From a virus (Duplodnaviria; Caudoviricetes): a DNA stretch of 57,729 nucleotides. Below the pieces are notes generated by a model. That model ran no database searches and was not told the DNA's origin. It saw nothing but the letters and a program-made list of their open reading frames with translations. The position numbers and the translations under genes were made by a program. Below, one piece after another: positions 1 through 57,729 of the stretch. The stretch is from IMG/VR virus record IMGVR_UViG_3300033407_000016, positions 1 to 57,729 of that record; one strand, given 5' to 3'. Numbering within the stretch: the first letter of the stretch is position 1; each line of letters opens with the position of its first letter.

Positions 1-586
1 CACGGCGTTCAGTGCCCGAGAGAGATCTGCCTGCTGCAGCTGGATTTTCACCGCGGGGCCTTTCGCTGAGTCTGTGGGGCGGGCTTGGCTCGAGGGCGCT
101 CAGGGGAGAGTCGTCGAGAAGCCGGGACCCCTTTGAATCTGGGTGGCCCTATCTTAACACACGCCCAGAAGAGCCACAAGCCCACTCGTGGCTCTTCTTC
201 TCCTGGAGGTTTAGAGAATAGAGAAATCAGTACAGTCCCGGTACGCCCCCAGGGTACCCCCTCCCCCCCTCCCCGGCCGCTTGTGGGGGAGTCCTCCCCA
301 TCCATTTCTCGATCAATCTCGACAGAAAAGGCCCCCGTGGAATACACCACAGGGGCATGCTTCTTGCTACCGTGCCGAGTGGTGTCCTTCCCACCACCGT
401 GAACCGAGCATCACGCGGAACTCCTCATGTTGCAGGATCGCACGTCCAGCACGAAGCGCCTCGCGCAGCGAGCCAAGCTCCATGATGCCCACCAACGCAG
501 GCAGCTCGCTCCTCCACAATTGGAACTCGCGCCCACTTCCCCCCTTCTCGATCCATGCCAGTGCTGGAACGCCTGGCTCGTATTGC

Positions 587-802
587 TCATATGCCCTCCC
601 ATTCGAAGAGCACCTCTAATTCCGTCTCAGCATCGTACCATCTCATGTCCTCCACGTCCACACTCCACCAGTCCTCACCGCGATCCCATCCGTTGAAAAT
701 CATGCGCAGCCAGCCCTCGTTGTGAGCGCGTAGTTCCATGCGCATACTGGTGTTCGCGCGGTCAAGCATTCTGTAGATCTTCTTGGCCTGTGCTTCTAGC
801 AT
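587..802 (-). CDS. hypothetical protein
   Basis: 71-aa ORF in a run of small, tightly packed - strand genes. Confidence 0.5.
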   Translation of the reverse strand: MLEAQAKKIYRMLDRANTSMRMELRAHNEGWLRMIFNGWDRGEDWWSVDVEDMRWYDAETELEVLFEWEGI

Positions 803-1154
803 ATCGTTCTCCCTTCGAACTCATCCAGCGCAGCGTCGAAGCTGCCATGGAAATGCTCCCCATGTATGCCGTCGATCGTTTCGACGTGCGTTGCCCACCG
901 GTTGCCCACCTTGGACAGCAGCACGCAGCCGCCATCATGCCACGGGCCGCGCATGATTATGACTCTCATTTCAACTCCTTGATGGTGCGTGCAATCGCAT
1001 GGATGTAGTCGAGCCCTTCACGCTCGTCCTTCTCGTTGATCAGAGCGGGAATCCTATAGGCCAGTTCCCAGTCCCGAACCTCTTGCGCGTGCAGCCGTTC
1101 AAGTGTTCGGACAGTATGTGCTTCGAAGCGTGTCATTGATCTACTCCCTTCTGT

Positions 1155-1176
1155 GTTGAATCGTCCCTCTACCCTT
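1155..1176. repeat. 22-bp direct repeat, copy 1 (GTTGAATCGTCCCTCTACCCTT)
   Basis: Identical to 1913-1934; both copies lie just upstream of - strand gene starts. Confidence 0.85.
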
Positions 1177-1495
1177 CATCCGATGCGCGTGCCGCGCTCA
1201 TGCCAGGCGATGTCGCCGTCCAGGACCCGCGCTCACCCCAGGCGATGTCGACGTCTCGCCATTCGCCCGGGTAGGCCGGCTCTTCGGGGAGCCGGATCCC
1301 GTAATGCTGCTCGTCACCGTGCCCGATCAGGACGAGGACCAGGCCAGCGGGCGGAGCCACCAGCGTGATCTCATAGAGCGGGACGCCGAGCCACCTCGAC
1401 ATGGGTCGGACCTGGTTGCCGGCGCGGACGAGTACCTCGCGTGCGGGGATGGTGAGCCGGAGGCAAAAGTATCTGGTCGGTGCTGCTGATTTCAT
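1169..1495 (-). CDS. hypothetical protein
   Basis: 108-aa ORF with an AGGA SD-like sequence upstream. Confidence 0.55.
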   Translation of the reverse strand: MKSAAPTRYFCLRLTIPAREVLVRAGNQVRPMSRWLGVPLYEITLVAPPAGLVLVLIGHGDEQHYGIRLPEEPAYPGEWRDVDIAWGERGSWTATSPGMSAARASDEG

Positions 1496-1575
1496 TGTCG
1501 TTCCTGCTTTCGCATATTGACTTGGGCGCGACGAGACAGGATGCCTCGTCGCGTCCCTCAGCCAAGCCGACTAGC

Positions 1576-1881
1576 TCATCGGGCGTCGTGCAGGCAGGAC
1601 GCGCAGTCGTATTTGCCGATGTAGTCCTCTCGGCTCCCACACGAGCAGCCAGTGCGCGGGTGGGCGCGCTTCCACGACTCTTTGCTGTAGGAGGAGGAGC
1701 CCCCGGACGCGCGGGGAGCGCTCTTGGGGGCTCCAGCGACGAGCGCCTGCGCCTCGGCCGCTTTCGCGGCGGGGACGCGCCAGCCCTTGTTGGCGGCGTC
1801 CCAGCGGGCGCCGAGAGCCTTGAGCTCGTCCTTGACTGGGTAGGTGTTGCCGGTGACTAGAAAGTTGGGATTGGGGTACAT
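1576..1881 (-). CDS. hypothetical phage protein with C-terminal Cys cluster
   Basis: GNTYPVKDELKALGARWD...W motif common in phage proteins; CSCG...CASC tail. Confidence 0.7.
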   Translation of the reverse strand: MYPNPNFLVTGNTYPVKDELKALGARWDAANKGWRVPAAKAAEAQALVAGAPKSAPRASGGSSSYSKESWKRAHPRTGCSCGSREDYIGKYDCASCLHDAR

Positions 1882-1912
1882 AATAGGATTCCTCTCGGAG
1901 CTCGGGATTGTA

Positions 1913-1934
1913 GTTGAATCGTCCCTCTACCCTT
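1913..1934. repeat. 22-bp direct repeat, copy 2
   Basis: Identical to 1155-1176. Confidence 0.85.
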
Positions 1935-2187
1935 ATGTAGCGAGTAGCGTGCCATCCACTATGAGGAACTATACGCCATTGGCGTACACAACAACGACAT
2001 CAATTTTCGCATTTTGCAATGCTGATCGGGCATTTTGCAAACCGAATTTCGATGATTCTCCCGTAAGTTCAATTATCGTGCCAAAATGAAATGCCGAATT
2101 TGACCGCCATTCGGCAGTAAGAATCGTGCCAACTCGAAATCCGTTTTCCCGAATAGGTGTTGTAAACACCATTCGGTGAATAGGGGA

Positions 2188-2225
2188 CGTTGGGTATAAC
2201 GTTGGGTATAACGTTGGGTATAACG
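2188..2225. repeat. 12-bp tandem repeat (CGTTGGGTATAA) x3
   Basis: Three perfect adjacent copies visible in the sequence. Confidence 0.9.
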
Positions 2226-2229
2226 GTCG

Positions 2230-2760
2230 TTACACCGCCCAGGGCGTCTCATTGTCGGGAATTCGGGCCAGTGCCGTGCCAAGGTCCACCAGCTTTTGAG
2301 CCTCACCGGTGAACGCATTCTGAATCACGTCCCAGTCACGCCAGTGGTCAAGATCACATTCTGACACATGAGAATCCACCGCTGTGTTCCGATCGAAGTC
2401 GGGCCGGCAGACCTTCACGAGCGTGACGAGATTGCCAGTTTTCTCCGCCCACTGCCGGAGCTGTATCGCCTCGATCCGGAATCGAAGATCTGTGACCACG
2501 ATTCGATCGTCCACGAACTTTTGGATGGTCAGATTTACATAGTGGTTCGCGTCGAAGTGGCGGCGCGCGTCACCGATCGCCAAGAGGATGGGGCGAAGGA
2601 TCTCCTTGTCCCGCTCGATCTGCGTGAAACCGAGCGCGAGCAACTCGTCATAGAGCTGCTGCGCGAACCTCAATTTCGTGTATCCCTGCTCAGCAACAAC
2701 ATCGCCCGTGGTGTCCTTCCCACTCCGCCGCTTGCCGTGGATTGCGATGACGTGCTTCAT
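2230..2760 (-). CDS. deoxynucleoside monophosphate kinase
   Basis: N-terminal P-loop IAIHGKRRSGKDT, LRFA, VVTDLRF..E and HVSE motifs; start trimmed to MKHV. Confidence 0.85.
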   Translation of the reverse strand: MKHVIAIHGKRRSGKDTTGDVVAEQGYTKLRFAQQLYDELLALGFTQIERDKEILRPILLAIGDARRHFDANHYVNLTIQKFVDDRIVVTDLRFRIEAIQLRQWAEKTGNLVTLVKVCRPDFDRNTAVDSHVSECDLDHWRDWDVIQNAFTGEAQKLVDLGTALARIPDNETPWAV

Positions 2761-2909
2761 AGCCACCTCTGCAATGCGATCGACACCGAAGTATAGTCCG
2801 GGTGCGCGTTCCCGAACTTCCGTCCGGTGGCATGGTCCGCCAGTCGCACCGCTGCCCAGTACACGAGCTGTCGAGGAAGCAGCCGAGCCAGTACGCGCCA
2901 GAATATCAT
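2757..2909 (-). CDS. small hypothetical protein (50 aa, MIFWRVLARLLPRQLVYWAAVRL...)
   Basis: Not in the ORF track; fills the gap with ATGA overlaps on both sides. Confidence 0.6.
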   Translation of the reverse strand: MIFWRVLARLLPRQLVYWAAVRLADHATGRKFGNAHPDYTSVSIALQRWL

Positions 2910-3175
2910 CGTTCCTCCATAAACATTCGGCGGAGGACAGAACTTGCGTCGATAATCTCGCCGCAGATGTCACCGCTCTTGTTTTCCAGGATGGCCCGCG
3001 CGATCTCGCCAACCTCTTCCATCAGCACGATCAGCAGCATCGCCACGCTCCGATCGCCCCACTTCTCATGGTTCGATTCGCACTGCTCGATCGTGAGGCC
3101 GTCGAACTCGATGCCGCGTTCCGCAGCGGGATCACCGCAACTGGCACAGAAAGGATCGTCACACATGCAACTCAT
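2906..3175 (-). CDS. MazG-like nucleotide pyrophosphohydrolase
   Basis: EEVGEIARA...EIID motif (ExxE...ExxD); Cys-rich N-terminus. Confidence 0.65.
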   Translation of the reverse strand: MSCMCDDPFCASCGDPAAERGIEFDGLTIEQCESNHEKWGDRSVAMLLIVLMEEVGEIARAILENKSGDICGEIIDASSVLRRMFMEER

Positions 3176-3606
3176 GTCTCCTCCAGATGGCCTTCGTCCC
3201 ATCCCCACTTCACGCCGCCCGTGACTGTGATGCCCCGCGCGGCTAGGAACCCCACGATATAAGCAGCCCGCTTCACCACTTCGAGTTTATCCCATGTCGG
3301 ACGGCCTCCCACGAACGCTGCGATATCGACCGCCTCACCATAGCCGGTGCCGTCACGGTCCTGATGGCTGGACAATAGGATGATCCCGTCACGAAACGTC
3401 ACGACCAAGTCTGCATCCACGATCTTACCGGCCTCGTCTCGACCCTGGAACCACAGATCCTGCTGCTCTTCTCGGGTACGAAGCCCGCTGATTACACTGA
3501 AGTCTAGCCAATCAGGCGCTGCCTCCAATGCATCAAGGATCGCTCCTCCCATGTACGGTCCGATCGTCTTGAGTACCGACCGTGTCTGCTTTCCTGCCTT
3601 CGCCAT
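3172..3606 (-). CDS. endolysin, M15 family L-Ala-D-Glu peptidase
   Basis: SGLRTxEEQ, SSH...AVD and WDxGHLE zinc-peptidase motifs. Confidence 0.85.
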   Translation of the reverse strand: MAKAGKQTRSVLKTIGPYMGGAILDALEAAPDWLDFSVISGLRTREEQQDLWFQGRDEAGKIVDADLVVTFRDGIILLSSHQDRDGTGYGEAVDIAAFVGGRPTWDKLEVVKRAAYIVGFLAARGITVTGGVKWGWDEGHLEET

Positions 3607-3607
3607 G

Positions 3608-4174
3608 CTACCACTCCCTTAGAATTCTGTCAATCAGCCCCAACTCCAGGGCTTGATCGGCCGTTAAGTACGTTTCGTCAATCAGCATCTTGCGCAGCTT
3701 CGCGCGCGGATACTTGGGCTGTTTCTCGCGGATTCGCCGCAGGTAGGTATCCTCCATCAACGCCATCAACCGCTCGTTCTCCTTCGCCACGGCGCGCGCA
3801 ACGTGGGCATTCTCCTCATACCCCCAGCTACCATAGTGCAGCATCATGCAGCAGTGCTGTGACATCACACGATCGTCCGCCGCTTGCGGAATCCATGAGC
3901 CCATCGACATCGCCATGCCATAGAGGGTGATGGTGACAAGAGCGTGGCTGCTGGCGATCGCATCGTAGATGCTGAGCCCGCAGTACTCGTCACCGCCCCC
4001 GCTGTTCATGATGATGTTGATGGGCTCACTGCTCACCAGCAGCACGTGCATTGCTTTGAGGAAGAACTCCGCCATCTCCTCCTCTACTTCACCGCCAACG
4101 AAGATGGTGCGCGTGGGCACGTACAGACTGTAGTCGAAGAATCGGTCAAGATCGTCACGGCGAAGCTGCCCCAT
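3608..4174 (-). CDS. clpP: ClpP-like serine protease (S14)
   Basis: INIIMNSGGG, GMAMSMGS (catalytic Ser), MLH, YLTADQALELGLID. Confidence 0.85.
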   Translation of the reverse strand: MGQLRRDDLDRFFDYSLYVPTRTIFVGGEVEEEMAEFFLKAMHVLLVSSEPINIIMNSGGGDEYCGLSIYDAIASSHALVTITLYGMAMSMGSWIPQAADDRVMSQHCCMMLHYGSWGYEENAHVARAVAKENERLMALMEDTYLRRIREKQPKYPRAKLRKMLIDETYLTADQALELGLIDRILREW

Positions 4175-4361
4175 AGGATACCGCCCACCTATTGATGTCA
4201 TCTTGAGAATAGGGCGTGGTCGTGTTCAGGATCGCATCCCGCATCCCGTTATTGGGCGCAATCAACCATTCGCGAGCTTCCTTGCCCACGTCATCGTCAC
4301 GCATCGCGTCCTGACCTGCTTGAATGAGCACGGCCCGCCCGAGCCGTGCCCAGTCGATCAC
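4155..4361 (-). CDS. hypothetical protein
   Basis: 68-aa ORF overlapping its neighbours. Confidence 0.5.
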   Translation of the reverse strand: MIDWARLGRAVLIQAGQDAMRDDDVGKEAREWLIAPNNGMRDAILNTTTPYSQDDINRWAVSYGAASP

Positions 4362-4768
4362 TTCCCGTGCGGCCCCCGCCGTACCAACTCAGTAGCGGCG
4401 GCCCGGGCGAGAGAGGTGTTCTTTGTGCTGTCTCGCACGATCTGCTCAAGGGATGTCGCGCTGATTCGTGTGACATCAACCTTGGCCTTGCCGCTGCGAG
4501 CGAGCTGACTGACCTTCCGCGCTGAGCGGTCGATTCCATCCTGTGCCATTTCAAACCTCCATCGAAGGGGATATCTGACACAATACGGACAGGAGGCGCT
4601 GCCAGCAATGGCTCCTCCCATTCAGAGGGCCAAGCAGGACGCGGCAACGGAAGGCGTTGGCTCGTCCTGCTTGGCCCTACCATGCTGGCAGGGCACCACG
4701 AGAGCGTGCATAGAACTGATCGCAGTGTCGCCCTACCGCAGAACATACACTCTAGTGGCCGCCCGTAG

Positions 4769-4960
4769 TCAGTCATCGCTTCCCCCTGGAAGTAGCAGAT
4801 CGGCGAGCATGTTGTAGAGCCGCGTCGCGGTCGGCACGCCAGTCCTCTCCGCGAGATCTCGAAGCGCCCGCTTCTGCGCCACTGTGATGCGAACATTCAC
4901 CATCACGGTGCGAGCGTCATCCTTCGCAGGTTTCCGCCCGTACTGATCGAAGTGCGACAT
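4769..4960 (-). CDS. putative ribbon-helix-helix DNA-binding protein
   Basis: VMVNVRIT beta strand followed by ..KRALRDLAERTGVP helices. Confidence 0.55.
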   Translation of the reverse strand: MSHFDQYGRKPAKDDARTVMVNVRITVAQKRALRDLAERTGVPTATRLYNMLADLLLPGGSDD

Positions 4961-5550
4961 CAGAACTCCTCGCTTTTCAGCATGTCGTGGATCGTGTTGA
5001 TCAATTGCTGCGGTGCCTGCGTCCCAGACAACGGACTGTGCCGCAGCTCGATCATCCAGCGATAGTCCAACGGGGCGGCCTGGAGTGCGCCAATGTAGAT
5101 GCTCTCCGTGTACCGGCCGTTGTCCACCGGATAGACTCGCCAGCAGTGCTCGAACGCTGGATCGTTCCATTCCTGAATGATTGCGTTGATTGCGATCACT
5201 ATGGAACGGAACTCGTAGTATTTGTCCTCGCCGTCCCACTCCTCGGGTCGTAGGACACGATGCGCGAACATGCTGTGTTCACCGTACATGATGTAGCTGC
5301 GAAATGCGGGCCTGCCACGGTAGACCCAACAGCAGGTATCTTGTGCCCACATCCGATCGTTCTGGTACACCACGTTCGCCAGTTCGACCGCCACATCCAG
5401 CAGCGTCGCGGGCCGATCGCACTCGGGAACCTGTAGCTCGACCGGCTCCCATTCGGTCTGGCCGACGGGAGCCCCCATCACACCTTTGATCCCCGGTGCA
5501 ATCGTACTGTTGCAGCCGAGCAGCATGAGCAGCAGGATGCCTCTAATCAT
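4960..5550 (-). CDS. putative lipoprotein
   Basis: MIRGILLLMLLGC: short signal peptide with lipobox LLGC. Confidence 0.6.
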   Translation of the reverse strand: MIRGILLLMLLGCNSTIAPGIKGVMGAPVGQTEWEPVELQVPECDRPATLLDVAVELANVVYQNDRMWAQDTCCWVYRGRPAFRSYIMYGEHSMFAHRVLRPEEWDGEDKYYEFRSIVIAINAIIQEWNDPAFEHCWRVYPVDNGRYTESIYIGALQAAPLDYRWMIELRHSPLSGTQAPQQLINTIHDMLKSEEF

Positions 5551-5749
5551 GGTAGAACTCCTTCGGAATGCCGTGGATGGTGTAGAACTCCACGAGCCCG
5601 TTGCTGATCGTGCCATGGTACCGGAAGAATTCCAACGTGGCAATTTCTCCCTGGCGACGGCCCAGGCCAACTCCCAGCTTTGGATTGTTGCGCGTCGCCA
5701 CGTTCGCCTTGGTGACGTGACATAGCCACGTTAGCAGTCGCTGTCTCAT
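5543..5749 (-). CDS. hypothetical protein
   Basis: 68-aa ORF with AGGAG SD. Confidence 0.55.
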   Translation of the reverse strand: MRQRLLTWLCHVTKANVATRNNPKLGVGLGRRQGEIATLEFFRYHGTISNGLVEFYTIHGIPKEFYHD

Positions 5750-5826
5750 CTCATCTCCTAGGGCAGCGGCAGCTCTACTTACCCCGTACCAGCAGAGCCC
5801 GAGGCCGGAATGGCACCGCTGCCCAG

Positions 5827-6663
5827 TTATGTGCCGATGCCCATTTGTTCGAGCTTCGAGTTCATCTCGAACTGCTCACGAATTGAGAGCTTGTCCCATT
5901 CCGCATCGCGAGCATTCTGGCAGTTGTTCATGTAGGCAGCCAGGTAGCGCGCTTCGGTCGCACTGAAGTAGAACGCCCCGAGACGATACTCCTCGAACGC
6001 TTCCCACGCCAATGGCACGCACTCCTTCACGATCTCCGCGATCGCGTTCGCATACCACCGAATCTCCAACTGAGCGTGGCTGTCCATGCGCAGCGACAGG
6101 AAGTGGAACAGGTTGTGCAGGTCGATCTTCCAGTAGGCTTCGATGTAGGTCGAGAGCGGCAGATCCTTGCGGGCCTGCTCGCGGGCGACGCCAGCCATGA
6201 GGCGGTCTTGGTAGACCGCGTTCGCATGATCGTGCAGGTGCCTCTCTTTGTCGGTGAGCTGATTGCCCACCGGGACCGGCAGCATGCCGTTGCTGCCCTG
6301 CTTGTTGCCCACCGACTGCGCTCGCCACTCCCTGGGCGAAGTGCTCTGCTTGTCGTCGATCGCTTCCGAGTAGCGTGTCGAGTATTCGTTCACGGACGCG
6401 GTGCGATGCCGAATCCACTGGCGCCAGCAGTCCATGGGCACGCGCACGTGGAACTTGAATTCGACCATCTCGAACGGCGTCGTGTGGCGGTGCCGCATCA
6501 GGTAGCGGATCAGACCGCGATCCTCGCTGATCGACTTCGTCCCCTTGCCGTAGGAGACGCGAGCGGCCTGCACGATCGCGGCATCATCGCCCATCACGTC
6601 GATTAGTCGAACGTGGCCCTTGTCGAGCACGCGCCGCGTGGCCTTTCTTGTGTCCTCAGTCAC
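5827..6663 (-). CDS. thyX: FAD-dependent thymidylate synthase
   Basis: AARVSY, HTTPFE, RQWIRHRTASVNEYSTRY (RHRx7SxR), HAQLEIR. Confidence 0.95.
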   Translation of the reverse strand: MTEDTRKATRRVLDKGHVRLIDVMGDDAAIVQAARVSYGKGTKSISEDRGLIRYLMRHRHTTPFEMVEFKFHVRVPMDCWRQWIRHRTASVNEYSTRYSEAIDDKQSTSPREWRAQSVGNKQGSNGMLPVPVGNQLTDKERHLHDHANAVYQDRLMAGVAREQARKDLPLSTYIEAYWKIDLHNLFHFLSLRMDSHAQLEIRWYANAIAEIVKECVPLAWEAFEEYRLGAFYFSATEARYLAAYMNNCQNARDAEWDKLSIREQFEMNSKLEQMGIGT

Positions 6664-6841
6664 TACTGTCCCCCAGCCTCACGACGAAGTGTCCGTTGTC
6701 GAACTTCACTTCCGTCACCTTAGCGATCTTTGCCGTGGTGCGCTTGTCCAGATACTCCTGCACCGCTTCTGCCATCGCAGCAGGGCACAAGAGGAGTTGA
6801 TTGTTTCCGGGTATCATACCATCCTCCAAAGGTTGTCCAGC

Positions 6842-7153
6842 TCATGTTGTCCTCCGTAGATCTGCCAACCACACTATCTCTCCATACTCACTCATCAAAC
6901 AGCAATTCTCTACCAGCCTGAGCAGATCTTCACGGCCGACCTTACCGCCCCCCATCCCCCATGTGATGAATGGCGCCTGGCTTTCGTCCAGGTTAAAGAA
7001 CATTCGGGCGACCGTCAAGCCTCGGCCTCTGGCCACTGTTAGTGTGCCCGCCTTGGCCCCTGCCTCCCAGATGTGAATGAGATCGTGTTCTGGTCCCTCA
7101 TCGACCCGCACTGCGGAGACCGGAGGTTTGGTGCAGTAGTAACTCGTGCTCAT
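6842..7153 (-). CDS. hypothetical protein
   Basis: 103-aa ORF with AAGGAAGG SD. Confidence 0.55.
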   Translation of the reverse strand: MSTSYYCTKPPVSAVRVDEGPEHDLIHIWEAGAKAGTLTVARGRGLTVARMFFNLDESQAPFITWGMGGGKVGREDLLRLVENCCLMSEYGEIVWLADLRRTT

Positions 7154-7178
7154 AATCGGACCTTCCTTTGAAGTCGGG

Positions 7179-7712
7179 CTAATCTCCCTCCAGGAGTTTG
7201 GCCCAGCGGCGGCAATCCAAGTACAGGTTTATGAGATCGGGAATCGGTTGCTCTGGATCCGTAGCCTTCGCCATCTCCGCCGCAACCTTCGCGAATCGCG
7301 CCTCGCGGGTCCCCAGTGCGTCGGCAGCCTTTCCAACGGTGCTCCTGGCTGCAATCTCAGCCTCTGCATAATCGAGCAGCGCCGAGATCGCACGCTCGTA
7401 CATCGCGGCGCGGCCGACCGATGCGCGCGCCCCCACTGTCGCTGTGGGTTGGATGATCGCCGAGGGGTGGACAGTCGCACTATCCGCTACCCGTCCTTCA
7501 GCACTGCCGTTTGGATTCTTGTGCCGGTGGCTAGGGATCGCGCCACCACCGAAGTCGTGGGTCGATTCGCCTGCTAGTAACGCGAGCGCCTGCTCGGCGC
7601 CGTCACCAACGCACGTGGCGCCGCAGGACGAACACAATCCATCATGGTCCCAGTCAACGTCTGGGCCGCACTGCGGACACCAAGTTCCCGTCCACTGGTC
7701 GTTGCCCATCAT
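7179..7712 (-). CDS. hypothetical protein, Zn-ribbon N-terminus and short hexapeptide-like repeat
   Basis: CPQC...CSSC; VADSATVHPSAIIQPTATVG. Confidence 0.6.
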   Translation of the reverse strand: MMGNDQWTGTWCPQCGPDVDWDHDGLCSSCGATCVGDGAEQALALLAGESTHDFGGGAIPSHRHKNPNGSAEGRVADSATVHPSAIIQPTATVGARASVGRAAMYERAISALLDYAEAEIAARSTVGKAADALGTREARFAKVAAEMAKATDPEQPIPDLINLYLDCRRWAKLLEGD

Positions 7713-8038
7713 TTGCCTCCTGGACCGGTGCCGAGGATGCCATATTCTCCGTCGCAATCACCATAGGTGATCTTCAGCTCAGCGCCGCAGCACGGGCAAT
7801 GCAGCTCGACAATTAGCTCTCCTGGTCCCGGTCCCCCGATCCACGTCTCAGCAGCATCGTAAAGTGCCTGCTCAGTCGCATGGACATCCAGATCCAGATC
7901 GGAGCGCCAAGCAGCCCACGCGCTCACGGTTAGCCGCAGAGCGTGTAATTCGTCGCACGCGGTTTGAAGGAGCGCGGCCGGACCCATCGCAGCGAGAAGG
8001 TGCCCGCTCGGTACCATGTCGCAGAGCCTGTCCTTCAT
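7709..8038 (-). CDS. hypothetical protein
   Basis: ORF coupled to its neighbours by ATGA overlaps. Confidence 0.55.
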   Translation of the reverse strand: MKDRLCDMVPSGHLLAAMGPAALLQTACDELHALRLTVSAWAAWRSDLDLDVHATEQALYDAAETWIGGPGPGELIVELHCPCCGAELKITYGDCDGEYGILGTGPGGK

Positions 8039-8520
8039 GTCGTTACCTCCTCCGGCGGGTCCGGGTACACCACGCGGACGATCTCTGCGCACTGGCGCAG
8101 TATCGCGCCTCTTCTGGCGGCGCCGGCGGCGTAGGCGGCGGTGGCGTAGGCGCCGGCGGTGGTGGCGGTGTAGGCGGCGGCCATGGCGGCGGCGGCGGCG
8201 TAGGTGGCGGTGGCGGCACGCTGCAACTCCTCTATACTGACCTCCTCCCCCGCGCCAAAGCGCAGCGTCAGCGCCACGGCATTATGCACGGCTGCATCGT
8301 CCGTATACGGCAGCACCAACGCGGCACATCGCCCAGCCGCCAGAGCCAACGGACGCCGAGATGCGGACATCGGCTGGCCGGCAAGGCGGCCGGCCAGCCA
8401 CAGCATGTGGTCCCCGCGCTCGCAGGCTTGCCAGGCCGCCCCTAGGTCGGGGTATTGAGTTGCCCACTCGACGGCCTCGTGACATGCACCGAGATCCGTC
8501 AGATATGATATGTGATTCAT
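8035..8520 (-). CDS. Ala-rich phage protein (Imm5-like)
   Basis: LGACxEAVEW...AWQACERGDHMLWL followed by Ala/Tyr low-complexity repeats. Confidence 0.65.
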   Translation of the reverse strand: MNHISYLTDLGACHEAVEWATQYPDLGAAWQACERGDHMLWLAGRLAGQPMSASRRPLALAAGRCAALVLPYTDDAAVHNAVALTLRFGAGEEVSIEELQRAATATYAAAAAMAAAYTATTAGAYATAAYAAGAARRGAILRQCAEIVRVVYPDPPEEVTT

Positions 8521-8877
8521 GGTGTCTCCTCTGTCACACGCGGCTTCACCTGTGAAAGACGGTAGGCGCTCTCGAGGTTCATCCAAACAGTCGGGCCGGT
8601 ATCGAAGGCCTCTCCGAGTGCCCGCGCCGTTGCCGGCGTAATGGCACGTCTCCCGGTGATGATCTCATTCACAAGGCGGAGAGAGGTGCCGAGCACCTCC
8701 GCCAGGACTTCCTGAGTCCAGCTCCTCGCGGATGAAGTCGCCGGGCGGGAAGACCTCCACAGGTCTCTGCTGGCTCTCCCACTGACGCTCGCGTTCGATC
8801 TGTGCCATCGCAGCGTCCGCGCTCATGAAACGGGCCAGCTTCACGATGCGCCGCACCTCGTTGGGTGAGTACATCAC
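8517..8877 (-). pseudogene. frameshifted HigA/XRE-family HTH protein
   Basis: First frame ends EVFPPGDFIREEL; a second frame continues WTQEVLAEVLGTSLRLVNEIITGRRAITPATARALGEAFDTGPTVWMNLES. Confidence 0.75.
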
Positions 8878-9137
8878 TTGACCTCCCAGGTCAGGATAGT
8901 GTGATTCTTGCGGTTCCCCTTGGCCGCTTCGGCATCTTCCTCACGGAGATGCACGGACATGATCTCGCCCCTCGGACCATGCACGATATACACAGCCCTG
9001 AGTTGAGTCTCGATCAGATTCATGCAGGTCACGAGCCAGCGAAGGGCATCTGCCCGGTCATCGCCGGTCTGTTCGACCTGAACAGCCGCGCAGGTCTGCA
9101 CGATCTTTCTGGCCGCATCAGAACGGGACATCGTCAT
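8874..9137 (-). CDS. hypothetical protein
   Basis: ORF packed between its neighbours. Confidence 0.5.
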   Translation of the reverse strand: MTMSRSDAARKIVQTCAAVQVEQTGDDRADALRWLVTCMNLIETQLRAVYIVHGPRGEIMSVHLREEDAEAAKGNRKNHTILTWEVK

Positions 9138-9477
9138 CCTTCGGTGCAGGAGCATCGGGAGACTTCGGGCTCAGGAACTCCACCGACTGGGCGACGATCT
9201 CGGTCGTGAACACTCGGACCCCGTCCTTCTCGTACTCACCGTACTCGATTCGCCCCTCGACCAGCAGCTTTGAGCCCTTGTGGACATACTGCGCCACGAC
9301 CTCGGCCTGACGGCCCCAGAACTTGATGCGGTGCCAGCTAGTCTTCTCCTGAAGCACTCCATCCTTCTTCCACTTCTCGTTCGTCGCGAGTGAGATGCGG
9401 GCGTACGCCGTGCCGTTCGTAGTTGTGCCAGCGTCGGGGTCCATCCCCGCGTTGCCGACCAAGATTACCTTGTTCAT
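9118..9477 (-). CDS. ssb: single-stranded DNA-binding protein
   Basis: MNKVILVGN, SLATNE, WHRI, KGSKLLVEGR; acidic DDVPF tail. Confidence 0.95.
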   Translation of the reverse strand: MNKVILVGNAGMDPDAGTTTNGTAYARISLATNEKWKKDGVLQEKTSWHRIKFWGRQAEVVAQYVHKGSKLLVEGRIEYGEYEKDGVRVFTTEIVAQSVEFLSPKSPDAPAPKDDDVPF

Positions 9478-9743
9478 CCCTCGAACTCCTTCATGTTGTG
9501 CATCGACAACGCACCGACGTACATCTCACGGCACTTCTGCTTCTTCGTGTCGCGTCCCTGCATCACCCAGTAGAACTGGCGGCTGCCGTCCTCGAACCCA
9601 GTGCCGACAACCACGTCATGCCCCTCGGCCTTCAATCGACGAAGCTCCGGCACCACATCGTCCAGGCTCTTGAGTCGTTTCATCAGATCCCGCAACGTGC
9701 GCGGTGTCTTCATCCATTCAGCGGTGAGTGCCGTTCCGTTCAT
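9474..9743 (-). CDS. hypothetical protein
   Basis: ORF with GGAG SD, ATGA-coupled to ssb. Confidence 0.55.
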   Translation of the reverse strand: MNGTALTAEWMKTPRTLRDLMKRLKSLDDVVPELRRLKAEGHDVVVGTGFEDGSRQFYWVMQGRDTKKQKCREMYVGALSMHNMKEFEG

Positions 9744-9744
9744 G

Positions 9745-10440
9745 TCAAGCTCCAATCCGCTTGGTGGTGTTGATGTTGATGCGCCGACCGTCGAGGCGTC
9801 CCTGGTCGCGTGCGCTGTGGTCGCTGCGATAGTGCCTCCCACTGCCCTGAACCAGGCCGAGTTGACGTTCGATACGCTCGACGTGCCTCTCGCGTTCCTT
9901 GATCACCGCGAGCGCGTTGTCGACCACGATGAGCGCGGTGCCTGTGCTGGCCTCGCTGTACGCGGTAGTGACCGCAGCCTCGCGGGCTTCCTTCAGACGA
10001 GCGCGCAGCGTGTCGACCACGCCGTGCCGCCAGTTGTTGGTCCACGTCCGGCCGTTGCCGCCGTAGGGGCGACCCAGGCTCGTGATCTCGCGAGTGAGAA
10101 AGGCGTAGAGGTAGCGCACGCCCTGCGTGTCGCCCTCTTCGCCGATGATCTTCAAGTCCGCGCCACAGCGGTAGATCTTGCAGGAGTTGACGGCGGCAAT
10201 CGCCATCGCGAGCCGCGCACGCCATGCGGGGAGACGGCCGCTCGAATCCAGCGGGTCTTCCCAGTCCTTGATCAGCTCGGCGCGCTCGTTCAGGTGCAGC
10301 GAAGCCTCGCTGATCTGGTGCTTGGTCATTAGCGCCTGGGCTCGTGACGCAGCGTTCGCCGCCTCGCCCTCAGTCGCGCTCGGAGCGTTCGCAAGGTTGA
10401 GCAGCTTCTTGATAGTGGCTAGTGTCTTGGAATCGGCCAT
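9745..10440 (-). CDS. DUF2786-domain protein
   Basis: IKKLLNLA...TEGEAANA..RAQALMTKH N-terminal motif. Confidence 0.8.
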   Translation of the reverse strand: MADSKTLATIKKLLNLANAPSATEGEAANAASRAQALMTKHQISEASLHLNERAELIKDWEDPLDSSGRLPAWRARLAMAIAAVNSCKIYRCGADLKIIGEEGDTQGVRYLYAFLTREITSLGRPYGGNGRTWTNNWRHGVVDTLRARLKEAREAAVTTAYSEASTGTALIVVDNALAVIKERERHVERIERQLGLVQGSGRHYRSDHSARDQGRLDGRRININTTKRIGA

Positions 10441-10480
10441 GGTGTGTCCCTTCTGTGTTGGCATGTGCCTGACTTCAGAG

Positions 10481-10510
10481 ATTATACCATAGATCGGATC
10501 AGGATGTCAA
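10481..10510 (-). promoter_or_regulatory. sigma70-type promoter
   Basis: TTGACA-18 bp-TATAAT, with TG extended -10. Confidence 0.85.
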
Positions 10511-10806
10511 GCTCTATTTAGCTCCTCCATCATCTTGCGTGCCGCCTCGATCAGGCGCTGGTTGTTGCGAATCTCGTACTGGAGCTTGCGGGCCTGTTGC
10601 ACCTTGCGCGCCATGAAGTCTTTCAGCGCCGCTCGCTCACTCTTGTGCACCGGCATCTCCTTGTTGAACCGTCGGCGATAGTGCCAGGCTCGGTAGCTCC
10701 CGTCCAGCATGATCTGCTTCGCTGTGACCGTCGCCTCAGCCGAGTCGATGAATAGCTCATTGTTCGAGCCAGCGTAGACTCTGTAGACCTTCATCGCTTC
10801 AGCCAC
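10507..10806 (-). CDS. hypothetical protein
   Basis: 99-aa ORF, coiled-coil-like C-terminus. Confidence 0.6.
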   Translation of the reverse strand: MAEAMKVYRVYAGSNNELFIDSAEATVTAKQIMLDGSYRAWHYRRRFNKEMPVHKSERAALKDFMARKVQQARKLQYEIRNNQRLIEAARKMMEELNRA

Positions 10807-11038
10807 GCTCCACCTCCGAGATCAAGTCGTCCAGCTCCATGTACAACTCGGTCTCGTGCAGATCCATCTTCGCGCCTACGCCGTAGTACGCCGGCGAACC
10901 GTCGGGCTTCCGCACCCACGGCAGCACCTCGTGTGCGGCGTGGTAGTCGACCTTGTTCAGTCGATCGTGAAGTGTGACCACGCCCCATGCGATCAGGAGC
11001 GCGGCCCAAACAGCGACCATGACGTATGTGATGATCAT
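10799..11038 (-). CDS. small membrane protein
   Basis: N-terminal hydrophobic helix. Confidence 0.6.
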   Translation of the reverse strand: MIITYVMVAVWAALLIAWGVVTLHDRLNKVDYHAAHEVLPWVRKPDGSPAYYGVGAKMDLHETELYMELDDLISEVERG

Positions 11039-11901
11039 CCCAGCACTTCCTGCAACAGTGCGGCACTCGTCGGCCGCTTGAAGAATCCGAACGCCGCGTC
11101 ATCGCGACTGGCCTCAAACTTGGCGGTGAACCCCACCCTGGGCTGTATGCGACGGATGATCTGACGCAGACCTTCGTAGTTGTACAGCTCACTTATCGCG
11201 CTGCTCAGCCCCTCGGGCATCGTGCCGTACACCTTGTAGGCTCCGCCCCCGACCTCGACTCGCACGATCATCTTGCAGACATCAGTGTCATAATAGCCCG
11301 CCACCCACTTGATGCCGACCACGGTGCCTTCGATGCGGCAGCGGCCTTTGAGGACACTGGCAGGGATGGGCATCGGAGGAAACTCGACCCGCACCTGTGC
11401 CTCGTCATAGAGCCGTTTCAGGAAGGCGACCTGCTTCGTGGTCAGCGAGCCCCACCGCTCCAGCTTGGCCTTCATGTCCTTCACGATTGGATGGTCGAGC
11501 GATAGGTAGACTCGAACCTCGGGGAACATGAGCAGGAACATGATCATCTCTTGGAGACGTGCGTTCCGCTCCTGCTTGCGCTGAGCTGCACGGATCGCCA
11601 TGTCGCGCAGCCCCTGGTATTTGTGGTCGTCGGCCATGAGGCCATACTTCTCAGCGCACACATGGCCGATCGAGATACGCAGCCCCGTGGGCTCGTGCTC
11701 CCATGCCTCACCGTAGCGGAACTGGGTGCCACACACGCAGCACTTGCCGAGTGAAATGTAGTTCTCGACTGGCTTGGCCTCGATGAAGCGCGCACAAACA
11801 ACGACATTGAATGGAATGTCGCCGGGCTGGTTGCCGCCGAGATCGTAGCTGTCGAAGTAGCGGAATTCGGAAGGGACGATGGTGCTGGGGGAGAAGCGCA
11901 T
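11035..11901 (-). CDS. hypothetical protein with Zn-finger
   Basis: CCVCG...IGHVCA; AGGAGG SD; C-terminal GFFKRPT. Confidence 0.75.
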   Translation of the reverse strand: MRFSPSTIVPSEFRYFDSYDLGGNQPGDIPFNVVVCARFIEAKPVENYISLGKCCVCGTQFRYGEAWEHEPTGLRISIGHVCAEKYGLMADDHKYQGLRDMAIRAAQRKQERNARLQEMIMFLLMFPEVRVYLSLDHPIVKDMKAKLERWGSLTTKQVAFLKRLYDEAQVRVEFPPMPIPASVLKGRCRIEGTVVGIKWVAGYYDTDVCKMIVRVEVGGGAYKVYGTMPEGLSSAISELYNYEGLRQIIRRIQPRVGFTAKFEASRDDAAFGFFKRPTSAALLQEVLG

Positions 11902-11937
11902 GATGCCTCCTGCTGTATTTGGTGCCTCTACCCCATA

Positions 11938-11965
11938 ATCCTAGCACACCTGGTGATAAAGTCAA
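11938..11965 (-). promoter_or_regulatory. sigma70-type promoter
   Basis: TTGACT-16 bp-TAGGAT with TG extension, upstream of 11901. Confidence 0.55.
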
Positions 11966-11966
11966 C

Positions 11967-14276
11967 CTAGAATGGCAAATCTTCCGCACTTTCCTCGATG
12001 TCCGGGTTGTCCCACGTCATGGTGGAGCGATGCCCATTGTTCCACATATTTCGAGCAGTGAGGATGTCAGGGAGCACATTCAATCGGATCCTGGCCCCGT
12101 CGCGCGAGGTTGTCACGCTTCGCATCGGCCCGAGTTGCTTCCTGATGAAATACGCGAGCTGGGCCGGACTGAGCCGCTGCATGGGCGTGGTGCTGGACAT
12201 GACGAACTCATTGTAGGACACATGCAGGTCCGGGTTCGCCATTTGTGTGGAGTTCATGCCCCAGGGACGGTCCGGGCCGAACGAGGCTTCTGTCAACACA
12301 TGCAGCCACCACTCCTCGTGCGGCAGTAACGAATGCTTCTTCTGTGCGTCCAACGCCTTCGTCTGCGGGACATCAAACAGGTTGAACGCGCCCAGGTCGT
12401 ACGTCATCAAGTAGTACAGCAGATTCTCGTAGCCGCCGCTGGACAGGTCATCAGCGATCGCGGCGAAGTGGGCATTGTTGCGCATGCGCTTGTCGTTCAC
12501 ATCTACGACGAAGAAGCGGCGGTCTTGTGCCTCGACCGGCACGACCCAGTCGCTGTTCGAGGCGAGCATCAGGTGAGCGAAGTTCGGTGCGACCTCGGCA
12601 TCGCGTCCCTTCGCTTCCACCATCTGAAGCTCCTCCGTGATCAGCGTCTTGAGCGTTGACACATGGCGCTTGTCACCGGCGTAGAATGCCTCATCACCGA
12701 ACACGAGCAAGGCATCACGGAGATGGTTGTTGAAGTTGCCGATCAGGTGGGAAGCGTTTGAGATGTGCAGGAAGTGGCGACCAAACAGCTTGCCGAAGTG
12801 TGTGGCCAGGAAGCTCTTGCCCGTGCCAGGCAGCCCACGCATCACAACGCACGTACCGCCAGGACTGGCAGGCGTCTGCACCAGCGTCGCCATCCAGCTC
12901 ACGAGATAGTCGGCGTGCTCCTGGTTGCCGTCACAGATCACTTCGAGGATGTGGCCCTGCAGTCCTTGATGCTTGACGCCAGGGATCGCATCATACTGCC
13001 ATCCCTGCCACAAGTTGTAGCAGTCCGGCGTGTCCATGCCTGGGGCGAACGTGACTCGGTTGTACTGACGGCGTTGTGGGTGCTTCAACCACCAGCTTCC
13101 GATAGGCTCAAGTCCAGGCTCACCGTTCGCCTTGAGCACTGCCTCGAACTGGTTCATGTAGCGGTTGCGGAAGTCGGTGAAGCTCTGCGACGTAAGGTTG
13201 TGGCGCTTCATCACCGGATCGTACAGATCCTCGACCACGAGACACTTGCCGCCGTAGTTCGTGATCACTGCGTGACGCTCGTTCAAAATGCGCAGGTTGG
13301 TGGACGTAGCTTCCATCTTGGCGCGCTCGATCTGTCGCTTCGCGTAGCGGTCCACATCCTTCGCTTCGAGCACGCTCTCGCTGATGCCGAAGTTGGGATC
13401 GGTGATCACGCTATAGATGATCTCGTCCGGGCACTTGGCCCGTACCATCTGACAGCACACATCGAACAGCCACGAGCTGCGGCTGTCATCGTCCTTCAGC
13501 TCGTCAGGGTGACGGCCTTGAACGATGATGACCTTGACGCGGTCAGCGATCTTCCATTCATCCAGGTCGTCAACACCGGCCAGGCGCGGGATGTTGCCGC
13601 TGATGTTAACAGTGAATGCGCCGTGTGATGCTGGCGTGGTGTCTGCCGCTGGTGTGAACTCAGAAAGTGGGTACGAGGTCTTGTCGAAGTAGAGCACGCT
13701 CGCTTCGATCGGCACGCGACCCTTCGCCACCTTCTGCGCGCTCGGATAGTTGACCGTGCCCGGCAGCCGCATGATGCGGTCGACGTTGTGGCAGTTGTCG
13801 CCGCCATAGATCAGCTCGATCTGCTTGTTGTAGCGCGCAGCCGCTGTGTACGCCGCTTCCTCGCCATTGATAGAGATCGACTCCGACAGTCGCCAGAAGC
13901 ACTGAAACCCGCCGCCCGAGTAGATGACTGCGGTGGGCTTGGGCACGCCCACCTGCTCGGTCATGACGAGCGCCTTGATTCGATCCAGCTCGACCAGTAG
14001 ATCGCCCGGGCCAGCGTCGATATCGACATGAAGCCAATGCACGGCCTTGATGTTCTCGCGCTCCGCCTTCTTGTTCTCCGCAGCGATCACCTCGCCCACG
14101 GAGAAGTAGATGTTGCGCTTCTTGGCAGCGTTCATCTCTTTGACCCACTCAGCCGCTTCCTTCAACTGCCCTGGGCCAAATGCCTGACTGTCGACACCCT
14201 TGCGGTCGGTCGCGATCGCGGTGAGCAGCCATGTGCGCTCCGGGTGAAACTTCTTCAGGAATTGAACTGGGGTCAT
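11967..14276 (-). CDS. primase-helicase (RepB-type primase + SF3/DUF5906 helicase)
   Basis: HVDID, SGGGFQ, RIMRLPGT primase motifs; GLPGTGKS Walker A, FGDE, ASN...DRRF. Confidence 0.9.
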   Translation of the reverse strand: MTPVQFLKKFHPERTWLLTAIATDRKGVDSQAFGPGQLKEAAEWVKEMNAAKKRNIYFSVGEVIAAENKKAERENIKAVHWLHVDIDAGPGDLLVELDRIKALVMTEQVGVPKPTAVIYSGGGFQCFWRLSESISINGEEAAYTAAARYNKQIELIYGGDNCHNVDRIMRLPGTVNYPSAQKVAKGRVPIEASVLYFDKTSYPLSEFTPAADTTPASHGAFTVNISGNIPRLAGVDDLDEWKIADRVKVIIVQGRHPDELKDDDSRSSWLFDVCCQMVRAKCPDEIIYSVITDPNFGISESVLEAKDVDRYAKRQIERAKMEATSTNLRILNERHAVITNYGGKCLVVEDLYDPVMKRHNLTSQSFTDFRNRYMNQFEAVLKANGEPGLEPIGSWWLKHPQRRQYNRVTFAPGMDTPDCYNLWQGWQYDAIPGVKHQGLQGHILEVICDGNQEHADYLVSWMATLVQTPASPGGTCVVMRGLPGTGKSFLATHFGKLFGRHFLHISNASHLIGNFNNHLRDALLVFGDEAFYAGDKRHVSTLKTLITEELQMVEAKGRDAEVAPNFAHLMLASNSDWVVPVEAQDRRFFVVDVNDKRMRNNAHFAAIADDLSSGGYENLLYYLMTYDLGAFNLFDVPQTKALDAQKKHSLLPHEEWWLHVLTEASFGPDRPWGMNSTQMANPDLHVSYNEFVMSSTTPMQRLSPAQLAYFIRKQLGPMRSVTTSRDGARIRLNVLPDILTARNMWNNGHRSTMTWDNPDIEESAEDLPF

Positions 14277-14734
14277 TCGCGTAGCCTTGCAATGTCTTCT
14301 GGTGTGAATACGAACGGTGGCAGCTTAGTCTCGTTCAAATATTGTGCCAAGAACTTGGCATCGAGGCCGTCGCTCCAATAGTCGCCGCGCGTCACGTTCG
14401 CTGCTTCGATCAGCTCCTCGCGCGTTGACTTGTTGACTACCATAGCTGCGACCGCCCCATCAAGCAAGATCCACTCACGCCGGCATTGGATCAGCACCCA
14501 TGACTGACCGCCAGCCATGCGCCTGCGATAGTGCCACACACGCTGCTGTGGTGTAAAGTGTGGAATGGCGACAATCCCGCCACGCGACGGCCAAGAACGC
14601 AGCCACTTCAGCTCAATCCAGCCCTCGACATAGTTCACGTCTGGCGTTCCCGGCAGGACTGGATTCTCGACGGCGATCGCGTTCAGGGAGCGAAGATCAC
14701 GAACAACTCTCTGCCTCATCCTCGATTCACTCAT
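14273..14734 (-). CDS. VRR-NUC / Holliday-junction resolvase-like nuclease
   Basis: VEN..PGTPDV...WIELK...QRVW PD-(D/E)xK motif. Confidence 0.8.
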   Translation of the reverse strand: MSESRMRQRVVRDLRSLNAIAVENPVLPGTPDVNYVEGWIELKWLRSWPSRGGIVAIPHFTPQQRVWHYRRRMAGGQSWVLIQCRREWILLDGAVAAMVVNKSTREELIEAANVTRGDYWSDGLDAKFLAQYLNETKLPPFVFTPEDIARLRE

Positions 14735-15183
14735 ACGACAACCACCTCTATTCCCGCTTCGGCGAACATTCGGCCGGCAACGCCGCTCAAGTCGTAGTGC
14801 TCTCCTGCGCCCTTGCCGGCGAACGGCTTGTCCGGCCCGATCACCCGCGTGACTCCGGCCTGGAGCAGTGCCCGAGCACAGCCAGAGCACACCCCTTCCG
14901 GGCGCCAGTTCAGATAGGCGACGCAGCCAGCGGTGGAGACACCACGACGTGCCGCATCATAGACGGCGTTGCGCTCCGCATGCTCCATCCATTCGTACTT
15001 CACGGGCCTCTCCAGCATGCGACGTGGGGTGTCGACCACATCGCGTGGTATGCCGTTGTAGCCGGTGGCGATAACGGTTCGTGTCGCGGGATTGACCAGA
15101 ACGCATCCGACGTGCGTCGACGGATCCTTGCTCCATGTCGAGACCAGCTCGGCCATCTCGATGAATCGGCGATGCCACTTCAT
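14731..15183 (-). CDS. dCMP deaminase
   Basis: SKDPST.VG, GYNG, HAERNA, CSGCARALLQAGV. Confidence 0.92.
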   Translation of the reverse strand: MKWHRRFIEMAELVSTWSKDPSTHVGCVLVNPATRTVIATGYNGIPRDVVDTPRRMLERPVKYEWMEHAERNAVYDAARRGVSTAGCVAYLNWRPEGVCSGCARALLQAGVTRVIGPDKPFAGKGAGEHYDLSGVAGRMFAEAGIEVVVV

Positions 15184-15551
15184 CGCAGCTCTTTCATCTT
15201 GGGCAGGTCGTTCAGCGCAGCCTCGAACGACGCCGGCGAGTGGCAAACCACATGCAGCATCTCCGCGTACCTGCGCCGCTTCTCGTTCACGAACACGATA
15301 GGCTTGTCGAGCGCGTGCGCGTAGCCGATCTCGAAGGCGAGATTCGGCCAGCCAGGGTTGTCTACCTCCATGTAGGCGAACACCATGTCGCACTCCCTAA
15401 TCATTTGCTTGTCCTTCTCCGTGTAGTTGCGGGAGTCGTGTATCTTGTGCTCGCTCGGGTCGAGGAACTCGACATGCTCCAGATGGCGCACCGCGTCCTT
15501 GACCGCTTGCTGCCACCTGCTCACGAATCCGCCTGCCAGATAGATCTTCAT
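15180..15551 (-). CDS. nucleoside 2-deoxyribosyltransferase / NMP N-glycosidase family
   Basis: KIYLAG, D...I..CD, FEIGYAHAL.KP. Confidence 0.85.
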   Translation of the reverse strand: MKIYLAGGFVSRWQQAVKDAVRHLEHVEFLDPSEHKIHDSRNYTEKDKQMIRECDMVFAYMEVDNPGWPNLAFEIGYAHALDKPIVFVNEKRRRYAEMLHVVCHSPASFEAALNDLPKMKELR

Positions 15552-15629
15552 GGCTTCTCCCCAAGCTCTCCGCTAAGTATGTGAACGACGCCGGTGTGCT
15601 GCTAGCCACGCGCTTGCCGGATTGGATCC

Positions 15630-17555
15630 TCACTCTGCGATCTCCTTCGCTTCGCCCCAGCTCGGACCGATCTCGATGTCGACCTTCGAGGGCACGTTGA
15701 TCTTGACGCAGGTCCGCATGATGTGAGCGACTGCATTGGCCTGTGAGATGTTCTCAACTCCGGCACAAACCTCGTCATGGACCTGAAGCTGTAGGGGCAG
15801 GCCAGCCTCATGGATCCTGATCATCGCCAACTTGGTCTGGTCAGCGGACGACCCCTGAATCAATCGGTTGAGTGCCTTGAACGTCCAGTCATAGCCACCG
15901 TTCGCAGCGACCGGGAACCGGCAGCGCCGACCAAGCAGAGTCTTGATGTAGCCGCGCGCCTTGGCCCTGCGCTCACAGTTATAGCTCAGTTTGCGCACGA
16001 ACGGCACACGCTCATCAAACAGGGCGAACAGCGCCTGGGCGTCTGGGCCAGCCGCCTCGTACGCGCCCCTCGATCCTTGTCGCATCTCCGTCGGCAGTCC
16101 GACCGATCTCGCGAGCTTCCCGGATCCCATGCCGTAGCACATACCCAGGAAGATCTGTTTGCACTCCGTACGTCGCTTCTTCCATGTCGGATCGTCTTCA
16201 GTGATCCCAGGATAGATCATCTGTGTCATCATCGCGTGGTTGTCGGTATTGGGGTTGTTGCGATAGCGGTCGGCCGCTTCCTTCGCACCAGTCAGTCCGA
16301 TCAGCTCAGCAAAATGGACCAACATGCGAGGCTCCTGCTGCGAGTAGTCCGCAGACATCCATAGATCAGTACCATGATCTGGTACATAGATTGAGCGCCA
16401 CAGCTTGGCGAAGTCATCACGAGCCGGCTGGTTCTGCATGTTCGGGTCGGACGAGCTGAGCCTGCCATACTTGGCGCCCGCTCCTTCTCCCGTCTCTCTG
16501 GCCCGCCGCATCTGGTTGAACGTGCAGTGGATCCTGCCGTTGACCATATGCTTGTTGATGCTGGCCACGAAGCCGGTGCGCAGCTTGTTCATCTTGCGTG
16601 CCATCAGGATGGCATCCGTTGCTGGATGACCGACCTGTTCGAGCAGATCCTTGTCGATCTGCCACTGTCCCGTGGTCGTCCTCTTCATCCTGATGTTGAG
16701 CTTGTCCATGATAGGCAGGAGCGCCTTCTTCGCGTTCACATCCCCAACAGCAAGCTGGACACCAGTCAGTTGCTTGATGCGAACGAGCTGTGCCTTCTCC
16801 TGCTTGATGGACCACGCAGCGATCTCGTCTAGCTTGTCGGTGTCGATCCGCACTCCATGGCGCCGCATCCCGAGCAGGATTGGCTGGAGAGTGCTCTCCA
16901 TGTCGTAGATGGTGCGCAGGCCCTGTCGATCAATCTCATCTTCCTGCTTCTGTACCAACGCGCAGATATTGTCTACGTCCCCCTCGGCGTACGCACCGAC
17001 ATAGCGCGCAGGCAGCTTCCACATCTCAGACTTCGGGTTCAGGCCGTACTTCTTCGCGGCCTGACGCAGCAGCGTCTCATCCTTGCCCTTGAAGCCCCAG
17101 CGTCGCAGCACCTCATCGAGCCGGTACGAGTCATGTAGCTCGTACAGCACAGGGTCGGCGATCTGAATGTCCCGCACCGCCTTCACCTTGGGGAAGAGGA
17201 TGCCCTCCTCCGCGAGGTAGTCGAGATCGTACTGGAAGTTGGCCCCAACGATCTCTCCTTCATAGCTGGCGCACATATCCTTCAGGTACCACAGCACGTA
17301 GTCGAGCGGCATGTTGTCGCCGCCCAAGTGGCGCATGGGCAAGTAGTAGGCACGATCATCACCGTCGAGCTTGAACGACACACCAGCAATGAAGCCTCCG
17401 GTACGAATGCTCGGGCCAGTCGTTTTCAGGTTTGGGTCGCACGTCTCGATGTCGATGCCGATACGCTTCGCTTGATTCCACCGCGTGGGCAGTTCGCTCA
17501 TCCGTGGCGGCCGCCACTTCGCACCGAGCGGGAAGGGTAGGTGCTGGAGACTCAT
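15630..17555 (-). CDS. polA: DNA polymerase, family A with 3'-5' exonuclease
   Basis: DIET, YDL, GRLSSSDPNMQN, DYSQQEPR, KxxFLGxxYG, IQGSSAD, QVHDE. Confidence 0.97.
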   Translation of the reverse strand: MSLQHLPFPLGAKWRPPRMSELPTRWNQAKRIGIDIETCDPNLKTTGPSIRTGGFIAGVSFKLDGDDRAYYLPMRHLGGDNMPLDYVLWYLKDMCASYEGEIVGANFQYDLDYLAEEGILFPKVKAVRDIQIADPVLYELHDSYRLDEVLRRWGFKGKDETLLRQAAKKYGLNPKSEMWKLPARYVGAYAEGDVDNICALVQKQEDEIDRQGLRTIYDMESTLQPILLGMRRHGVRIDTDKLDEIAAWSIKQEKAQLVRIKQLTGVQLAVGDVNAKKALLPIMDKLNIRMKRTTTGQWQIDKDLLEQVGHPATDAILMARKMNKLRTGFVASINKHMVNGRIHCTFNQMRRARETGEGAGAKYGRLSSSDPNMQNQPARDDFAKLWRSIYVPDHGTDLWMSADYSQQEPRMLVHFAELIGLTGAKEAADRYRNNPNTDNHAMMTQMIYPGITEDDPTWKKRRTECKQIFLGMCYGMGSGKLARSVGLPTEMRQGSRGAYEAAGPDAQALFALFDERVPFVRKLSYNCERRAKARGYIKTLLGRRCRFPVAANGGYDWTFKALNRLIQGSSADQTKLAMIRIHEAGLPLQLQVHDEVCAGVENISQANAVAHIMRTCVKINVPSKVDIEIGPSWGEAKEIAE

Positions 17556-18343
17556 GACCGAGCTTCGACGAATTGAACCATGGCGCGGCGCCAGTCGGAC
17601 GACTTGATGCGGCCCGCTAGGTTGAGCGCCTGCTTCTTCTCCTCGCAATTGAGCGCGGCCAACATGGGGATGGCGGTTTGCCGGACGAACGGGCTGGTGT
17701 AGCCCACGCCTTGGCCCCGTGTTTCGAGATACATCCGCACGTCGCTCCAGAACGCCTCGTCCACCACGATCGGCGTAGCCTCGCACGACCCAAGCGTGTA
17801 GCCATCATAGAAGCGGCGATCGCCCGGCGCGAAGCGTACCTTGGCGATCGTCGCTCGATCCCTGTTCGTGAGGAAGGCCCCGGTCTGGACCAGCGTGAGT
17901 GAGCCCATCTTCAGCCCTGATCGCTGGGCGATAAGCTCTTGCAGCATCGACAGTTGCAGGAACATTGGACCGAAACATGCAGCAAGGATATTGGTTTCTG
18001 AGGTGCATGCGGTCATCGTAAGTTCTTCCGCCGCAACGGTTTGTACGGACACGACGAGCGTCTCGGTCATCAACTGGAACCCAGAAGGCTCGTCCCACAG
18101 ATCATCGGCAATCGTGGCTATCGCGGCCTGTGCCTGATAGAGGCTCAGGAGGGCGTCCGTCAGCTCCTGTGCGGGGTTTCGCCAAATTCCAGGCCATGAC
18201 ACCACCCGCTCCTGCGGCCGTTCCACGACGAGCGTGAGGCCCCCTGGTAGGCGCACGGGGCCTTCATGCCCGAACTTGGGGATGGTTTCGTTGCGGAGCG
18301 CCATCAGCCCCACCTGAGGGTTCCTGGCGGTGATCACGTCCAT
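17552..18343 (-). CDS. divergent thymidylate-synthase-fold protein (dUMP hydroxymethylase-like, probably inactive)
   Basis: VITARN, P.ERV...NP, SMLQE and C-terminal DWRRA match YuA/M6-type hydroxymethylases as recalled; PCN and RSND catalytic motifs not found. Confidence 0.65.
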   Translation of the reverse strand: MDVITARNPQVGLMALRNETIPKFGHEGPVRLPGGLTLVVERPQERVVSWPGIWRNPAQELTDALLSLYQAQAAIATIADDLWDEPSGFQLMTETLVVSVQTVAAEELTMTACTSETNILAACFGPMFLQLSMLQELIAQRSGLKMGSLTLVQTGAFLTNRDRATIAKVRFAPGDRRFYDGYTLGSCEATPIVVDEAFWSDVRMYLETRGQGVGYTSPFVRQTAIPMLAALNCEEKKQALNLAGRIKSSDWRRAMVQFVEARS

Positions 18344-19095
18344 CGGTATCTCCTTGCCGGCACGGCATCGCGTGCATAGGTGTCGAACAGTTCCAGGGCC
18401 TTCTGGGCATCAGCATGCTGCCAGCCGAAGGCTCCCCCAGCCTCCTCCATCAGACGACCCACAACGCTGGTCGCGGCATCACGACCATACATCGAATCAG
18501 GGTTGAGTTCAAGGCTCAGCAGCAGGCTGGTCCCCCTCACGGTGGATCGGCCAGCGTAGATATAGGGCTCTGGCTCGCTCAGCAACAGAGCGATCTCGAA
18601 CGCGAGCTGTTTGCCAATGCCCCTCACGGTAGCCAGCATGTTCGTGTTGCCTTCCAGGGATAGGCCGAGCTGATACTCGATCGCGCGAGCTTCCGCGCTC
18701 TCCATCACGGCACACACCTCACCCAGGTTCATTGGCAGGATGCCCATCGTGACGTTACAGTTGATCAGGCAGGGCGTCGAGCCCAGGGCGTCGAGCACCA
18801 AGTGGCTGTCCCATCCGTGCGCCTGTAGGATCGGCTTGATGAGATCGAGCGTCTCCGTCTTCGCGAAGAGCCAGCACGCGATCGTCGCGTAGATGCGCAG
18901 CGGTTCGGGCAGGTCGGCGATGTTCTGTTTCCACCAGCGGTACAACTTGCCGTCGGTGCGGCGGATGTTGGGGAACCAGTAGTCACGCAGGCGCGCATTG
19001 TCTGTGTGCGGTGCCGGTAGCCCGGCCTCGACTCGTTGTCGAATCTTCTCTCGTTCAATCACGAAGTTCCAGAAGTTGGTCAGCGCGGCAAGGAT
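18334..19095 (-). CDS. aGPT-Pplase1 / amino acid:DNA transferase-like protein (divergent)
   Basis: FWNFVIEREKIR..EAG.P.P.T.N..L..Y.F.NIRR.D N-terminus, GIG..LAFE HhH-like motif; possible ATC start at 19095 (GTG at 19062). Confidence 0.7.
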   Translation of the reverse strand: MLAALTNFWNFVIEREKIRQRVEAGLPAPHTDNARLRDYWFPNIRRTDGKLYRWWKQNIADLPEPLRIYATIACWLFAKTETLDLIKPILQAHGWDSHLVLDALGSTPCLINCNVTMGILPMNLGEVCAVMESAEARAIEYQLGLSLEGNTNMLATVRGIGKQLAFEIALLLSEPEPYIYAGRSTVRGTSLLLSLELNPDSMYGRDAATSVVGRLMEEAGGAFGWQHADAQKALELFDTYARDAVPARRYRWT

Positions 19096-19280
19096 GAGTC
19101 CAGCTCCTCGTCAACTTGGATGACGGAACGCACGAGCCCGAAGACTGGCATGTGGTCCTTGCAGTCTCGTGGCTCGAACTTCGCGTAGCTCTGGCGCTCG
19201 GTGAGAGGTGCGAGGTAGCGATAGCAGTCGCCCCGAGAAGGGCACTGTCTGCTCATGCACATCGTGATGTCAGGCATCAC
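19080..19280 (-). CDS. small Cys-rich phage protein
   Basis: MPDITMC...CP....CYRY...QSY motif. Confidence 0.75.
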   Translation of the reverse strand: MMPDITMCMSRQCPSRGDCYRYLAPLTERQSYAKFEPRDCKDHMPVFGLVRSVIQVDEELDSSLPR

Positions 19281-19525
19281 AGCCCCACAAACTTCGCGCG
19301 CAGCTCGGGGCTCCGTGCGTACGCCCGCTTCAGTCGACGATGGATCGGCCGCCAGCTCAGGGGGCGGTACATGACTTGATGAGTGAGCTTCTCCTTCACC
19401 ACAGGCTTGCCGTGACGATCCACGCTGTTGTATCGGACCTTCCGCTCGACGTAGCCGAGATCCAGGGGCTGTGCTGCTCTCGCCACTGCCAGCTTGCGCA
19501 GTACCTTCGACTTTCGACCGTTCAT
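19277..19525 (-). CDS. basic hypothetical protein
   Basis: MNGRKSKVLRK..., GAGGAG SD. Confidence 0.7.
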   Translation of the reverse strand: MNGRKSKVLRKLAVARAAQPLDLGYVERKVRYNSVDRHGKPVVKEKLTHQVMYRPLSWRPIHRRLKRAYARSPELRAKFVGL

Positions 19526-19539
19526 TACTCCTCCTCGAA

Positions 19540-19615
19540 TGGTGGCCCCGGTAGGGTTCGAACCTACGACCTTCTGGTTCAGAGCCAGACGCTCTTCCGG
19601 CTGAGCTACAGGGCT
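19540..19615 (-). tRNA. tRNA-Gln(CUG), Lys-like body
   Basis: Cloverleaf, anticodon loop CTCTGAA, encoded CCA, A1-C72 mismatch. Confidence 0.85.
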
Positions 19616-19617
19616 AT

Positions 19618-19695
19618 TGGATGCCTCGGTGGGACTCGAACCCACGACCTTGGGATTAGGAATCCCCTGCTCTCGTTCCACTGAGCTACGAGGCA
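19618..19695 (-). tRNA. tRNA-Arg(CCU)
   Basis: TGCCTCG/CGAGGCA acceptor, loop TTCCTAA, CCA. Confidence 0.9.
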
Positions 19696-19707
19696 GTATA
19701 ACACAAG

Positions 19708-19783
19708 TGGTAGAAGCGGAGGGACTCGAACCCTCGGTTGCCTTCTTGTAAGGAAGGTGCTGTTGCCGCTGAGCCACGCTTCT
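19708..19783 (-). tRNA. tRNA-Val(UAC)
   Basis: CCTTC-CTTACAA-GAAGG anticodon arm, CCA. Confidence 0.9.
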
Positions 19784-19788
19784 ATGAT

Positions 19789-19859
19789 TGGCAGGTGTGG
19801 AAGGAGTTGAACCCTCGCTTCTGGCTTTGGAGGCCGTCAGGCACCCTGTGCTCACACCT
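19789..19859 (-). tRNA. tRNA-Trp(CCA), reduced D-arm
   Basis: AGGTGTG/CACACCT acceptor, G73, loop CTCCAAA, 71 nt. Confidence 0.8.
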
Positions 19860-19864
19860 ACAAG

Positions 19865-19944
19865 TGGTGGCGGGGGTGGGAATCGAACCCACACTCGTGC
19901 TTGGGCATGAGCCAAGTGCAGCAGCCTGTACTGCGTGCCCCGCT
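19865..19944 (-). tRNA. tRNA-Met(CAU), initiator-like 1:72 mismatch
   Basis: CTTGG-CTCATGC-CCAAG arm; A1-C72. Confidence 0.75.
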
Positions 19945-19952
19945 ACGAATTC

Positions 19953-20027
19953 TGGAGCGCCCGCCGAGACTCGAACTCGGACCCGCTGGTTGGAAGCCAG
20001 ACATGCTGCCATTGACACCACGGGCGC
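19953..20027 (-). tRNA. tRNA-Gly(UCC)
   Basis: GCGCCCG acceptor, U73, loop CTTCCAA. Confidence 0.9.
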
Positions 20028-20034
20028 ATCCGAT

Positions 20035-20111
20035 TGGTTGGTCCGGCAGGTCTCGACCCTGCGACCTCCGGGGCTTCACTCCGGCGCTCTTACCAACTGA
20101 GCTACAGACCA
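20035..20111 (-). tRNA. tRNA-Phe(GAA)
   Basis: Cloverleaf, loop GTGAAGC, atypical T-loop GTCGAGA. Confidence 0.8.
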
Positions 20112-20118
20112 TCAAACT

Positions 20119-20194
20119 TGGTGGAGACGGTGGGAATCGAACCCACCGCAGTCTGTTTGCAAGACAAACTCGCCCCCTTGGTACATGCGTCCCC
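20119..20194 (-). tRNA. tRNA-Ala(UGC)
   Basis: G3-U70 pair, loop CTTGCAA. Confidence 0.9.
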
Positions 20195-20199
20195 ACGAT

Positions 20200-20274
20200 T
20201 GGCTGACTCGGTGGGACTCGAACCTACGCGCTGCGGCTTAACAGACCGCTGCTCTGCCACTGAGCTACGAGTCA
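20200..20274 (-). tRNA. tRNA-Asn(GUU)
   Basis: Loop CTGTTAA, G73. Confidence 0.9.
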
Positions 20275-20280
20275 TCGAAC

Positions 20281-20356
20281 TGGTTGCCCCGGTAGGCATC
20301 GAACCTACAACCTTCGGGTTAAGAGCCCGCTGCTCTGCCAATTGAGCTACGGAGCA
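20281..20356 (-). tRNA. tRNA-Lys(CUU)
   Basis: Loop CTCTTAA, A73. Confidence 0.9.
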
Positions 20357-20359
20357 ACG

Positions 20360-20392
20360 AAAAGCGGCGCGAGCCGTGAAGCCCGCGCCGCT
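20360..20392 (-). terminator. intrinsic terminator between micropeptide gene and tRNA operon
   Basis: AGCGGCGCGGGC-TTCACG-GCTCGCGCCGCT stem followed by TTT. Confidence 0.75.
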
Positions 20393-20416
20393 GTACATGT
20401 CAGCCGATTGGACTTC

Positions 20417-20521
20417 CTACTTGCGGATCCACCAGAAGATGTCCGCCTTGGCGACCGCTGGCATCACAGTCAGGGCCACGATAATGGCCGTGCACATGAA
20501 ATACCGGAAGTGTTGCCTCAT
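20417..20521 (-). CDS. 34-aa micropeptide MRQHFRYFMCTAIIVALTVMPAVAKADIFWWIRK
   Basis: Translated by hand; AAGGGAG SD, own promoter and terminator; signal-peptide architecture. Confidence 0.75.
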   Translation of the reverse strand: MRQHFRYFMCTAIIVALTVMPAVAKADIFWWIRK

Positions 20522-20563
20522 CTCGGTCTCCCTTGCTGCGAGAATACCCTAGATACAGCTTAT

Positions 20564-20592
20564 ACGATACCACAGGCATCAGGAGCTGTCAA
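20564..20592 (-). promoter_or_regulatory. sigma70-type promoter
   Basis: TTGACA-17 bp-TATCGT with TG extension. Confidence 0.8.
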
Positions 20593-20813
20593 GCTCCGTC
20601 CCTTCCCTGATCTCGGACCAGGCCGATCGCCGCCTCATTCAGAGCACGGCTCATGCCAAGCAGGTCGATCGCGTTGCAGTTCATGTAGGCTGTGATCAAT
20701 TGGCCGTCAGGGTTGATCGAGATCATCATCGCAGAGCTGGATTCACGCAGGATCGTCGCCATGCGAGCGCGCTGCTCCTCGATGTTCACGAGCCGGTCCA
20801 TACTGTCGGACAT
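20589..20813 (-). CDS. hypothetical protein
   Basis: 74-aa ORF, AGGAG SD. Confidence 0.6.
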   Translation of the reverse strand: MSDSMDRLVNIEEQRARMATILRESSSAMMISINPDGQLITAYMNCNAIDLLGMSRALNEAAIGLVRDQGRDGA

Positions 20814-20882
20814 CCGTGCTCCTAGTACATCAGGTCTGGCGCGTTGTCCTGAGCAGCACTGGGATAGAGATGATCGCGTCGA

Positions 20883-22601
20883 TCACTCGCATTGCATTCT
20901 CCCTGATTCGTGGTCGAGCGCGCACGAGGCATCGACCTCGACGAGCATCGCCATACGCTCACCGTCAGCATTGAAGACGGTGCAGCCCTTGGCGCCCCGT
21001 TCCCACGCCTCGAAGTAGATCTGCTTGAAGTCCTCCCAGGGCATGTCGCCCGTGACGTTGCAGGTCTTGGACACTGCACTATCCACCCATCTCTGGGCTG
21101 TGGTCAGCACAGCGACATGCTCCTGGGCTGTGACCTCACTGGACTTCTTGCCTAGCACACCCAGGAACTCGACCCCGTAGTCCTTCACACGCACCGTGCG
21201 CTCGACATTGTCGGGTCCGATGTATGTGCGGTCAGCTTCGTACGCGAACACCGGCTCGATGCCGCTGCTCACATTGTCCGCAGCCACACTGATCGTACCA
21301 GTCGGCGCGATCGAGAGCAAGTGGCTATTGCGGATTCCGTGTTGCTTGATGCCCTCGATGATGCCCTCGTCCTCGAACAGCTCCTGATGGCTCTGGATGA
21401 AGCCACTCTGTAGGTACTGCTTGGCGTCGAACGCAGGGAACGGCCCCTTCTCCTTGGCCAATTCGACCGACGCCCGATACGATTCAATCATCAGGGCCTC
21501 CAGGATCTCTGCCTCCATGTGGAGGAACTCTTCGCTACCGTACTCGTAGCCTAGTGCTTCGAGTGCGTTCGCGAGGCCCGTGATGCCAAGACCCATGCGC
21601 CTTTTGCTCTTCGCCTCTTTCTCTTGTTCGTAGAGCGGGTAAATGGCGCGGTCGACGACGTTGTCCATCGCACGGACAACGTGTGGAATGTCTGCCGTAA
21701 ACTGGTCCCAATCGAAGCTTCGACCAACAGATCCAACTAGGTACTTCACCAGATTGAGCGAGCCCAGCAGGCACGCCCCGTCGGGGGGCAGTGGCTGCTC
21801 CCCGCACGGATTGCATGCGGCGATCGTCTCGCAGTACCAGAGGTTGTTCATGGTGTTGATACGGTCGATGAACAGCACACCTGGCTCAGCCCAGTCCCAC
21901 GCGCTGCGCATGATCATCTCCCAGAGCGCCCGAGCGTCGATCGTCTTGTAGGTCTGCCCCTCGAACACAAGGTCGAACTGGCTGCCATGCTTGACCGCGT
22001 CCATGAACTTGTCCGTCACAGCGACCGAGATGTTGAAGCCTGTCAGTGAGCCCTTCTCACATACCTGGCACCAGTCCCGCTTCGTGTGGATGAACTCCTC
22101 GATGTCGGGATGATCCACACGCATCACGCCCATCTGGGCGCCGCGTCGATGGCCCGCGCTCGATGTCGCCTTGCCGACCGAATCGAATATCGGCATGAAG
22201 CTCACGGGTCCGCCGCTCGTGCTCTGGAGCTTGCGGATCAACGACCCCTTGGGCCTGAGTGTGCTGAAGTCGTTCCCGAGCCCGCCACCCATGCGCATTG
22301 TGATAGCGCCGCGCGCCGCGCATGCCATGATGCTGCGGTCACCGTCCGTGAACGTGTCCTCGATCTTGGCGCCCACAAAGCAGTTGTAGGGCGTGACGGC
22401 GCGCGTGCTGCCCATCGCAGCCTGAATCCGCCCGCCAGGCATGAAGCGCATGCTACCGAGAATATCTCGCAGGACGTGGTAGTGCCCGTCGTCATCCTTC
22501 AGCGCCGCAGCGACGCGGTTGATCGCTTCGCGGTAGCTCTCGTTGCTCGATCGGTACTTCGTCTCGTGGATATGCTGCGCGAACGGGGTCACTGGTCCCA
22601 T
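20883..22601 (-). CDS. nrdJ: ribonucleotide reductase class II (B12-dependent), compact
   Basis: PGGR, NCF, RRGAQM, HPDI, EPG, NPCGEQ, CLLGS, RRMGLG, APTGT; no beta-subunit gene seen. Confidence 0.92.
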   Translation of the reverse strand: MGPVTPFAQHIHETKYRSSNESYREAINRVAAALKDDDGHYHVLRDILGSMRFMPGGRIQAAMGSTRAVTPYNCFVGAKIEDTFTDGDRSIMACAARGAITMRMGGGLGNDFSTLRPKGSLIRKLQSTSGGPVSFMPIFDSVGKATSSAGHRRGAQMGVMRVDHPDIEEFIHTKRDWCQVCEKGSLTGFNISVAVTDKFMDAVKHGSQFDLVFEGQTYKTIDARALWEMIMRSAWDWAEPGVLFIDRINTMNNLWYCETIAACNPCGEQPLPPDGACLLGSLNLVKYLVGSVGRSFDWDQFTADIPHVVRAMDNVVDRAIYPLYEQEKEAKSKRRMGLGITGLANALEALGYEYGSEEFLHMEAEILEALMIESYRASVELAKEKGPFPAFDAKQYLQSGFIQSHQELFEDEGIIEGIKQHGIRNSHLLSIAPTGTISVAADNVSSGIEPVFAYEADRTYIGPDNVERTVRVKDYGVEFLGVLGKKSSEVTAQEHVAVLTTAQRWVDSAVSKTCNVTGDMPWEDFKQIYFEAWERGAKGCTVFNADGERMAMLVEVDASCALDHESGRMQCE

Positions 22602-22625
22602 GTGTGCTCCTTCGTGAGAGGATTC

Positions 22626-22654
22626 AGAATAGCACGATCAGATCGCAATGACAA
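22626..22654 (-). promoter_or_regulatory. sigma70-type promoter upstream of nrdJ
   Basis: TTGTCA-17 bp-TATTCT with TG extension. Confidence 0.65.
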
Positions 22655-23813
22655 CCCGCTTCGCGGCGCGCGTGATGGCGGTATACATCCAGCGTCGGGC
22701 GTTCGACTTGAACACGGCACTCTCGTCCATCACGAGCACACTATCCCACTGCGAGCCCTGACTCTTGTGGCAGGTCAGGGCGTAGCCGAACTCGAACTCG
22801 TTCGCGTCTCGGCGCTCGTACCACTCGGGCTCGGCGCCTTCGAACAGGGAGCGGTGGGCTTCCACGTCCATCATCTCACCACTGTCGGCCTTGACCGAGA
22901 AACAGAGTGGATCCTCAACCATGTTGTACAGTTGGTCGACTGTCCATAGTGAGCCATTCAGTAGGCCCGCCGCGTGGTTGTTGCGGATACACACCAGCCG
23001 GTCGCCCACGACAGGGAGGTGATCATTGTGACCGAGCAGCGTGCGGACGCGGGCGTTGATCTTGTGGCGCGTCCTGTTCATGCCCACGATGATCTGATCC
23101 ACACCCATTGCGATATCCTGTCTGTCCCGCAGATCCCCCTTCGGCATCACTAGGCTGTCGCCATGCTCGCCCAGCTTCACGCAGCCCCCGGTGCGGATCG
23201 TGGTAGCCAGATCGACGATCGGATCGCCCTCGGCCTGTCGGTGGATCTCTGTGAGCAGAATGTTCGGTCTGTGCTCCGTGAAGTAGCCTCCGCCACGAAC
23301 TGGCGGTAGCTGTGCGGGATCCCCCAGCACGAGCACCTTGCAGCCGTAGCTCAGCAGGTCGATGCCCATCCGCTCATCAACCATCGAGCACTCGTCGATG
23401 ATCACGAGATCAGCATCACGCAGCGGGCTCTCGGTATTGAGTGTGAAGATGGGCCGTCGTACCGCTGCGGTCTCTTCCGCGATCTTCCTCTTCAGTTCCT
23501 GCTTGGCCGGACCCTCTGACATCTCGGCGAACTCTTTCTGCATAGTCTTCAGTCGCTCAGCGGACTTGCTCGCGGGAGTGTAGATCAGGGAGTGGATCGT
23601 GGTGGCGCCAAGGCAGCCTTTCTGTCGCAACACGTACGCGGCCTTGCCCGTATACGCACCGAACCAGACGTTCTTCACGCCCGTTGAGAGGTGCCTCGCG
23701 AGCGTGGTCTTGCCCGTGCCCGCATAACCGAACAATCTGTAGATCTGCTCGTCCGACTTGAGCCAAGCAGCCACGCCGGCGAGCGCCTTCTCCTGTTGTA
23801 GTGACCATTTCAT
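22638..23813 (-). CDS. RecD/Dda-like SF1 helicase
   Basis: GYAGTGKTT, IIDECSM, GDPAQLPPV, HRQ, YALTCHKSQGS, YTAITRA. Confidence 0.93.
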   Translation of the reverse strand: MKWSLQQEKALAGVAAWLKSDEQIYRLFGYAGTGKTTLARHLSTGVKNVWFGAYTGKAAYVLRQKGCLGATTIHSLIYTPASKSAERLKTMQKEFAEMSEGPAKQELKRKIAEETAAVRRPIFTLNTESPLRDADLVIIDECSMVDERMGIDLLSYGCKVLVLGDPAQLPPVRGGGYFTEHRPNILLTEIHRQAEGDPIVDLATTIRTGGCVKLGEHGDSLVMPKGDLRDRQDIAMGVDQIIVGMNRTRHKINARVRTLLGHNDHLPVVGDRLVCIRNNHAAGLLNGSLWTVDQLYNMVEDPLCFSVKADSGEMMDVEAHRSLFEGAEPEWYERRDANEFEFGYALTCHKSQGSQWDSVLVMDESAVFKSNARRWMYTAITRAAKRVVIAI

Positions 23814-23897
23814 CGGCGATACTCGATGTGAAGAGATGGGGCGGTCCGCCCACACCAAAGCAGGACCGCCCCTGGGCTCAACCCCGGAGGGGAGCCA

Positions 23898-24428
23898 CTA
23901 CCAATGGATGTGGAAGTCTCGCTTCTTCACCTTTGCCATGCGTCCGTCTGGATGGTGCCAGACAATGCCCTCATAGAGCTTGTCCTGCGTCAACCATTCC
24001 AAGATCTCGGCATAGGTTCGTGGATCGGCGTCGAGCTTGCGTAGCCCATGCTCGATCAGCATGATACGATCGAACTGGTGTCGGTTCCCGTTGATCTTTG
24101 GCCCACACAGCTCGTACGTCTGGCCCTCCCTCATGCGTCCGGCGCGGCGCAGCCCGGTGCGGTGCCACTTGTCGCCCGGTCCGTCCGTGACCGGCATCCA
24201 GCCGGGATGGCGGAGCGTGTTGGGATCAGGCATGGGCTGTGCAGGCAGCCAGTCTGTGGGATAGTCAGTGTCATGGGCTTGGATCGTATGCCGCTTGTAC
24301 AAGCGGCCTTCCAGATACAGGCAGGCCGTCCCGTCCCACTTCACTGTGGGCACGCCCTCGCCTTCCAACACCCACTCACAGCCGGGTGTGACCGTCGTCA
24401 TCTGGAACAGTGTGGGGATCTTTCGCAT
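23898..24428 (-). CDS. RNA ligase 1-like protein (RLIG1/C12orf29/DUF5565 type)
   Basis: MRKIPTLF, KWDGT (motif I KxDG), TYELCGPKINGN, EGIVW, AKVK. Confidence 0.75.
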   Translation of the reverse strand: MRKIPTLFQMTTVTPGCEWVLEGEGVPTVKWDGTACLYLEGRLYKRHTIQAHDTDYPTDWLPAQPMPDPNTLRHPGWMPVTDGPGDKWHRTGLRRAGRMREGQTYELCGPKINGNRHQFDRIMLIEHGLRKLDADPRTYAEILEWLTQDKLYEGIVWHHPDGRMAKVKKRDFHIHW

Positions 24429-24512
24429 GGTGCTCCTATGAAGTTGGTGTGGGCCTCGCACCCACTCGGGCAGTCTTGATGACGCAGGTAGCCTAGTCTG
24501 CGACCCTTCTCG

Positions 24513-25331
24513 TTAGAACGGCATGTCGCCGTCCTCACCTTCTCCGGTCTCGATGTTCGAGTCGTGGTCAGCCTTGGCCGCACCACTCTCGATCAGCTTC
24601 TTGCACTCCGCAGCCATCAAGAACGCTGGGTCGTCGGTGGACAAGAGCCCCTTCGCGAGGTTGTCGTCGACTGGCCCTGTGAACGTGATGTTGTAGCTGT
24701 CACCGGCCGGACGACTCTCCAGCTTGGTGCCCAGCATGAGCTGGTGAGCGAACAGCGGTGGGTTGATGCGGCGGCCGTCTTCCAGCGTGTGCTGGAAGGT
24801 GTTCAGGCGCGTCATCATTTTCTTGTACGCCGTGATCTTAGTCGAGGTGAGGGCCAGCACGGCCATGCCCTGCGGCTTGCCGTCCAGCAGCACCACACCA
24901 TAGACGTAGAACGTCTCGACCAGATCGTGCCCATTGACCTCGTACTTGCCATACTTCAGGCCACGAGCTTGGGCGTCGACTTTCGCGGCCTTCACCATGG
25001 CACTGTTCGGTGCGTGCGATGCCACGAGCCCTCCACCATTTTCGCGCTTGACCCACTCCACGAACTCGTGAACACGGATCGCAGGCACGAACACAACGGA
25101 CGTGAACAGCTCTTGCGTCACGCTGTTGTAGAACATGCCCGCCTTCGCGCCCTTGATGCCGCCTTCCTTCTGCTCAGGGGAGGTGGACTGGAGCACGTTC
25201 AGGAACGGGATCGAGATGTCATCCTGAGTCAGGTTCTCGAATCCCTTGCCCGCGTAGTCACCATAGTCTCCGGCGACGAGGGCTGTAGACTTCTCTTCGA
25301 CCACGGCTGGCGCGGTCTTCTTATTCGCCAT
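24513..25331 (-). CDS. putative ssDNA-binding/annealing replication protein
   Basis: IPFLNVLQ..SP motif; acidic C-terminal DMPF tail. Confidence 0.6.
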   Translation of the reverse strand: MANKKTAPAVVEEKSTALVAGDYGDYAGKGFENLTQDDISIPFLNVLQSTSPEQKEGGIKGAKAGMFYNSVTQELFTSVVFVPAIRVHEFVEWVKRENGGGLVASHAPNSAMVKAAKVDAQARGLKYGKYEVNGHDLVETFYVYGVVLLDGKPQGMAVLALTSTKITAYKKMMTRLNTFQHTLEDGRRINPPLFAHQLMLGTKLESRPAGDSYNITFTGPVDDNLAKGLLSTDDPAFLMAAECKKLIESGAAKADHDSNIETGEGEDGDMPF

Positions 25332-25355
25332 TTTGCACTTCTCCTTGGTTATGTG

Positions 25356-25922
25356 TCAGACCGTCACGGCCGAGACACGCTGTCGATGGACTCCCAGAAG
25401 TTCCATCGGTACATCCTCTCCAGCTTCGAGCTTCTCACGCACGAACTTGGCGAGGGTGGAGGCATGGACGCTCGACTTGTCGTCGACCGGAAGCTTTCGC
25501 TCCTCAAGGGCCTTGATGGTCTCGGCAGCCTCAGCGTCCTCCCCCTTTCCGAACATGACGGTGACCTGACGCTTGATCAGGGCCTCATGTCCATTCTCTC
25601 GCAGCCACGCGAATGCGTCGGCCGCGTTGGCCTGACTTATCGAGGCACGGATGTTCTCCCTCACCCTGATTCTCAGGCCGGAGGTGGTGGTGAACTCTTC
25701 CATGCCAACGCTATCCATCAGCTCAGGGATCTTCACCTCTTGGATCTCGCGCAGCGCACGCTTGGCCGTCGCCACATTGGCCTCAGCGACTGCAAGCACA
25801 ACCTCAGCCTCGACCTGCTGAGCCGCCAGCCCTGACAGCTCGGCGAGCGCAGAGTCGTCCGTTTTCGTGAATGATGTGTAGTCTTTGTCAAGGGCGCTGC
25901 CACGCTCGTCCTTCATATCCAC
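25356..25922 (-). CDS. conserved phage replication-module protein
   Basis: IPELM..G, AFAWLRENGH.ALIK, VHASTL.KFVRE. Confidence 0.7.
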   Translation of the reverse strand: MDMKDERGSALDKDYTSFTKTDDSALAELSGLAAQQVEAEVVLAVAEANVATAKRALREIQEVKIPELMDSVGMEEFTTTSGLRIRVRENIRASISQANAADAFAWLRENGHEALIKRQVTVMFGKGEDAEAAETIKALEERKLPVDDKSSVHASTLAKFVREKLEAGEDVPMELLGVHRQRVSAVTV

Positions 25923-27391
25923 TCCTTCAGCTTGTCGCCCGTGATCTCACGGGCAATGTCCTGCTTTGATCGTAGCGCATCCACGATCGAGATGTCAACC
26001 GAATTCGCAGCCACGATGTCGATGTAGTCGACCGGGTGCTTCTGTCCGTACCTGTGAGCCCTATCCTCGCTCTGCTTGCGGTGAACGTACCGGAACGAAT
26101 TGTTGTAGTAGATGACTGAGCGAGCCTGGACGAGCGTGAGGCCCTCAGCACCCTTGGCGGGGTTGCCCACGAAGAACTGCACATCCCCGTCGATGAAGCG
26201 GCGCTTGGCCGTCTCACAGCCATCGTCAGAGACCTTGCCGTCGTACCGCACCGCGCGGTCTCCCAGCCTCTCCATGATCAGGTCGATGTCTTTGCGGAAC
26301 CGCGCCCAGATGATCGCGGGATGGACCATGTCATCACAGATGCTGCCCAGCAGGTCGAGTCGTGGATTGTGCTCACCCAGCAGCTCGACGGTGCGATCGC
26401 CGAAGTCGTCCTCTCCGCCGTCGTCTGTGGGCACATAGCCACAGGTTACCTGCTGCTGACGAAGTAGCCTGGTGATCGCCAGCGATGCGCTCACCACCTC
26501 ACCGCTGGCCAGCATGGCGAGCGACGCATTCTTGATCTCCCGGTACACCCTCGACTGCTCCGGGCTCATGTCGAAGTACCGCTTGCTGTAGAGCTTGTCG
26601 GGCAGGTCGAGCACGTCGTCCTTTTCCACCCGGTCGCTGATCTCAGACAACCATTCACGCAGCAGAGGCAGGCGACGGTAGGCGACGCACTTCTCGAACT
26701 GCTGGCCGGTCTCGGTCCTGAACTGTTGCCATAGGCCGAAGTGAGTCTTGTACTCGGCGAACGTGCCGATGCCGTGGTCAGCCCAGAAGTCAGGATCGAG
26801 GAAGCGGACGGGAGCGTAGGCATCGAACGGGTTGCCGTTCGCGATCAGTGTGCCAGTCGCAATGCGTCTGGCAGCAGCGTACTTGCCTGAAGCGACGATC
26901 GCCTTGGTACGCTTCGCGCCGGGCGTCTTGACCGCGTGGGCCTCATCGAGGATCATCAGCACCTTGCGCTGCTTCAGGAAGTTGGCAGCGAACAGGCGCC
27001 CCTTCTGCGTGATGTAGCCGTTATAGCTGATAGCCATGATCGAGAGGCCACCGTGGGCCATCATGCCACGTGCCATGTGCTGGTGCTTCTGTGTGTTGGC
27101 CCGCTTCGCCTCGTAGTAACCCATCAGGCTACGTCGTGCCACACGATCCACGAGATGGAGGGGGATCTCGTCGTTGATCCAGTTTCGATGCACCCCGTTC
27201 GGGGCGACGATGAGGATGGCGTTGATATCGCCCCGCTCGAACATCTGTGCAGCAGTGTCGAGCAAGAGCTTCGTCTTGCCTGTGCCCTGATCCCAGAGCA
27301 CACCCCAGGCTTCCTTCAAGCCGTGAGCAATGAACCCCTTGAGCTGATGACTGAATGGTGTGGTCTTGAACTCGAACGTCAGCGACATCAC
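25913..27391 (-). CDS. SNF2-family helicase
   Basis: DQGTGKT, DEAH, ATGT, GLTL, QSEDRAHRYGQ. Confidence 0.93.
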   Translation of the reverse strand: MMSLTFEFKTTPFSHQLKGFIAHGLKEAWGVLWDQGTGKTKLLLDTAAQMFERGDINAILIVAPNGVHRNWINDEIPLHLVDRVARRSLMGYYEAKRANTQKHQHMARGMMAHGGLSIMAISYNGYITQKGRLFAANFLKQRKVLMILDEAHAVKTPGAKRTKAIVASGKYAAARRIATGTLIANGNPFDAYAPVRFLDPDFWADHGIGTFAEYKTHFGLWQQFRTETGQQFEKCVAYRRLPLLREWLSEISDRVEKDDVLDLPDKLYSKRYFDMSPEQSRVYREIKNASLAMLASGEVVSASLAITRLLRQQQVTCGYVPTDDGGEDDFGDRTVELLGEHNPRLDLLGSICDDMVHPAIIWARFRKDIDLIMERLGDRAVRYDGKVSDDGCETAKRRFIDGDVQFFVGNPAKGAEGLTLVQARSVIYYNNSFRYVHRKQSEDRAHRYGQKHPVDYIDIVAANSVDISIVDALRSKQDIAREITGDKLKEWI

Positions 27392-27450
27392 GTCCTCATA
27401 GTGTTGGAATCCTCTGTGCCATCGCGATCAGCCTCTCCCAGAGAGGCAAG

Positions 27451-27491
27451 TGGTAGTCCTGGTGGGCTCGAACCCACACGCACCGCGTATG
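27451..27491 (-). pseudogene. tRNA 3'-half fragment ending in CCA
   Basis: CATAC..GTGGGTTCGAGCCCAC-CAGGACT-A-CCA; no adjacent 5' acceptor strand. Confidence 0.65.
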
Positions 27492-27538
27492 TGGAAGAAG
27501 GCGGAGGAATCGAACCCCAAGCGTGAGCGGCGCCTTCC
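27492..27538 (-). ncRNA. 47-nt tRNA minihelix-like RNA (acceptor + T-arm only)
   Basis: GGAAGGC/GCCTTCT acceptor, GGGG-TTCGATT-CCTC T-arm, T-CCA end, ~12-nt linker. Confidence 0.65.
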
Positions 27539-27544
27539 TCAAGT

Positions 27545-27619
27545 TGGTCTGAGTGGCTGGATTCGAACCAGCGCCAGCCTGCTTCCAGGGCAGGTATGCG
27601 GCCACAACACCTCACTCAG
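27545..27619 (-). tRNA. tRNA-Pro(UGG), C33 variant
   Basis: CTGAGTG/CACTCAG, A73, loop CCTGGAA. Confidence 0.8.
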
Positions 27620-27690
27620 TGGTACTGGCGGAGGGTTACGATCCCTCGTCCTCGGATCCACAATCCGTCGCTCTGCCATTGACTGACTAG
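27620..27690 (-). pseudogene. tRNA-His(GUG)-like, lacking a matching 5' acceptor strand
   Basis: CGGA-TTGTGGA-TCCG anticodon arm, T-arm and CCA present; 5' end does not pair. Confidence 0.6.
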
Positions 27691-27745
27691 GCGGAAGGTG
27701 GGGCGTTCTTGACTGAGTACATTGGTGTGTCCTTCGTCGAGAGGC

Positions 27746-27815
27746 TGGAGCCGATACGAGGAGTCGAACCCCGCTAGCAGCCGTACAAAGGGTGCTTTCT
27801 CCCAGAGATACCGGC
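27746..27815 (-). tRNA. tRNA-Thr(UGU)-like, reduced D-arm
   Basis: GCCGGTA/TATCGGC acceptor, TCTC-TGG-GAGA D hairpin, loop TTTGTAC, CCA. Confidence 0.7.
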
Positions 27816-27830
27816 TCAAGGGTCTGAACC

Positions 27831-27859
27831 AGAATAGCAAATCCCGATTGGGATGTCAA
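27831..27859 (-). promoter_or_regulatory. sigma70-type promoter for the tRNA-fragment cluster and helicase operon
   Basis: TTGACA-17 bp-TATTCT with TG extension. Confidence 0.85.
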
Positions 27860-29454
27860 GCGGCTTTCCAGGCCCCTTCGTACATCGTAATGATCGCCCT
27901 TTTCCCGGTCGGGTATGTCACGATGTGGCTGTGCGTCCACGAAGATGGCCCCACATTGTAGCCGTGATCGAGACTTGCTGTCACTCCTGCAACATACAGG
28001 CCGTCCACGATCTCGGCCGCGTGCGTGTGGCCCGTGTTGGCCCTGCGCGCGATCCGGCTCAGAGCCCTGGTGCCCCCCCTTGTCCCATTCGGCCCGAGAT
28101 GACCGTGCATTCCGCACTCAATCCCGCCACCCTGATTGTGCAGGAGGATGAACTGTTCATCCGGCCGGAGGAAGCGGACGTGCTTACCGACGCCCAGGTA
28201 GCGGAGCGCCCACTCGATCACGTGGAAGTCCTCCCGTCTCTCGATCGCCTTGTACTTGCGAAGCTGAGCTTCAAGGAAGAAGATTGCGTTCGTCGGATCC
28301 TTCTTGTAGTCATGCTCTCGCAGCCAGCGGGTCAAGGCGCTGTCGTGGTTACTGTCGACCACGACCATATCACAGTAGTCACGGTCTGCCATCGCCATGA
28401 AGCTGACCACGTCCTCCAGCTCCTTTCGTACATTGTCTGCACCATGGACGTAGCGAGCGAACATGGTGTGTGGGTTGCCAGTGTCGTGATGGTTGCGGGC
28501 ACGGAAGTCGACCATGTCATGCATGAATTGGTATCGTGGACGCAGCGCATCCATCATACCGTTCTTGCCCCACGCAAGCGCTGTGATCCCCTCATTCATC
28601 TGGGCGACATGGATGTCGCCCCAGTTGATCGCTTCGACACGGTGACCACCAGTCACCTCACCGTTCGCGACGCGCAGATCAAGATCATGGATCACTCCCT
28701 CACTATCGGCGTTGAGCTGCCGGCAGAACCAGCGCCCCCTGCTGTCCACCTCAACCAGCAAGGCACCATAGACGTGATGGAATTCAGCCTTCAGTCCGGC
28801 CTTCTTCTGGATGTAGTTGCGCAGCGTCACGGTGCCGGTGGTGAAGTTGAACTTTACGCCCTCACTCTTGCCAGAGGGCAGGGACTGCATCGCAACCTTG
28901 ACGTGAGGGAAGATGCCCGAGCGGCGTCCCGTGTAGGTGTCGAGTCCACTCAGCGGACGTACGGCCGTGGGCAGGATGTTCATTTCCCCGCACCACATCA
29001 GCCCAGGAGCCAGCTCAATACGCTCATCGTTGAAGTAGGGGGCGAGTTTACCGTTGTACCACAGGTTCGCGTCCGTGACCGGACCTGTGTCAGGCTTCTC
29101 GGGCTGTGTGAAGGCGTGGCGGTTGTAGGTGTAGCGTGAGACGAGCACCTGGGCACCCCAATACTCGGCGAGCGCCATGAGCGAGCGCCATGTGGGCTCG
29201 TGTAGGTCGGTGTTGTTCTGGGCGCTAGTGCAGATGTAGCGGCGCACCCCGCTGCGTGGGATTGTGAACCGCTTGTGCCTCAGACCGTGAGGGTCACCAC
29301 CAGAAAGGGGCTTGATGTGGCCAGACCTCTTCAGGTCACGCCGTACGGTCGTGCGTGGAATGCCAGTCTCACGAGAGACCGCCTTGGCGGACCCGAGACG
29401 GGCGTACGCTTCTGCTACCTGTTCTCTTCTACTTGCCGCCGTGCGTGATCGCAT
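27856..29454 (-). CDS. T5 A1-like metallophosphoesterase/nuclease with N-terminal HTH
   Basis: TSAQNNT, NILPTA..PLSG, NYIQKKAG.KAE.H, GDIH, RNHH, SNHD, HGH.G.NG, NTGHTH, GYNVG.SSWT match T5 A1 as recalled. Confidence 0.85.
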   Translation of the reverse strand: MRSRTAASRREQVAEAYARLGSAKAVSRETGIPRTTVRRDLKRSGHIKPLSGGDPHGLRHKRFTIPRSGVRRYICTSAQNNTDLHEPTWRSLMALAEYWGAQVLVSRYTYNRHAFTQPEKPDTGPVTDANLWYNGKLAPYFNDERIELAPGLMWCGEMNILPTAVRPLSGLDTYTGRRSGIFPHVKVAMQSLPSGKSEGVKFNFTTGTVTLRNYIQKKAGLKAEFHHVYGALLVEVDSRGRWFCRQLNADSEGVIHDLDLRVANGEVTGGHRVEAINWGDIHVAQMNEGITALAWGKNGMMDALRPRYQFMHDMVDFRARNHHDTGNPHTMFARYVHGADNVRKELEDVVSFMAMADRDYCDMVVVDSNHDSALTRWLREHDYKKDPTNAIFFLEAQLRKYKAIERREDFHVIEWALRYLGVGKHVRFLRPDEQFILLHNQGGGIECGMHGHLGPNGTRGGTRALSRIARRANTGHTHAAEIVDGLYVAGVTASLDHGYNVGPSSWTHSHIVTYPTGKRAIITMYEGAWKAA

Positions 29455-29674
29455 ACCAGACTGCTCCAATGATGCCGGCCACGATGATACTGACCGCGCT
29501 GCGGGCACCGTAGCCTCGCATCGAGTCTACCGACTTGCGCCAGTCCCGAAGCCACTGGAAGTCTCTCTGTGTCTCCATCGGGTCGGAGCAATCCAGCCCC
29601 AATGTGAGGAGTGTCTGCTTGACAGTTCTCGCAACGATGGCTTCAATTTCAGCTTCGGTCAGACGGTCAGGCAT
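29429..29674 (-). CDS. small membrane protein (holin-like)
   Basis: C-terminal TM helix AVSIIVAGIIGAVWYA. Confidence 0.65.
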   Translation of the reverse strand: MPDRLTEAEIEAIVARTVKQTLLTLGLDCSDPMETQRDFQWLRDWRKSVDSMRGYGARSAVSIIVAGIIGAVWYAITHGGK

Positions 29675-29700
29675 TGGGTGACCCTTGTTGGGGAGTTCTG

Positions 29701-29768
29701 AGTATAGGTCAGTCTTGGCCGCCCCGTCAAGATAAGGGTTGACGTACGGAGTCGCCCCCTGCTACTGT
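29701..29768. promoter_or_regulatory. back-to-back divergent sigma70 promoters
   Basis: - strand TTGACG-18-TATACT (29730-29701); + strand TTGACG-18-TACTGT (29739-29768). Confidence 0.6.
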
Positions 29769-29855
29769 TTCGATGAGGAACGGGCTCACCCGAGGGAAAC
29801 TGCTTCTGAGTCGCACCCGAGGGCCTCTATAAGAGCCCCGTCTGATCGGACGACC

Positions 29856-29892
29856 GCGAGCGGCCCCCAGTGCAATGCCGGGGGCCGCTTGC
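29856..29892. terminator. strong GC hairpin at the end of the late operon
   Basis: GCGAGCGGCCCCCAG...CCGGGGGCCGCTTGC inverted repeat. Confidence 0.6.
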
Positions 29893-30294
29893 TTACTTCT
29901 GGGGGAGCTGCGACTTCTTGATGTTCTGCGCGCCCTGATGGAACGCAGACATGAGGAGACCCAGCACACCAGCCCCAGCCATCTCCTGGCTGCCTGAGAG
30001 CGCCTCAGGGCACGATACGGCGCACCCGAAGCCCACCTCCAGCACCTTGGTGATGAAGACCATCACGGGCGCCAGATCGACGCCAGGGATGAGCGTGAGC
30101 AGAGCCGGAACAACGCCCGCTGCGGCCGGAGCCGCCACGTTCTGTGTCCTCTTCGCCTGCTTCTTGCCCAGATCCTTGCCCGCCGAGCCGCCAGTCAATG
30201 ATCCAGCGATGATGGCAGCGGTCGCCCCTGCCGGCCCGCCAACGATCGTACCTGCTACGGTCGCGACGGCGCCCAGGAGCTTGCCCCATTTCAT
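29893..30294 (-). CDS. membrane protein (holin-like)
   Basis: Gly-zipper N-terminus LLGAVATVAGTIVGGPAG and further hydrophobic segments. Confidence 0.6.
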   Translation of the reverse strand: MKWGKLLGAVATVAGTIVGGPAGATAAIIAGSLTGGSAGKDLGKKQAKRTQNVAAPAAAGVVPALLTLIPGVDLAPVMVFITKVLEVGFGCAVSCPEALSGSQEMAGAGVLGLLMSAFHQGAQNIKKSQLPQK

Positions 30295-30521
30295 GCCAGG
30301 TCGACCTTGCTGTCGCCGACCTTCCCGCTCATGCCGGACAGGATGTGGAAGAAGGCCGCATCCTTGTCGGTCTGGACCTCATCTGCGCCCTGCATCAGGG
30401 CACCCATCAATTCCATGACATTCTGGGTCTCTTCGCCCATCTGAATGCCGTTGAGCACGCCCATGACCAGATCGGCCAGCTCCTCGCCGACCTTCATGGC
30501 GTCTGCCTTGTTGTAAGCCAT
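30291..30521 (-). CDS. hypothetical protein
   Basis: MAYNK start with AAGGAG SD. Confidence 0.65.
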   Translation of the reverse strand: MAYNKADAMKVGEELADLVMGVLNGIQMGEETQNVMELMGALMQGADEVQTDKDAAFFHILSGMSGKVGDSKVDLA

Positions 30522-30613
30522 TCTGACTTCTCCTTGAGTTGCAGGACGCCACGGCCCTGCGATATTGAGGTGAGCCCACGTGAATCGCAGGCTCACCCAA
30601 AGATAACTCCTCA

Positions 30614-33535
30614 CTACGCCAGCAGCACCCCATACCCATTCTCTGTGCTGCCACCCGAGCCGGTGATGTCGAAGAACTGATCCACAGTGGGCGCTTGGGT
30701 GAATCTGATCAGCACACTGTCCGCAGCGGTGACAGCCAGCACGCCAGTCGTTGCCGACGCAGCGACGAGTGTGATCCAGCCTCCACCGTTCACATTGCTC
30801 TCGACAATGCCGGAGGACGGCAGTGCTGTCTTGATGTCGAAGGTCAGGTTGCCTGTCTGCCCCACCACCACAGCCGGTGAGGGGACATTCACAGTGAGTC
30901 CGCCGAACGTCAGGTCATCCAGGCTTTGCAGGCCGGAACTGATCGCCATCTCCAGCTCCATCCTCACCGGGTTCGTCAGCTCCACACCAGCTTCGGGCGG
31001 CGTATGCTTCGCTGTCACATCAAGACGTGCGTCCGTGGGAAAGGCGGTGTTCGCGCCGAGCGCGACGATCATCGCGTTGCGTAGGATGTAGGCATCAGCT
31101 ACGGAGGTGCCGGACCCCGCTACGTTCACTGCGGCAGTGATGGCCGGAGTGCCGGAAGGGTCCAGCACCAACTCGTAGTCGAAGTTGGGTGAGTCATCGG
31201 CCCACGGTGGGCTCGACAGGTCAAGGTTATGGTCCTCCAGAATGTCGTCCACACGCCACGCCCTGGGCGTGATGCCGATCTCCAGGCCCAGAGAGTCGTC
31301 GCTCGATGAAATGCCCAGCTCGGTGAAGTAGTCCACATCCATCGACACAGCGGTGATGTCTGCGTACACCCCATTGATCACTGGGTCGCGCGGAGCCAGG
31401 GGGACCAAGTAGATGCGGTCAGCGTTGAGTGACACCTCGGTCGTCGGCGTCAGTGCCTCGCTGATTAGCTCATACTGGTTGCGTGAGCGCAGCTTCACGT
31501 CATACTCGTCTTCCAGCGCAGCCAGGGCACGCTCCTGAAGGTTTCCGCCCTCAGAGATGAACCAGACGCGCGTATTGATAGCGTGCGCCTTTGGCGCAGT
31601 GTTGAACAGGCCACGATACACGCCAGAGATGGTGAGCTGACTACTGCCGTACGATGCATCCTCGAAGCCGATGAACTCACCGTCGATGTAGGCGATGTTC
31701 GCGAGCTGGTTCACTCGACCGAACGAACCGGCGAACGAGAAGTTGAGATGGCGGATGCTGCTGAGTGTATCCTCATTATCCACCACGATCGACGCTGCCG
31801 CAGGGCGAGCCTCGCTCGCCTCGTACGCAGGTAGCGCCACATTGAGCGTGCCTGTCTTCAGGAAGGAGGAGATGCTGAAATCGTTCTCGAACGTGCCCGC
31901 GAGAGGTCGGGAAGTACCGGCGCGCGAATAGCACTGAAATCCGACCGTTCCTCCTCCAGGGTCACGGGCACCGGCCCAGACTCGGGGATTCAGATCAGGC
32001 GCGTACGGATCCTGAAGCACGAGCTGACGCGGCGCCTCGAACGTGAGGGTATCGGCCGCCACGACAACAACCGGGTCGTCCTCGGCCCCACCCCACCCCG
32101 TGGGCGTGGGGTCACCGAACGTGGCAGCGCCGGGGGTTGCGAAGATATCCTGGGCCGCAGTGATCTTGATCTTGCCGTCCGTGAGTGTGCCATAGTCGAT
32201 GCGAGTGATGCGCATGGGCAGCTCAATGATGCCCAGGCGGGCGTTGCTCCAGCGGTACACGTCACCGGGCACGAGATTGAAGCCCTTGCGATTCACAGAG
32301 ATAGTGTGCTTCGCTATTGGATAGGCGAGTGTAGCCAGCTCACGCCACACAAGCTGGTTGGCGAGTGTGCGCTTCTTGCAGCCCGGATAGTTGACCTCGG
32401 CGCTGATATTGCCGCCCTGAATCTCAACGTTCGCCATGTCCTGCGCGAGGGCGTACGCCTGCTTGAAGTTGTCGTCCGTGTCCGAGAAGAGCAGTCTGAC
32501 CTGATTGGTCGTCTCGCTCCATGTGGTGCGTGAGTAGTCTACCAGGCTCAGGATGTTGGTCTCATCGAACAATGGCTGGGAAGCGAGTACATAGTCATCA
32601 CGGATCAGCTTCATCTTCCAGTCACCGTTCGCGCGGTCGAAGTAGAGGGCACCGTCGATCTGGCGCAGCACCTCATTGACGACCTCGCTCGCCTCCTTCT
32701 CGTTGTCCAGCACCATGCTGAACCCGTTCAGCTCGGTCGCGAGCGTGGCAGCGGCAGCGCGGAAGCTGGCCACATTGATGCTCCCTGCCGGAATCTTCAA
32801 GCCCCAGTCGGTGTCTGTCATGATCTCATACAGCACATTCATTGGGTTGGCTTCGCTGGTGTCGATCACTTCATCCCCAGGCTGTGCTGTGGCGAGCTCC
32901 AGACCATCAGGGATGCGGCGCAGATCGAAGGACCACGGCTGCACGCTCGGGCTCGTTCCAACCAGGCCCTGGAAGATGTAGTAGCAGGTGCCACGATAGC
33001 CCGGAACGATCGCTGGTGAGAGCTGTGTGGAGAGATAGCTGTCGGCCGTCTGTGTGGTGTCCCCCACATAGAACCATGCAGCGTTCTCGGATTCGATGCC
33101 CCCAGCACCGAAGTCCTCTCCACCCAGGATAGTTGGGGCACTGATCGACATGGCCCCAGCTCCGGTGCGCCCACCATCGGCGAACTTATCATGGATGCGA
33201 ACTCCGACACAGGAGTCGACAGGGCCACGGCAGAGCGCAAACTGGATGCCGACCTTGTAGCGATAGCCTGTTGTGATGCGCGTGGAGGAGAATATGCCCG
33301 TCTTGACCTTCTCAGTGATCGCGACCTGACGAAGATTCCCGTACCACACAACATTCGGAGCCTTCAGCCTTACCGTACCCCAGATCAGTGGCACAGAGCG
33401 CCCCTCAGTAGCTGTCGGGAAACTGAAATCACCAAGCCCAGCAGGTCGAGCGTTCTCGAACTTGGGCTTGGGACGGATCAATTCACCAACAACCGTCAAC
33501 GCAGTGAAGATGAGAGGCAGAAGCCACCAAGGCAT
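30614..33535 (-). CDS. tail tip / central tail fibre protein
   Basis: FPTATEGR.VP.IWGT...NVVWYG, ANP, YRG motifs; follows the DUF2163 gene. Confidence 0.85.
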   Translation of the reverse strand: MPWWLLPLIFTALTVVGELIRPKPKFENARPAGLGDFSFPTATEGRSVPLIWGTVRLKAPNVVWYGNLRQVAITEKVKTGIFSSTRITTGYRYKVGIQFALCRGPVDSCVGVRIHDKFADGGRTGAGAMSISAPTILGGEDFGAGGIESENAAWFYVGDTTQTADSYLSTQLSPAIVPGYRGTCYYIFQGLVGTSPSVQPWSFDLRRIPDGLELATAQPGDEVIDTSEANPMNVLYEIMTDTDWGLKIPAGSINVASFRAAAATLATELNGFSMVLDNEKEASEVVNEVLRQIDGALYFDRANGDWKMKLIRDDYVLASQPLFDETNILSLVDYSRTTWSETTNQVRLLFSDTDDNFKQAYALAQDMANVEIQGGNISAEVNYPGCKKRTLANQLVWRELATLAYPIAKHTISVNRKGFNLVPGDVYRWSNARLGIIELPMRITRIDYGTLTDGKIKITAAQDIFATPGAATFGDPTPTGWGGAEDDPVVVVAADTLTFEAPRQLVLQDPYAPDLNPRVWAGARDPGGGTVGFQCYSRAGTSRPLAGTFENDFSISSFLKTGTLNVALPAYEASEARPAAASIVVDNEDTLSSIRHLNFSFAGSFGRVNQLANIAYIDGEFIGFEDASYGSSQLTISGVYRGLFNTAPKAHAINTRVWFISEGGNLQERALAALEDEYDVKLRSRNQYELISEALTPTTEVSLNADRIYLVPLAPRDPVINGVYADITAVSMDVDYFTELGISSSDDSLGLEIGITPRAWRVDDILEDHNLDLSSPPWADDSPNFDYELVLDPSGTPAITAAVNVAGSGTSVADAYILRNAMIVALGANTAFPTDARLDVTAKHTPPEAGVELTNPVRMELEMAISSGLQSLDDLTFGGLTVNVPSPAVVVGQTGNLTFDIKTALPSSGIVESNVNGGGWITLVAASATTGVLAVTAADSVLIRFTQAPTVDQFFDITGSGGSTENGYGVLLA

Positions 33536-34341
33536 CAAAGACCTCGATCGAATGGGTTGAATGTCGGCACGAACGGAAAGCCTCCGTAGTTCACCGCGTT
33601 GCTGAACTTGGAGGTGCATACGTCGATCGTGTGGTTGCACCCAGCATACACGTCGACAGACGATCCGAGCGGGCTTGTCTCAAAAGGTAGGAACAGTGTG
33701 AGGATGTCGCCGCTTTGTGACACCACGAGCCTGTAGTCACTTGCCCCATTGTCCACGTAGCCGCCCACGGCCCAGTCGGCACCCTTGGCGCTCAGTCCAG
33801 AGACAGTGATGGTGTTGCCCACGACCGCGCTTACCGTTCCCGTGTACTTGAAGCTGGCCCTGGCGACGGTGCAGAGTGTGTCGTACAGAACATGGTTACA
33901 GAGGCCCTGATACTTGAACCTTGGGATGGAGCGCGAGAACGCTGCTTCGTCGGTTACCCCCGAGAGTGTACACACTCCCCCTTCTTGTAGATAGGCAGCG
34001 CCGATGATGCGGCCAGACCAAATCACGTACGCCTCAGTGTCGCCGATGTGGTAGCGCGTGATCTCCAGCGTCACTTCAGGGCCGGGCGGCACGTCGATGA
34101 ACCGCTGTGCGAGAGCATCGTCCGTTGGCAGTGTGATCTCCAGCGGCGTGCGGCGATCCTCGGTCGTCTGCTTTGCGCTCGTGCGACTGATGGCACGAGA
34201 GAAGTAGTCGTTCGAATCGTACGGAGGCTGGTGGTCGAAGGGCGCACTCGTGTAGCGGTACACGGTCGATCCAATCGTGAACTTGTACGTCTCTACTGGA
34301 CGCCCACTCTCTGTGCCCTCTTCTAGCGCCTGGTATGTCAC
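33535..34341 (-). CDS. minor tail protein (BR0599/DUF2163 family)
   Basis: CNHVLYD..C and GCNH...C..KF.N..NYGGFPFVP..NPF. Confidence 0.88.
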   Translation of the reverse strand: MTYQALEEGTESGRPVETYKFTIGSTVYRYTSAPFDHQPPYDSNDYFSRAISRTSAKQTTEDRRTPLEITLPTDDALAQRFIDVPPGPEVTLEITRYHIGDTEAYVIWSGRIIGAAYLQEGGVCTLSGVTDEAAFSRSIPRFKYQGLCNHVLYDTLCTVARASFKYTGTVSAVVGNTITVSGLSAKGADWAVGGYVDNGASDYRLVVSQSGDILTLFLPFETSPLGSSVDVYAGCNHTIDVCTSKFSNAVNYGGFPFVPTFNPFDRGL

Positions 34342-36032
34342 TGCTGCACTCCAACGATCGACATGACGGCCCGTGCCGTGCCGGGCCTCAGATGGGTGAT
34401 GCGTAGCTCATCGTTCGCGATGCGGGCCAGTCGCAGGAAGCTGATGCGGTCAATGTCCTCCACGAGGATCTCCTGGCCCCACACAGAGTCGACAGTGAGC
34501 CGCTCGGTCGTGGAAGTCAGCTCCTCGGCCACTGTGATCAGCCTAGTGATCACAGTACCGTCGTTCAGCAGCATCCACAAGGCCGCGAGAGGGTCTTGGC
34601 CGTGCACGAAGTCGGTGTAGCCGATATTCTCGACCACCATTTGGTTCGACCCCGCCCCGAGCGTGCTCGTATTGATCAGGTCCGCGTAGAACGTAGGGAT
34701 GTAGAAGGAGGTGTGTGATCCCCGCAGCGCGTGCGCGAGCTGTCGGATGCGCCACACCGCCTCGGGAGTGTTTGCGATGAAGCCCTTCGTCGAGCTGAGT
34801 GCTGACAGCACATCGTCAGTGTACTGAACACGGCCAGTGATCTCGTTGTCGATCACCTCGATGCGTGTGCTGATGGACTCTGTGATCGTGGGCGAGTCGC
34901 CCACCCAATTAGGGTCACTCAGCATCACCTTAGAGTTGAAGCTCCCCCACGCGCTCGTATCGGACAGGTCCACGTCATTGTCCATGACGATGAACTTCAT
35001 GCGGTACTCGTCCATATTCTTGATGTACTTCTGTCCGCTCGCTGTGCCTTCTGTACGGGTCAAGCGCAGTGGGGCGACGATCGTGTCGTCAGTGCCATAG
35101 CTGTTCGATACGGCCGACGTGAAGGTGATGGATGTGGCTGTGAGCGACTGGATCTCTAGGGACTCGAACGTCGACGCAGCTGACCAGATGATCGCGAGCG
35201 CCCCCACACGGAAGTCGGCGAAGGTCGTGTCGACAGTGATCGTAGTGTCCAGGGCGGTGATGTCGGCGCCCAGCTTGCGCGACTCGAACCACACAGGCAG
35301 ACCGAGGACGCCCGCCTGGGCTCCAGCCATCAGCATGTGGAATGTGCGACGGTCCGAGCCCTCTTCCAACCTGAAGACCAGCTCGAACTCCTGTCGAGGA
35401 TGCTTCCCCATGCTTACTCGCTGCTCCGAGTTGTCCCGCGCCTTCAGGATGTCTGTTTGGAAGCGCAGCACCTCTTGAATCGGCGTCTCTGGCTCGTACG
35501 GGAACATGATGACGCGAGAGCCCGTGATGGGAATCGCGATCGCGCCGCTGTCCAACACGAAGTCGAGCGTGCCGTCGATGTCGGGAGGCCCACTCGCACT
35601 GATCACTACGTCGAAGACCGCACCGGCCTGAGCCGCAAGGATCGCGGGCAGAGATGGAAGACCATCGAACGTGACGCCGGGGCCGGCGTTCGGGGTCGCC
35701 GACGTGAACGTGCGAGCCGCGTTACGGTATGAATTATAGATCTCGATCGCGCGCGTCACGGTCGTGATGATACTGCCCAGTTCGATCGAGCTTGGGCTTG
35801 TCCACACTCGCTCGAAGAAGAACTGGCCTGGATCCTTGGCTTCCTGCCCCTCAAAGCTGCTGGCAGGGAGAGTCGCCGGCACCCCGGCACTGAACGGTCC
35901 CCCGATCAGCGGATCAAGAAGTACCTGCTTCAGACTGAACACACCAGGGGGCGCCGCCGAGGTGAGTATCTCGATCAGATTGCTGACGTGGGAGTCAACG
36001 CCCCCGATCTCCTGTCCCTCGAAGTCAGCCAT
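34338..36032 (-). CDS. minor tail (distal tail-like) protein
   Basis: PETPIQEVLRFQTDIL...EQR motif; position in tail module. Confidence 0.75.
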   Translation of the reverse strand: MADFEGQEIGGVDSHVSNLIEILTSAAPPGVFSLKQVLLDPLIGGPFSAGVPATLPASSFEGQEAKDPGQFFFERVWTSPSSIELGSIITTVTRAIEIYNSYRNAARTFTSATPNAGPGVTFDGLPSLPAILAAQAGAVFDVVISASGPPDIDGTLDFVLDSGAIAIPITGSRVIMFPYEPETPIQEVLRFQTDILKARDNSEQRVSMGKHPRQEFELVFRLEEGSDRRTFHMLMAGAQAGVLGLPVWFESRKLGADITALDTTITVDTTFADFRVGALAIIWSAASTFESLEIQSLTATSITFTSAVSNSYGTDDTIVAPLRLTRTEGTASGQKYIKNMDEYRMKFIVMDNDVDLSDTSAWGSFNSKVMLSDPNWVGDSPTITESISTRIEVIDNEITGRVQYTDDVLSALSSTKGFIANTPEAVWRIRQLAHALRGSHTSFYIPTFYADLINTSTLGAGSNQMVVENIGYTDFVHGQDPLAALWMLLNDGTVITRLITVAEELTSTTERLTVDSVWGQEILVEDIDRISFLRLARIANDELRITHLRPGTARAVMSIVGVQQ

Positions 36033-37009
36033 CAGCTCTTCCTATACACAATGCCTGCGTTCCAGCTCTCTTCCGTGTCGGCCAAGAGGTGCTGCTTGCG
36101 AGCCCAGGGATACACGACCCAGGTCTCTCCCCCGAGAGTGATGGTGTCACCTGCGCTGAGGTTGTTCATGTTCACGATGCCGACATTAGGTTGCTGTCCC
36201 AGCCAGATCCATGTGTCTGGTGCAGTGCCTGTGTCACGGTACACGACAGGAATGGGGATGATGGGAATGTATGAGTTCAGGTTGCTGTTGTGGATGTGCC
36301 GCATGAAGCGCAGCCATAGGCCGTCACGCGAGCCACCAAATAGCACACGCCTGGTCTGCCCAGCAGTGTCAGTGCCTGTGACAGAGGCTCCAAAGACCCC
36401 CCACTTTTCAGAGCCACCCTGGAGACCGATCCCTTCCATATGCATGGTGGCATTGCTCAGTGATGGTGAGGAAGTGCCGTCCAGGACGAATACGTGGGAG
36501 ACCGAAGCTGGATTGTCGATGTTGGTCGCACCCTGTTCCCAGATATGCCCATAGGCGTACTCGCCACCTGTCCAGTCATTGATCTTGTCGATCGTGCCGA
36601 AGCCGAAGTGGCGATAGATGCCTGCGCTAATTTGGACCACGACATGGATGTGCATAGGGTCGCCCCCCGCGCCATCCTCACAGTAGAACTCGTACGAGGT
36701 CCACGGACCAGCCGTGAGGAACTCGACACGGCGCTCAATTCCGATCGTGGCACTACCGTTGCCGGAGTCGTTCGGCATCACGTCGATGGCAGTGGCGGGC
36801 GTGTATCCTAGCGACTGACAGATGTTCAGGTCCGCTCCTGTCCCGTCCCACCCGAAGTGGACGTACATATTCGACTCATGGATCGTACATTCGTCGTTGG
36901 TTGCATCATAGTTGTCGACCGTGAAGTTGTGGGCAGCCGCGAACGTCTGGAGCTTATTGACCAGATCCTCGACCGAAGATGGCGTGCCGGTTTCGAACTG
37001 TAGGGCCAT
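36032..37009 (-). CDS. virion structural tail protein
   Basis: FETGT.SS..DL, YRHFGFG, GDTITLGGETWVVYP. Confidence 0.75.
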   Translation of the reverse strand: MALQFETGTPSSVEDLVNKLQTFAAAHNFTVDNYDATNDECTIHESNMYVHFGWDGTGADLNICQSLGYTPATAIDVMPNDSGNGSATIGIERRVEFLTAGPWTSYEFYCEDGAGGDPMHIHVVVQISAGIYRHFGFGTIDKINDWTGGEYAYGHIWEQGATNIDNPASVSHVFVLDGTSSPSLSNATMHMEGIGLQGGSEKWGVFGASVTGTDTAGQTRRVLFGGSRDGLWLRFMRHIHNSNLNSYIPIIPIPVVYRDTGTAPDTWIWLGQQPNVGIVNMNNLSAGDTITLGGETWVVYPWARKQHLLADTEESWNAGIVYRKS

Positions 37010-38301
37010 CAGCCCTCCTTGATAGCCAGGAACGAGTGGATGCCCGTTCGGTTGCAGTTCTTGAAGACACGATACACGTCGCCCTGGATGATGCGGTCCT
37101 CGGATGTTGGAGCGGTCGTAGTGCTGTACGCCTGGAACCAGAAGACATCATCCAGTTCTCCATAGACCTGCTGATCGTTGGCTGTTTCACTATGCAGTAG
37201 CATGGTAGGGAACAGGACATAGTAGTCAGCCCCGGTTCCAGGAGTAGGCTCCAGATTGGCCGTGGGCGCACTGATAGTATCCATATTCACGATGTGGTCA
37301 AAACTGAAGGCCAGAGAGTGCGCTGTGAACCTGTCCTCTAGCGGCGCAGAAGAAGAGTCTTGTAGGCTACCGCATGGTAGTGTGATGTACTTGCCCGACG
37401 GGTTGATGTCAGCTCCCGTGAAGGTCGCGTTCGCGAAACTGTGCCATGTGCCTGCGGCGTCAATCAGGCGCATCGGTCCATCGTCCACGTTGACCTCTGC
37501 CCACGGGTCAGTCAGTGAACTGAATGTAGTCGCCTGATTGTGCGTAGCATCGTATTCTGGGGCTGCGCCCGCCACCATGAGTGGGTAGGGGTACTCCGTG
37601 GTGGTTGCATAGCGACTAATGAAGCCAAGATACATTGGGTAGAAGTTCGAATCGACCCGCACCATCAGGATGATGCGGAATGGAGTGACGCTCAGCCACC
37701 AGTTCATGGAGCCATTCTTGAGGAGCAGATACGTGCCCTTGCGCGTCGCTGCATCCCCACTATCGTGGGCACCAGGGCTTGCGCCCGGCTGAGACTGGTT
37801 GGCGAGTCCAGAATCGTACCCTGTGTAGCCATGCAGCTCCCAGTTGTACCGCCCAGAGGCGCCGACGTTGTAGGTGCGCCATCCCACATAGATCGTGTCC
37901 GACCCGCCACCAGTTCCGTGCAGAATCACGTCACGCTCGGTACCAGACCATGTGGTGTCACGATCGGCCGTCCACCCGTTCGTGCTAGAGGTGATCGCCA
38001 AAGCAGCGCCGCTCCCAGTTCCCCCAGTTGGGGAATTGGGGGTGGACGGGCCGGCCGAGTACACGCCCGCGCTGTCGATGCGAACAGCAGTCAGCGCACC
38101 TCCCCCATCGACCGATACAACCTCGATCGTCGCGGCTGTCCCAGTGCCGCCGGCAATGGTCAGTATGTCACCAGCGACATAGCCTGTGCTTGCATCAGTG
38201 CCGTCGATCGCCACTGTGTCGAGTGACGTGGCTGTGACAGCAGCCACGATGTCGTTGCTCAGGTCGATGTAATCAGAGCTTGTGCCCTTGATCCAACTCA
38301 C
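37009..38301 (-). CDS. virion structural tail protein
   Basis: YPYPL.VAG, GELD.VFW; paralogous in style to the downstream gene. Confidence 0.75.
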   Translation of the reverse strand: MSWIKGTSSDYIDLSNDIVAAVTATSLDTVAIDGTDASTGYVAGDILTIAGGTGTAATIEVVSVDGGGALTAVRIDSAGVYSAGPSTPNSPTGGTGSGAALAITSSTNGWTADRDTTWSGTERDVILHGTGGGSDTIYVGWRTYNVGASGRYNWELHGYTGYDSGLANQSQPGASPGAHDSGDAATRKGTYLLLKNGSMNWWLSVTPFRIILMVRVDSNFYPMYLGFISRYATTTEYPYPLMVAGAAPEYDATHNQATTFSSLTDPWAEVNVDDGPMRLIDAAGTWHSFANATFTGADINPSGKYITLPCGSLQDSSSAPLEDRFTAHSLAFSFDHIVNMDTISAPTANLEPTPGTGADYYVLFPTMLLHSETANDQQVYGELDDVFWFQAYSTTTAPTSEDRIIQGDVYRVFKNCNRTGIHSFLAIKEG

Positions 38302-40526
38302 GATAGTGCCCTGTTGGCTGTGGTCTTGTTGCGGGAGAGCTGATTCATGATAACCCGCGTTCCTTCCTCGTCCGCCATCGCCTCTCGGATCAGGGCGGGG
38401 TCGAGCACGTTGACGAACTTGAAGTTCGGCGCTGCCGGAGGCGGTGCTGTCTGCATGGAGTTGCCAGCGCGACGCTGCGCGGGCGTCGTGACATCCACCT
38501 GTTCGTTCGGCGACTTCCGGAAAGCTACGATCTGAGAGTCAGCCCCACCAGACCCACCAGGCAAGATTGTCCCTCCATGGGCAAAGGCAGGGAGCCCGAG
38601 CGCTGAACTGACAGCTTTGACGGCCTGCATACGGACGATCGCTCCGATGATCTGAGTGATGCTGTCGACCGCTGCCGACGCGAACTCTTGGAACAGAACC
38701 TTCCCGCCGCTCGTGAAGTTGCGGAGCTGGTCGAACCCAGCATCAAACACGGCAGTGATACTGTCCCCGAGGATCTGCTGGCTCTGGGACACCTCATTGA
38801 GCGTGCCCTTCAACCCCTCCAGCGCTTTGGCATACTGCTCGGCCGTGAGGTCGGGCTTGAGCTCATCTAGCGCCTCCAAGTTCTTCACCAACTCCCTGTC
38901 TGGCCCCAGGATCTGCTCCTTCAGCTCCGCCTGGCGGGCGAGCGCCTGGTTCTCGGCGATCAGTCCCTCAACCACCTTACGGTCGGGTGCGGCCAGCTCC
39001 TTGCCCTGCTTGAACAGAGCGTTCTCCAGCGCGAAGATCTCTGCGCGACGCTGGCGCGCATCACCGCTCAGCTTGAGTAGCTTAGCTTCCTGAGCCAGTC
39101 CCGAAATCGCGTCCCGTAGTGCATCCTTCTCTGGCTTGCCCTCTGGTACTACAGCGGCAACTCCGGCAGTCTGCCCAACACTCCCACCAGCACCGCCCTT
39201 CTTGAACGCGGCCTCTCCCTGGAGCTTAGCGACGCGGTCCTCGATGTTAGTTATGAAGCCGGTCAGGTCAGAGTTAGCCATGCCATCGGCAAGCTTAGAG
39301 CCAAGCCTAGAGCCTGCGATTGCAGCGGCCGTACTGTCAAACTGAAACAGCTCCAGCTCAGCCAGCTCGCTCTTACCTACCGCCGTACGGATTATATTCA
39401 GGCCCTTGATGAAGCCCTGAATCAGTCCCTGGATCAACCCACTCGCGACGTTGACCGCTTCCAGCAACAACTGCACGAAGCCATCAATGAACTTGCCCCA
39501 GTTGTCGTCCACGAACTTGAAGAAGTTGCCGAAGATGAAGCCGAGTCCGTCAATGAGCTGCGCCGCAGAGCGGAGCAGCTCGATCGCGCCCAGGCCAATG
39601 AGCTTGAATGCCTTCAGTGCGATGCCCGGAAGAGACTCGAAGAACGGCTGGAGTGGTGCAAGCACCGCCATCAGCTCTTGGAACACGGCCGTGCCGACGT
39701 TGGTGAGGAAGTCGATCGGAGTCTTGAGCGCCTCCAGGGCCACAGACAGTGCAAGGATGCCCTGGGCTAGTGCAGTGCTGGCACCACGTCCTTGATCGAA
39801 CTCACCGATCAGCTTCAAGAATGCATTCTGCAACAGTGTGACCGCCTGTCCAACGGTGATGATGGTCTTCTCATACTCCTCGTTCAAGAAGTCAGCATTC
39901 TTCTTGAATGCATCCAGCACGACCTGGGCAGTAATCTTGCCTTCCTTACCCAGATCACGGAGAGCACCACGGGTGATCCCCAAACTAGAGGCGATCGTGT
40001 CCGCCACGAACGGCAGATTCTCCAGAACCGAGATTAGCTCATCACCACGCAGCGCACCTGAGGCGATGCCCTGGGAGAGCTGACGCAGTCCGCCCTTGGC
40101 TTCGGACGCGGCCGAGCCACCAATGATGACGGCCTTGTTGACCAGCTCAGTGAACTCAAGGATCTCTTGCTGGGACCGGCCCAGCTCCTTCGCAGACAGA
40201 GCGAACTTCGAGAATGAGTTCGCCGTCTCTTCGAAGGACGAGCGTGTGCGCTTCGCGATCTCGAATAGCTCGTCAGTCACAGCTCCAAGATTCTCGGTGC
40301 CTGTCGTCACGATCTTCAATTTGTTCTGGAGCACGGTGAACGTGTCCGCCAGGCCGATTAGCTGCTTGACCACAGCGACTGCCGCCAAGGCCCCGAGAGC
40401 TTTCTTGAGGAGCGAAATAGCGCCCCCAGTAGCCTTGGCGGACTTCCCTACGTTCTCGATGTTACGCTTGACAACGAGCGCACCCTTCTCATCAATCTTG
40501 ATAGATAGCTGTTCTGTAGCCATCAC
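38298..40526 (-). CDS. tape measure protein
   Basis: QLSQGIASGALRGDELISVLENLP tape-measure domain; Ala-rich helical. Confidence 0.92.
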   Translation of the reverse strand: MMATEQLSIKIDEKGALVVKRNIENVGKSAKATGGAISLLKKALGALAAVAVVKQLIGLADTFTVLQNKLKIVTTGTENLGAVTDELFEIAKRTRSSFEETANSFSKFALSAKELGRSQQEILEFTELVNKAVIIGGSAASEAKGGLRQLSQGIASGALRGDELISVLENLPFVADTIASSLGITRGALRDLGKEGKITAQVVLDAFKKNADFLNEEYEKTIITVGQAVTLLQNAFLKLIGEFDQGRGASTALAQGILALSVALEALKTPIDFLTNVGTAVFQELMAVLAPLQPFFESLPGIALKAFKLIGLGAIELLRSAAQLIDGLGFIFGNFFKFVDDNWGKFIDGFVQLLLEAVNVASGLIQGLIQGFIKGLNIIRTAVGKSELAELELFQFDSTAAAIAGSRLGSKLADGMANSDLTGFITNIEDRVAKLQGEAAFKKGGAGGSVGQTAGVAAVVPEGKPEKDALRDAISGLAQEAKLLKLSGDARQRRAEIFALENALFKQGKELAAPDRKVVEGLIAENQALARQAELKEQILGPDRELVKNLEALDELKPDLTAEQYAKALEGLKGTLNEVSQSQQILGDSITAVFDAGFDQLRNFTSGGKVLFQEFASAAVDSITQIIGAIVRMQAVKAVSSALGLPAFAHGGTILPGGSGGADSQIVAFRKSPNEQVDVTTPAQRRAGNSMQTAPPPAAPNFKFVNVLDPALIREAMADEEGTRVIMNQLSRNKTTANRALS

Positions 40527-40984
40527 ACACCGTCCAGCAGCCGGGCAGCACCAAGCTGCTTCTGTGCCGCGCGGATCGCATCGGCCGTCATGCCCTGCGG
40601 TGCCTGCGCTGAGCTGCCAGCGTCCAGTGCAACAATGTACGCCACATTGTTCGTGATGAAGATACCACCCCTGCCCAGCTTGTACTCCGCGATCTTGATG
40701 CGGCCCTTCTCCAGCGCCTCGTTCGCAGCCTGCCCCTTCACTCCTCGCTTACCTTTGCCGCCCTTTGGCCCGAGAGCATCCGCTGGTGTACCAGCACCGG
40801 GCGCCCCCACGGTGACAATCCAGTTCGCGCGAGCACGACCCGTATCGACCGGCGTCTTCAGGACGGCGGTCTGATCCGCTGCGATAGCAGCACGCTTGAC
40901 GATCTTGAGCGTGTTACGCTCCACCGCCTTCGCAATCAGGTCCAGGCGCCTTTTGAAGCCCTCTGCTGTCCGGCTAGTGGCGAT
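40523..40984 (-). CDS. neck/tail completion protein (HK97 gp10-like)
   Basis: TPVDTGRARANW, ITNNVAYI..L..GSS.QAP.G; GTG at 40924, possible ATC start at 40984. Confidence 0.85.
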   Translation of the reverse strand: MATSRTAEGFKRRLDLIAKAVERNTLKIVKRAAIAADQTAVLKTPVDTGRARANWIVTVGAPGAGTPADALGPKGGKGKRGVKGQAANEALEKGRIKIAEYKLGRGGIFITNNVAYIVALDAGSSAQAPQGMTADAIRAAQKQLGAARLLDGV

Positions 40985-41316
40985 GACTTCTTCCCCTTGT
41001 CGTGGTAATCCAAGAATGCGTTGTCCATCACCCTGATAAGGTAGAACAGGTCTTCTTCCTGAGCCTCATCCAGCTCGAAGGTGACCGCATAGTCACGAAT
41101 TGAGGTCCACGGGATCTGCCCAGCAGCCCAGCCCGTGGATCGGCATGTGTTCAACTCCCAGAACGCATCGTAGTACAGCTCCAGGCCCATGATGAGCCGA
41201 GGGGCGTTCGCAATCCTGTCAGGGAGGGGCGAACGCTCCCGCATGCACTGCTTGATGATGCGTTGTTCGACTGGTGCCTGTTGCAGGGTGTACAGCAGGC
41301 ACTCAATCAGTTTCCC
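40936..41316 (-). CDS. tail assembly chaperone, -1 frameshift extension (gpGT-like)
   Basis: Open -1 frame from the slippery site; FWELNTCR...IPW.SI..YA. Confidence 0.8.
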   Translation of the reverse strand, partial: GKLIECLLYTLQQAPVEQRIIKQCMRERSPLPDRIANAPRLIMGLELYYDAFWELNTCRSTGWAAGQIPWTSIRDYAVTFELDEAQEEDLFYLIRVMDNAFLDYHDKGKKSSPLAGQQRASKGAWT

Positions 41317-41735
41317 GACGCTTCCTCCCTCAGACTGGATCGGTAGAGAGCGATTGAAGATGCGTCGGCTTGGATCGAGTCGAACAGGTCTGGTAGCTCA
41401 CGGAAGATGGCGAGGATGTTCTCCTCACTCATCGGCTTCACACCACCGTCGCCGTCGTCGATACCGTCGACGAATTCATCGTTGATCTTGGTCTGCCATC
41501 CGGTGATGACTGAGCGGGCATAGACCTGGCGAAGAATGTCGATCGCGAGGTCGTTATCCATCAGGTCAAGTTGCATCGCGCGACGATGGGGCCGTCCAAT
41601 CTCTTCGAGCGTACGCTGGTACTTCTTGTTGGCGCCGCCAGCTCGTGCCGCACGGACCTTGAACTCACCGAAGTCAAGCCAGACGCCCTCGCGCTCAGTC
41701 TTGGCGTCGGTTCCGAACATGGATCGAATACTCAT
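41307..41735 (-). CDS. tail assembly chaperone (gpG-like)
   Basis: FGTD..E..GVW, ARAGGANK, LPDLF; lies between tail tube and TMP. Confidence 0.85.
   Translation of the reverse strand: MSIRSMFGTDAKTEREGVWLDFGEFKVRAARAGGANKKYQRTLEEIGRPHRRAMQLDLMDNDLAIDILRQVYARSVITGWQTKINDEFVDGIDDGDGGVKPMSEENILAIFRELPDLFDSIQADASSIALYRSSLREEASGN
41310..41316 (-). promoter_or_regulatory. -1 programmed frameshift site G GGA AAC
   Basis: XXXYYYZ heptamer immediately before the TGA stop. Confidence 0.85.
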
Positions 41736-41866
41736 TTTGCTCCTCTCTTGATGCCCAGCGCGCGTGCGCTGGTCTTCTTCATCTTCCCCGCCTGGACCCG
41801 AGCCTTATTCGTTCGTTTCCGAGCTGCTAGCGCCTTCAGCGCCTTGCGTCGTCCTGGGGTGCTCAT
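41732..41866 (-). CDS. 44-aa highly basic peptide
   Basis: MSTPGRRKALKALAARKRTNK...; GGAGG SD; ATGA overlap with the chaperone gene. Confidence 0.6.
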   Translation of the reverse strand: MSTPGRRKALKALAARKRTNKARVQAGKMKKTSARALGIKRGAK

Positions 41867-41983
41867 GTCGCCTCCCAAATAGCGCACGCTGTTGAGCCTT
41901 CTTGGCTTCAGTGTGCGTGTCGAACGTACCGATGGTGCCCCCGGTCGGAGACACCACTCGATACTTGTCAGCTACACGGATGA

Positions 41984-43819
41984 TCATCCCGCCACTGTCG
42001 GCAGGTAGTCGAAGAACGACAGGAACAGCGTGTGGTTCAAGGCCGAGTTGACCTTGGCACCAGTCGACGCTTCGCTCGTGATCGGCAGAGTGATCGCCGC
42101 ATCCTGCTCCACGTTGGGGCGTCCATCCCCGAGCGTGAGCAGAGGCAGGTCGATCGCGATACCGACATTGTCCTTCACCAGAGCGAGGGCCAACGTGATG
42201 TCACTGTTGTCTCGCACCGCCTGGATCGCGCTGACGTTGCCGAAGTAGGCAGTCAGCTCACCACTCACGGCGAACGTACCAGCAGTGACCTCGAAGGCAC
42301 CGAGCGTTCCGACCGCCTTGTTGGCGGACACGTTGTTGTTGATGGCCAACGTGAGGTCTGTCACGAATGCGAACAGGGCGGTCGGAGACTCGTCCGAGCT
42401 GCTCGCGACAGCCATCTTGATCAGCGGCACGTCCGAGCTGGTGTTGTAGGCGTCAGCCTCCACCAGAGCGGGACGTGTACCGGCCTTGAGCGCCGCCGGC
42501 CCAGTGATCGTCTCGTTGTCTGCCCCCACGAAACTGAGGTCGACCGTGGCCTTATCAGCGGTGGGCACATTCAGCGTGAACTCACTCGGCACGGCGCCCG
42601 TGATGTACTCTGCCTGGATCTCTGAGGTCAGGACATCGTCGGGAGCACCCAGCGAGCGTTCGAGCTGGTAGGTGCGACGCACCTGGCTGGCCTGGTCATC
42701 CTCGTTCTTCAGTGGTCGACCGTAGAAGATCTGGACGGTCTCGCCGCCGGCCAGCGACTCAGTGACCATCGTCGACACACTCTTGTCGATCGTGAGGGTG
42801 GTCGCGCTGGTCGCGCGGCATCGCTTCCATCCATTGTTCGCGGCTGTGGCGAAGCCATCTCCTGCTACATCCGCACCGATGTAGAATGGCTCACCAGGCA
42901 GCAGAGGCAGCGTGGTGAAGTCGAACGCAGCATCGGACGTGATCGTGGGCAGTGTGCCAGTCACGACATTGAGGTCGTCTGCGGCAAACTGATGGCCAAC
43001 GGTCGTCATCGTTGCCGTAGAGGCGGGCGATGCGTCCGTGGTCAGATTCTCAACAGTCGTGATCACGTTGTTCGTGATGCTGGACGCGGTCTTGAGCCCG
43101 TTGTTCGCAGCATCGTTGTTGCCTGCCAGGAACAGAAGGTCTCCGGCGAGCCAGGTCAGGCCGTTCCCGTAGGTAATGGTCACGGTCAGCGCATCATCCC
43201 CGGAGCCAGTGAGGGCTACGGTAGCGGCCCCCGCACCAGTGTCTGTGTGTGTGCGACCCTGCGTGAGCAGCGACACAGTGAGTACGACACCACCGGAGAC
43301 GGTAGCAACGGTCCACGTCGAGAGAATCGTCGCGTTCACGTCCGTCACGGAGAACGTGTCGCCGACCGCGTAGCCAGTACCACCAACCACGACAGCAGCA
43401 GTCACACCCACTCGACTGTCGACCGTGATCTCGTCAGTGGTCGTGTCGATGTCGGTGATCAGGAAGTCCTCGTCGACACCCAGCAGGCCACTGCCCTGAG
43501 CACTCCGGTTCGCCCCCACGTCTTGACGACGACGGAAGTTGGCGAACATGAAGCCCTGGAGCATGTCCTGGAGGTTGGTCTGCGTGATGTCTGTGTTGAT
43601 ACCACCGCTGGCGTCGAGATCGGTCACGACACCCTTCTTGCGCTGGCGTCCAGAGTTGATCGGGTTACGGGCGACCGTGGTCACCTGTCCACCGAAGTCG
43701 TTGTAGGAGTTCGGCTCCATCGGATACCAGATCTCATTGCCGGAGACTGTCTTGTACGAGTCCTCCACGGCGTAGCGTAGGCCCGTCGAATTAGAGTCGA
43801 TCTTGTTGATCTGGGTCAT
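41984..43819 (-). CDS. major tail (tube) protein with inserted domain
   Basis: KIDSNSTGL, EPNSYNDFGG, RQRKKG..TDLDASGG. Confidence 0.88.
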   Translation of the reverse strand: MTQINKIDSNSTGLRYAVEDSYKTVSGNEIWYPMEPNSYNDFGGQVTTVARNPINSGRQRKKGVVTDLDASGGINTDITQTNLQDMLQGFMFANFRRRQDVGANRSAQGSGLLGVDEDFLITDIDTTTDEITVDSRVGVTAAVVVGGTGYAVGDTFSVTDVNATILSTWTVATVSGGVVLTVSLLTQGRTHTDTGAGAATVALTGSGDDALTVTITYGNGLTWLAGDLLFLAGNNDAANNGLKTASSITNNVITTVENLTTDASPASTATMTTVGHQFAADDLNVVTGTLPTITSDAAFDFTTLPLLPGEPFYIGADVAGDGFATAANNGWKRCRATSATTLTIDKSVSTMVTESLAGGETVQIFYGRPLKNEDDQASQVRRTYQLERSLGAPDDVLTSEIQAEYITGAVPSEFTLNVPTADKATVDLSFVGADNETITGPAALKAGTRPALVEADAYNTSSDVPLIKMAVASSSDESPTALFAFVTDLTLAINNNVSANKAVGTLGAFEVTAGTFAVSGELTAYFGNVSAIQAVRDNSDITLALALVKDNVGIAIDLPLLTLGDGRPNVEQDAAITLPITSEASTGAKVNSALNHTLFLSFFDYLPTVAG

Positions 43820-43831
43820 TTCGATCCTCGC

Positions 43832-44260
43832 TTATCGTATTTCGTCGTACTCAAAGTCGGCGAGCACGTTGGTTTGGAACCACTGGCCTTCCTGGCCAAT
43901 CTCTTGTGATCGTACGTTATGGAAGATCACTCTTCCAGGCGAGGTCGTCACGCCCTCGAATGCATTCTTGGCGATAGTCGCCAGGTCATCAGACAGTGAG
44001 CCCCCCTTCCCGTAGAAGGTGAAGATCTGCACTGTGGCGACACCGTATCGCCGGTAGCGTCGCGCTCCCACATCGTTGCTGAGGGTGACCTTCTCCGCAT
44101 CCTGATGCCGCACGGTGAGCCTGCACCAGGGCGTATCAGGGGTGTCGACATAGGCCACGTCCCAATACCTGATAGGATACTCATCAGAGGTGTCTGCCGC
44201 GAGCCAGGCCGTACGGAAGGCCGTTTGGATCTCATCCTTGGCTTGTTTGATTGCGGTCAT
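43832..44260 (-). CDS. tail terminator
   Basis: PW.R.TVRH, VQIF, WFQTNV..FEYDE. Confidence 0.8.
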   Translation of the reverse strand: MTAIKQAKDEIQTAFRTAWLAADTSDEYPIRYWDVAYVDTPDTPWCRLTVRHQDAEKVTLSNDVGARRYRRYGVATVQIFTFYGKGGSLSDDLATIAKNAFEGVTTSPGRVIFHNVRSQEIGQEGQWFQTNVLADFEYDEIR

Positions 44261-44655
44261 CCCATCACCTCGAAGGCGTACAGGAGACGCTCAGTGCCTG
44301 GCTGGAGTAGTTCTGTGCGCATGATCTGCCAAGTCCTGTCCCCATCTACGATCTCGTGGAAGCCCTCCAGATCCTCGCCCCCATCGTTCGCCGCAGCGAA
44401 CAGAACCACGGCATTGTCTGTACTCATGCCTTCTAGCACGCCTCGCAAGATCGACCAGCTCACGCCCCCGCGGGTGTGGTCGGTCGCGAACACACCGGCT
44501 CCTGTGACAGAGGCCAGCACTGGGCGCGTGTCGGTCCGCCACGGCATCTGGTCGTCCGAGCTGGGGCTGTTCCCGAGCTTGCGCACGGTCACGGATCGAC
44601 CCGCACCGTCAATCAGCGTCTTTGTTGTGGTGCGGAGTGCAGCGTAGTCAACCAC
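44257..44655 (-). CDS. head closure protein
   Basis: DYAAL..T...LI...GR; L.PG...LLY; position in module. Confidence 0.75.
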   Translation of the reverse strand: MVDYAALRTTTKTLIDGAGRSVTVRKLGNSPSSDDQMPWRTDTRPVLASVTGAGVFATDHTRGGVSWSILRGVLEGMSTDNAVVLFAAANDGGEDLEGFHEIVDGDRTWQIMRTELLQPGTERLLYAFEVMG

Positions 44656-45244
44656 GGGCCAAGTCCCTCGATGTTGTGGAGATCAGGATCTCCTCCATCC
44701 ACAGGTCAGCCACGGGATACTCCCTGACCGACTGGATGAAGTTTCCAGAGCTGGTCATCGGCTTGTTAGAATTGGCGTCGGAATACTGACGCTCAGTCTC
44801 GATCGGCCCCACCGCGTCCTTCGCGCTGACCAACTGCCCTGTTCCCGTGCTGACCGTCCCCGTCGCCGGGTCCACGGTCGGGAAGGGAGTATCAGGCAGC
44901 GGCGACAGAGTCGAGAGCTGAAGATCGAGCAGGGTGTACTCCGAATGTGCGTACAGTAGCGGATTCGGCAGCGGATCCAGCTCGAACTGGTCATCATCGA
45001 GCGCACTCAGACGAGGCCACTCACGGCCCTGCGCCTTCGAACGCTTGTAGCCACGGTAGCGGCGCCCGAACCGCTTGTCCATATAGTCGGTCGCGCGCAC
45101 GGCGGACGCTTGAATCTCAGCGTCCGTGTACGGCACGGCCGCGATATCGAGCCCACGGTCAGTGAAGTATGCCTTGATGTCTGCGATGGCCTGGTAGCTA
45201 TTAGCTGCCGCGACTCCAGTACCGTCCTCTACTGTGAACGCCAT
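44648..45244 (-). CDS. head-tail adaptor (DnaT-like)
   Basis: FTVEDGTGV..ANSY, ATDYMD, Q..EWPR, VGPIET. Confidence 0.85.
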   Translation of the reverse strand: MAFTVEDGTGVAAANSYQAIADIKAYFTDRGLDIAAVPYTDAEIQASAVRATDYMDKRFGRRYRGYKRSKAQGREWPRLSALDDDQFELDPLPNPLLYAHSEYTLLDLQLSTLSPLPDTPFPTVDPATGTVSTGTGQLVSAKDAVGPIETERQYSDANSNKPMTSSGNFIQSVREYPVADLWMEEILISTTSRDLARG

Positions 45245-45253
45245 GATCGACTC

Positions 45254-45661
45254 CTAGACGATGAATGCGGCTGGTGCGGCCAGAACGACCTGTGTTGCTT
45301 CAGTCGAGACGAAATCGTCCCCACATGCCATGCGAATCCTGAGTCTCCACGTACCGACCTTAAAGAACTCAACATCACGGTAGTACCACGTCGCACTGTT
45401 GGCCAACTGGTTGTTCGTCTGCCCCAACACGAAGCGTACTGGCTTCGTGTTGGTTGAGATGTCCACGCTGCCCCAGGTGCTTGTGAATGGGTCGAAATAC
45501 TGCCAAGTGATCACGGACGGGTCTGGACAGGGGGAGGATGGGAAGGGGGGCTGATCCCACCTGCCATCAAAGGACCGTGAAGCATCCCCAATTCGATAGA
45601 TGGAGCTGTCTGGGTAGCCCTTGAGGACAGCCGTGTCCGAGAAATTGCATGCACAAGCCAT
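45254..45661 (-). CDS. hypothetical virion-associated protein
   Basis: MACAC start; beta-rich sequence. Confidence 0.55.
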   Translation of the reverse strand: MACACNFSDTAVLKGYPDSSIYRIGDASRSFDGRWDQPPFPSSPCPDPSVITWQYFDPFTSTWGSVDISTNTKPVRFVLGQTNNQLANSATWYYRDVEFFKVGTWRLRIRMACGDDFVSTEATQVVLAAPAAFIV

Positions 45662-46023
45662 CAGCGCACTGCCTGTGTATCGGCTCGGTTCTGGAACGTG
45701 CTGAAGTCGACCACTTGTCCGTCGATGTCCTCTCCCCGGTCTCGCTGATCCAGCACGACATTCTCCATCAACACCGTGACCCATGCCTCAGCATAGGCGA
45801 GCACTTCCTCACGAGTCGGCGTGGCATCCCTCTGGCGGCCAATTTCTTCGTCCCAGACATAGTAGAAATAGGCTGCCATCGTATTGACGAGCCTCTGGTG
45901 CCAGTCCCTACCTCCAGCAAGGATCTCACGCAAAGAGAACTTGGTCTTGCCAAACTCTCGGATGATCCACCAGTCGGTCCAGTCCTCTCGCGTCAGCTCT
46001 TGACGATCACGTACCTTCAGCAT
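45661..46023 (-). CDS. hypothetical protein
   Basis: ORF coupled to its neighbours. Confidence 0.6.
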   Translation of the reverse strand: MLKVRDRQELTREDWTDWWIIREFGKTKFSLREILAGGRDWHQRLVNTMAAYFYYVWDEEIGRQRDATPTREEVLAYAEAWVTVLMENVVLDQRDRGEDIDGQVVDFSTFQNRADTQAVR

Positions 46024-46024
46024 C

Positions 46025-47539
46025 CTAGTCCTCCGTGTAGATGATCGTGATCGAAATTTCTGTTGGAGACCCGTCTGTAGTTCCTTGCACATAGGTCACG
46101 AAGCTGTCTGCTGGGATCGTAGGATCAGAAAAGGCCGTGAGATCGTCGCCTGGCGTAGTGGCCGTGCTGGTCCGAGCAACGATAGTGTTGGTCGTGCCGT
46201 GCGCGGCCGTGTCGTGGTACAGCGTCCAGTCAATGTCGGTCCCGCCCGTGCGGACCGCACGAATCTCCTGCACTGTGATGGCCCGATCAGTGAAGAACAC
46301 CGAGATGTCCTCCCCCGCGCCTGGACTCTGGATCGTGAGCGTACGGGTCGTCATTCCGAGCGCAGCCGCCACCATCAGATCCCAGTCAGCATGCGGGGGC
46401 TCGGCCGTCGTACTGACCGCCGTACAAACATACGACGATCCACCGTTTTCGACAGCCTGATTCTGAGTATATGTGCCTGCGCTCCACGGCCCCTGCCAAG
46501 TGATGTCGCCCGTCGGGCCGGCTGGACCCACTGGTCCCTGCGCTCCGGTCGACTCCAACTTAACGATCGTGAGCGCTGAGAAGCCAGCAGTTGTGTCGAT
46601 CGACACGGTCTCTGCCTGAGCGCGCAAGCGCACCTTGTCGCCTGTGGAGCAGGCGAACGCGATCGAGCCGTGGGCAGTGCCCATCTCTTCGGTCAGGATA
46701 CGCGCATAGGCCGACGATTCCGAGCCCGCAACGTCCACATATCCACCGCCCGTGTCCAGCTCCAAGCGGCATACAAAGCCCGCTCGTGTACCGCTGCCGA
46801 GCTGCCCACCAACCTTGTATAGGAACAGGTAGTTGCCGTCCGCGCCGATCGTGATCACGTCCGATGCGAGCGCGAACACGCCCCCCACATTCAACTTCGT
46901 GGTGTCCAGGTTGACCGTCGCTTCGGTCGTAGTGATGTTCTGGCCCGTATTGTCGTAGAACGAGCCCACGGAGATGTCTCCGCCCAGATTGGCTAGCGCC
47001 TGGTCGATCCCATAGAGGTGTGCGGTCAGATTATCGACGCTGTCCACCTCAGTGGGCGTTGTGGCAGGCGTGTAGTTGGTCGGGTTCCAATCCACGTCGA
47101 GCTTGTCCCCGTCGATCTCATCACCCGTAATGTGCGACGATGCGTGGGAGCTTGGTGTGCGCGCATCAGTCAGTCGAGTGTCATCGCCCTTGACCACTTC
47201 GCCGGCAGCAGCGTCACCAGCGGCCGGTACGTCGAGTGCAGCAGCAGTTCCGCTGTCGATCACGTCGGCGAGTGTGTGGGTGTGCCCAGCATTGGCCAGA
47301 CCTGCCTCGGCCGGGGTCTGGTTGATGAATTCCCCAGATACAGTGTCGTACGCGAGCAGCTCATCATCGGCCGGTGTCGTGATTGTCACGTCCGTCAGAT
47401 CATTGATCGCGGACGCACCACCGCCAACACCAGCGCCAAGTGTGACATTGTAGGTGGGGCCTGAGCTGACGGTCACACCATATGATGTGCCTCCGAATGT
47501 CAGGCTGTAGGAGACTGTTCCGACAGAGATGGAAGGCAT
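46025..47539 (-). CDS. mosaic fibre/decoration protein with collagen-like segment
   Basis: LTDVTIT.P...L.YD repeat, GDDTRLTDARTP, GAQGPVGPAGPTG, WQGPWSAGTY module. Confidence 0.75.
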   Translation of the reverse strand: MPSISVGTVSYSLTFGGTSYGVTVSSGPTYNVTLGAGVGGGASAINDLTDVTITTPADDELLAYDTVSGEFINQTPAEAGLANAGHTHTLADVIDSGTAAALDVPAAGDAAAGEVVKGDDTRLTDARTPSSHASSHITGDEIDGDKLDVDWNPTNYTPATTPTEVDSVDNLTAHLYGIDQALANLGGDISVGSFYDNTGQNITTTEATVNLDTTKLNVGGVFALASDVITIGADGNYLFLYKVGGQLGSGTRAGFVCRLELDTGGGYVDVAGSESSAYARILTEEMGTAHGSIAFACSTGDKVRLRAQAETVSIDTTAGFSALTIVKLESTGAQGPVGPAGPTGDITWQGPWSAGTYTQNQAVENGGSSYVCTAVSTTAEPPHADWDLMVAAALGMTTRTLTIQSPGAGEDISVFFTDRAITVQEIRAVRTGGTDIDWTLYHDTAAHGTTNTIVARTSTATTPGDDLTAFSDPTIPADSFVTYVQGTTDGSPTEISITIIYTED

Positions 47540-47540
47540 A

Positions 47541-47918
47541 TCACGCCTCCCTGATCGTGACCTGGGCCTCTACGACGAGCTGGCCTCGGCCGATGGTCGC
47601 CGGGGCACCAGAGATCACTATCTGCAAGTCCTGTTCGTACGTTCCAGGCAGGACCGGCCCAGAGGCGAGGTCGAGCGTGAATGTGATGGTGTCGGTCGTG
47701 CCGCCCCCACTATCGCTCTTAGTGAAGTCTACGGGGTCGAGCGAAAGAACAGCAGCGATATCGAGGTCAGTGGTGGCTGACTTCGCGGTGTAGAAGAAGT
47801 TCCAGGCAGTGATGTCCTGCGGAGTCACACCATCGACCTGGGTGAAGGTCATGGTGATGGTGCGGTCGTCCCCCTCGGTGATGATCTCATTGAACGGGAA
47901 GTGGATGTTCTCGGCCAT
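47541..47918 (-). CDS. BppU-N-like structural protein
   Basis: I.EGDD.TI...DIT.W...GTY..DLQ...G...V. Confidence 0.6.
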   Translation of the reverse strand: MAENIHFPFNEIITEGDDRTITMTFTQVDGVTPQDITAWNFFYTAKSATTDLDIAAVLSLDPVDFTKSDSGGGTTDTITFTLDLASGPVLPGTYEQDLQIVISGAPATIGRGQLVVEAQVTIREA

Positions 47919-47927
47919 GTCGACCTC

Positions 47928-47957
47928 AAAGGTTGGGGCCGGTGAAGGCCCCAACCC
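47928..47957 (-). terminator. intrinsic terminator
   Basis: GGTTGGGGCC-TTCACC-GGCCCCAACC-TTT. Confidence 0.75.
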
Positions 47958-47960
47958 TCA

Positions 47961-48242
47961 CTAGGCGATGCTCTCGGTCTTGCCACGGTCATGGAGGACG
48001 ATCACATCTGTGTCGGTCGTCATCACACCACCAGTGGGCAGGCCCAGAAGCTGCACCGTGTCGAAGTATCCATCAGGGATCGCGATACCAGCGGCCTGGA
48101 TCGCAGTCTCTGCATCCACGATTGTGTCAGCGGAGGTTCCACCATCGTCAGCGTTGACAATGGCACCGATGACACGGTTGACGAGCTGCTTGTTCGGCTG
48201 ATGCGAATTCGCGATCGTCACCAGATAGAGTGCTGCGGCCAA
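47961..48242 (-). CDS. virion structural protein
   Basis: AAGGAGG SD, TTG start; head module. Confidence 0.65.
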   Translation of the reverse strand: MAAALYLVTIANSHQPNKQLVNRVIGAIVNADDGGTSADTIVDAETAIQAAGIAIPDGYFDTVQLLGLPTGGVMTTDTDVIVLHDRGKTESIA

Positions 48243-48393
48243 TGTGGCCCTCCTTGGTTCAGGTTACGACTTCGCAGTCGGCCCCTTGATGCCGCCCGTT
48301 GTGGAGCGACGCTGTCCCCCGACCGACACCCTGGTCGGCTGGAGATTCTTCATTGATGGACCCTGTCGGTCCATCGCTCCCTGTGAGACCAAC

Positions 48394-48912
48394 TTACTGG
48401 CCTTGTCTTGTAGCTTCACGTTCGCCTCCACTGAACCTCGCGTCCGCCATCTCCTTGGTGACCATGCCACCAGTGATCTTGGCGAGCGCGTCGACTCGCG
48501 GAGAGCCGTCGGCCTTCCATTGCGAGTCATCGTCTGGGTCGAGCTGGGTCAGCGCCTGCCCAAGCGGGTCTTCCCCGATGGACCCACGAAGCCCGGCGTC
48601 GCTGTGTCCGTCCCCGAAGGAAATACTCCCCTCGGACCCGGACGTGCTGCTAGTTGCTCCGTCGCTGGCGTCTGTGGGTGCTTCGCCACTGCCGTGTTCT
48701 TCCGACTGAACGTCAGCAGTGCCCGGAACTTCCGACCCACTCCATTCGGCGTCAGCCGCCTCATCGTGACTTGGGCCATACGGCACCACCTTCCAGCATC
48801 GAGAATAGTAGAGGAAGGCACCATCGTCGATGATGCCTACCCCATTCACGAACTCCGTTCCGTTCAGACGAACGGTCTGCCCCTCTCTGGGGCCAGTGAG
48901 CTGAACACGCAC
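48394..48912 (-). CDS. acidic head-module protein
   Basis: LDPDDDSQW..DG.P motif. Confidence 0.65.
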   Translation of the reverse strand: MRVQLTGPREGQTVRLNGTEFVNGVGIIDDGAFLYYSRCWKVVPYGPSHDEAADAEWSGSEVPGTADVQSEEHGSGEAPTDASDGATSSTSGSEGSISFGDGHSDAGLRGSIGEDPLGQALTQLDPDDDSQWKADGSPRVDALAKITGGMVTKEMADARFSGGEREATRQGQ

Positions 48913-48913
48913 G

Positions 48914-49468
48914 TCAAACCTCCACGAGGACCTCGGGGGTCACTTCTGTGTCCGCTACGAGAGCGAGCACGAGAGCAGCACCAGCGATGCCTCCCTCTGT
49001 ATGGGCACCAGTGAAGAGGGCCGAGAGGTCCATCTTCGTGTTCCCACTCGGAGGAGTGACCGTCACGAGGAAGGTCGCGTCGCCAATCCCGTCCGCGATG
49101 GACGAGAGTGTCAGGTTCGGTGCCGCATACGATGCGTTCGCGATGTCGGCCGTCGCGTTGAGTGCGGTCACGAGGAGCGCAGCCGTCGCATCGAGGTCAG
49201 TCACGCCGATGACGCTCACAGTCACAGGATCGACAGTCTGAGCGGCTCCACCTTCGATGGTGATCGACCAGACATAGCCCGTCATCGCGGTCGGGTCGTC
49301 GAGAGTTCCCCCTGCGAGTGTTGTCGCCGTAGCGTCGGCCCACGAGGAATCACCGTTGAAATGGGAGGCAGCGAACGTCCTCGCGTCTGCGGCGTTGTTC
49401 GCCGAGACCACGAGGTTCTTCGCCTTCCAGTTCTTCGCGGTGTTGTTCTGAAGCAGAATGATAGCCAT
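48914..49468 (-). CDS. virion structural (head decoration-like) protein
   Basis: Directly after the capsid gene; Ala/Thr-rich; AAGGAG SD. Confidence 0.7.
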   Translation of the reverse strand: MAIILLQNNTAKNWKAKNLVVSANNAADARTFAASHFNGDSSWADATATTLAGGTLDDPTAMTGYVWSITIEGGAAQTVDPVTVSVIGVTDLDATAALLVTALNATADIANASYAAPNLTLSSIADGIGDATFLVTVTPPSGNTKMDLSALFTGAHTEGGIAGAALVLALVADTEVTPEVLVEV

Positions 49469-49515
49469 TTGGATCTCCTTTTGAAGAGTGGGGGCCAAAG
49501 CCCCCCCTCAGTCGA

Positions 49516-50481
49516 TTACGCGGGGATGATCCCGGTGGCTGTGGCGAGGGCGAGATCGGAGAAGAGCGCGAGCCCGGCGTACCACTTGACACGCCAGATG
49601 TGCTCGTCCTTCGTCTCGGACTCACCAACGTCGACCACCTGAACGCCGGACGCCTTCGCGGCCGTCAGACCAGAGAGACCATTGCTGCGCGAACCATCGT
49701 CGAGAGTACCGGCGAAGATCTGCGAGGCGATGGACGAGCTGCCCTGTGTCTGGGTGATCGGGATGTAATCGTTGCGGAAGATGGGTACGCCGCTGTAGGC
49801 AGGCACATCTGTACCGCTCGGCAGCGTAACGACCTCCATGATGGCCGCTCCACCCAGGCCACGCAGCAAGCTGCGGTAGGCGCGGAGTTCGCGGTCGTTC
49901 ATCTGGAAGTAGTCGACCTGACCATCCTTGGCCGTTACGAGCGACATGAGCTGGTCCAGCTTCTCGAAGCTAATCACGTCTCCGTTCGCAGCGGTCGCTG
50001 CGACCGTCTGGCTGGCAGAAACGAGATTGATCAGCCCGTCGAACTGGTCTGCCGCGCCCGTGCCGTTGACCAACATGTGCTGATACAGACGGCCGCAGCT
50101 CTTCGCCTTGGAAGCGATCTGGATCGCGGCCTGGTTGTTGCCTGCGCCTGAACGAGTGTTCTCGATCAGGCCATTGACCTCAGCGTCACCGAGGATGCTG
50201 GTCAGACCACTGAACACGCTGGTGAACGTCGCAGCGTTCTTACCTTCGCCAGATCCGCCCGTCAGGGGGTTGGCGTCGTCCGTGCCGATCGTGTCGCCGA
50301 CTGCGGCCACACCAACGCCACCAAGGACGTTCTCACGGTTGTACTGAAGGGCATTGCCATCAATGCCGTCGAACTTCAAGACATCGAAGAACCGATTCAC
50401 GGTCACGATGTTTTCGATCACGCCAGACACAAGCTGATCCTGCGATAGCTTGGCGGACTCGATGAGTGTCACGGAAGCCAT
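49516..50481 (-). CDS. major capsid protein
   Basis: MASVTL.ESAKLSQD.L..GVIE, YNRE, GDAEV, IFRND, RVKWY. Confidence 0.92.
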   Translation of the reverse strand: MASVTLIESAKLSQDQLVSGVIENIVTVNRFFDVLKFDGIDGNALQYNRENVLGGVGVAAVGDTIGTDDANPLTGGSGEGKNAATFTSVFSGLTSILGDAEVNGLIENTRSGAGNNQAAIQIASKAKSCGRLYQHMLVNGTGAADQFDGLINLVSASQTVAATAANGDVISFEKLDQLMSLVTAKDGQVDYFQMNDRELRAYRSLLRGLGGAAIMEVVTLPSGTDVPAYSGVPIFRNDYIPITQTQGSSSIASQIFAGTLDDGSRSNGLSGLTAAKASGVQVVDVGESETKDEHIWRVKWYAGLALFSDLALATATGIIPA

Positions 50482-50601
50482 TAGGCATACCTCCGAATTG
50501 GGTCTACACGAACTGGTCAGCATCACGCTGGTGCTGGCTCTCGTGCATCCCGCTCGGAGGGCCTATGTAGTCGAGAAGATAGGGGCTTGCGCCCCCATCC
50601 G

Positions 50602-51375
50602 CTACCTTTTGTCGAGTCCAGCCATGATCTTGTCGACCGAAGACAGTTCCGGCGCCTGCTGGTGAAGGTCGCTCGGACCAGGCCCCTTGCCACCGCCGGG
50701 CTTCTTCTCGCTCTTGAACAGGGGACCGAACTTCTCGTTCCCCTTCATCTCCGCAACCAGCTCGGGAATGCTCATTGGCTTGCCCGTAGCGGTGCTGTAG
50801 CGAGGATCGCCGTCTGCGCCCAGGATGCGCACATCGAACCCACCGTTCTCCTCAACCACGCCGACCAGGGTCGACAGCATGGGGAGGATAAGGTCTGGAT
50901 CGACCGCTCCGGCGTCGCTCAAAGCCTTCACAGCCTCGGACGTTACCAGGTGCTTGTAGAGCTGCCCGCGCAGCGCCTCATTGACCTTGTCCTTGCCCGC
51001 GAGGTCGAGCGCATGCTTCTGCCCCATCTCCTCACGGATCTGGGCCACCTGCTGCTCCACGGCTGTGTTCTTGTTCTTGCCGGCATCGTTGATCTTCTGC
51101 GTGATGTTGGCCGCGATCTCCTCCACGGTCGAACCGTAGTCAGAGAGCGCACTCAGGTCGACCTTGTTGGCCCTGTTGTTGCGCGCCTCGGCACGAGATG
51201 CGACGAGGGCGCCATTCAGGCCCTTGATCGCATTCACTGCCGCCATCACGCCGGGATCGTCCGACCGCAGAGCGATCGTCCCATCGGGTCCTTGAACATA
51301 TAGCCCCTGGAAGTCCTTGGGCACCGCGTCCATGCTGGACGGGAGCTTACTGAAATCGAAATCCACTGGAATCAC
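50602..51375 (-). CDS. capsid scaffolding protein
   Basis: Coiled-coil; LFKSE...GGG...DKI.AGL; lies before the capsid gene. Confidence 0.8.
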   Translation of the reverse strand: MIPVDFDFSKLPSSMDAVPKDFQGLYVQGPDGTIALRSDDPGVMAAVNAIKGLNGALVASRAEARNNRANKVDLSALSDYGSTVEEIAANITQKINDAGKNKNTAVEQQVAQIREEMGQKHALDLAGKDKVNEALRGQLYKHLVTSEAVKALSDAGAVDPDLILPMLSTLVGVVEENGGFDVRILGADGDPRYSTATGKPMSIPELVAEMKGNEKFGPLFKSEKKPGGGKGPGPSDLHQQAPELSSVDKIMAGLDKR

Positions 51376-51518
51376 TCCTTCACGATCGTGAACTTACCGC
51401 TAGCATGCCTCACAGCACGCCTCACGGCCTCCTCATCTGCCGCCGGCAGCTCCTGCTTATTCAGGGCCTTCAGCTTCTTTTGTGCCCAACTGTCCTGGGC
51501 CATCAGATCTCCTCCAAC

Positions 51519-53153
51519 TCAATCGCGCTCCTTTGCGGCCTTCTTCTCAGCGTCGAGCTTGTCCTGACGCTTTTGTGCAGCCTTCTCCTCGGCGAGCCGC
51601 TTCTTCTCAGCGGCGAGCCGCTTCTCAGCCTTCTCCGTTCGAGCCTCTTCCTTGGCCTTCGCGCGCTTCTGCGCATCCTCTCGCTTGGCCTTTGTCTCGG
51701 CGGCCTTCTTCTCCCGCGCATCCCTGGCCTTGCGCTCCTGCTCAGCCTTGCGTTCAGCAGCGGCCTCGCGCGCCTCCTTCTTCTGTGCGGCCTGCTCTTC
51801 ACGTAACCGCTTTGCGTCGGCCTCATGCTTCTCCGCTGCTGCACGAGCATCGGCCTCACGCTTGCGTGCAGTAGCTGCGCGCTGCTCCGCACGCTTCGCC
51901 TTCGCATCCACATCACGGGCCGTTGTGATCTCACGATCTGCCGCGCTCAACTTGCTCGCAGGAGGTGTCTTCTCCTTGAGTTGGGCCACAGTCAGCTCAT
52001 TGCCGCTCCGGTCGACGAACTGGTCCATCTCCAAGCCCTCACGAAACTTCTTCGCCTTAGCTGTCCCAAGAACCTCGTTCTGGAACGCCTTGTCCTGTCG
52101 ACGCAGCCACTCATCGTATGTGGTCTCTCCAGGCACATGCCCTACGTGCTTCTTCGCCCAGTCACGTCGGACATCACGGATCGCCTTGTTACGCTCCTCC
52201 CGACTCATCCCCTTCCAGTCGTCGCCCGCCTTGGCCCGCGCGTCCTTACGGAAATCGTGCTCCCTTTGCCGACCAGTCCGTGTATCTCGCACAGTGGGGC
52301 GCTCGGGGAGACCATCAGCCACTGCGTCCGAATCAAGCACAGCAATCATGAGAGAGCGGCAGCGAAGGTGAGCAGGTGGACGAACAGGACTACCCTGAAT
52401 CGCTGGCGAGGGGACACTCGTGCGACTGCTACCATCGGGGAGGGCAAAGTGTCCATCTCGGGCTCGGCAGATCGCAGAAGTGCGCCCATCCAACGTGGAC
52501 ACCCAGCGCAGAGCCAGAATGACATCATCGTTCTCCTTGAAGAACTCTTCACGCGCAGCGTTACTGATATGGTTGACGCCCGTTCGTGCGATTGCCTCTG
52601 CGTTCTGCTGCGTCAGCTCTGCTGCGTGCTGCACACGCCTCGTGATCTGCGGAATAGTTTCACCGTTCTGCACACCGGCCTGTAGCGCCGACGTGATGCG
52701 GCCCCTATCGACCTGCTCCAGATCCGTCATCCACTCATCGAGCGTGCGAACTTGATCGGCGCTACCGAATGGGCTGTCTTGGGCGAGCGAGCGTAGTGTT
52801 GCGGGACTTGTCGTTGCGAAGTTGATCTCTACCGGCACAGACCTTTGCAGGCCGAGCTTGGCGATGTCCTGCTCCAGAACAGCCAAGTCCTGCATCGTAT
52901 CGCCGATCTCACCACCAACCGATCGGATCACGGCGCTGCGTGTGCGCGCGATCTCCTTGCGCATCGCCTGCCAACGTGCTGTAGTGAAATCCGTCGACAG
53001 GCCCTCAGCGCGCTTCATGATGAGCGCGACCAGCTCCTTGTCACTCTTCTCTAGCATGCGAAGGATCTTGTTCGCTTCCCCCTTGGACAGGCGTTGCAGG
53101 TTCACCTGATGACGAACCGCCGCGTCGAAGATCGCTTCGTTACTCGTTGTCAT
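51519..53153 (-). CDS. head morphogenesis protein (SPP1 gp7/Mu gpF) with AEK-rich tail
   Basis: VSTLDGRTS.ICR.RDG, PPAH.RCRS, TY.EWL..Q. Confidence 0.88.
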   Translation of the reverse strand: MTTSNEAIFDAAVRHQVNLQRLSKGEANKILRMLEKSDKELVALIMKRAEGLSTDFTTARWQAMRKEIARTRSAVIRSVGGEIGDTMQDLAVLEQDIAKLGLQRSVPVEINFATTSPATLRSLAQDSPFGSADQVRTLDEWMTDLEQVDRGRITSALQAGVQNGETIPQITRRVQHAAELTQQNAEAIARTGVNHISNAAREEFFKENDDVILALRWVSTLDGRTSAICRARDGHFALPDGSSRTSVPSPAIQGSPVRPPAHLRCRSLMIAVLDSDAVADGLPERPTVRDTRTGRQREHDFRKDARAKAGDDWKGMSREERNKAIRDVRRDWAKKHVGHVPGETTYDEWLRRQDKAFQNEVLGTAKAKKFREGLEMDQFVDRSGNELTVAQLKEKTPPASKLSAADREITTARDVDAKAKRAEQRAATARKREADARAAAEKHEADAKRLREEQAAQKKEAREAAAERKAEQERKARDAREKKAAETKAKREDAQKRAKAKEEARTEKAEKRLAAEKKRLAEEKAAQKRQDKLDAEKKAAKERD

Positions 53154-54534
53154 TGTCGAGCGGCTCGTTGCCCATGTGCAGCGCCTCCTCTTCGAGTTCG
53201 AGCTGGTCTTCGTCCGGATCGAACTCATCACCCAGGATGCCCTGCGACTTGAGCGCGCTCAGGACCGCACGGCGTGAGACATCACGCAGCTTGCGCACTT
53301 CGAGCAGTACGGTCAGGCCAGCAGCGTCTGCGGCGCCTGGCGTGAAGTCGGTCGAGATATCGACCGTTCCGCCATCAGGCAGCCCCAACCACTTCGCAGT
53401 GATGCGCAGTGCGCTCTGCATCGCATCCATGAATCGCATCGTGACATCTTGCAGGGAGGATGTGGCCTCGGCGCTGTCCAGAGTGCGAGCAGTGGCGGTC
53501 TCTCGCCCTGGGCGCTTCTTCAGGAACTCGCTGCCATAGTCGGCCATCTGTCCTTCGAGGTCTTTGAGGTCTAGGCGCCCCGCTTCGATCGACACACCAG
53601 TGTGCTCCAGATAGTCGAATGTTGCGTTGGGATCAGGCGCGTACAACCACTTCTTGGGGCCGATCGTGAGCTTGTGGTGATCATCAATGCCGCCCGTCAC
53701 AGTGAGGATAGGGAAGCGTGCGACAGTCAGGCATGCACGCTGGTCGGAGGTCGACTGCCAATGGGCGATGTTGAGGTCGACCACGTCCTCCAGCGGAGGC
53801 GTACCCTCCATGAGGCCAGCACGATCAGCGTAGAAGGTTACGAGGGGGATGCGGTCGATATCGACAACGAAAGCGTCACTCACCGACCACTCCTTCTCAT
53901 TCATGCGCCAGAGCGTGACGTTCACTCGTCCGTCAAAGAGTTCGAGCTGGCGGATCTGCTTCACCTGCATCATTGCGAAGCCATCACGCACACTCACCAG
54001 CTCGACCATGCGCACCTCGGTCAGCACCTCCTCACCATTCACCACCGTGGAATCGGCGAAGAAGAGCTGCTCCGGCTTGATCAGCACCCAGTATGGGCGC
54101 ATGTTCTCTTCACGATCGTCCGCCAAGGTACGATCCTCCACGCCGCTGCGTGGCATCTCGATCATGACATGGGCCAGCCCTTTCGCCAGTCCCTCCCGCA
54201 TCCAGTTGCGGGCAAACACCTGCACGCCGTTGCCGATCAGGTCGATATCGTCCTCCAACACGCGGATCGGGTCTGGCGCGTTCAAGATCACGGGCGAGCT
54301 GAATGGGCGCCCAACCCAGCTATCGAGCGTGAGCTTGCTGAGATTCAGCAATGTCGCGACCTCCTTGCGCTCCCCGTACGCCTCGTCGCTCTCGTTCTCA
54401 TGCTGCGGCAGATAGTCACGGCCCGCTTCACGCAGCGCCTCAGTTCCATTCAGCACGGTCTGAATCTTCAGCCAGCGCGCGACCATGCGATCGTAAGCGT
54501 CAGAGGACGTTGCTGGGCTCTTGGGATCCTTCAT
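53140..54534 (-). CDS. portal protein (DUF4055)
   Basis: YLP...E....Y, PPL.....LNIAHWQ..SD; follows terL. Confidence 0.9.
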   Translation of the reverse strand: MKDPKSPATSSDAYDRMVARWLKIQTVLNGTEALREAGRDYLPQHENESDEAYGERKEVATLLNLSKLTLDSWVGRPFSSPVILNAPDPIRVLEDDIDLIGNGVQVFARNWMREGLAKGLAHVMIEMPRSGVEDRTLADDREENMRPYWVLIKPEQLFFADSTVVNGEEVLTEVRMVELVSVRDGFAMMQVKQIRQLELFDGRVNVTLWRMNEKEWSVSDAFVVDIDRIPLVTFYADRAGLMEGTPPLEDVVDLNIAHWQSTSDQRACLTVARFPILTVTGGIDDHHKLTIGPKKWLYAPDPNATFDYLEHTGVSIEAGRLDLKDLEGQMADYGSEFLKKRPGRETATARTLDSAEATSSLQDVTMRFMDAMQSALRITAKWLGLPDGGTVDISTDFTPGAADAAGLTVLLEVRKLRDVSRRAVLSALKSQGILGDEFDPDEDQLELEEEALHMGNEPLDNDNE

Positions 54535-55988
54535 CAGAAATCTCCAGAATAGATGCGTCGATCAGGCCGCCTCACGCGGTAGCGAGTCTCATCACCGATA
54601 TGGTCTTCGGCGCGTGTGTCTACGTCGTCGGGATCCTTGTCGGATCGAGGCAGAACGGGCACCGTACGGCGGAACTGCTCACACCGCTCCAAGACGAAAA
54701 GGCCAGGCTCCTCTCTGTCAGTAGCCGCATTTCGCAGCAGGGTGCGAATCTGATCCCAACCCTGCTTACGGGAGCCTGGCCCCTTGTCCGCTGGCTCCCA
54801 ACGAAGACCTTCGCGGAGCATCTCACCGCTGACTGACTTGCCGGGCTCATAGGCGTCAAAGATGGACCCATCAGCCACACCCACTTGGACTCGGCCAGAG
54901 ATGCCCCACGTTCGTTCTCTGGACACAATACCGCGAGCGATGTCTTGTGACAACATTCGCTTGCCCTCGTTGGGCTTGCCTGTCCAGCCATACCACTCCG
55001 CGACCCTGTACAGATCGCCCGGAACCTTGCCGTACATGCGCCCATTGCGCTCGAACGGCTCACCATTGCTCTCAGCCCACCAACCTACCGAGAATGGGCG
55101 ACTCTGTCCATGATCGTAGCTCCGGTCGACCCGCCACTGCTTGGGGATCGCTGTGAGCGGGAAGTCCGGCACCACATGGATGTCGGAGCGCCACACATCA
55201 TCAAACATGCCACCAGCGATGATGTCCCAGTCGCCGAACACCCAGGCCCGCAACTCCGCCTCGTTCCTGGCGCTGGAGCGGAGCTTGTCGATATAGGTCG
55301 GATCGGCATGGAGGAGGACACGATTCTCATGCAGCTCGCTCTTGATCGAGATGCGCTCGGTGCCCTCCTCGATCAGCTTGCCCACGAGACCCCCCGTGCC
55401 GCTCAGCTCGTACCGCATCTTTACCCAGTTGTGGCCCACGCCGTACGGATTCGCTGTCGCACGCACCTTCATGGGGATGTTCTGCGCGGTCGAACGCATC
55501 GTAGACATCATGGACTTGAGGCACTGATCATCAGGCCACGTACACAGCTCCTCCCAGCCGATGAAGGTGTAGGCATGACCGTGGAATCGCCAATAGTCGG
55601 CAGGCTCGGCGAAGTGACGGAAGAAGAGCTTCTCGCCAGCCGGGAAGGTCCAGTAGTGCTCACTGCGATTGTACTTCGCCGCTGGACATAGCTGTGTGAA
55701 CCACTTCAGGCTCTTGTCGATCAGATCTTGGAGTTCTGGGTATGATCGCCGAAAGATCACACCACGCAACTCTTGCCCCCATCCTTGGTTCACGTCCTGA
55801 TAGAAGTCCATCAGCATGAGGTCGGTTTTCCCACCTCCTCGCGGGCCTTGGTTCAGGACTTCGAAGATCGGGCAGCTCAGATACGCCTCCTGGCTTCCTG
55901 GCTGTGGAGCCCAGGTCATCGCAATGTCATCGACGAACGGCTCAAGGCCGTTGTCCGTGATGCGCCACTCGATCGCTGCGTTGTTCAC
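54534..55988 (-). CDS. terL: terminase large subunit
   Basis: GPRGGGKT, IGWEE, TANPYGVGH, DHG..RPF, EDHIGDETRY. Confidence 0.95.
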   Translation of the reverse strand: MNNAAIEWRITDNGLEPFVDDIAMTWAPQPGSQEAYLSCPIFEVLNQGPRGGGKTDLMLMDFYQDVNQGWGQELRGVIFRRSYPELQDLIDKSLKWFTQLCPAAKYNRSEHYWTFPAGEKLFFRHFAEPADYWRFHGHAYTFIGWEELCTWPDDQCLKSMMSTMRSTAQNIPMKVRATANPYGVGHNWVKMRYELSGTGGLVGKLIEEGTERISIKSELHENRVLLHADPTYIDKLRSSARNEAELRAWVFGDWDIIAGGMFDDVWRSDIHVVPDFPLTAIPKQWRVDRSYDHGQSRPFSVGWWAESNGEPFERNGRMYGKVPGDLYRVAEWYGWTGKPNEGKRMLSQDIARGIVSRERTWGISGRVQVGVADGSIFDAYEPGKSVSGEMLREGLRWEPADKGPGSRKQGWDQIRTLLRNAATDREEPGLFVLERCEQFRRTVPVLPRSDKDPDDVDTRAEDHIGDETRYRVRRPDRRIYSGDF

Positions 55989-56272
55989 AGCCCTCCTAGC
56001 GGCCTGTCGTCGTTGATCACACTGCCTAGATCTCTCGCGATGATCTCGTCATACAACTTCTCTGTCACGACCGCATGCTCGTCTGGATCGAGCTGGTGAT
56101 GATACTTCTCGTTTAGGTACTCGGCACAGGCAGCAGCGGCAAGGGCGGTGTATGAACGCTCTTTGTGTGACCGCTCGACCTCATTCGCCGCTCCTTGGCC
56201 GTTCTTCGCTGTGACCGTCACCCTGAAGTACGTCCTGTGCGGGCTCCGCAATAACCTCAGCTTCACTGACAT
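55985..56272 (-). CDS. hypothetical protein
   Basis: 95-aa ORF overlapping the terS end and terL start. Confidence 0.45.
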   Translation of the reverse strand: MSVKLRLLRSPHRTYFRVTVTAKNGQGAANEVERSHKERSYTALAAAACAEYLNEKYHHQLDPDEHAVVTEKLYDEIIARDLGSVINDDRPLGGL

Positions 56273-56723
56273 TCGCCATCCACTCCTCTTTGGTCTGCTT
56301 CATTGGCACAGCCAACGTGCCTGGGGGCAGGTGATGTTGGATCTCGAACTTTTCCTTGAATTCGGGAATGTGGCGCTTCGCAAGCATTTCCAGTAGCCGG
56401 CTATCGAACTTGCGCATCGTGCCAGCGAACTCGCCCTGCTGATATACCTCTTCTTCCCATCCGAACACGGCACGTCGATAGATCTCGACTTCGATCCCTT
56501 CCTTGAAGTCGTCCATCGCCTCTTGGTATGCCAACTGGAATGCGGAATCCTTCGCTAGGTGATGGCGCACAGTGCTTGGGGAGACGCCGCATTCCCTGGC
56601 AGACATTTGGAGTTGGCCGGTGCAGCGAATGTTCAGGAGGAAGCGTCCTTTCCGCTCAGTATTGAAAAGGAGGAGACTGCGCTCAGATGTGTTGCCATCT
56701 CGGCTCGTCGGCATACTCGACAC
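56181..56723 (-). CDS. terS: terminase small subunit
   Basis: HTH, E..RRAV.G.EE.VYQ.G...RKFDSRLL; upstream of terL. Confidence 0.8.
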   Translation of the reverse strand: MSSMPTSRDGNTSERSLLLFNTERKGRFLLNIRCTGQLQMSARECGVSPSTVRHHLAKDSAFQLAYQEAMDDFKEGIEVEIYRRAVFGWEEEVYQQGEFAGTMRKFDSRLLEMLAKRHIPEFKEKFEIQHHLPPGTLAVPMKQTKEEWMANVSEAEVIAEPAQDVLQGDGHSEERPRSGE

Positions 56724-57028
56724 TGGATGATCACCTGCTGGTTGCTGAGGAAGCGTCTGGGATCCGGCCCATTGCAGCGCATTTCAGCAAGCTGCCCACA
56801 GCACTCGAATCGGTACAGGCGGTTCCATCCACCAGCGCGCTTCACAGGGGTCATCCAAAGCCGAATAGCGCCGACTCGGGTCGCTGCCTGAACCGTGTGT
56901 GGGCAAGTCCCACACACGACAATGTAGAGAGGGGGTTCTGACCTCACCAGGGCAGTGCTATTGCCGCACTTCGTACAGTAAGGCAGCACCTTGGTCATTC
57001 GATACCGGATCTCGGCCTTGGCGGGCAT
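56633..57028 (-). CDS. Cys-rich (Zn-ribbon) hypothetical protein
   Basis: CxxC pairs; AAGGAG SD. Confidence 0.6.
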   Translation of the reverse strand: MPAKAEIRYRMTKVLPYCTKCGNSTALVRSEPPLYIVVCGTCPHTVQAATRVGAIRLWMTPVKRAGGWNRLYRFECCGQLAEMRCNGPDPRRFLSNQQVIIQCRVCRRAEMATHLSAVSSFSILSGKDASS

Positions 57029-57041
57029 TTTAGGCTCCTTG

Positions 57042-57327
57042 CTACTACACTCTCCAGTTCTGGCCGAGGAGTGTAGTAGGTCTGTAACGCCACTTAAGTG
57101 TATATACAGTATAGGGTTAATTGCATTGTACTACAACTACACTCTTTTCGGTCAAGTTGCGCAAGAACCGTGGAACCAGGAACACACAGCTACTACACTC
57201 TTTTACCCTTAATTAGAGAAAAGGGTGTAGTATGTAGTAGGTTGCGTGGATGTCGTTGCAGGAGGGTCACTTAAGGTGCGCGACTGGGCTACTACACTCT
57301 TGGTGAGGGGCATGGAGAGTGTAGTAG
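57042..57327. repeat. array of CTACTACACTCT motifs in both orientations
   Basis: Forward at 57042, 57136 (partial), 57190, 57289; reverse at 57069, 57223 (partial), 57316. Confidence 0.85.
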
Positions 57328-57552
57328 GTGGCGGGTCCACCAATTCCCTTGAGCCCGTGTGCGCGCGCCTTGAGGGCATGGACATGTTGAACCGGTGCCG
57401 TCCACACGCACGTGCATCCGCCCTGTGTCATTGGATGCGCACACAGCATGCATGGACCATGGACGGGGAGGGGGTACGCAGGGACTGTCCGAGATTCTGT
57501 GTAACTGACCGTGCGATCATAGCGGGATTCGACCTTCGAAGACCGCCGCTAA

Positions 57553-57729
57553 GTGGTTGAGCGCGCCCAGTCTTTCACCGGTCTGCTCCAGCGTTGGGAG
57601 GCCCGCGTCATCTGGATGGAACTGGACGAGCGAGAGTTGGCCGAACAACTCGGCCTGCTTCGCGACGACCTGTCCATCGACCTTGATGCGCTTGTTTCCT
57701 CCACGATCGACCGCTGCTTCGAGTTGAAA
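57553..57729 (+). CDS. hypothetical protein running off the end, in frame with 1-69
   Basis: GTG at 57553 after an in-frame TAA; ends exactly in frame at 57729; continues HGVQCPREICLLQLDFHRGAFR* if circular. Confidence 0.45.
   Translation, partial: MVERAQSFTGLLQRWEARVIWMELDERELAEQLGLLRDDLSIDLDALVSSTIDRCFELK

Follow-up and report, generated by a model that had tools for sequence, protein, structure and literature searches.

The 34-codon open reading frame (ORF) that separates a strong promoter from the tRNA array of this phage belongs to a family of tiny proteins ending in a shared motif with two invariant tryptophans, and the tandem TGG codons that the original prediction had proposed as a sensor of host tRNA depletion are explained by what the peptide family demands. 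The best reading of the locus, which we favor tentatively and at rather less than even confidence, is a gene for a mini-protein, transcribed from a promoter of its own and closed by a leaky terminator, beyond which the tRNAs are reached by unsensed read-through. The strongest competitor, a translation-coupled attenuator, draws on an alternative RNA pairing that compares well with that of Escherichia coli trpL.

Organization of the cassette and its genomic setting

The window analyzed here, 57,729 bases long, is an entire IMG/VR virus record with an estimated completeness of about 90%, a G+C content of approximately 60% and essentially all of its long ORFs on the minus strand. The cassette is located in the DNA-metabolism module of the phage, with genes for a DNA-transfer protein, helicases, an RNA-ligase-like protein, a Dda-like helicase and a class II ribonucleotide reductase (RNR; 20883-22601) upstream, and genes for a thymidylate-synthase-like protein, DNA polymerase, helicase and primase downstream. 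Between the RNR gene and the cassette lies a 74-aa ORF of no assigned function (20589..20813, minus strand), for which no family was found in Pfam or PHROGs and whose TGA stop falls within the -35 hexamer of the cassette promoter. From this point the order on the minus strand is promoter, Shine-Dalgarno sequence, 34-codon ORF, 24-nt spacer, hairpin and tRNA-Lys, and an Rfam scan of positions 19000-21000 returned tRNAs only.

The promoter (20564..20592, minus strand) is of the sigma-70 type with an extended -10 element, TTGACA-17-TGgTATCGT, in which TTGACA (20592-20587) and TATCGT (20569-20564) are separated by 17 nt, a TG precedes the -10 hexamer and 10 of 12 positions match. Exact matches to TTGACA-N14-16-TGnTAnnnT number four in the window (at 27859, 20592, 10510 and 3633), all four on the coding strand, and 100 shuffles produced no match. 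A short ORF followed by a hairpin is absent downstream of the remaining members of this class (27859, 10510 and 3633), and the one at 27859 leads directly and ungated into tRNA-like elements and tRNA-Pro. These observations sit uneasily with an unsensed cassette: the promoter at 27859 drives tRNA-like genes without a gate, and to spend one of only four promoters of the class on transcripts that mostly stop after 34 codons would seem wasteful. The cassette promoter had been described as the only evident one for the array; it is indeed the nearest, but promoter-like sites upstream at 22654, 25998 and 27859 could also feed the array, with no strong terminator between them and the hairpin.

The ORF itself (20417..20521, minus strand, TAG stop) encodes 34 aa, MRQHFRYFMCTAIIVALTVMPAVAKADIFWWIRK, and begins 6 nt after a Shine-Dalgarno sequence, AAGGGAG (20528..20534, minus strand). 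Its predicted translation confirms exactly the ending TTC-TGG-TGG-ATC-CGC-AAG-TAG that had been noted behind the promoter, with the two TGG codons at 20434-20429. The peptide is laid out as a basic N-terminus, a 16-residue hydrophobic core, AVA/KA and then DIFWWIRK. It has no hit in Pfam or PHROGs, and the ESM Atlas contains the sequence with no usable neighbour.

The tRNA array (19540..20356, minus strand) starts with tRNA-Lys at 20356. With default settings ARAGORN identifies nine tRNAs in the array (Lys-CTT, Asn-GTT, Ala-TGC, Phe-GAA, Gly-TCC, Met-CAT, Val-TAC, Arg-CCT and Gln-CTG) in addition to a tRNA-Pro distant from it. A Trp-CCA-like element between Met-CAT and Val-TAC (19789-19859, minus strand) is sub-threshold: its Rfam score of 26.4 bits is below the gathering score of 29, two of its anticodon-stem pairs are non-standard, and ARAGORN calls it only at a relaxed threshold (-ps90). 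The proposed ten-tRNA operon is thereby reduced to nine confident tRNAs and a doubtful tenth, and the statement that it encodes a cognate tRNA for TGG becomes doubtful, since the Trp-CCA-like element lies below both the Rfam gathering score and the ARAGORN default. Moreover, an ORF with its own Shine-Dalgarno sequence begins 12 nt past the array (19528), so that the array is embedded in a long polycistronic unit and does not form a separate operon.

Conservation of the cassette was assessed in 80 loci anchored on relatives of the RNR. Only one of them, L001 (95% RNR identity), has the promoter, ORF, hairpin and tRNA array, while the other 79 contain zero or one tRNA and no such ORF in flanks that reach 4 kb. 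The cassette promoter is identical in L001 and the Shine-Dalgarno sequence is conserved; the ORF differs by two non-synonymous changes (H4R and C10F), three synonymous nucleotide changes and a TAG>TAA stop, and the two arrays differ in tRNA content. Searches for more relatives with the 74-aa neighbour and a 35-nt stretch of tRNA-Lys recovered only the L001 contig, and blastn against named phages gave matches to tRNAs only. In four DNA runs, a single contig spans the cassette and differs from it at two positions, both upstream of the ATG, and the remaining matches are tRNA-Lys look-alikes. The phage is present in soil and sediment samples, and none of the sequencing runs found to contain the stretch is an RNA run.

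A mini-protein family with an invariant tryptophan pair

We define the DIFWW family by a C-terminal D-I-[FW]-W-W-[LIM]-R-[KRH] directly at the stop, a hydrophobic stretch before it and a total length of about 13-40 aa. The window ORF fits this definition, with KADIFWWIRK-stop following its hydrophobic core. When the family was searched with a degenerate DNA pattern in the broad form D-I-[FWCL]-W-W-[LIMF]-R-x-stop, matches were obtained in 16 viral, 111 metagenome and 52 genome stretches, and 106 distinct tiny ORFs were found to share the motif, with WW invariant in 106/106. All degenerate codon positions vary among these ORFs (GAC/GAT, ATC/ATT/ATA, TTC/TTT, six Leu codons and six Arg codons), and this free synonymous variation indicates that selection acts on the peptide and not on the RNA. 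By our own estimate (approximately 36 bits), about 15 matches are expected by chance in the 596-billion-base genome collection, in agreement with the roughly 17 matches from that collection that lack ORF context; the remaining matches are ORFs of 13-40 codons in which a hydrophobic stretch is followed by the invariant C-terminus. Judged by eye, some of the long forms, the window ORF included, resemble signal peptides in which an AxA site immediately precedes the motif.

In the viral loci scanned, family members are mostly not associated with tRNA genes. One viral contig (L084) encodes four tandem ORFs of 19-23 codons, each ending ADI(F/W)WW(I/L)R(K/R)-stop, and no tRNA, and a tRNA lies directly downstream in 0/14 other viral family loci, leaving the window and L001 as the only such cases among the viral loci scanned. 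A terminator lies within 130 nt in 22 other family members.

The Trp codons, their distance from the stop and the flanking Phe and Lys codons are all dictated by the family motif, so no sensor explanation is needed for them. The idea that the Trp-Trp pair senses depletion of host tRNA is accordingly unsupported as it was stated: WW is fixed by the peptide family, the tRNA-Trp is sub-threshold, and the match between the leader codons and the phage tRNAs is marginal, with 16 of the 34 codons read by these tRNAs, where 37 long ORFs with a total of 13,614 codons give 32.2% (p = 0.051). The general lesson is that membership in a protein family should be checked before tandem codons for a rare amino acid are read as a sensor.

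Bacterial family members often accompany a PDZ-PP2C phosphatase gene

The titles of the 52 genome records include 12 Eisenbacteria, 6 Krumholzibacteriota and 3 Fibrobacteraceae. In these bacteria, a gene of about 22 codons follows, at a distance of 100-550 nt and in the same orientation, a gene for a protein of 815-870 aa (one of 1,148 aa) with a PDZ, often a GAF, and a SpoIIE/PP2C domain, an architecture confirmed by Pfam in 8/8 of those tested. An HMM built from seven of these phosphatases and applied to the ORF-bearing matches at a distance of at most 700 nt detected a PDZ-PP2C neighbour in 21/38 genome, 19/74 metagenome and 0/18 viral matches, where several of the misses have no upstream sequence. 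The window ORF has no PDZ-(GAF)-PP2C neighbour. Classic terminators come after the peptide gene in the bacterial loci examined; placed between the phosphatase gene and a terminator, it occupies a non-leader position.

A hydropathy scan places the PDZ domain between the first hydrophobic segment and a block of 6-9 more, with one protein lacking the N-terminal segment, an arrangement from which the PDZ domain of the bacterial phosphatase is probably extracytoplasmic. PDZ domains read C-termini, and we infer that the invariant DIFWW C-terminus may serve as the PDZ ligand; a difficulty for this idea is that the C-terminal Arg/Lys of the short forms is expected inside the cell. The synteny thus offers a testable ligand-sensor hypothesis, and the peptide family is a possible clue to the host of the phage. 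A search of the full-text literature for the motif yielded nothing relevant, the one match being an unrelated nematode preprint. Both the peptide family and its synteny with PDZ-PP2C genes appear to be undescribed, as there is no Pfam or PHROG family and no motif match in print, and its members, 13-40 aa long and so far without annotation, have the same invariant C-terminus in phages and in little-known bacterial phyla.

The hairpin is the strongest terminator-like site of the genome

The G+C-rich hairpin (20363..20392, minus strand; 5' arm 20392-20380, loop 20379-20376, 3' arm 20375-20363) consists of 13 pairs, ten of them G-C and two G-U, with the loop UCAC, the tail UUUCGUU and a folding energy of -25.9 kcal/mol. 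The surrounding 93-nt region has a z-score of -3.62, and 0/200 shuffles fold as well. Because of its G-U pairs the hairpin is specific to the minus-strand RNA. A DNA-level palindrome was considered and rejected, as the G-U pairs correspond to C-A mismatches on the opposite strand. The only other site in the genome with at least 10 pairs is at 356-331. The strong terminator that had been placed 24 nt after the stop is borne out as a candidate terminator, with a 13-bp stem and a U-run beginning at exactly this distance from the ORF. That it ends 3 nt before tRNA-Lys is true if the UUU run is counted, but the stem itself ends 6 nt before 20356, and the intervening UUUCGU (20357..20362, minus strand) is at once the interrupted U-tract and the 6-nt 5' leader of tRNA-Lys.

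A terminator-like hairpin 0-500 nt past the RNR gene was also present in 17/79 of the other RNR-anchored relatives, at 35 nt or less in 11 of them, which makes a terminator in this position nothing unusual for the group. The hairpin of the window is conserved in L001 at 29/30 nt, its sole change converting a G-C to a G-U pair, compared to 20/24 nt in the spacer, a difference that counts against the unsensed-cassette reading. What follows the hairpin is more than tRNAs, as it also precedes the DNA polymerase and primase genes, and on the coding strand no promoter-like site was found from 20564 to 11965 (about 8.6 kb). With these genes downstream and no promoter-like site over this distance, the hairpin must be leaky, switchable or overridden.

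Two explanations of how transcription proceeds past the hairpin dispense with both a codon sensor and a simple leak. In the first, the hairpin would play no part in termination and would serve only RNA stability or processing, marking the 3' terminus left on the mini-gene mRNA when RNase P frees tRNA-Lys. We consider this very unlikely. It would fit a stem that ends 6 nt before the tRNA 5' end, an interrupted U-tract (UUUCGUU) and downstream genes that need transcription through the hairpin; however, a stem followed by five U in 8 nt conforms to the usual terminator pattern, and interrupted U-tracts are found in efficient terminators, for example rrnB T1. The length of the stem is a further difficulty: typical RNase III substrates are longer than 13 bp, and an RNase III site was rejected on the ground that the stem is short for one.

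In the second, the hairpin would act as a temporal gate at which host RNA polymerase stops until a phage or host antitermination factor becomes available, making the tRNAs and replication genes delayed-early. The order of promoter, small first gene, terminator and replication genes is what such a gate would look like, and the hairpin is the only strong internal terminator-like site, with the promoter-free 8.6 kb after it. Against this, no antiterminator protein or nut/put-like RNA was identified in an unsystematic search, and the Rfam scan of 19000-21000 contained tRNAs only. We consider a temporal gate quite improbable.

An alternative pairing compatible with attenuation

The more serious alternative to an unsensed cassette is translation-coupled attenuation, in which the sequence GAAGUCC would be hidden by a ribosome arriving at the stop codon, allowing the terminator to form, whereas a ribosome lagging or stalled at approximately codons 23-31 (VAKADIFWW) would leave it available for pairing with the 5' arm of the terminator and so permit read-through into the tRNA and replication genes. 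We regard this as a genuine possibility, although one less probable than the reading we favor. GAAGUCC (20410..20416, minus strand; "region 2") comprises nt 1-7 after the stop and can pair downstream with GGGCUUC (20384-20378, the end of the 5' arm and the loop), accompanied by pairing of GCUG with CAGC; alternatively, it can pair upstream with GGAC.UCUUC in the D-I-F codons. Only the weak GCTG/CAGC antiterminator had been recognized by eye in the original prediction, which thereby missed the stronger GAAGUCC/GGGCUUC pairing. In terms of geometry, and with the ribosome footprint taken as about 12 nt past the A site (compare PMC4824070), GAAGUCC would lie under a ribosome whose A site is at the stop codon but would be exposed when the ribosome is held at the TGG codons, where it would instead mask the upstream partner.

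Folding with the 3' arm of the terminator masked gave an antiterminator of -16.2 to -16.5 kcal/mol in the window, with 9/13 arm nucleotides sequestered and a refolding barrier of 12.5 kcal/mol. The corresponding values in L001 are -16.6 to -16.8 kcal/mol, 10/12 arm nucleotides and 12.6 kcal/mol; here GAAGUCC is unchanged despite 4 changes in the 24-nt spacer, as is the outer helix, and the inner helix, though altered, still pairs. E. coli trpL, run as a control through the same script, gave -15.6 kcal/mol, 5/8 arm nucleotides and a direct-path barrier of 5.8 kcal/mol, so that the window is comparable to or above trpL in antiterminator energy, sequestration and barrier. The proposed resemblance to TrpL attenuation is to this extent upheld: the layout is attenuator-competent, with a pairing that is on a par with that of E. 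coli trpL when computed alike and that L001 retains. At equilibrium, the terminator of the window has a pair probability above 0.83 under every ribosome mask, and the trpL terminator likewise dominates (0.94-0.96). This dominance was dropped as an argument against attenuation, given that the real trp attenuator behaves alike.

How far the pairing exceeds expectation depends on the control. Relative to shuffles of the spacer itself the antiterminator is significant (p = 0.006-0.015), but relative to natural 24-mers from the same phage it is not clearly so (p = 0.096-0.125). The 22 other family members that carry a terminator have barriers of 3.5-12.6 kcal/mol, and a single one (L210) equals the window, whose antiterminator ranks 2/23 lineages, tied at the top with one other. 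The upstream 1:2 hairpin is at chance level, with 50-70% of controls folding as well, and is weak in L001 (-5.8 kcal/mol). A joint shuffle test of the 1:2 and 2:3 pairings is poorly posed, since the real sequence shows no overlap by its criterion, and only the 2:3 figures are used here. Taken together, these comparisons amount to an approximately ten-fold likelihood ratio for an alternative pairing beyond chance, which is suggestive and not decisive. With L001 as the sole relative, covariation of the pairing cannot be assessed. That a trpL-like alternative hairpin exists at all, is kept in L001 and stands, tied, at the top of 23 terminators counts against the unsensed cassette.

Further features consistent with attenuation are the position of the Trp codons three codons before the stop, as in trpL, the placement of the hairpin between a strong promoter and approximately 10 kb of genes without another promoter-like site, and the distance of 24 nt from stop to stem. 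For a lambda terminator, PMC4824070 gives measured termination of approximately 0.1-0.8 at 17-18 bp from the stop and approximately 0.9 beyond 30 bp, which places 24 nt within the range where a terminating ribosome modulates the terminator; by analogy, such a ribosome may somewhat dampen termination here. Weighing against attenuation, in addition to the controls above and the family origin of the WW codons, is that essential replication genes would hinge on ribosome stalling. If attenuation is nonetheless true, the device would more probably respond to ribosome lag in general, over codons 23-31, than to Trp, and the mini-protein could then be bifunctional, a situation for which the trp leader peptide peTrpL of Sinorhizobium meliloti is a reported precedent (PMC7298713). 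The fuller combination, in which the mini-gene would be both a phage copy of a host signalling peptide and a trpL-like translation-capacity switch for the tRNA and replication genes, strikes us as unlikely. Should the gate sense translation, it would constitute a leader-type attenuator controlling tRNA genes together with a phage replication module, of which a literature search at the abstract level found no published example, and it would bear on how phages answer host defences that target tRNAs (PMC10264068).

A proposed mini-gene cassette with a leaky terminator

The reading that we favor, that of an unsensed cassette, can be laid out as follows. The ORF would encode a functional mini-protein of the DIFWW family, 34 aa long and either exported or membrane-bound, carried in a moron-type unit of promoter, gene and terminator with a strong host-type promoter and a putative intrinsic terminator, and placed at the boundary of transcription units after the RNR gene and directly before the tRNA array. 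The promoter class, family membership, hairpin and gene order are observed, and the partial termination, RNase P processing and lack of sensing described next are proposed. The hairpin would stop part of the transcripts. On those that read through, RNase P would cut at the +1 position of tRNA-Lys, 6 nt downstream, and the hairpin would remain as a protective 3' end of the mini-gene mRNA, as expected from the general properties of RNase P processing and of 3' exonucleases. The tRNAs and replication genes would be supplied by constitutive read-through from this promoter and from those upstream, with no codon or tRNA being sensed.

Comparison with known systems

The regulatory parts of the cassette are of known kinds, and four systems invite comparison. 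E. coli trpL shares with the window a promoter-proximal short ORF whose tandem TGG codons stand three codons ahead of the stop, a strong terminator and an alternative helix whose 5' strand lies just past the stop and which overlaps the 5' arm of the terminator. In contrast to trpL, the window ORF has 34 codons, is hydrophobic and belongs to a family whose members are mostly in non-leader positions; its hairpin precedes tRNA and replication genes and not genes of Trp biosynthesis; and its 1:2 hairpin is at chance level, with a single relative for comparison.

The pR-cro-tR1 and pL-N-tL1 segments of phage lambda have a similar early promoter, small first gene and terminator before the replication genes. 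The lambda terminators tR1 and tL1 are opened by N, and tR1 is Rho-dependent, whereas neither an antitermination factor nor a nut-like site was found in the window, and its hairpin looks intrinsic. In E. coli, secG-leuU is a mixed mRNA-tRNA transcript processed by RNase P and resembles the window in having a coding message directly upstream of a tRNA on one transcript, with RNase P setting the 3' region of the mRNA; the window differs in the 13-bp hairpin and U-run in between and in the ten tRNA genes that follow, the Trp-like element included.

Morons are the promoter-gene-terminator units of lambdoid phages. The window cassette departs from them in that it lies within an essential replication module and on the same strand, where its terminator would also affect essential genes downstream, and in that its promoter is one of the phage's own set of four. 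It agrees with them in that a single small accessory gene has its own sigma-70-type promoter and is immediately followed by a terminator, and in a patchy presence, with the cassette found in 1 of the 80 RNR-anchored relative loci.

Transcription units of the early region

The early half of the window genome is split into units by four minus-strand promoters of the form TTGACA-N14-16-TGnTAnnnT (3605-3633, 10481-10510, 20564-20592 and 27831-27859), each an exact match to a pattern that was found only at these four sites in the window and in none of 100 shuffles. At the promoter at 3633 the -10 element overlaps the ATG of the next ORF, and the mRNA made from it may therefore be leaderless. Besides the hairpin that precedes the main tRNA array (20392-20363), the window genome holds a single strong terminator-like hairpin, a minus-strand element of 10 pairs with the tail CUUUUCUGUC (331-356), close to the early region's downstream end. 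Among 79 phages with a related ribonucleotide reductase (RNR), 11 have a terminator-like hairpin no more than 35 nt from the stop codon of RNR and 17 have one within 500 nt (loci L011, L012, L014-L016, L050, L051, L054-L056 and L069 among others); in this phage group RNR is thus often the last gene of its transcription unit.

DIFWW mini-genes beyond the window

The mini-gene upstream of the main tRNA array (20521-20417) belongs to a family of tiny ORFs ending in a DIFWW-type motif. In MAGs of Eisenbacteria, Krumholzibacteriota and Fibrobacteraceae, a DIFWWLR[KR] gene of about 22 codons follows a gene for a multi-pass membrane PDZ-(GAF)-PP2C phosphatase and is itself followed by a classic terminator (genome contigs L211-L262; for example, L232:2228-4882), making the peptide and the phosphatase a possible peptide-sensor pair. 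The viral contig L084 carries four tandem DIFWW genes of 19-23 codons each on its minus strand (1556-1967), with an ORF bearing a lipoprotein signal after them and, nearby, a 280-aa protein assigned to the same PHROGs (4750, 4265 and 18425) as window ORF 11038-11901. Across the 106 family ORFs of loci L084-L262, the motif is followed by TAG in 61, TGA in 26 and TAA in 19 (raw counts, with kinship ignored), a TAG share that is unusually high for mostly G+C-rich DNA.

tRNA arrays and a candidate RNA ligase

Upstream of the tRNA arrays of the window (19540-20356) and its close relative L001 (6517-7639), the promoter, mini-gene and hairpin are almost identical, whereas the arrays themselves differ in content: that of L001 includes Tyr-GTA, Arg-ACG and Ile-GAT, and Phe-GAA was not called there. 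Two minus-strand members of the window array may be atypical phage tRNAs, judging from their Rfam scores. The 80-nt tRNA-Met(CAT) (19865-19944) has no match to the tRNA model and only 24.8 bits on the tRNA-Sec model, and tRNA-Ala (20119-20192) is listed as a hit to the tmRNA model, with 36.5 bits that fall short of that model's threshold. A second minus-strand cluster (27480-27860), immediately downstream of the promoter at 27859, comprises a tRNA-Pro (48 bits), two sub-threshold tRNA-like elements (27749-27815, 22.6 bits; 27631-27684, 18 bits, whose GTG loop looks His-like by eye) and an additional T-arm/acceptor-like stretch near 27493-27540.

Together with its tRNA arrays, the window phage carries a 187-aa minus-strand ORF (23901-24461) with a match to phrog_14301, an 'RNA ligase' family of PHROGs (E = 3.8e-50); in T4, tRNA cut by an anticodon nuclease is repaired with an RNA ligase.

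Follow-up and report, generated by a model that had tools for sequence, protein, structure and literature searches.

The 34-codon open reading frame (ORF) at 20417-20521 on the complementary strand of the phage genome studied here is a genuine micro-gene and, judging by its sequence, a phage copy of an undescribed micro-protein family whose members are mostly 13-41 amino acids (aa) long. The family layout is a variable hydrophobic segment followed by [hydrophobic]-D-[IL]-[FL]-W-W-[LIV]-[RK]-[RKH], located at or no more than four residues from the C-terminus. The micro-gene has its own expression signals, is conserved in a close relative, and belongs to a family that is under selection at the peptide level and is linked in bacteria to a membrane sensor gene. 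The explanation we favour for the phage copy, and to which we give about an even chance, is that it encodes a host-manipulating micro-protein whose working octapeptide would be delivered by a Sec-type signal peptide to a presumed host target.

The DNA analysed, referred to here as the window, is a whole virus record of 57,729 nt (57.7 kb) in which the long ORFs are all on one strand. The phage is a siphovirus, with PHROG matches to portal, head morphogenesis and tail proteins, DNA polymerase, primase and helicases, and its portal protein shares 52.7% identity with the portal of the Pseudomonas phage M6 group. When the portal protein was used to search for a host in three phylum samples of 201 genomes each, none gave a match. 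A 242-aa ORF (18334-19062, minus strand) matched the helical domain of 5-hmdU DNA kinase (PF18723, HMUDK_hel) below threshold, at E 8e-5 and 22.6 bits where the cut-off is 25, and also matched phrog_2396, hinting at thymidine hypermodification in the window phage. Such hypermodification is known in M6-type phages. The features of the micro-ORF and its surroundings are as follows:

20417-20521, minus strand: 34-codon ORF with ATG at 20521-20519 and TAG at 20419-20417, encoding the 34-aa peptide quoted by the first-pass annotation
20528-20532, minus strand: Shine-Dalgarno (SD) sequence GGGAG, the ATG starting 6 nt further on
20564-20592, minus strand: sigma-70-type promoter, TTGACA-17-TATCGT with a TG extension, a 10/12 match
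20444-20521, minus strand: codons 1-26, the signal-peptide-like part (n-region MRQHFR, h-region YFMCTAIIVALTVM, c-region PAVAKA)
20420-20443, minus strand: codons 27-34, the octapeptide DIFWWIRK that defines the family, as identified by pattern scans, alignment and a codon table
20417-20419, minus strand: TAG stop codon, immediately 3' of the octapeptide motif
20363-20392, minus strand: terminator-like, G+C-rich 13-bp hairpin, then TTTCGTT; end of the micro-gene unit
19540-20356, minus strand: nine-tRNA array (context), tRNA-Lys first, 6 nt past the hairpin stem
20589-20813, minus strand: upstream 74-aa ORF (context), 94.6% identical in the close relative L003

The first-pass annotation had credited the ORF with a near-consensus promoter, an SD and a terminator, and these were found as the 10/12 site, GGGAG and the 13-bp hairpin. 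The upstream 74-aa ORF, which has no match in Pfam or PHROGs, ends in a TGA that the -35 hexamer overlaps, and a promoter scan of 19000-23000 gave three sites at the 10/12 level compared with 1.1 +/- 1.1 in shuffled sequence. The hairpin, read from 20392 to 20363, has 13 pairs (10 of them G-C) and a 4-nt loop and begins 24 nt past the micro-ORF stop; the fold of the 94-nt stretch 20357-20450 has an energy of -41.9 kcal/mol (z -3.81), and none of 200 shuffles was as stable. A second promoter-like site, CTGGCA-16-GATAAT (9/12), lies antisense within the micro-ORF at 20458-20485 on the plus strand and is within chance expectation. The size of the ORF alone is uninformative, since 66 ORFs of at least 20 aa overlap 18500-22500. 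Nevertheless, because it is conserved in a close relative, and because the octapeptide followed by a stop recurs in dozens of unrelated SD-led micro-ORFs, the micro-ORF stands above chance; the claim that an unannotated gene lies here was thus borne out by its signals, its conservation and its recurrent tail.

One close relative of the window, L003, was found, with a ribonucleotide reductase (RNR) 95% identical to that of the window. Its micro-ORF orthologue is identical at 32 of 34 residues, the 105 nt differing by six base changes that give H4R, C10F, a silent Ala change, CGC to AGG and TAG to TAA; the change from CGC to AGG takes two base changes and retains Arg. The leader in L003 has insertions of 8 nt and 1 nt with the SD left intact, the -35 and -10 hexamers are identical to those of the window, and the hairpin is retained with one base fewer. 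The two genomes also differ nearby. L003 has extra DNA between the RNR gene and the 74-aa ORF (L003:7700-7940, plus strand) carrying a small Trp-rich ORF resembling a membrane protein, and this DNA is missing from the window at about 20830-20900. The tRNA arrays differ as well: the nine genes of the window (19540-20356) include tRNA-Phe, whereas the eleven of L003 (L003:8517-9639) include Tyr, Ile and Arg(ACG) without Phe, with two tRNA-Glu genes upstream in addition.

Beyond this pair the whole peptide is absent from the other 79 RNR-related loci (best E-value 2.3), TBLASTN against 50,697 phage records gave only chance matches at E=10, a search of the ESM Atlas gave no usable match, and MEGABLAST of 19400-21400 matched nothing but part of the PhiJL001 phage RNR gene. 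The exact 34-aa peptide has been called, without a name, on 10 contigs. Contigs from sequencing runs are near-identical to the window, and that of run X10 differs only at 20522 and 20547; as both positions fall outside the ORF, these contigs give no test of selection.

The first sign of a wider family came from an eight-codon scan of viral contigs, which revealed in L085 four tandem SD-led ORFs of 19-23 aa. Three collections were then searched using degenerate DNA scans with the pattern D-I-[FWCL]-W-W-x-R-x and then either a stop or TGG, and matches were sorted by whether they lay in an SD-led ORF:

Viral contigs: 20 matches, 17 in SD-led ORFs, 0 followed by TGG, 3 without an SD
Species genomes: 55 matches, 35 in SD-led ORFs, 9 followed by TGG, 11 without an SD
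Metagenome contigs: at least 123 matches, at least 60 in SD-led ORFs, at least 35 followed by TGG, at least 28 without an SD

These scans gave at least 81 distinct SD-led peptides ending in D-I-F-W-W-[LIV]-R-[KRH]. Their modal length is 19-22 aa and, among the matches listed, 62 of 81 have 13-23 aa, some peptides being over-extended by the rule used to pick start codons. A second pattern, D-L-[LF]-W-W-L-R-K, added 13 SD-led members on viral contigs, and 30 viral contigs, the window included, carry SD-led members of the family. The reversed control pattern had no match in 242 genomes, against 24 for the true pattern, and in each of two phylum samples 12 of the 121 genomes carried the exact motif. 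When a stop was not required in the scan, 17 of 25 viral matches still ended in an immediate stop; of the remainder, three, belonging to two lineages, run on for 3-4 further residues and five appear to be due to chance. The window ORF itself has DIFWWIRK at its C-terminus, an SD and 14-18 hydrophobic residues before the tail, the features by which the family is defined.

In 48 aligned family members D27, I28, W30, W31 and R33 are invariant, and the octapeptide, the very eight residues singled out by the first-pass annotation, is the only part conserved across the whole family. Among the matches listed (88 distinct ORF DNAs), all six Arg codons are used at the Arg position, indicating that selection acts on the peptide, and 11 codons are used at the L/I/V position. 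Among the same matches the stop is TAG in 58 of 88 distinct ORFs, TGA in 18 and TAA in 12. A preference for TAG after the basic pair is possible, and TAG is not rare in the backgrounds (19 of 71 long window ORFs, and 62 of 136 in Eisenbacteria-type loci).

None of the Pfam, PHROGs or NCBIfam models matches any family member tested. A profile search of 1.84 billion representative proteins gave only 6 hits, with E up to 0.001; the five that were fetched all have the tail, and four are extended N-terminally beyond the SD-led start. Searches with the motif strings found no relevant paper among the texts covered, and members might be listed in the supplements of small-protein catalogues. Many phages carry one to four stand-alone copies of the tail micro-ORF, and its neighbours vary among phage contigs. 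At L085:1559-2000 (minus strand; the same DNA as L256) the four tandem paralogues each have their own SD and differing hydrophobic N-termini, all end in an exact tail or a near-copy of it, and a lipoprotein-like ORF comes next. At L088:4519-4719 (plus strand) an ORF 20 nt past the micro-ORF ends in Cys-x-Cys...Cys, which we take to resemble the C-terminal zinc motif of SecA. Eighteen further loci (L326-L357, for example L326:11338-11364) match a variant pattern within a recurrent frame, ...CCHVSDLLWWFRKW, then TGG; they lie on viral contigs of about 47-50% G+C, have neither an SD nor a stop, and probably belong to an unrelated conserved gene.

In the window peptide the n-region is basic (R2 and R6) and is followed by an h-region of at least 10 residues (Y7-M20) and by a c-region, P21-A-V-A24-K-A26, which by inspection places a helix breaker and small residues at -1 and -3 before D27. 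This n-h-c order, with Pro and AxA before the motif, was found in four phage lineages:

Window and L003: c-region PAVAKA, then D
L090: c-region QPAAA, then D
L094 and L226: c-region APAFA, then R...
L164 and L268: c-region SPMTAHA, then FD

PHROG matches adjoining L090, L094 and L268 are to a tail protein, phrog_1499 (with a weak SbcC-like match) and large terminase. Since the layout recurs in four lineages, the signal-peptide-like anatomy is a recurrent phage design and not an accident. The n/h/c anatomy had been read well from the window sequence alone: the Pro at -6 and AxA recur in L090, L094/L226 and L164/L268, and the conserved signal-plus-short-tail arrangement that it was proposed to seek in related phages is present in L003 and the three other lineages. 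Cleavage of the window copy by signal peptidase is plausible from these residues.

Most family members, however, do not have a signal peptide. In the 13-23-aa peptides among the matches listed, D or E precedes the motif in 33 of 62 and K or R in 10 of 62, and these short forms usually start acidic and end in the basic pair. According to the positive-inside rule, an acidic start and a basic end predict that the short forms have their N-terminus out and their C-terminus in. The residue before the Asp in 81 peptides among the matches listed is F in 25, A in 21, I in 11, V in 10, L in 7 and another residue in 7; as F, I, V or L stands there in 53 of these 81, cleavage by signal peptidase is not family-wide. 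A double-glycine leader was also considered and set aside, because the residues before the Asp are, by eye among the matches listed, rarely GG, GA or GS.

In bacterial carriers, labelled Eisenbacteria, Krumholzibacteriota and Fibrobacteraceae, the micro-ORF lies 3' of a co-oriented gene of about 830 codons. This sensor gene is upstream on the same strand at 23 genome loci and at least 19 metagenome loci, and in another arrangement at no fewer than 7 more. Four of the encoded proteins were scanned: an N-terminal PDZ domain and a C-terminal SpoIIE-type PP2C phosphatase domain were found in all four and a GAF domain in three, and a crude hydropathy count gave about 7-9 hydrophobic segments. When the best 30 sensor orthologues from 61 genomes of one phylum were inspected, 19, among them every one of the best 15, had a tail-bearing SD-led micro-ORF 24-175 nt downstream, and these loci revealed the tail variants DLLWWLRK, DLFWWLRK and DLFWWLKK. 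The chromosomal copies carry strong SD sites within the sensor operon, and often no further gene separates the micro-ORF from a convergent one. At L122:2228-4738 and about 40 other loci the order within the sensor of about 830 aa is a transmembrane (TM) segment, PDZ, about 7-8 further TM segments, GAF and SpoIIE-type PP2C. Several sensor paralogues occur per genome (2-8 matches, E up to 1e-60), with the micro-ORF only beside the best-scoring orthologue set.

Given this tight gene pairing, a role as small partner or ligand of the membrane sensor is the best-supported one in bacteria, and the short forms in Fibrobacterota- and Eisenbacteria-type bacteria are most likely the sensor's small membrane partner or ligand. 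Because the family occurs in many phages and, in some bacteria, beside a sensor phosphatase, the octapeptide probably serves as a conserved ligand rather than as a signal peculiar to phages. Prediction of a complex between the L122 sensor (836 aa) and its own 22-aa micro-protein scored 0.22 and 0.00 against a mark of 0.32, a chain of fewer than 30 residues lying outside the calibration of that mark, so that these scores speak neither for binding nor against it. The idea that the tail is a C-terminal PDZ ligand was weakened by the two viral lineages that carry 3-4 residues after it; a basic last residue is also unusual for PDZ ligands. The sensor gene was not found near any of the 20 viral matches, nor near the window ORF.

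Other readings of the window ORF have to be weighed against an exported host-manipulating peptide. The one nearest to it, which we regard as possible but unlikely, is that the 34-aa helix stays uncleaved in the inner membrane as a tiny membrane protein, the tail working at the cytoplasmic leaflet by packing on a larger membrane protein. MgrB, SafA, AcrZ, KdpF and SidA are small inner-membrane regulators of larger membrane proteins, and the family resembles them in being under 50 aa with a single hydrophobic helix, often beside a partner gene and missed by gene callers; in contrast to them, it has a conserved C-terminal octapeptide on a varying anchor, is widely phage-borne and shares no sequence relation with them. 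AlphaFold2 gave a single continuous helix over residues 2-33 of the window peptide (mean pLDDT 84.7), which agrees with this reading, although one helix only does not separate the readings. The 62 of 81 peptides that have 13-23 aa are, among the matches listed, more often acidic than basic before the motif, and in L095 a long charged linker separates a TM segment from the tail, as would suit a cytoplasmic tail. Against it stand the basic N-terminus (R2, R6) with Pro and AxA before the motif in four lineages, and the 13-aa members, which are too short for a bilayer. The first-pass annotation had also raised a Trp/Arg membrane-active or receptor-blocking peptide, an option that comes closer to the evidence than a communication signal; its pore or toxin version, in which a pore former, type I-toxin-like peptide or lysis-timing factor depolarises or permeabilises the host membrane, fits the copies in sensor operons badly and is improbable. 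The size, the hydrophobic composition and the Trp and basic residues (WW and a basic pair) are those of type I toxins and Trp/Arg-rich antimicrobial peptides, promoter and terminator enclose this one gene, with the weak 9/12 antisense site at 20458-20485 (plus strand), itself within chance expectation, and the L092 micro-ORF comes after an ORF read by eye as endolysin-like. Chromosomal copies with strong SDs in a sensor operon would nevertheless be odd for a toxin, the motif is sequence-specific and not merely compositional, and an invariant octapeptide argues for a specific partner rather than bulk lipid. The least probable of all the readings is a membrane-tethered mimic of the FtsZ C-terminal peptide that competes for FtsZ-binding proteins and blocks division. 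Both are eight-residue C-terminal linear motifs found across phyla (D-I-x-x-aromatic-L-R-K), and the FtsZ tails from 14 carrier genomes follow D-[IVLK]-P-x-F-[LMI]-R-[RK], as in DIPTFIRK and DIPAFLRK, sharing D, I, an aromatic residue, L, R and K/R with the motif. However, positions 3-4 in the family are F-W and not P-x, and the tail does not covary with the FtsZ of the host: of 12 genomes that can be compared, 8 have the same kind of final basic residue in both tails and 4 do not, L119 and L120 differ in the motif (RR and RK) despite a common FtsZ tail, and three genomes with EPAYTRK tails have the motif unchanged. The signal-peptide forms would moreover place the tail outside the cytoplasm, and an FtsZ-tail mimic is thus poorly supported.

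The first-pass annotation had suggested an arbitrium AimP/Phr-type communication signal, a diffusible peptide released by its signal peptide and sensed by phage or host, and this we now consider highly improbable. Like Rap-Phr, NprX and AimP (RRNPP) systems, the family has a small ORF, a signal peptide and a short functional C-terminal peptide, and the bacterial micro-ORF directly 3' of a phosphatase gene recalls rap-phr cassettes, in which phr is located directly after rap. That phosphatase, unlike Rap, is a PP2C membrane sensor, and the family comes without a TPR receptor. As had already been remarked from the sequence, no receptor gene (AimR, Rap or NprR) adjoins the window ORF, whose neighbours are the 74-aa ORF without a family, the RNR gene, the tRNAs and the 242-aa ORF with its weak HMUDK_hel match. 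Most members have no export signal, and the octapeptide cannot encode specificity because it is the same in unrelated phages and across phyla. NCBIfam yielded nothing beyond an NprX match to residues 1-12 of the L090 peptide (E 0.12), which is meaningless. Attenuation, which had been entertained alongside the signal, has a very slight probability: here the product would be a cis-acting leader or arrest peptide, like the trpL, TnaC and SpeFL leader peptides of attenuators, and its translation would control read-through of the hairpin into the tRNA array. The order of promoter, SD, short ORF with tandem Trp codons, hairpin and tRNA genes is that of such a leader, conservation is concentrated beside the stop, and TAG ends 58 of the 88 family ORFs among the matches listed. 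Unlike these leaders, the micro-ORF has no alternative fold or matching regulated gene; whether 221 nt or 94 nt are folded, the 13-bp stem dominates the MFE and centroid structures with no competing antiterminator, none of the nine tRNAs is tRNA-Trp, and a tRNA follows the micro-ORF at none of 14 other viral loci. The four tandem copies in L085 and the bacterial copies that end an operon, facing a convergent gene, are equally at odds with a cis-acting leader. A further reading, which we hold to be distinctly unlikely, goes beyond the favoured one: the tail would be a cross-phylum ligand, D-[IL]-[FL]-W-W-L-[RK]-[RK], which Fibrobacterota- and Eisenbacteria-type bacteria would use with their PDZ/GAF/PP2C receptor phosphatase; phages of many lineages would have captured it, and at least four of these lineages, that of the window among them, would have fused it to a Sec signal peptide, so that an infected cell secretes a copy of its host's own signal.

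The explanation we prefer remains a host-manipulating micro-protein exported by the Sec route. Since the octapeptide alone is constant, it can be taken as the working part and the N-terminal segment as a delivery or anchoring device. In the window the tail would be fused to a Sec-type signal peptide inside its own promoter-to-hairpin unit; once translated, the pre-peptide may insert in the inner membrane with its N-terminus inside, and the octapeptide would then face the periplasm, freed by a signal peptidase I cut after AKA or still anchored. At this site it could bind a host membrane or envelope protein and alter host signalling. Several things count against this explanation. Most members have no signal peptide, the residue ahead of the Asp is not a small one in 53 of the 81 peptides among the matches listed, and the predicted side of the tail in the short forms is the opposite, cytoplasmic one. 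In addition, the nearest named phages infect Pseudomonas, and a sample of 151 genomes from the phylum of G247, the genome with locus L127, yielded no copy of the sensor; if the host is a proteobacterium, the target cannot be the PDZ/GAF/PP2C sensor.

The DIFWW-tail family, which gene callers mostly miss, is common in phages from soil, sediment and freshwater and in two little-studied bacterial phyla. Its invariant tail on a freely varying anchor provides a clean experimental handle, and the PDZ/GAF/PP2C sensor, through its conserved pairing with the family, offers an initial partner for testing. If the phages have captured a bacterial ligand, that ligand and its receptor phosphatase would be the diderm counterpart of phosphatase-peptide cassettes, and secretion of the ligand would mean that envelope or stress signalling is rewired in the infected cell or its neighbours. 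Should some copies be secreted, they would offer a rare example of an exported peptide encoded by a phage of diderm hosts, and should the tail serve phages for interfering with membrane signalling in the host, the family would represent a new class of host-takeover micro-protein.
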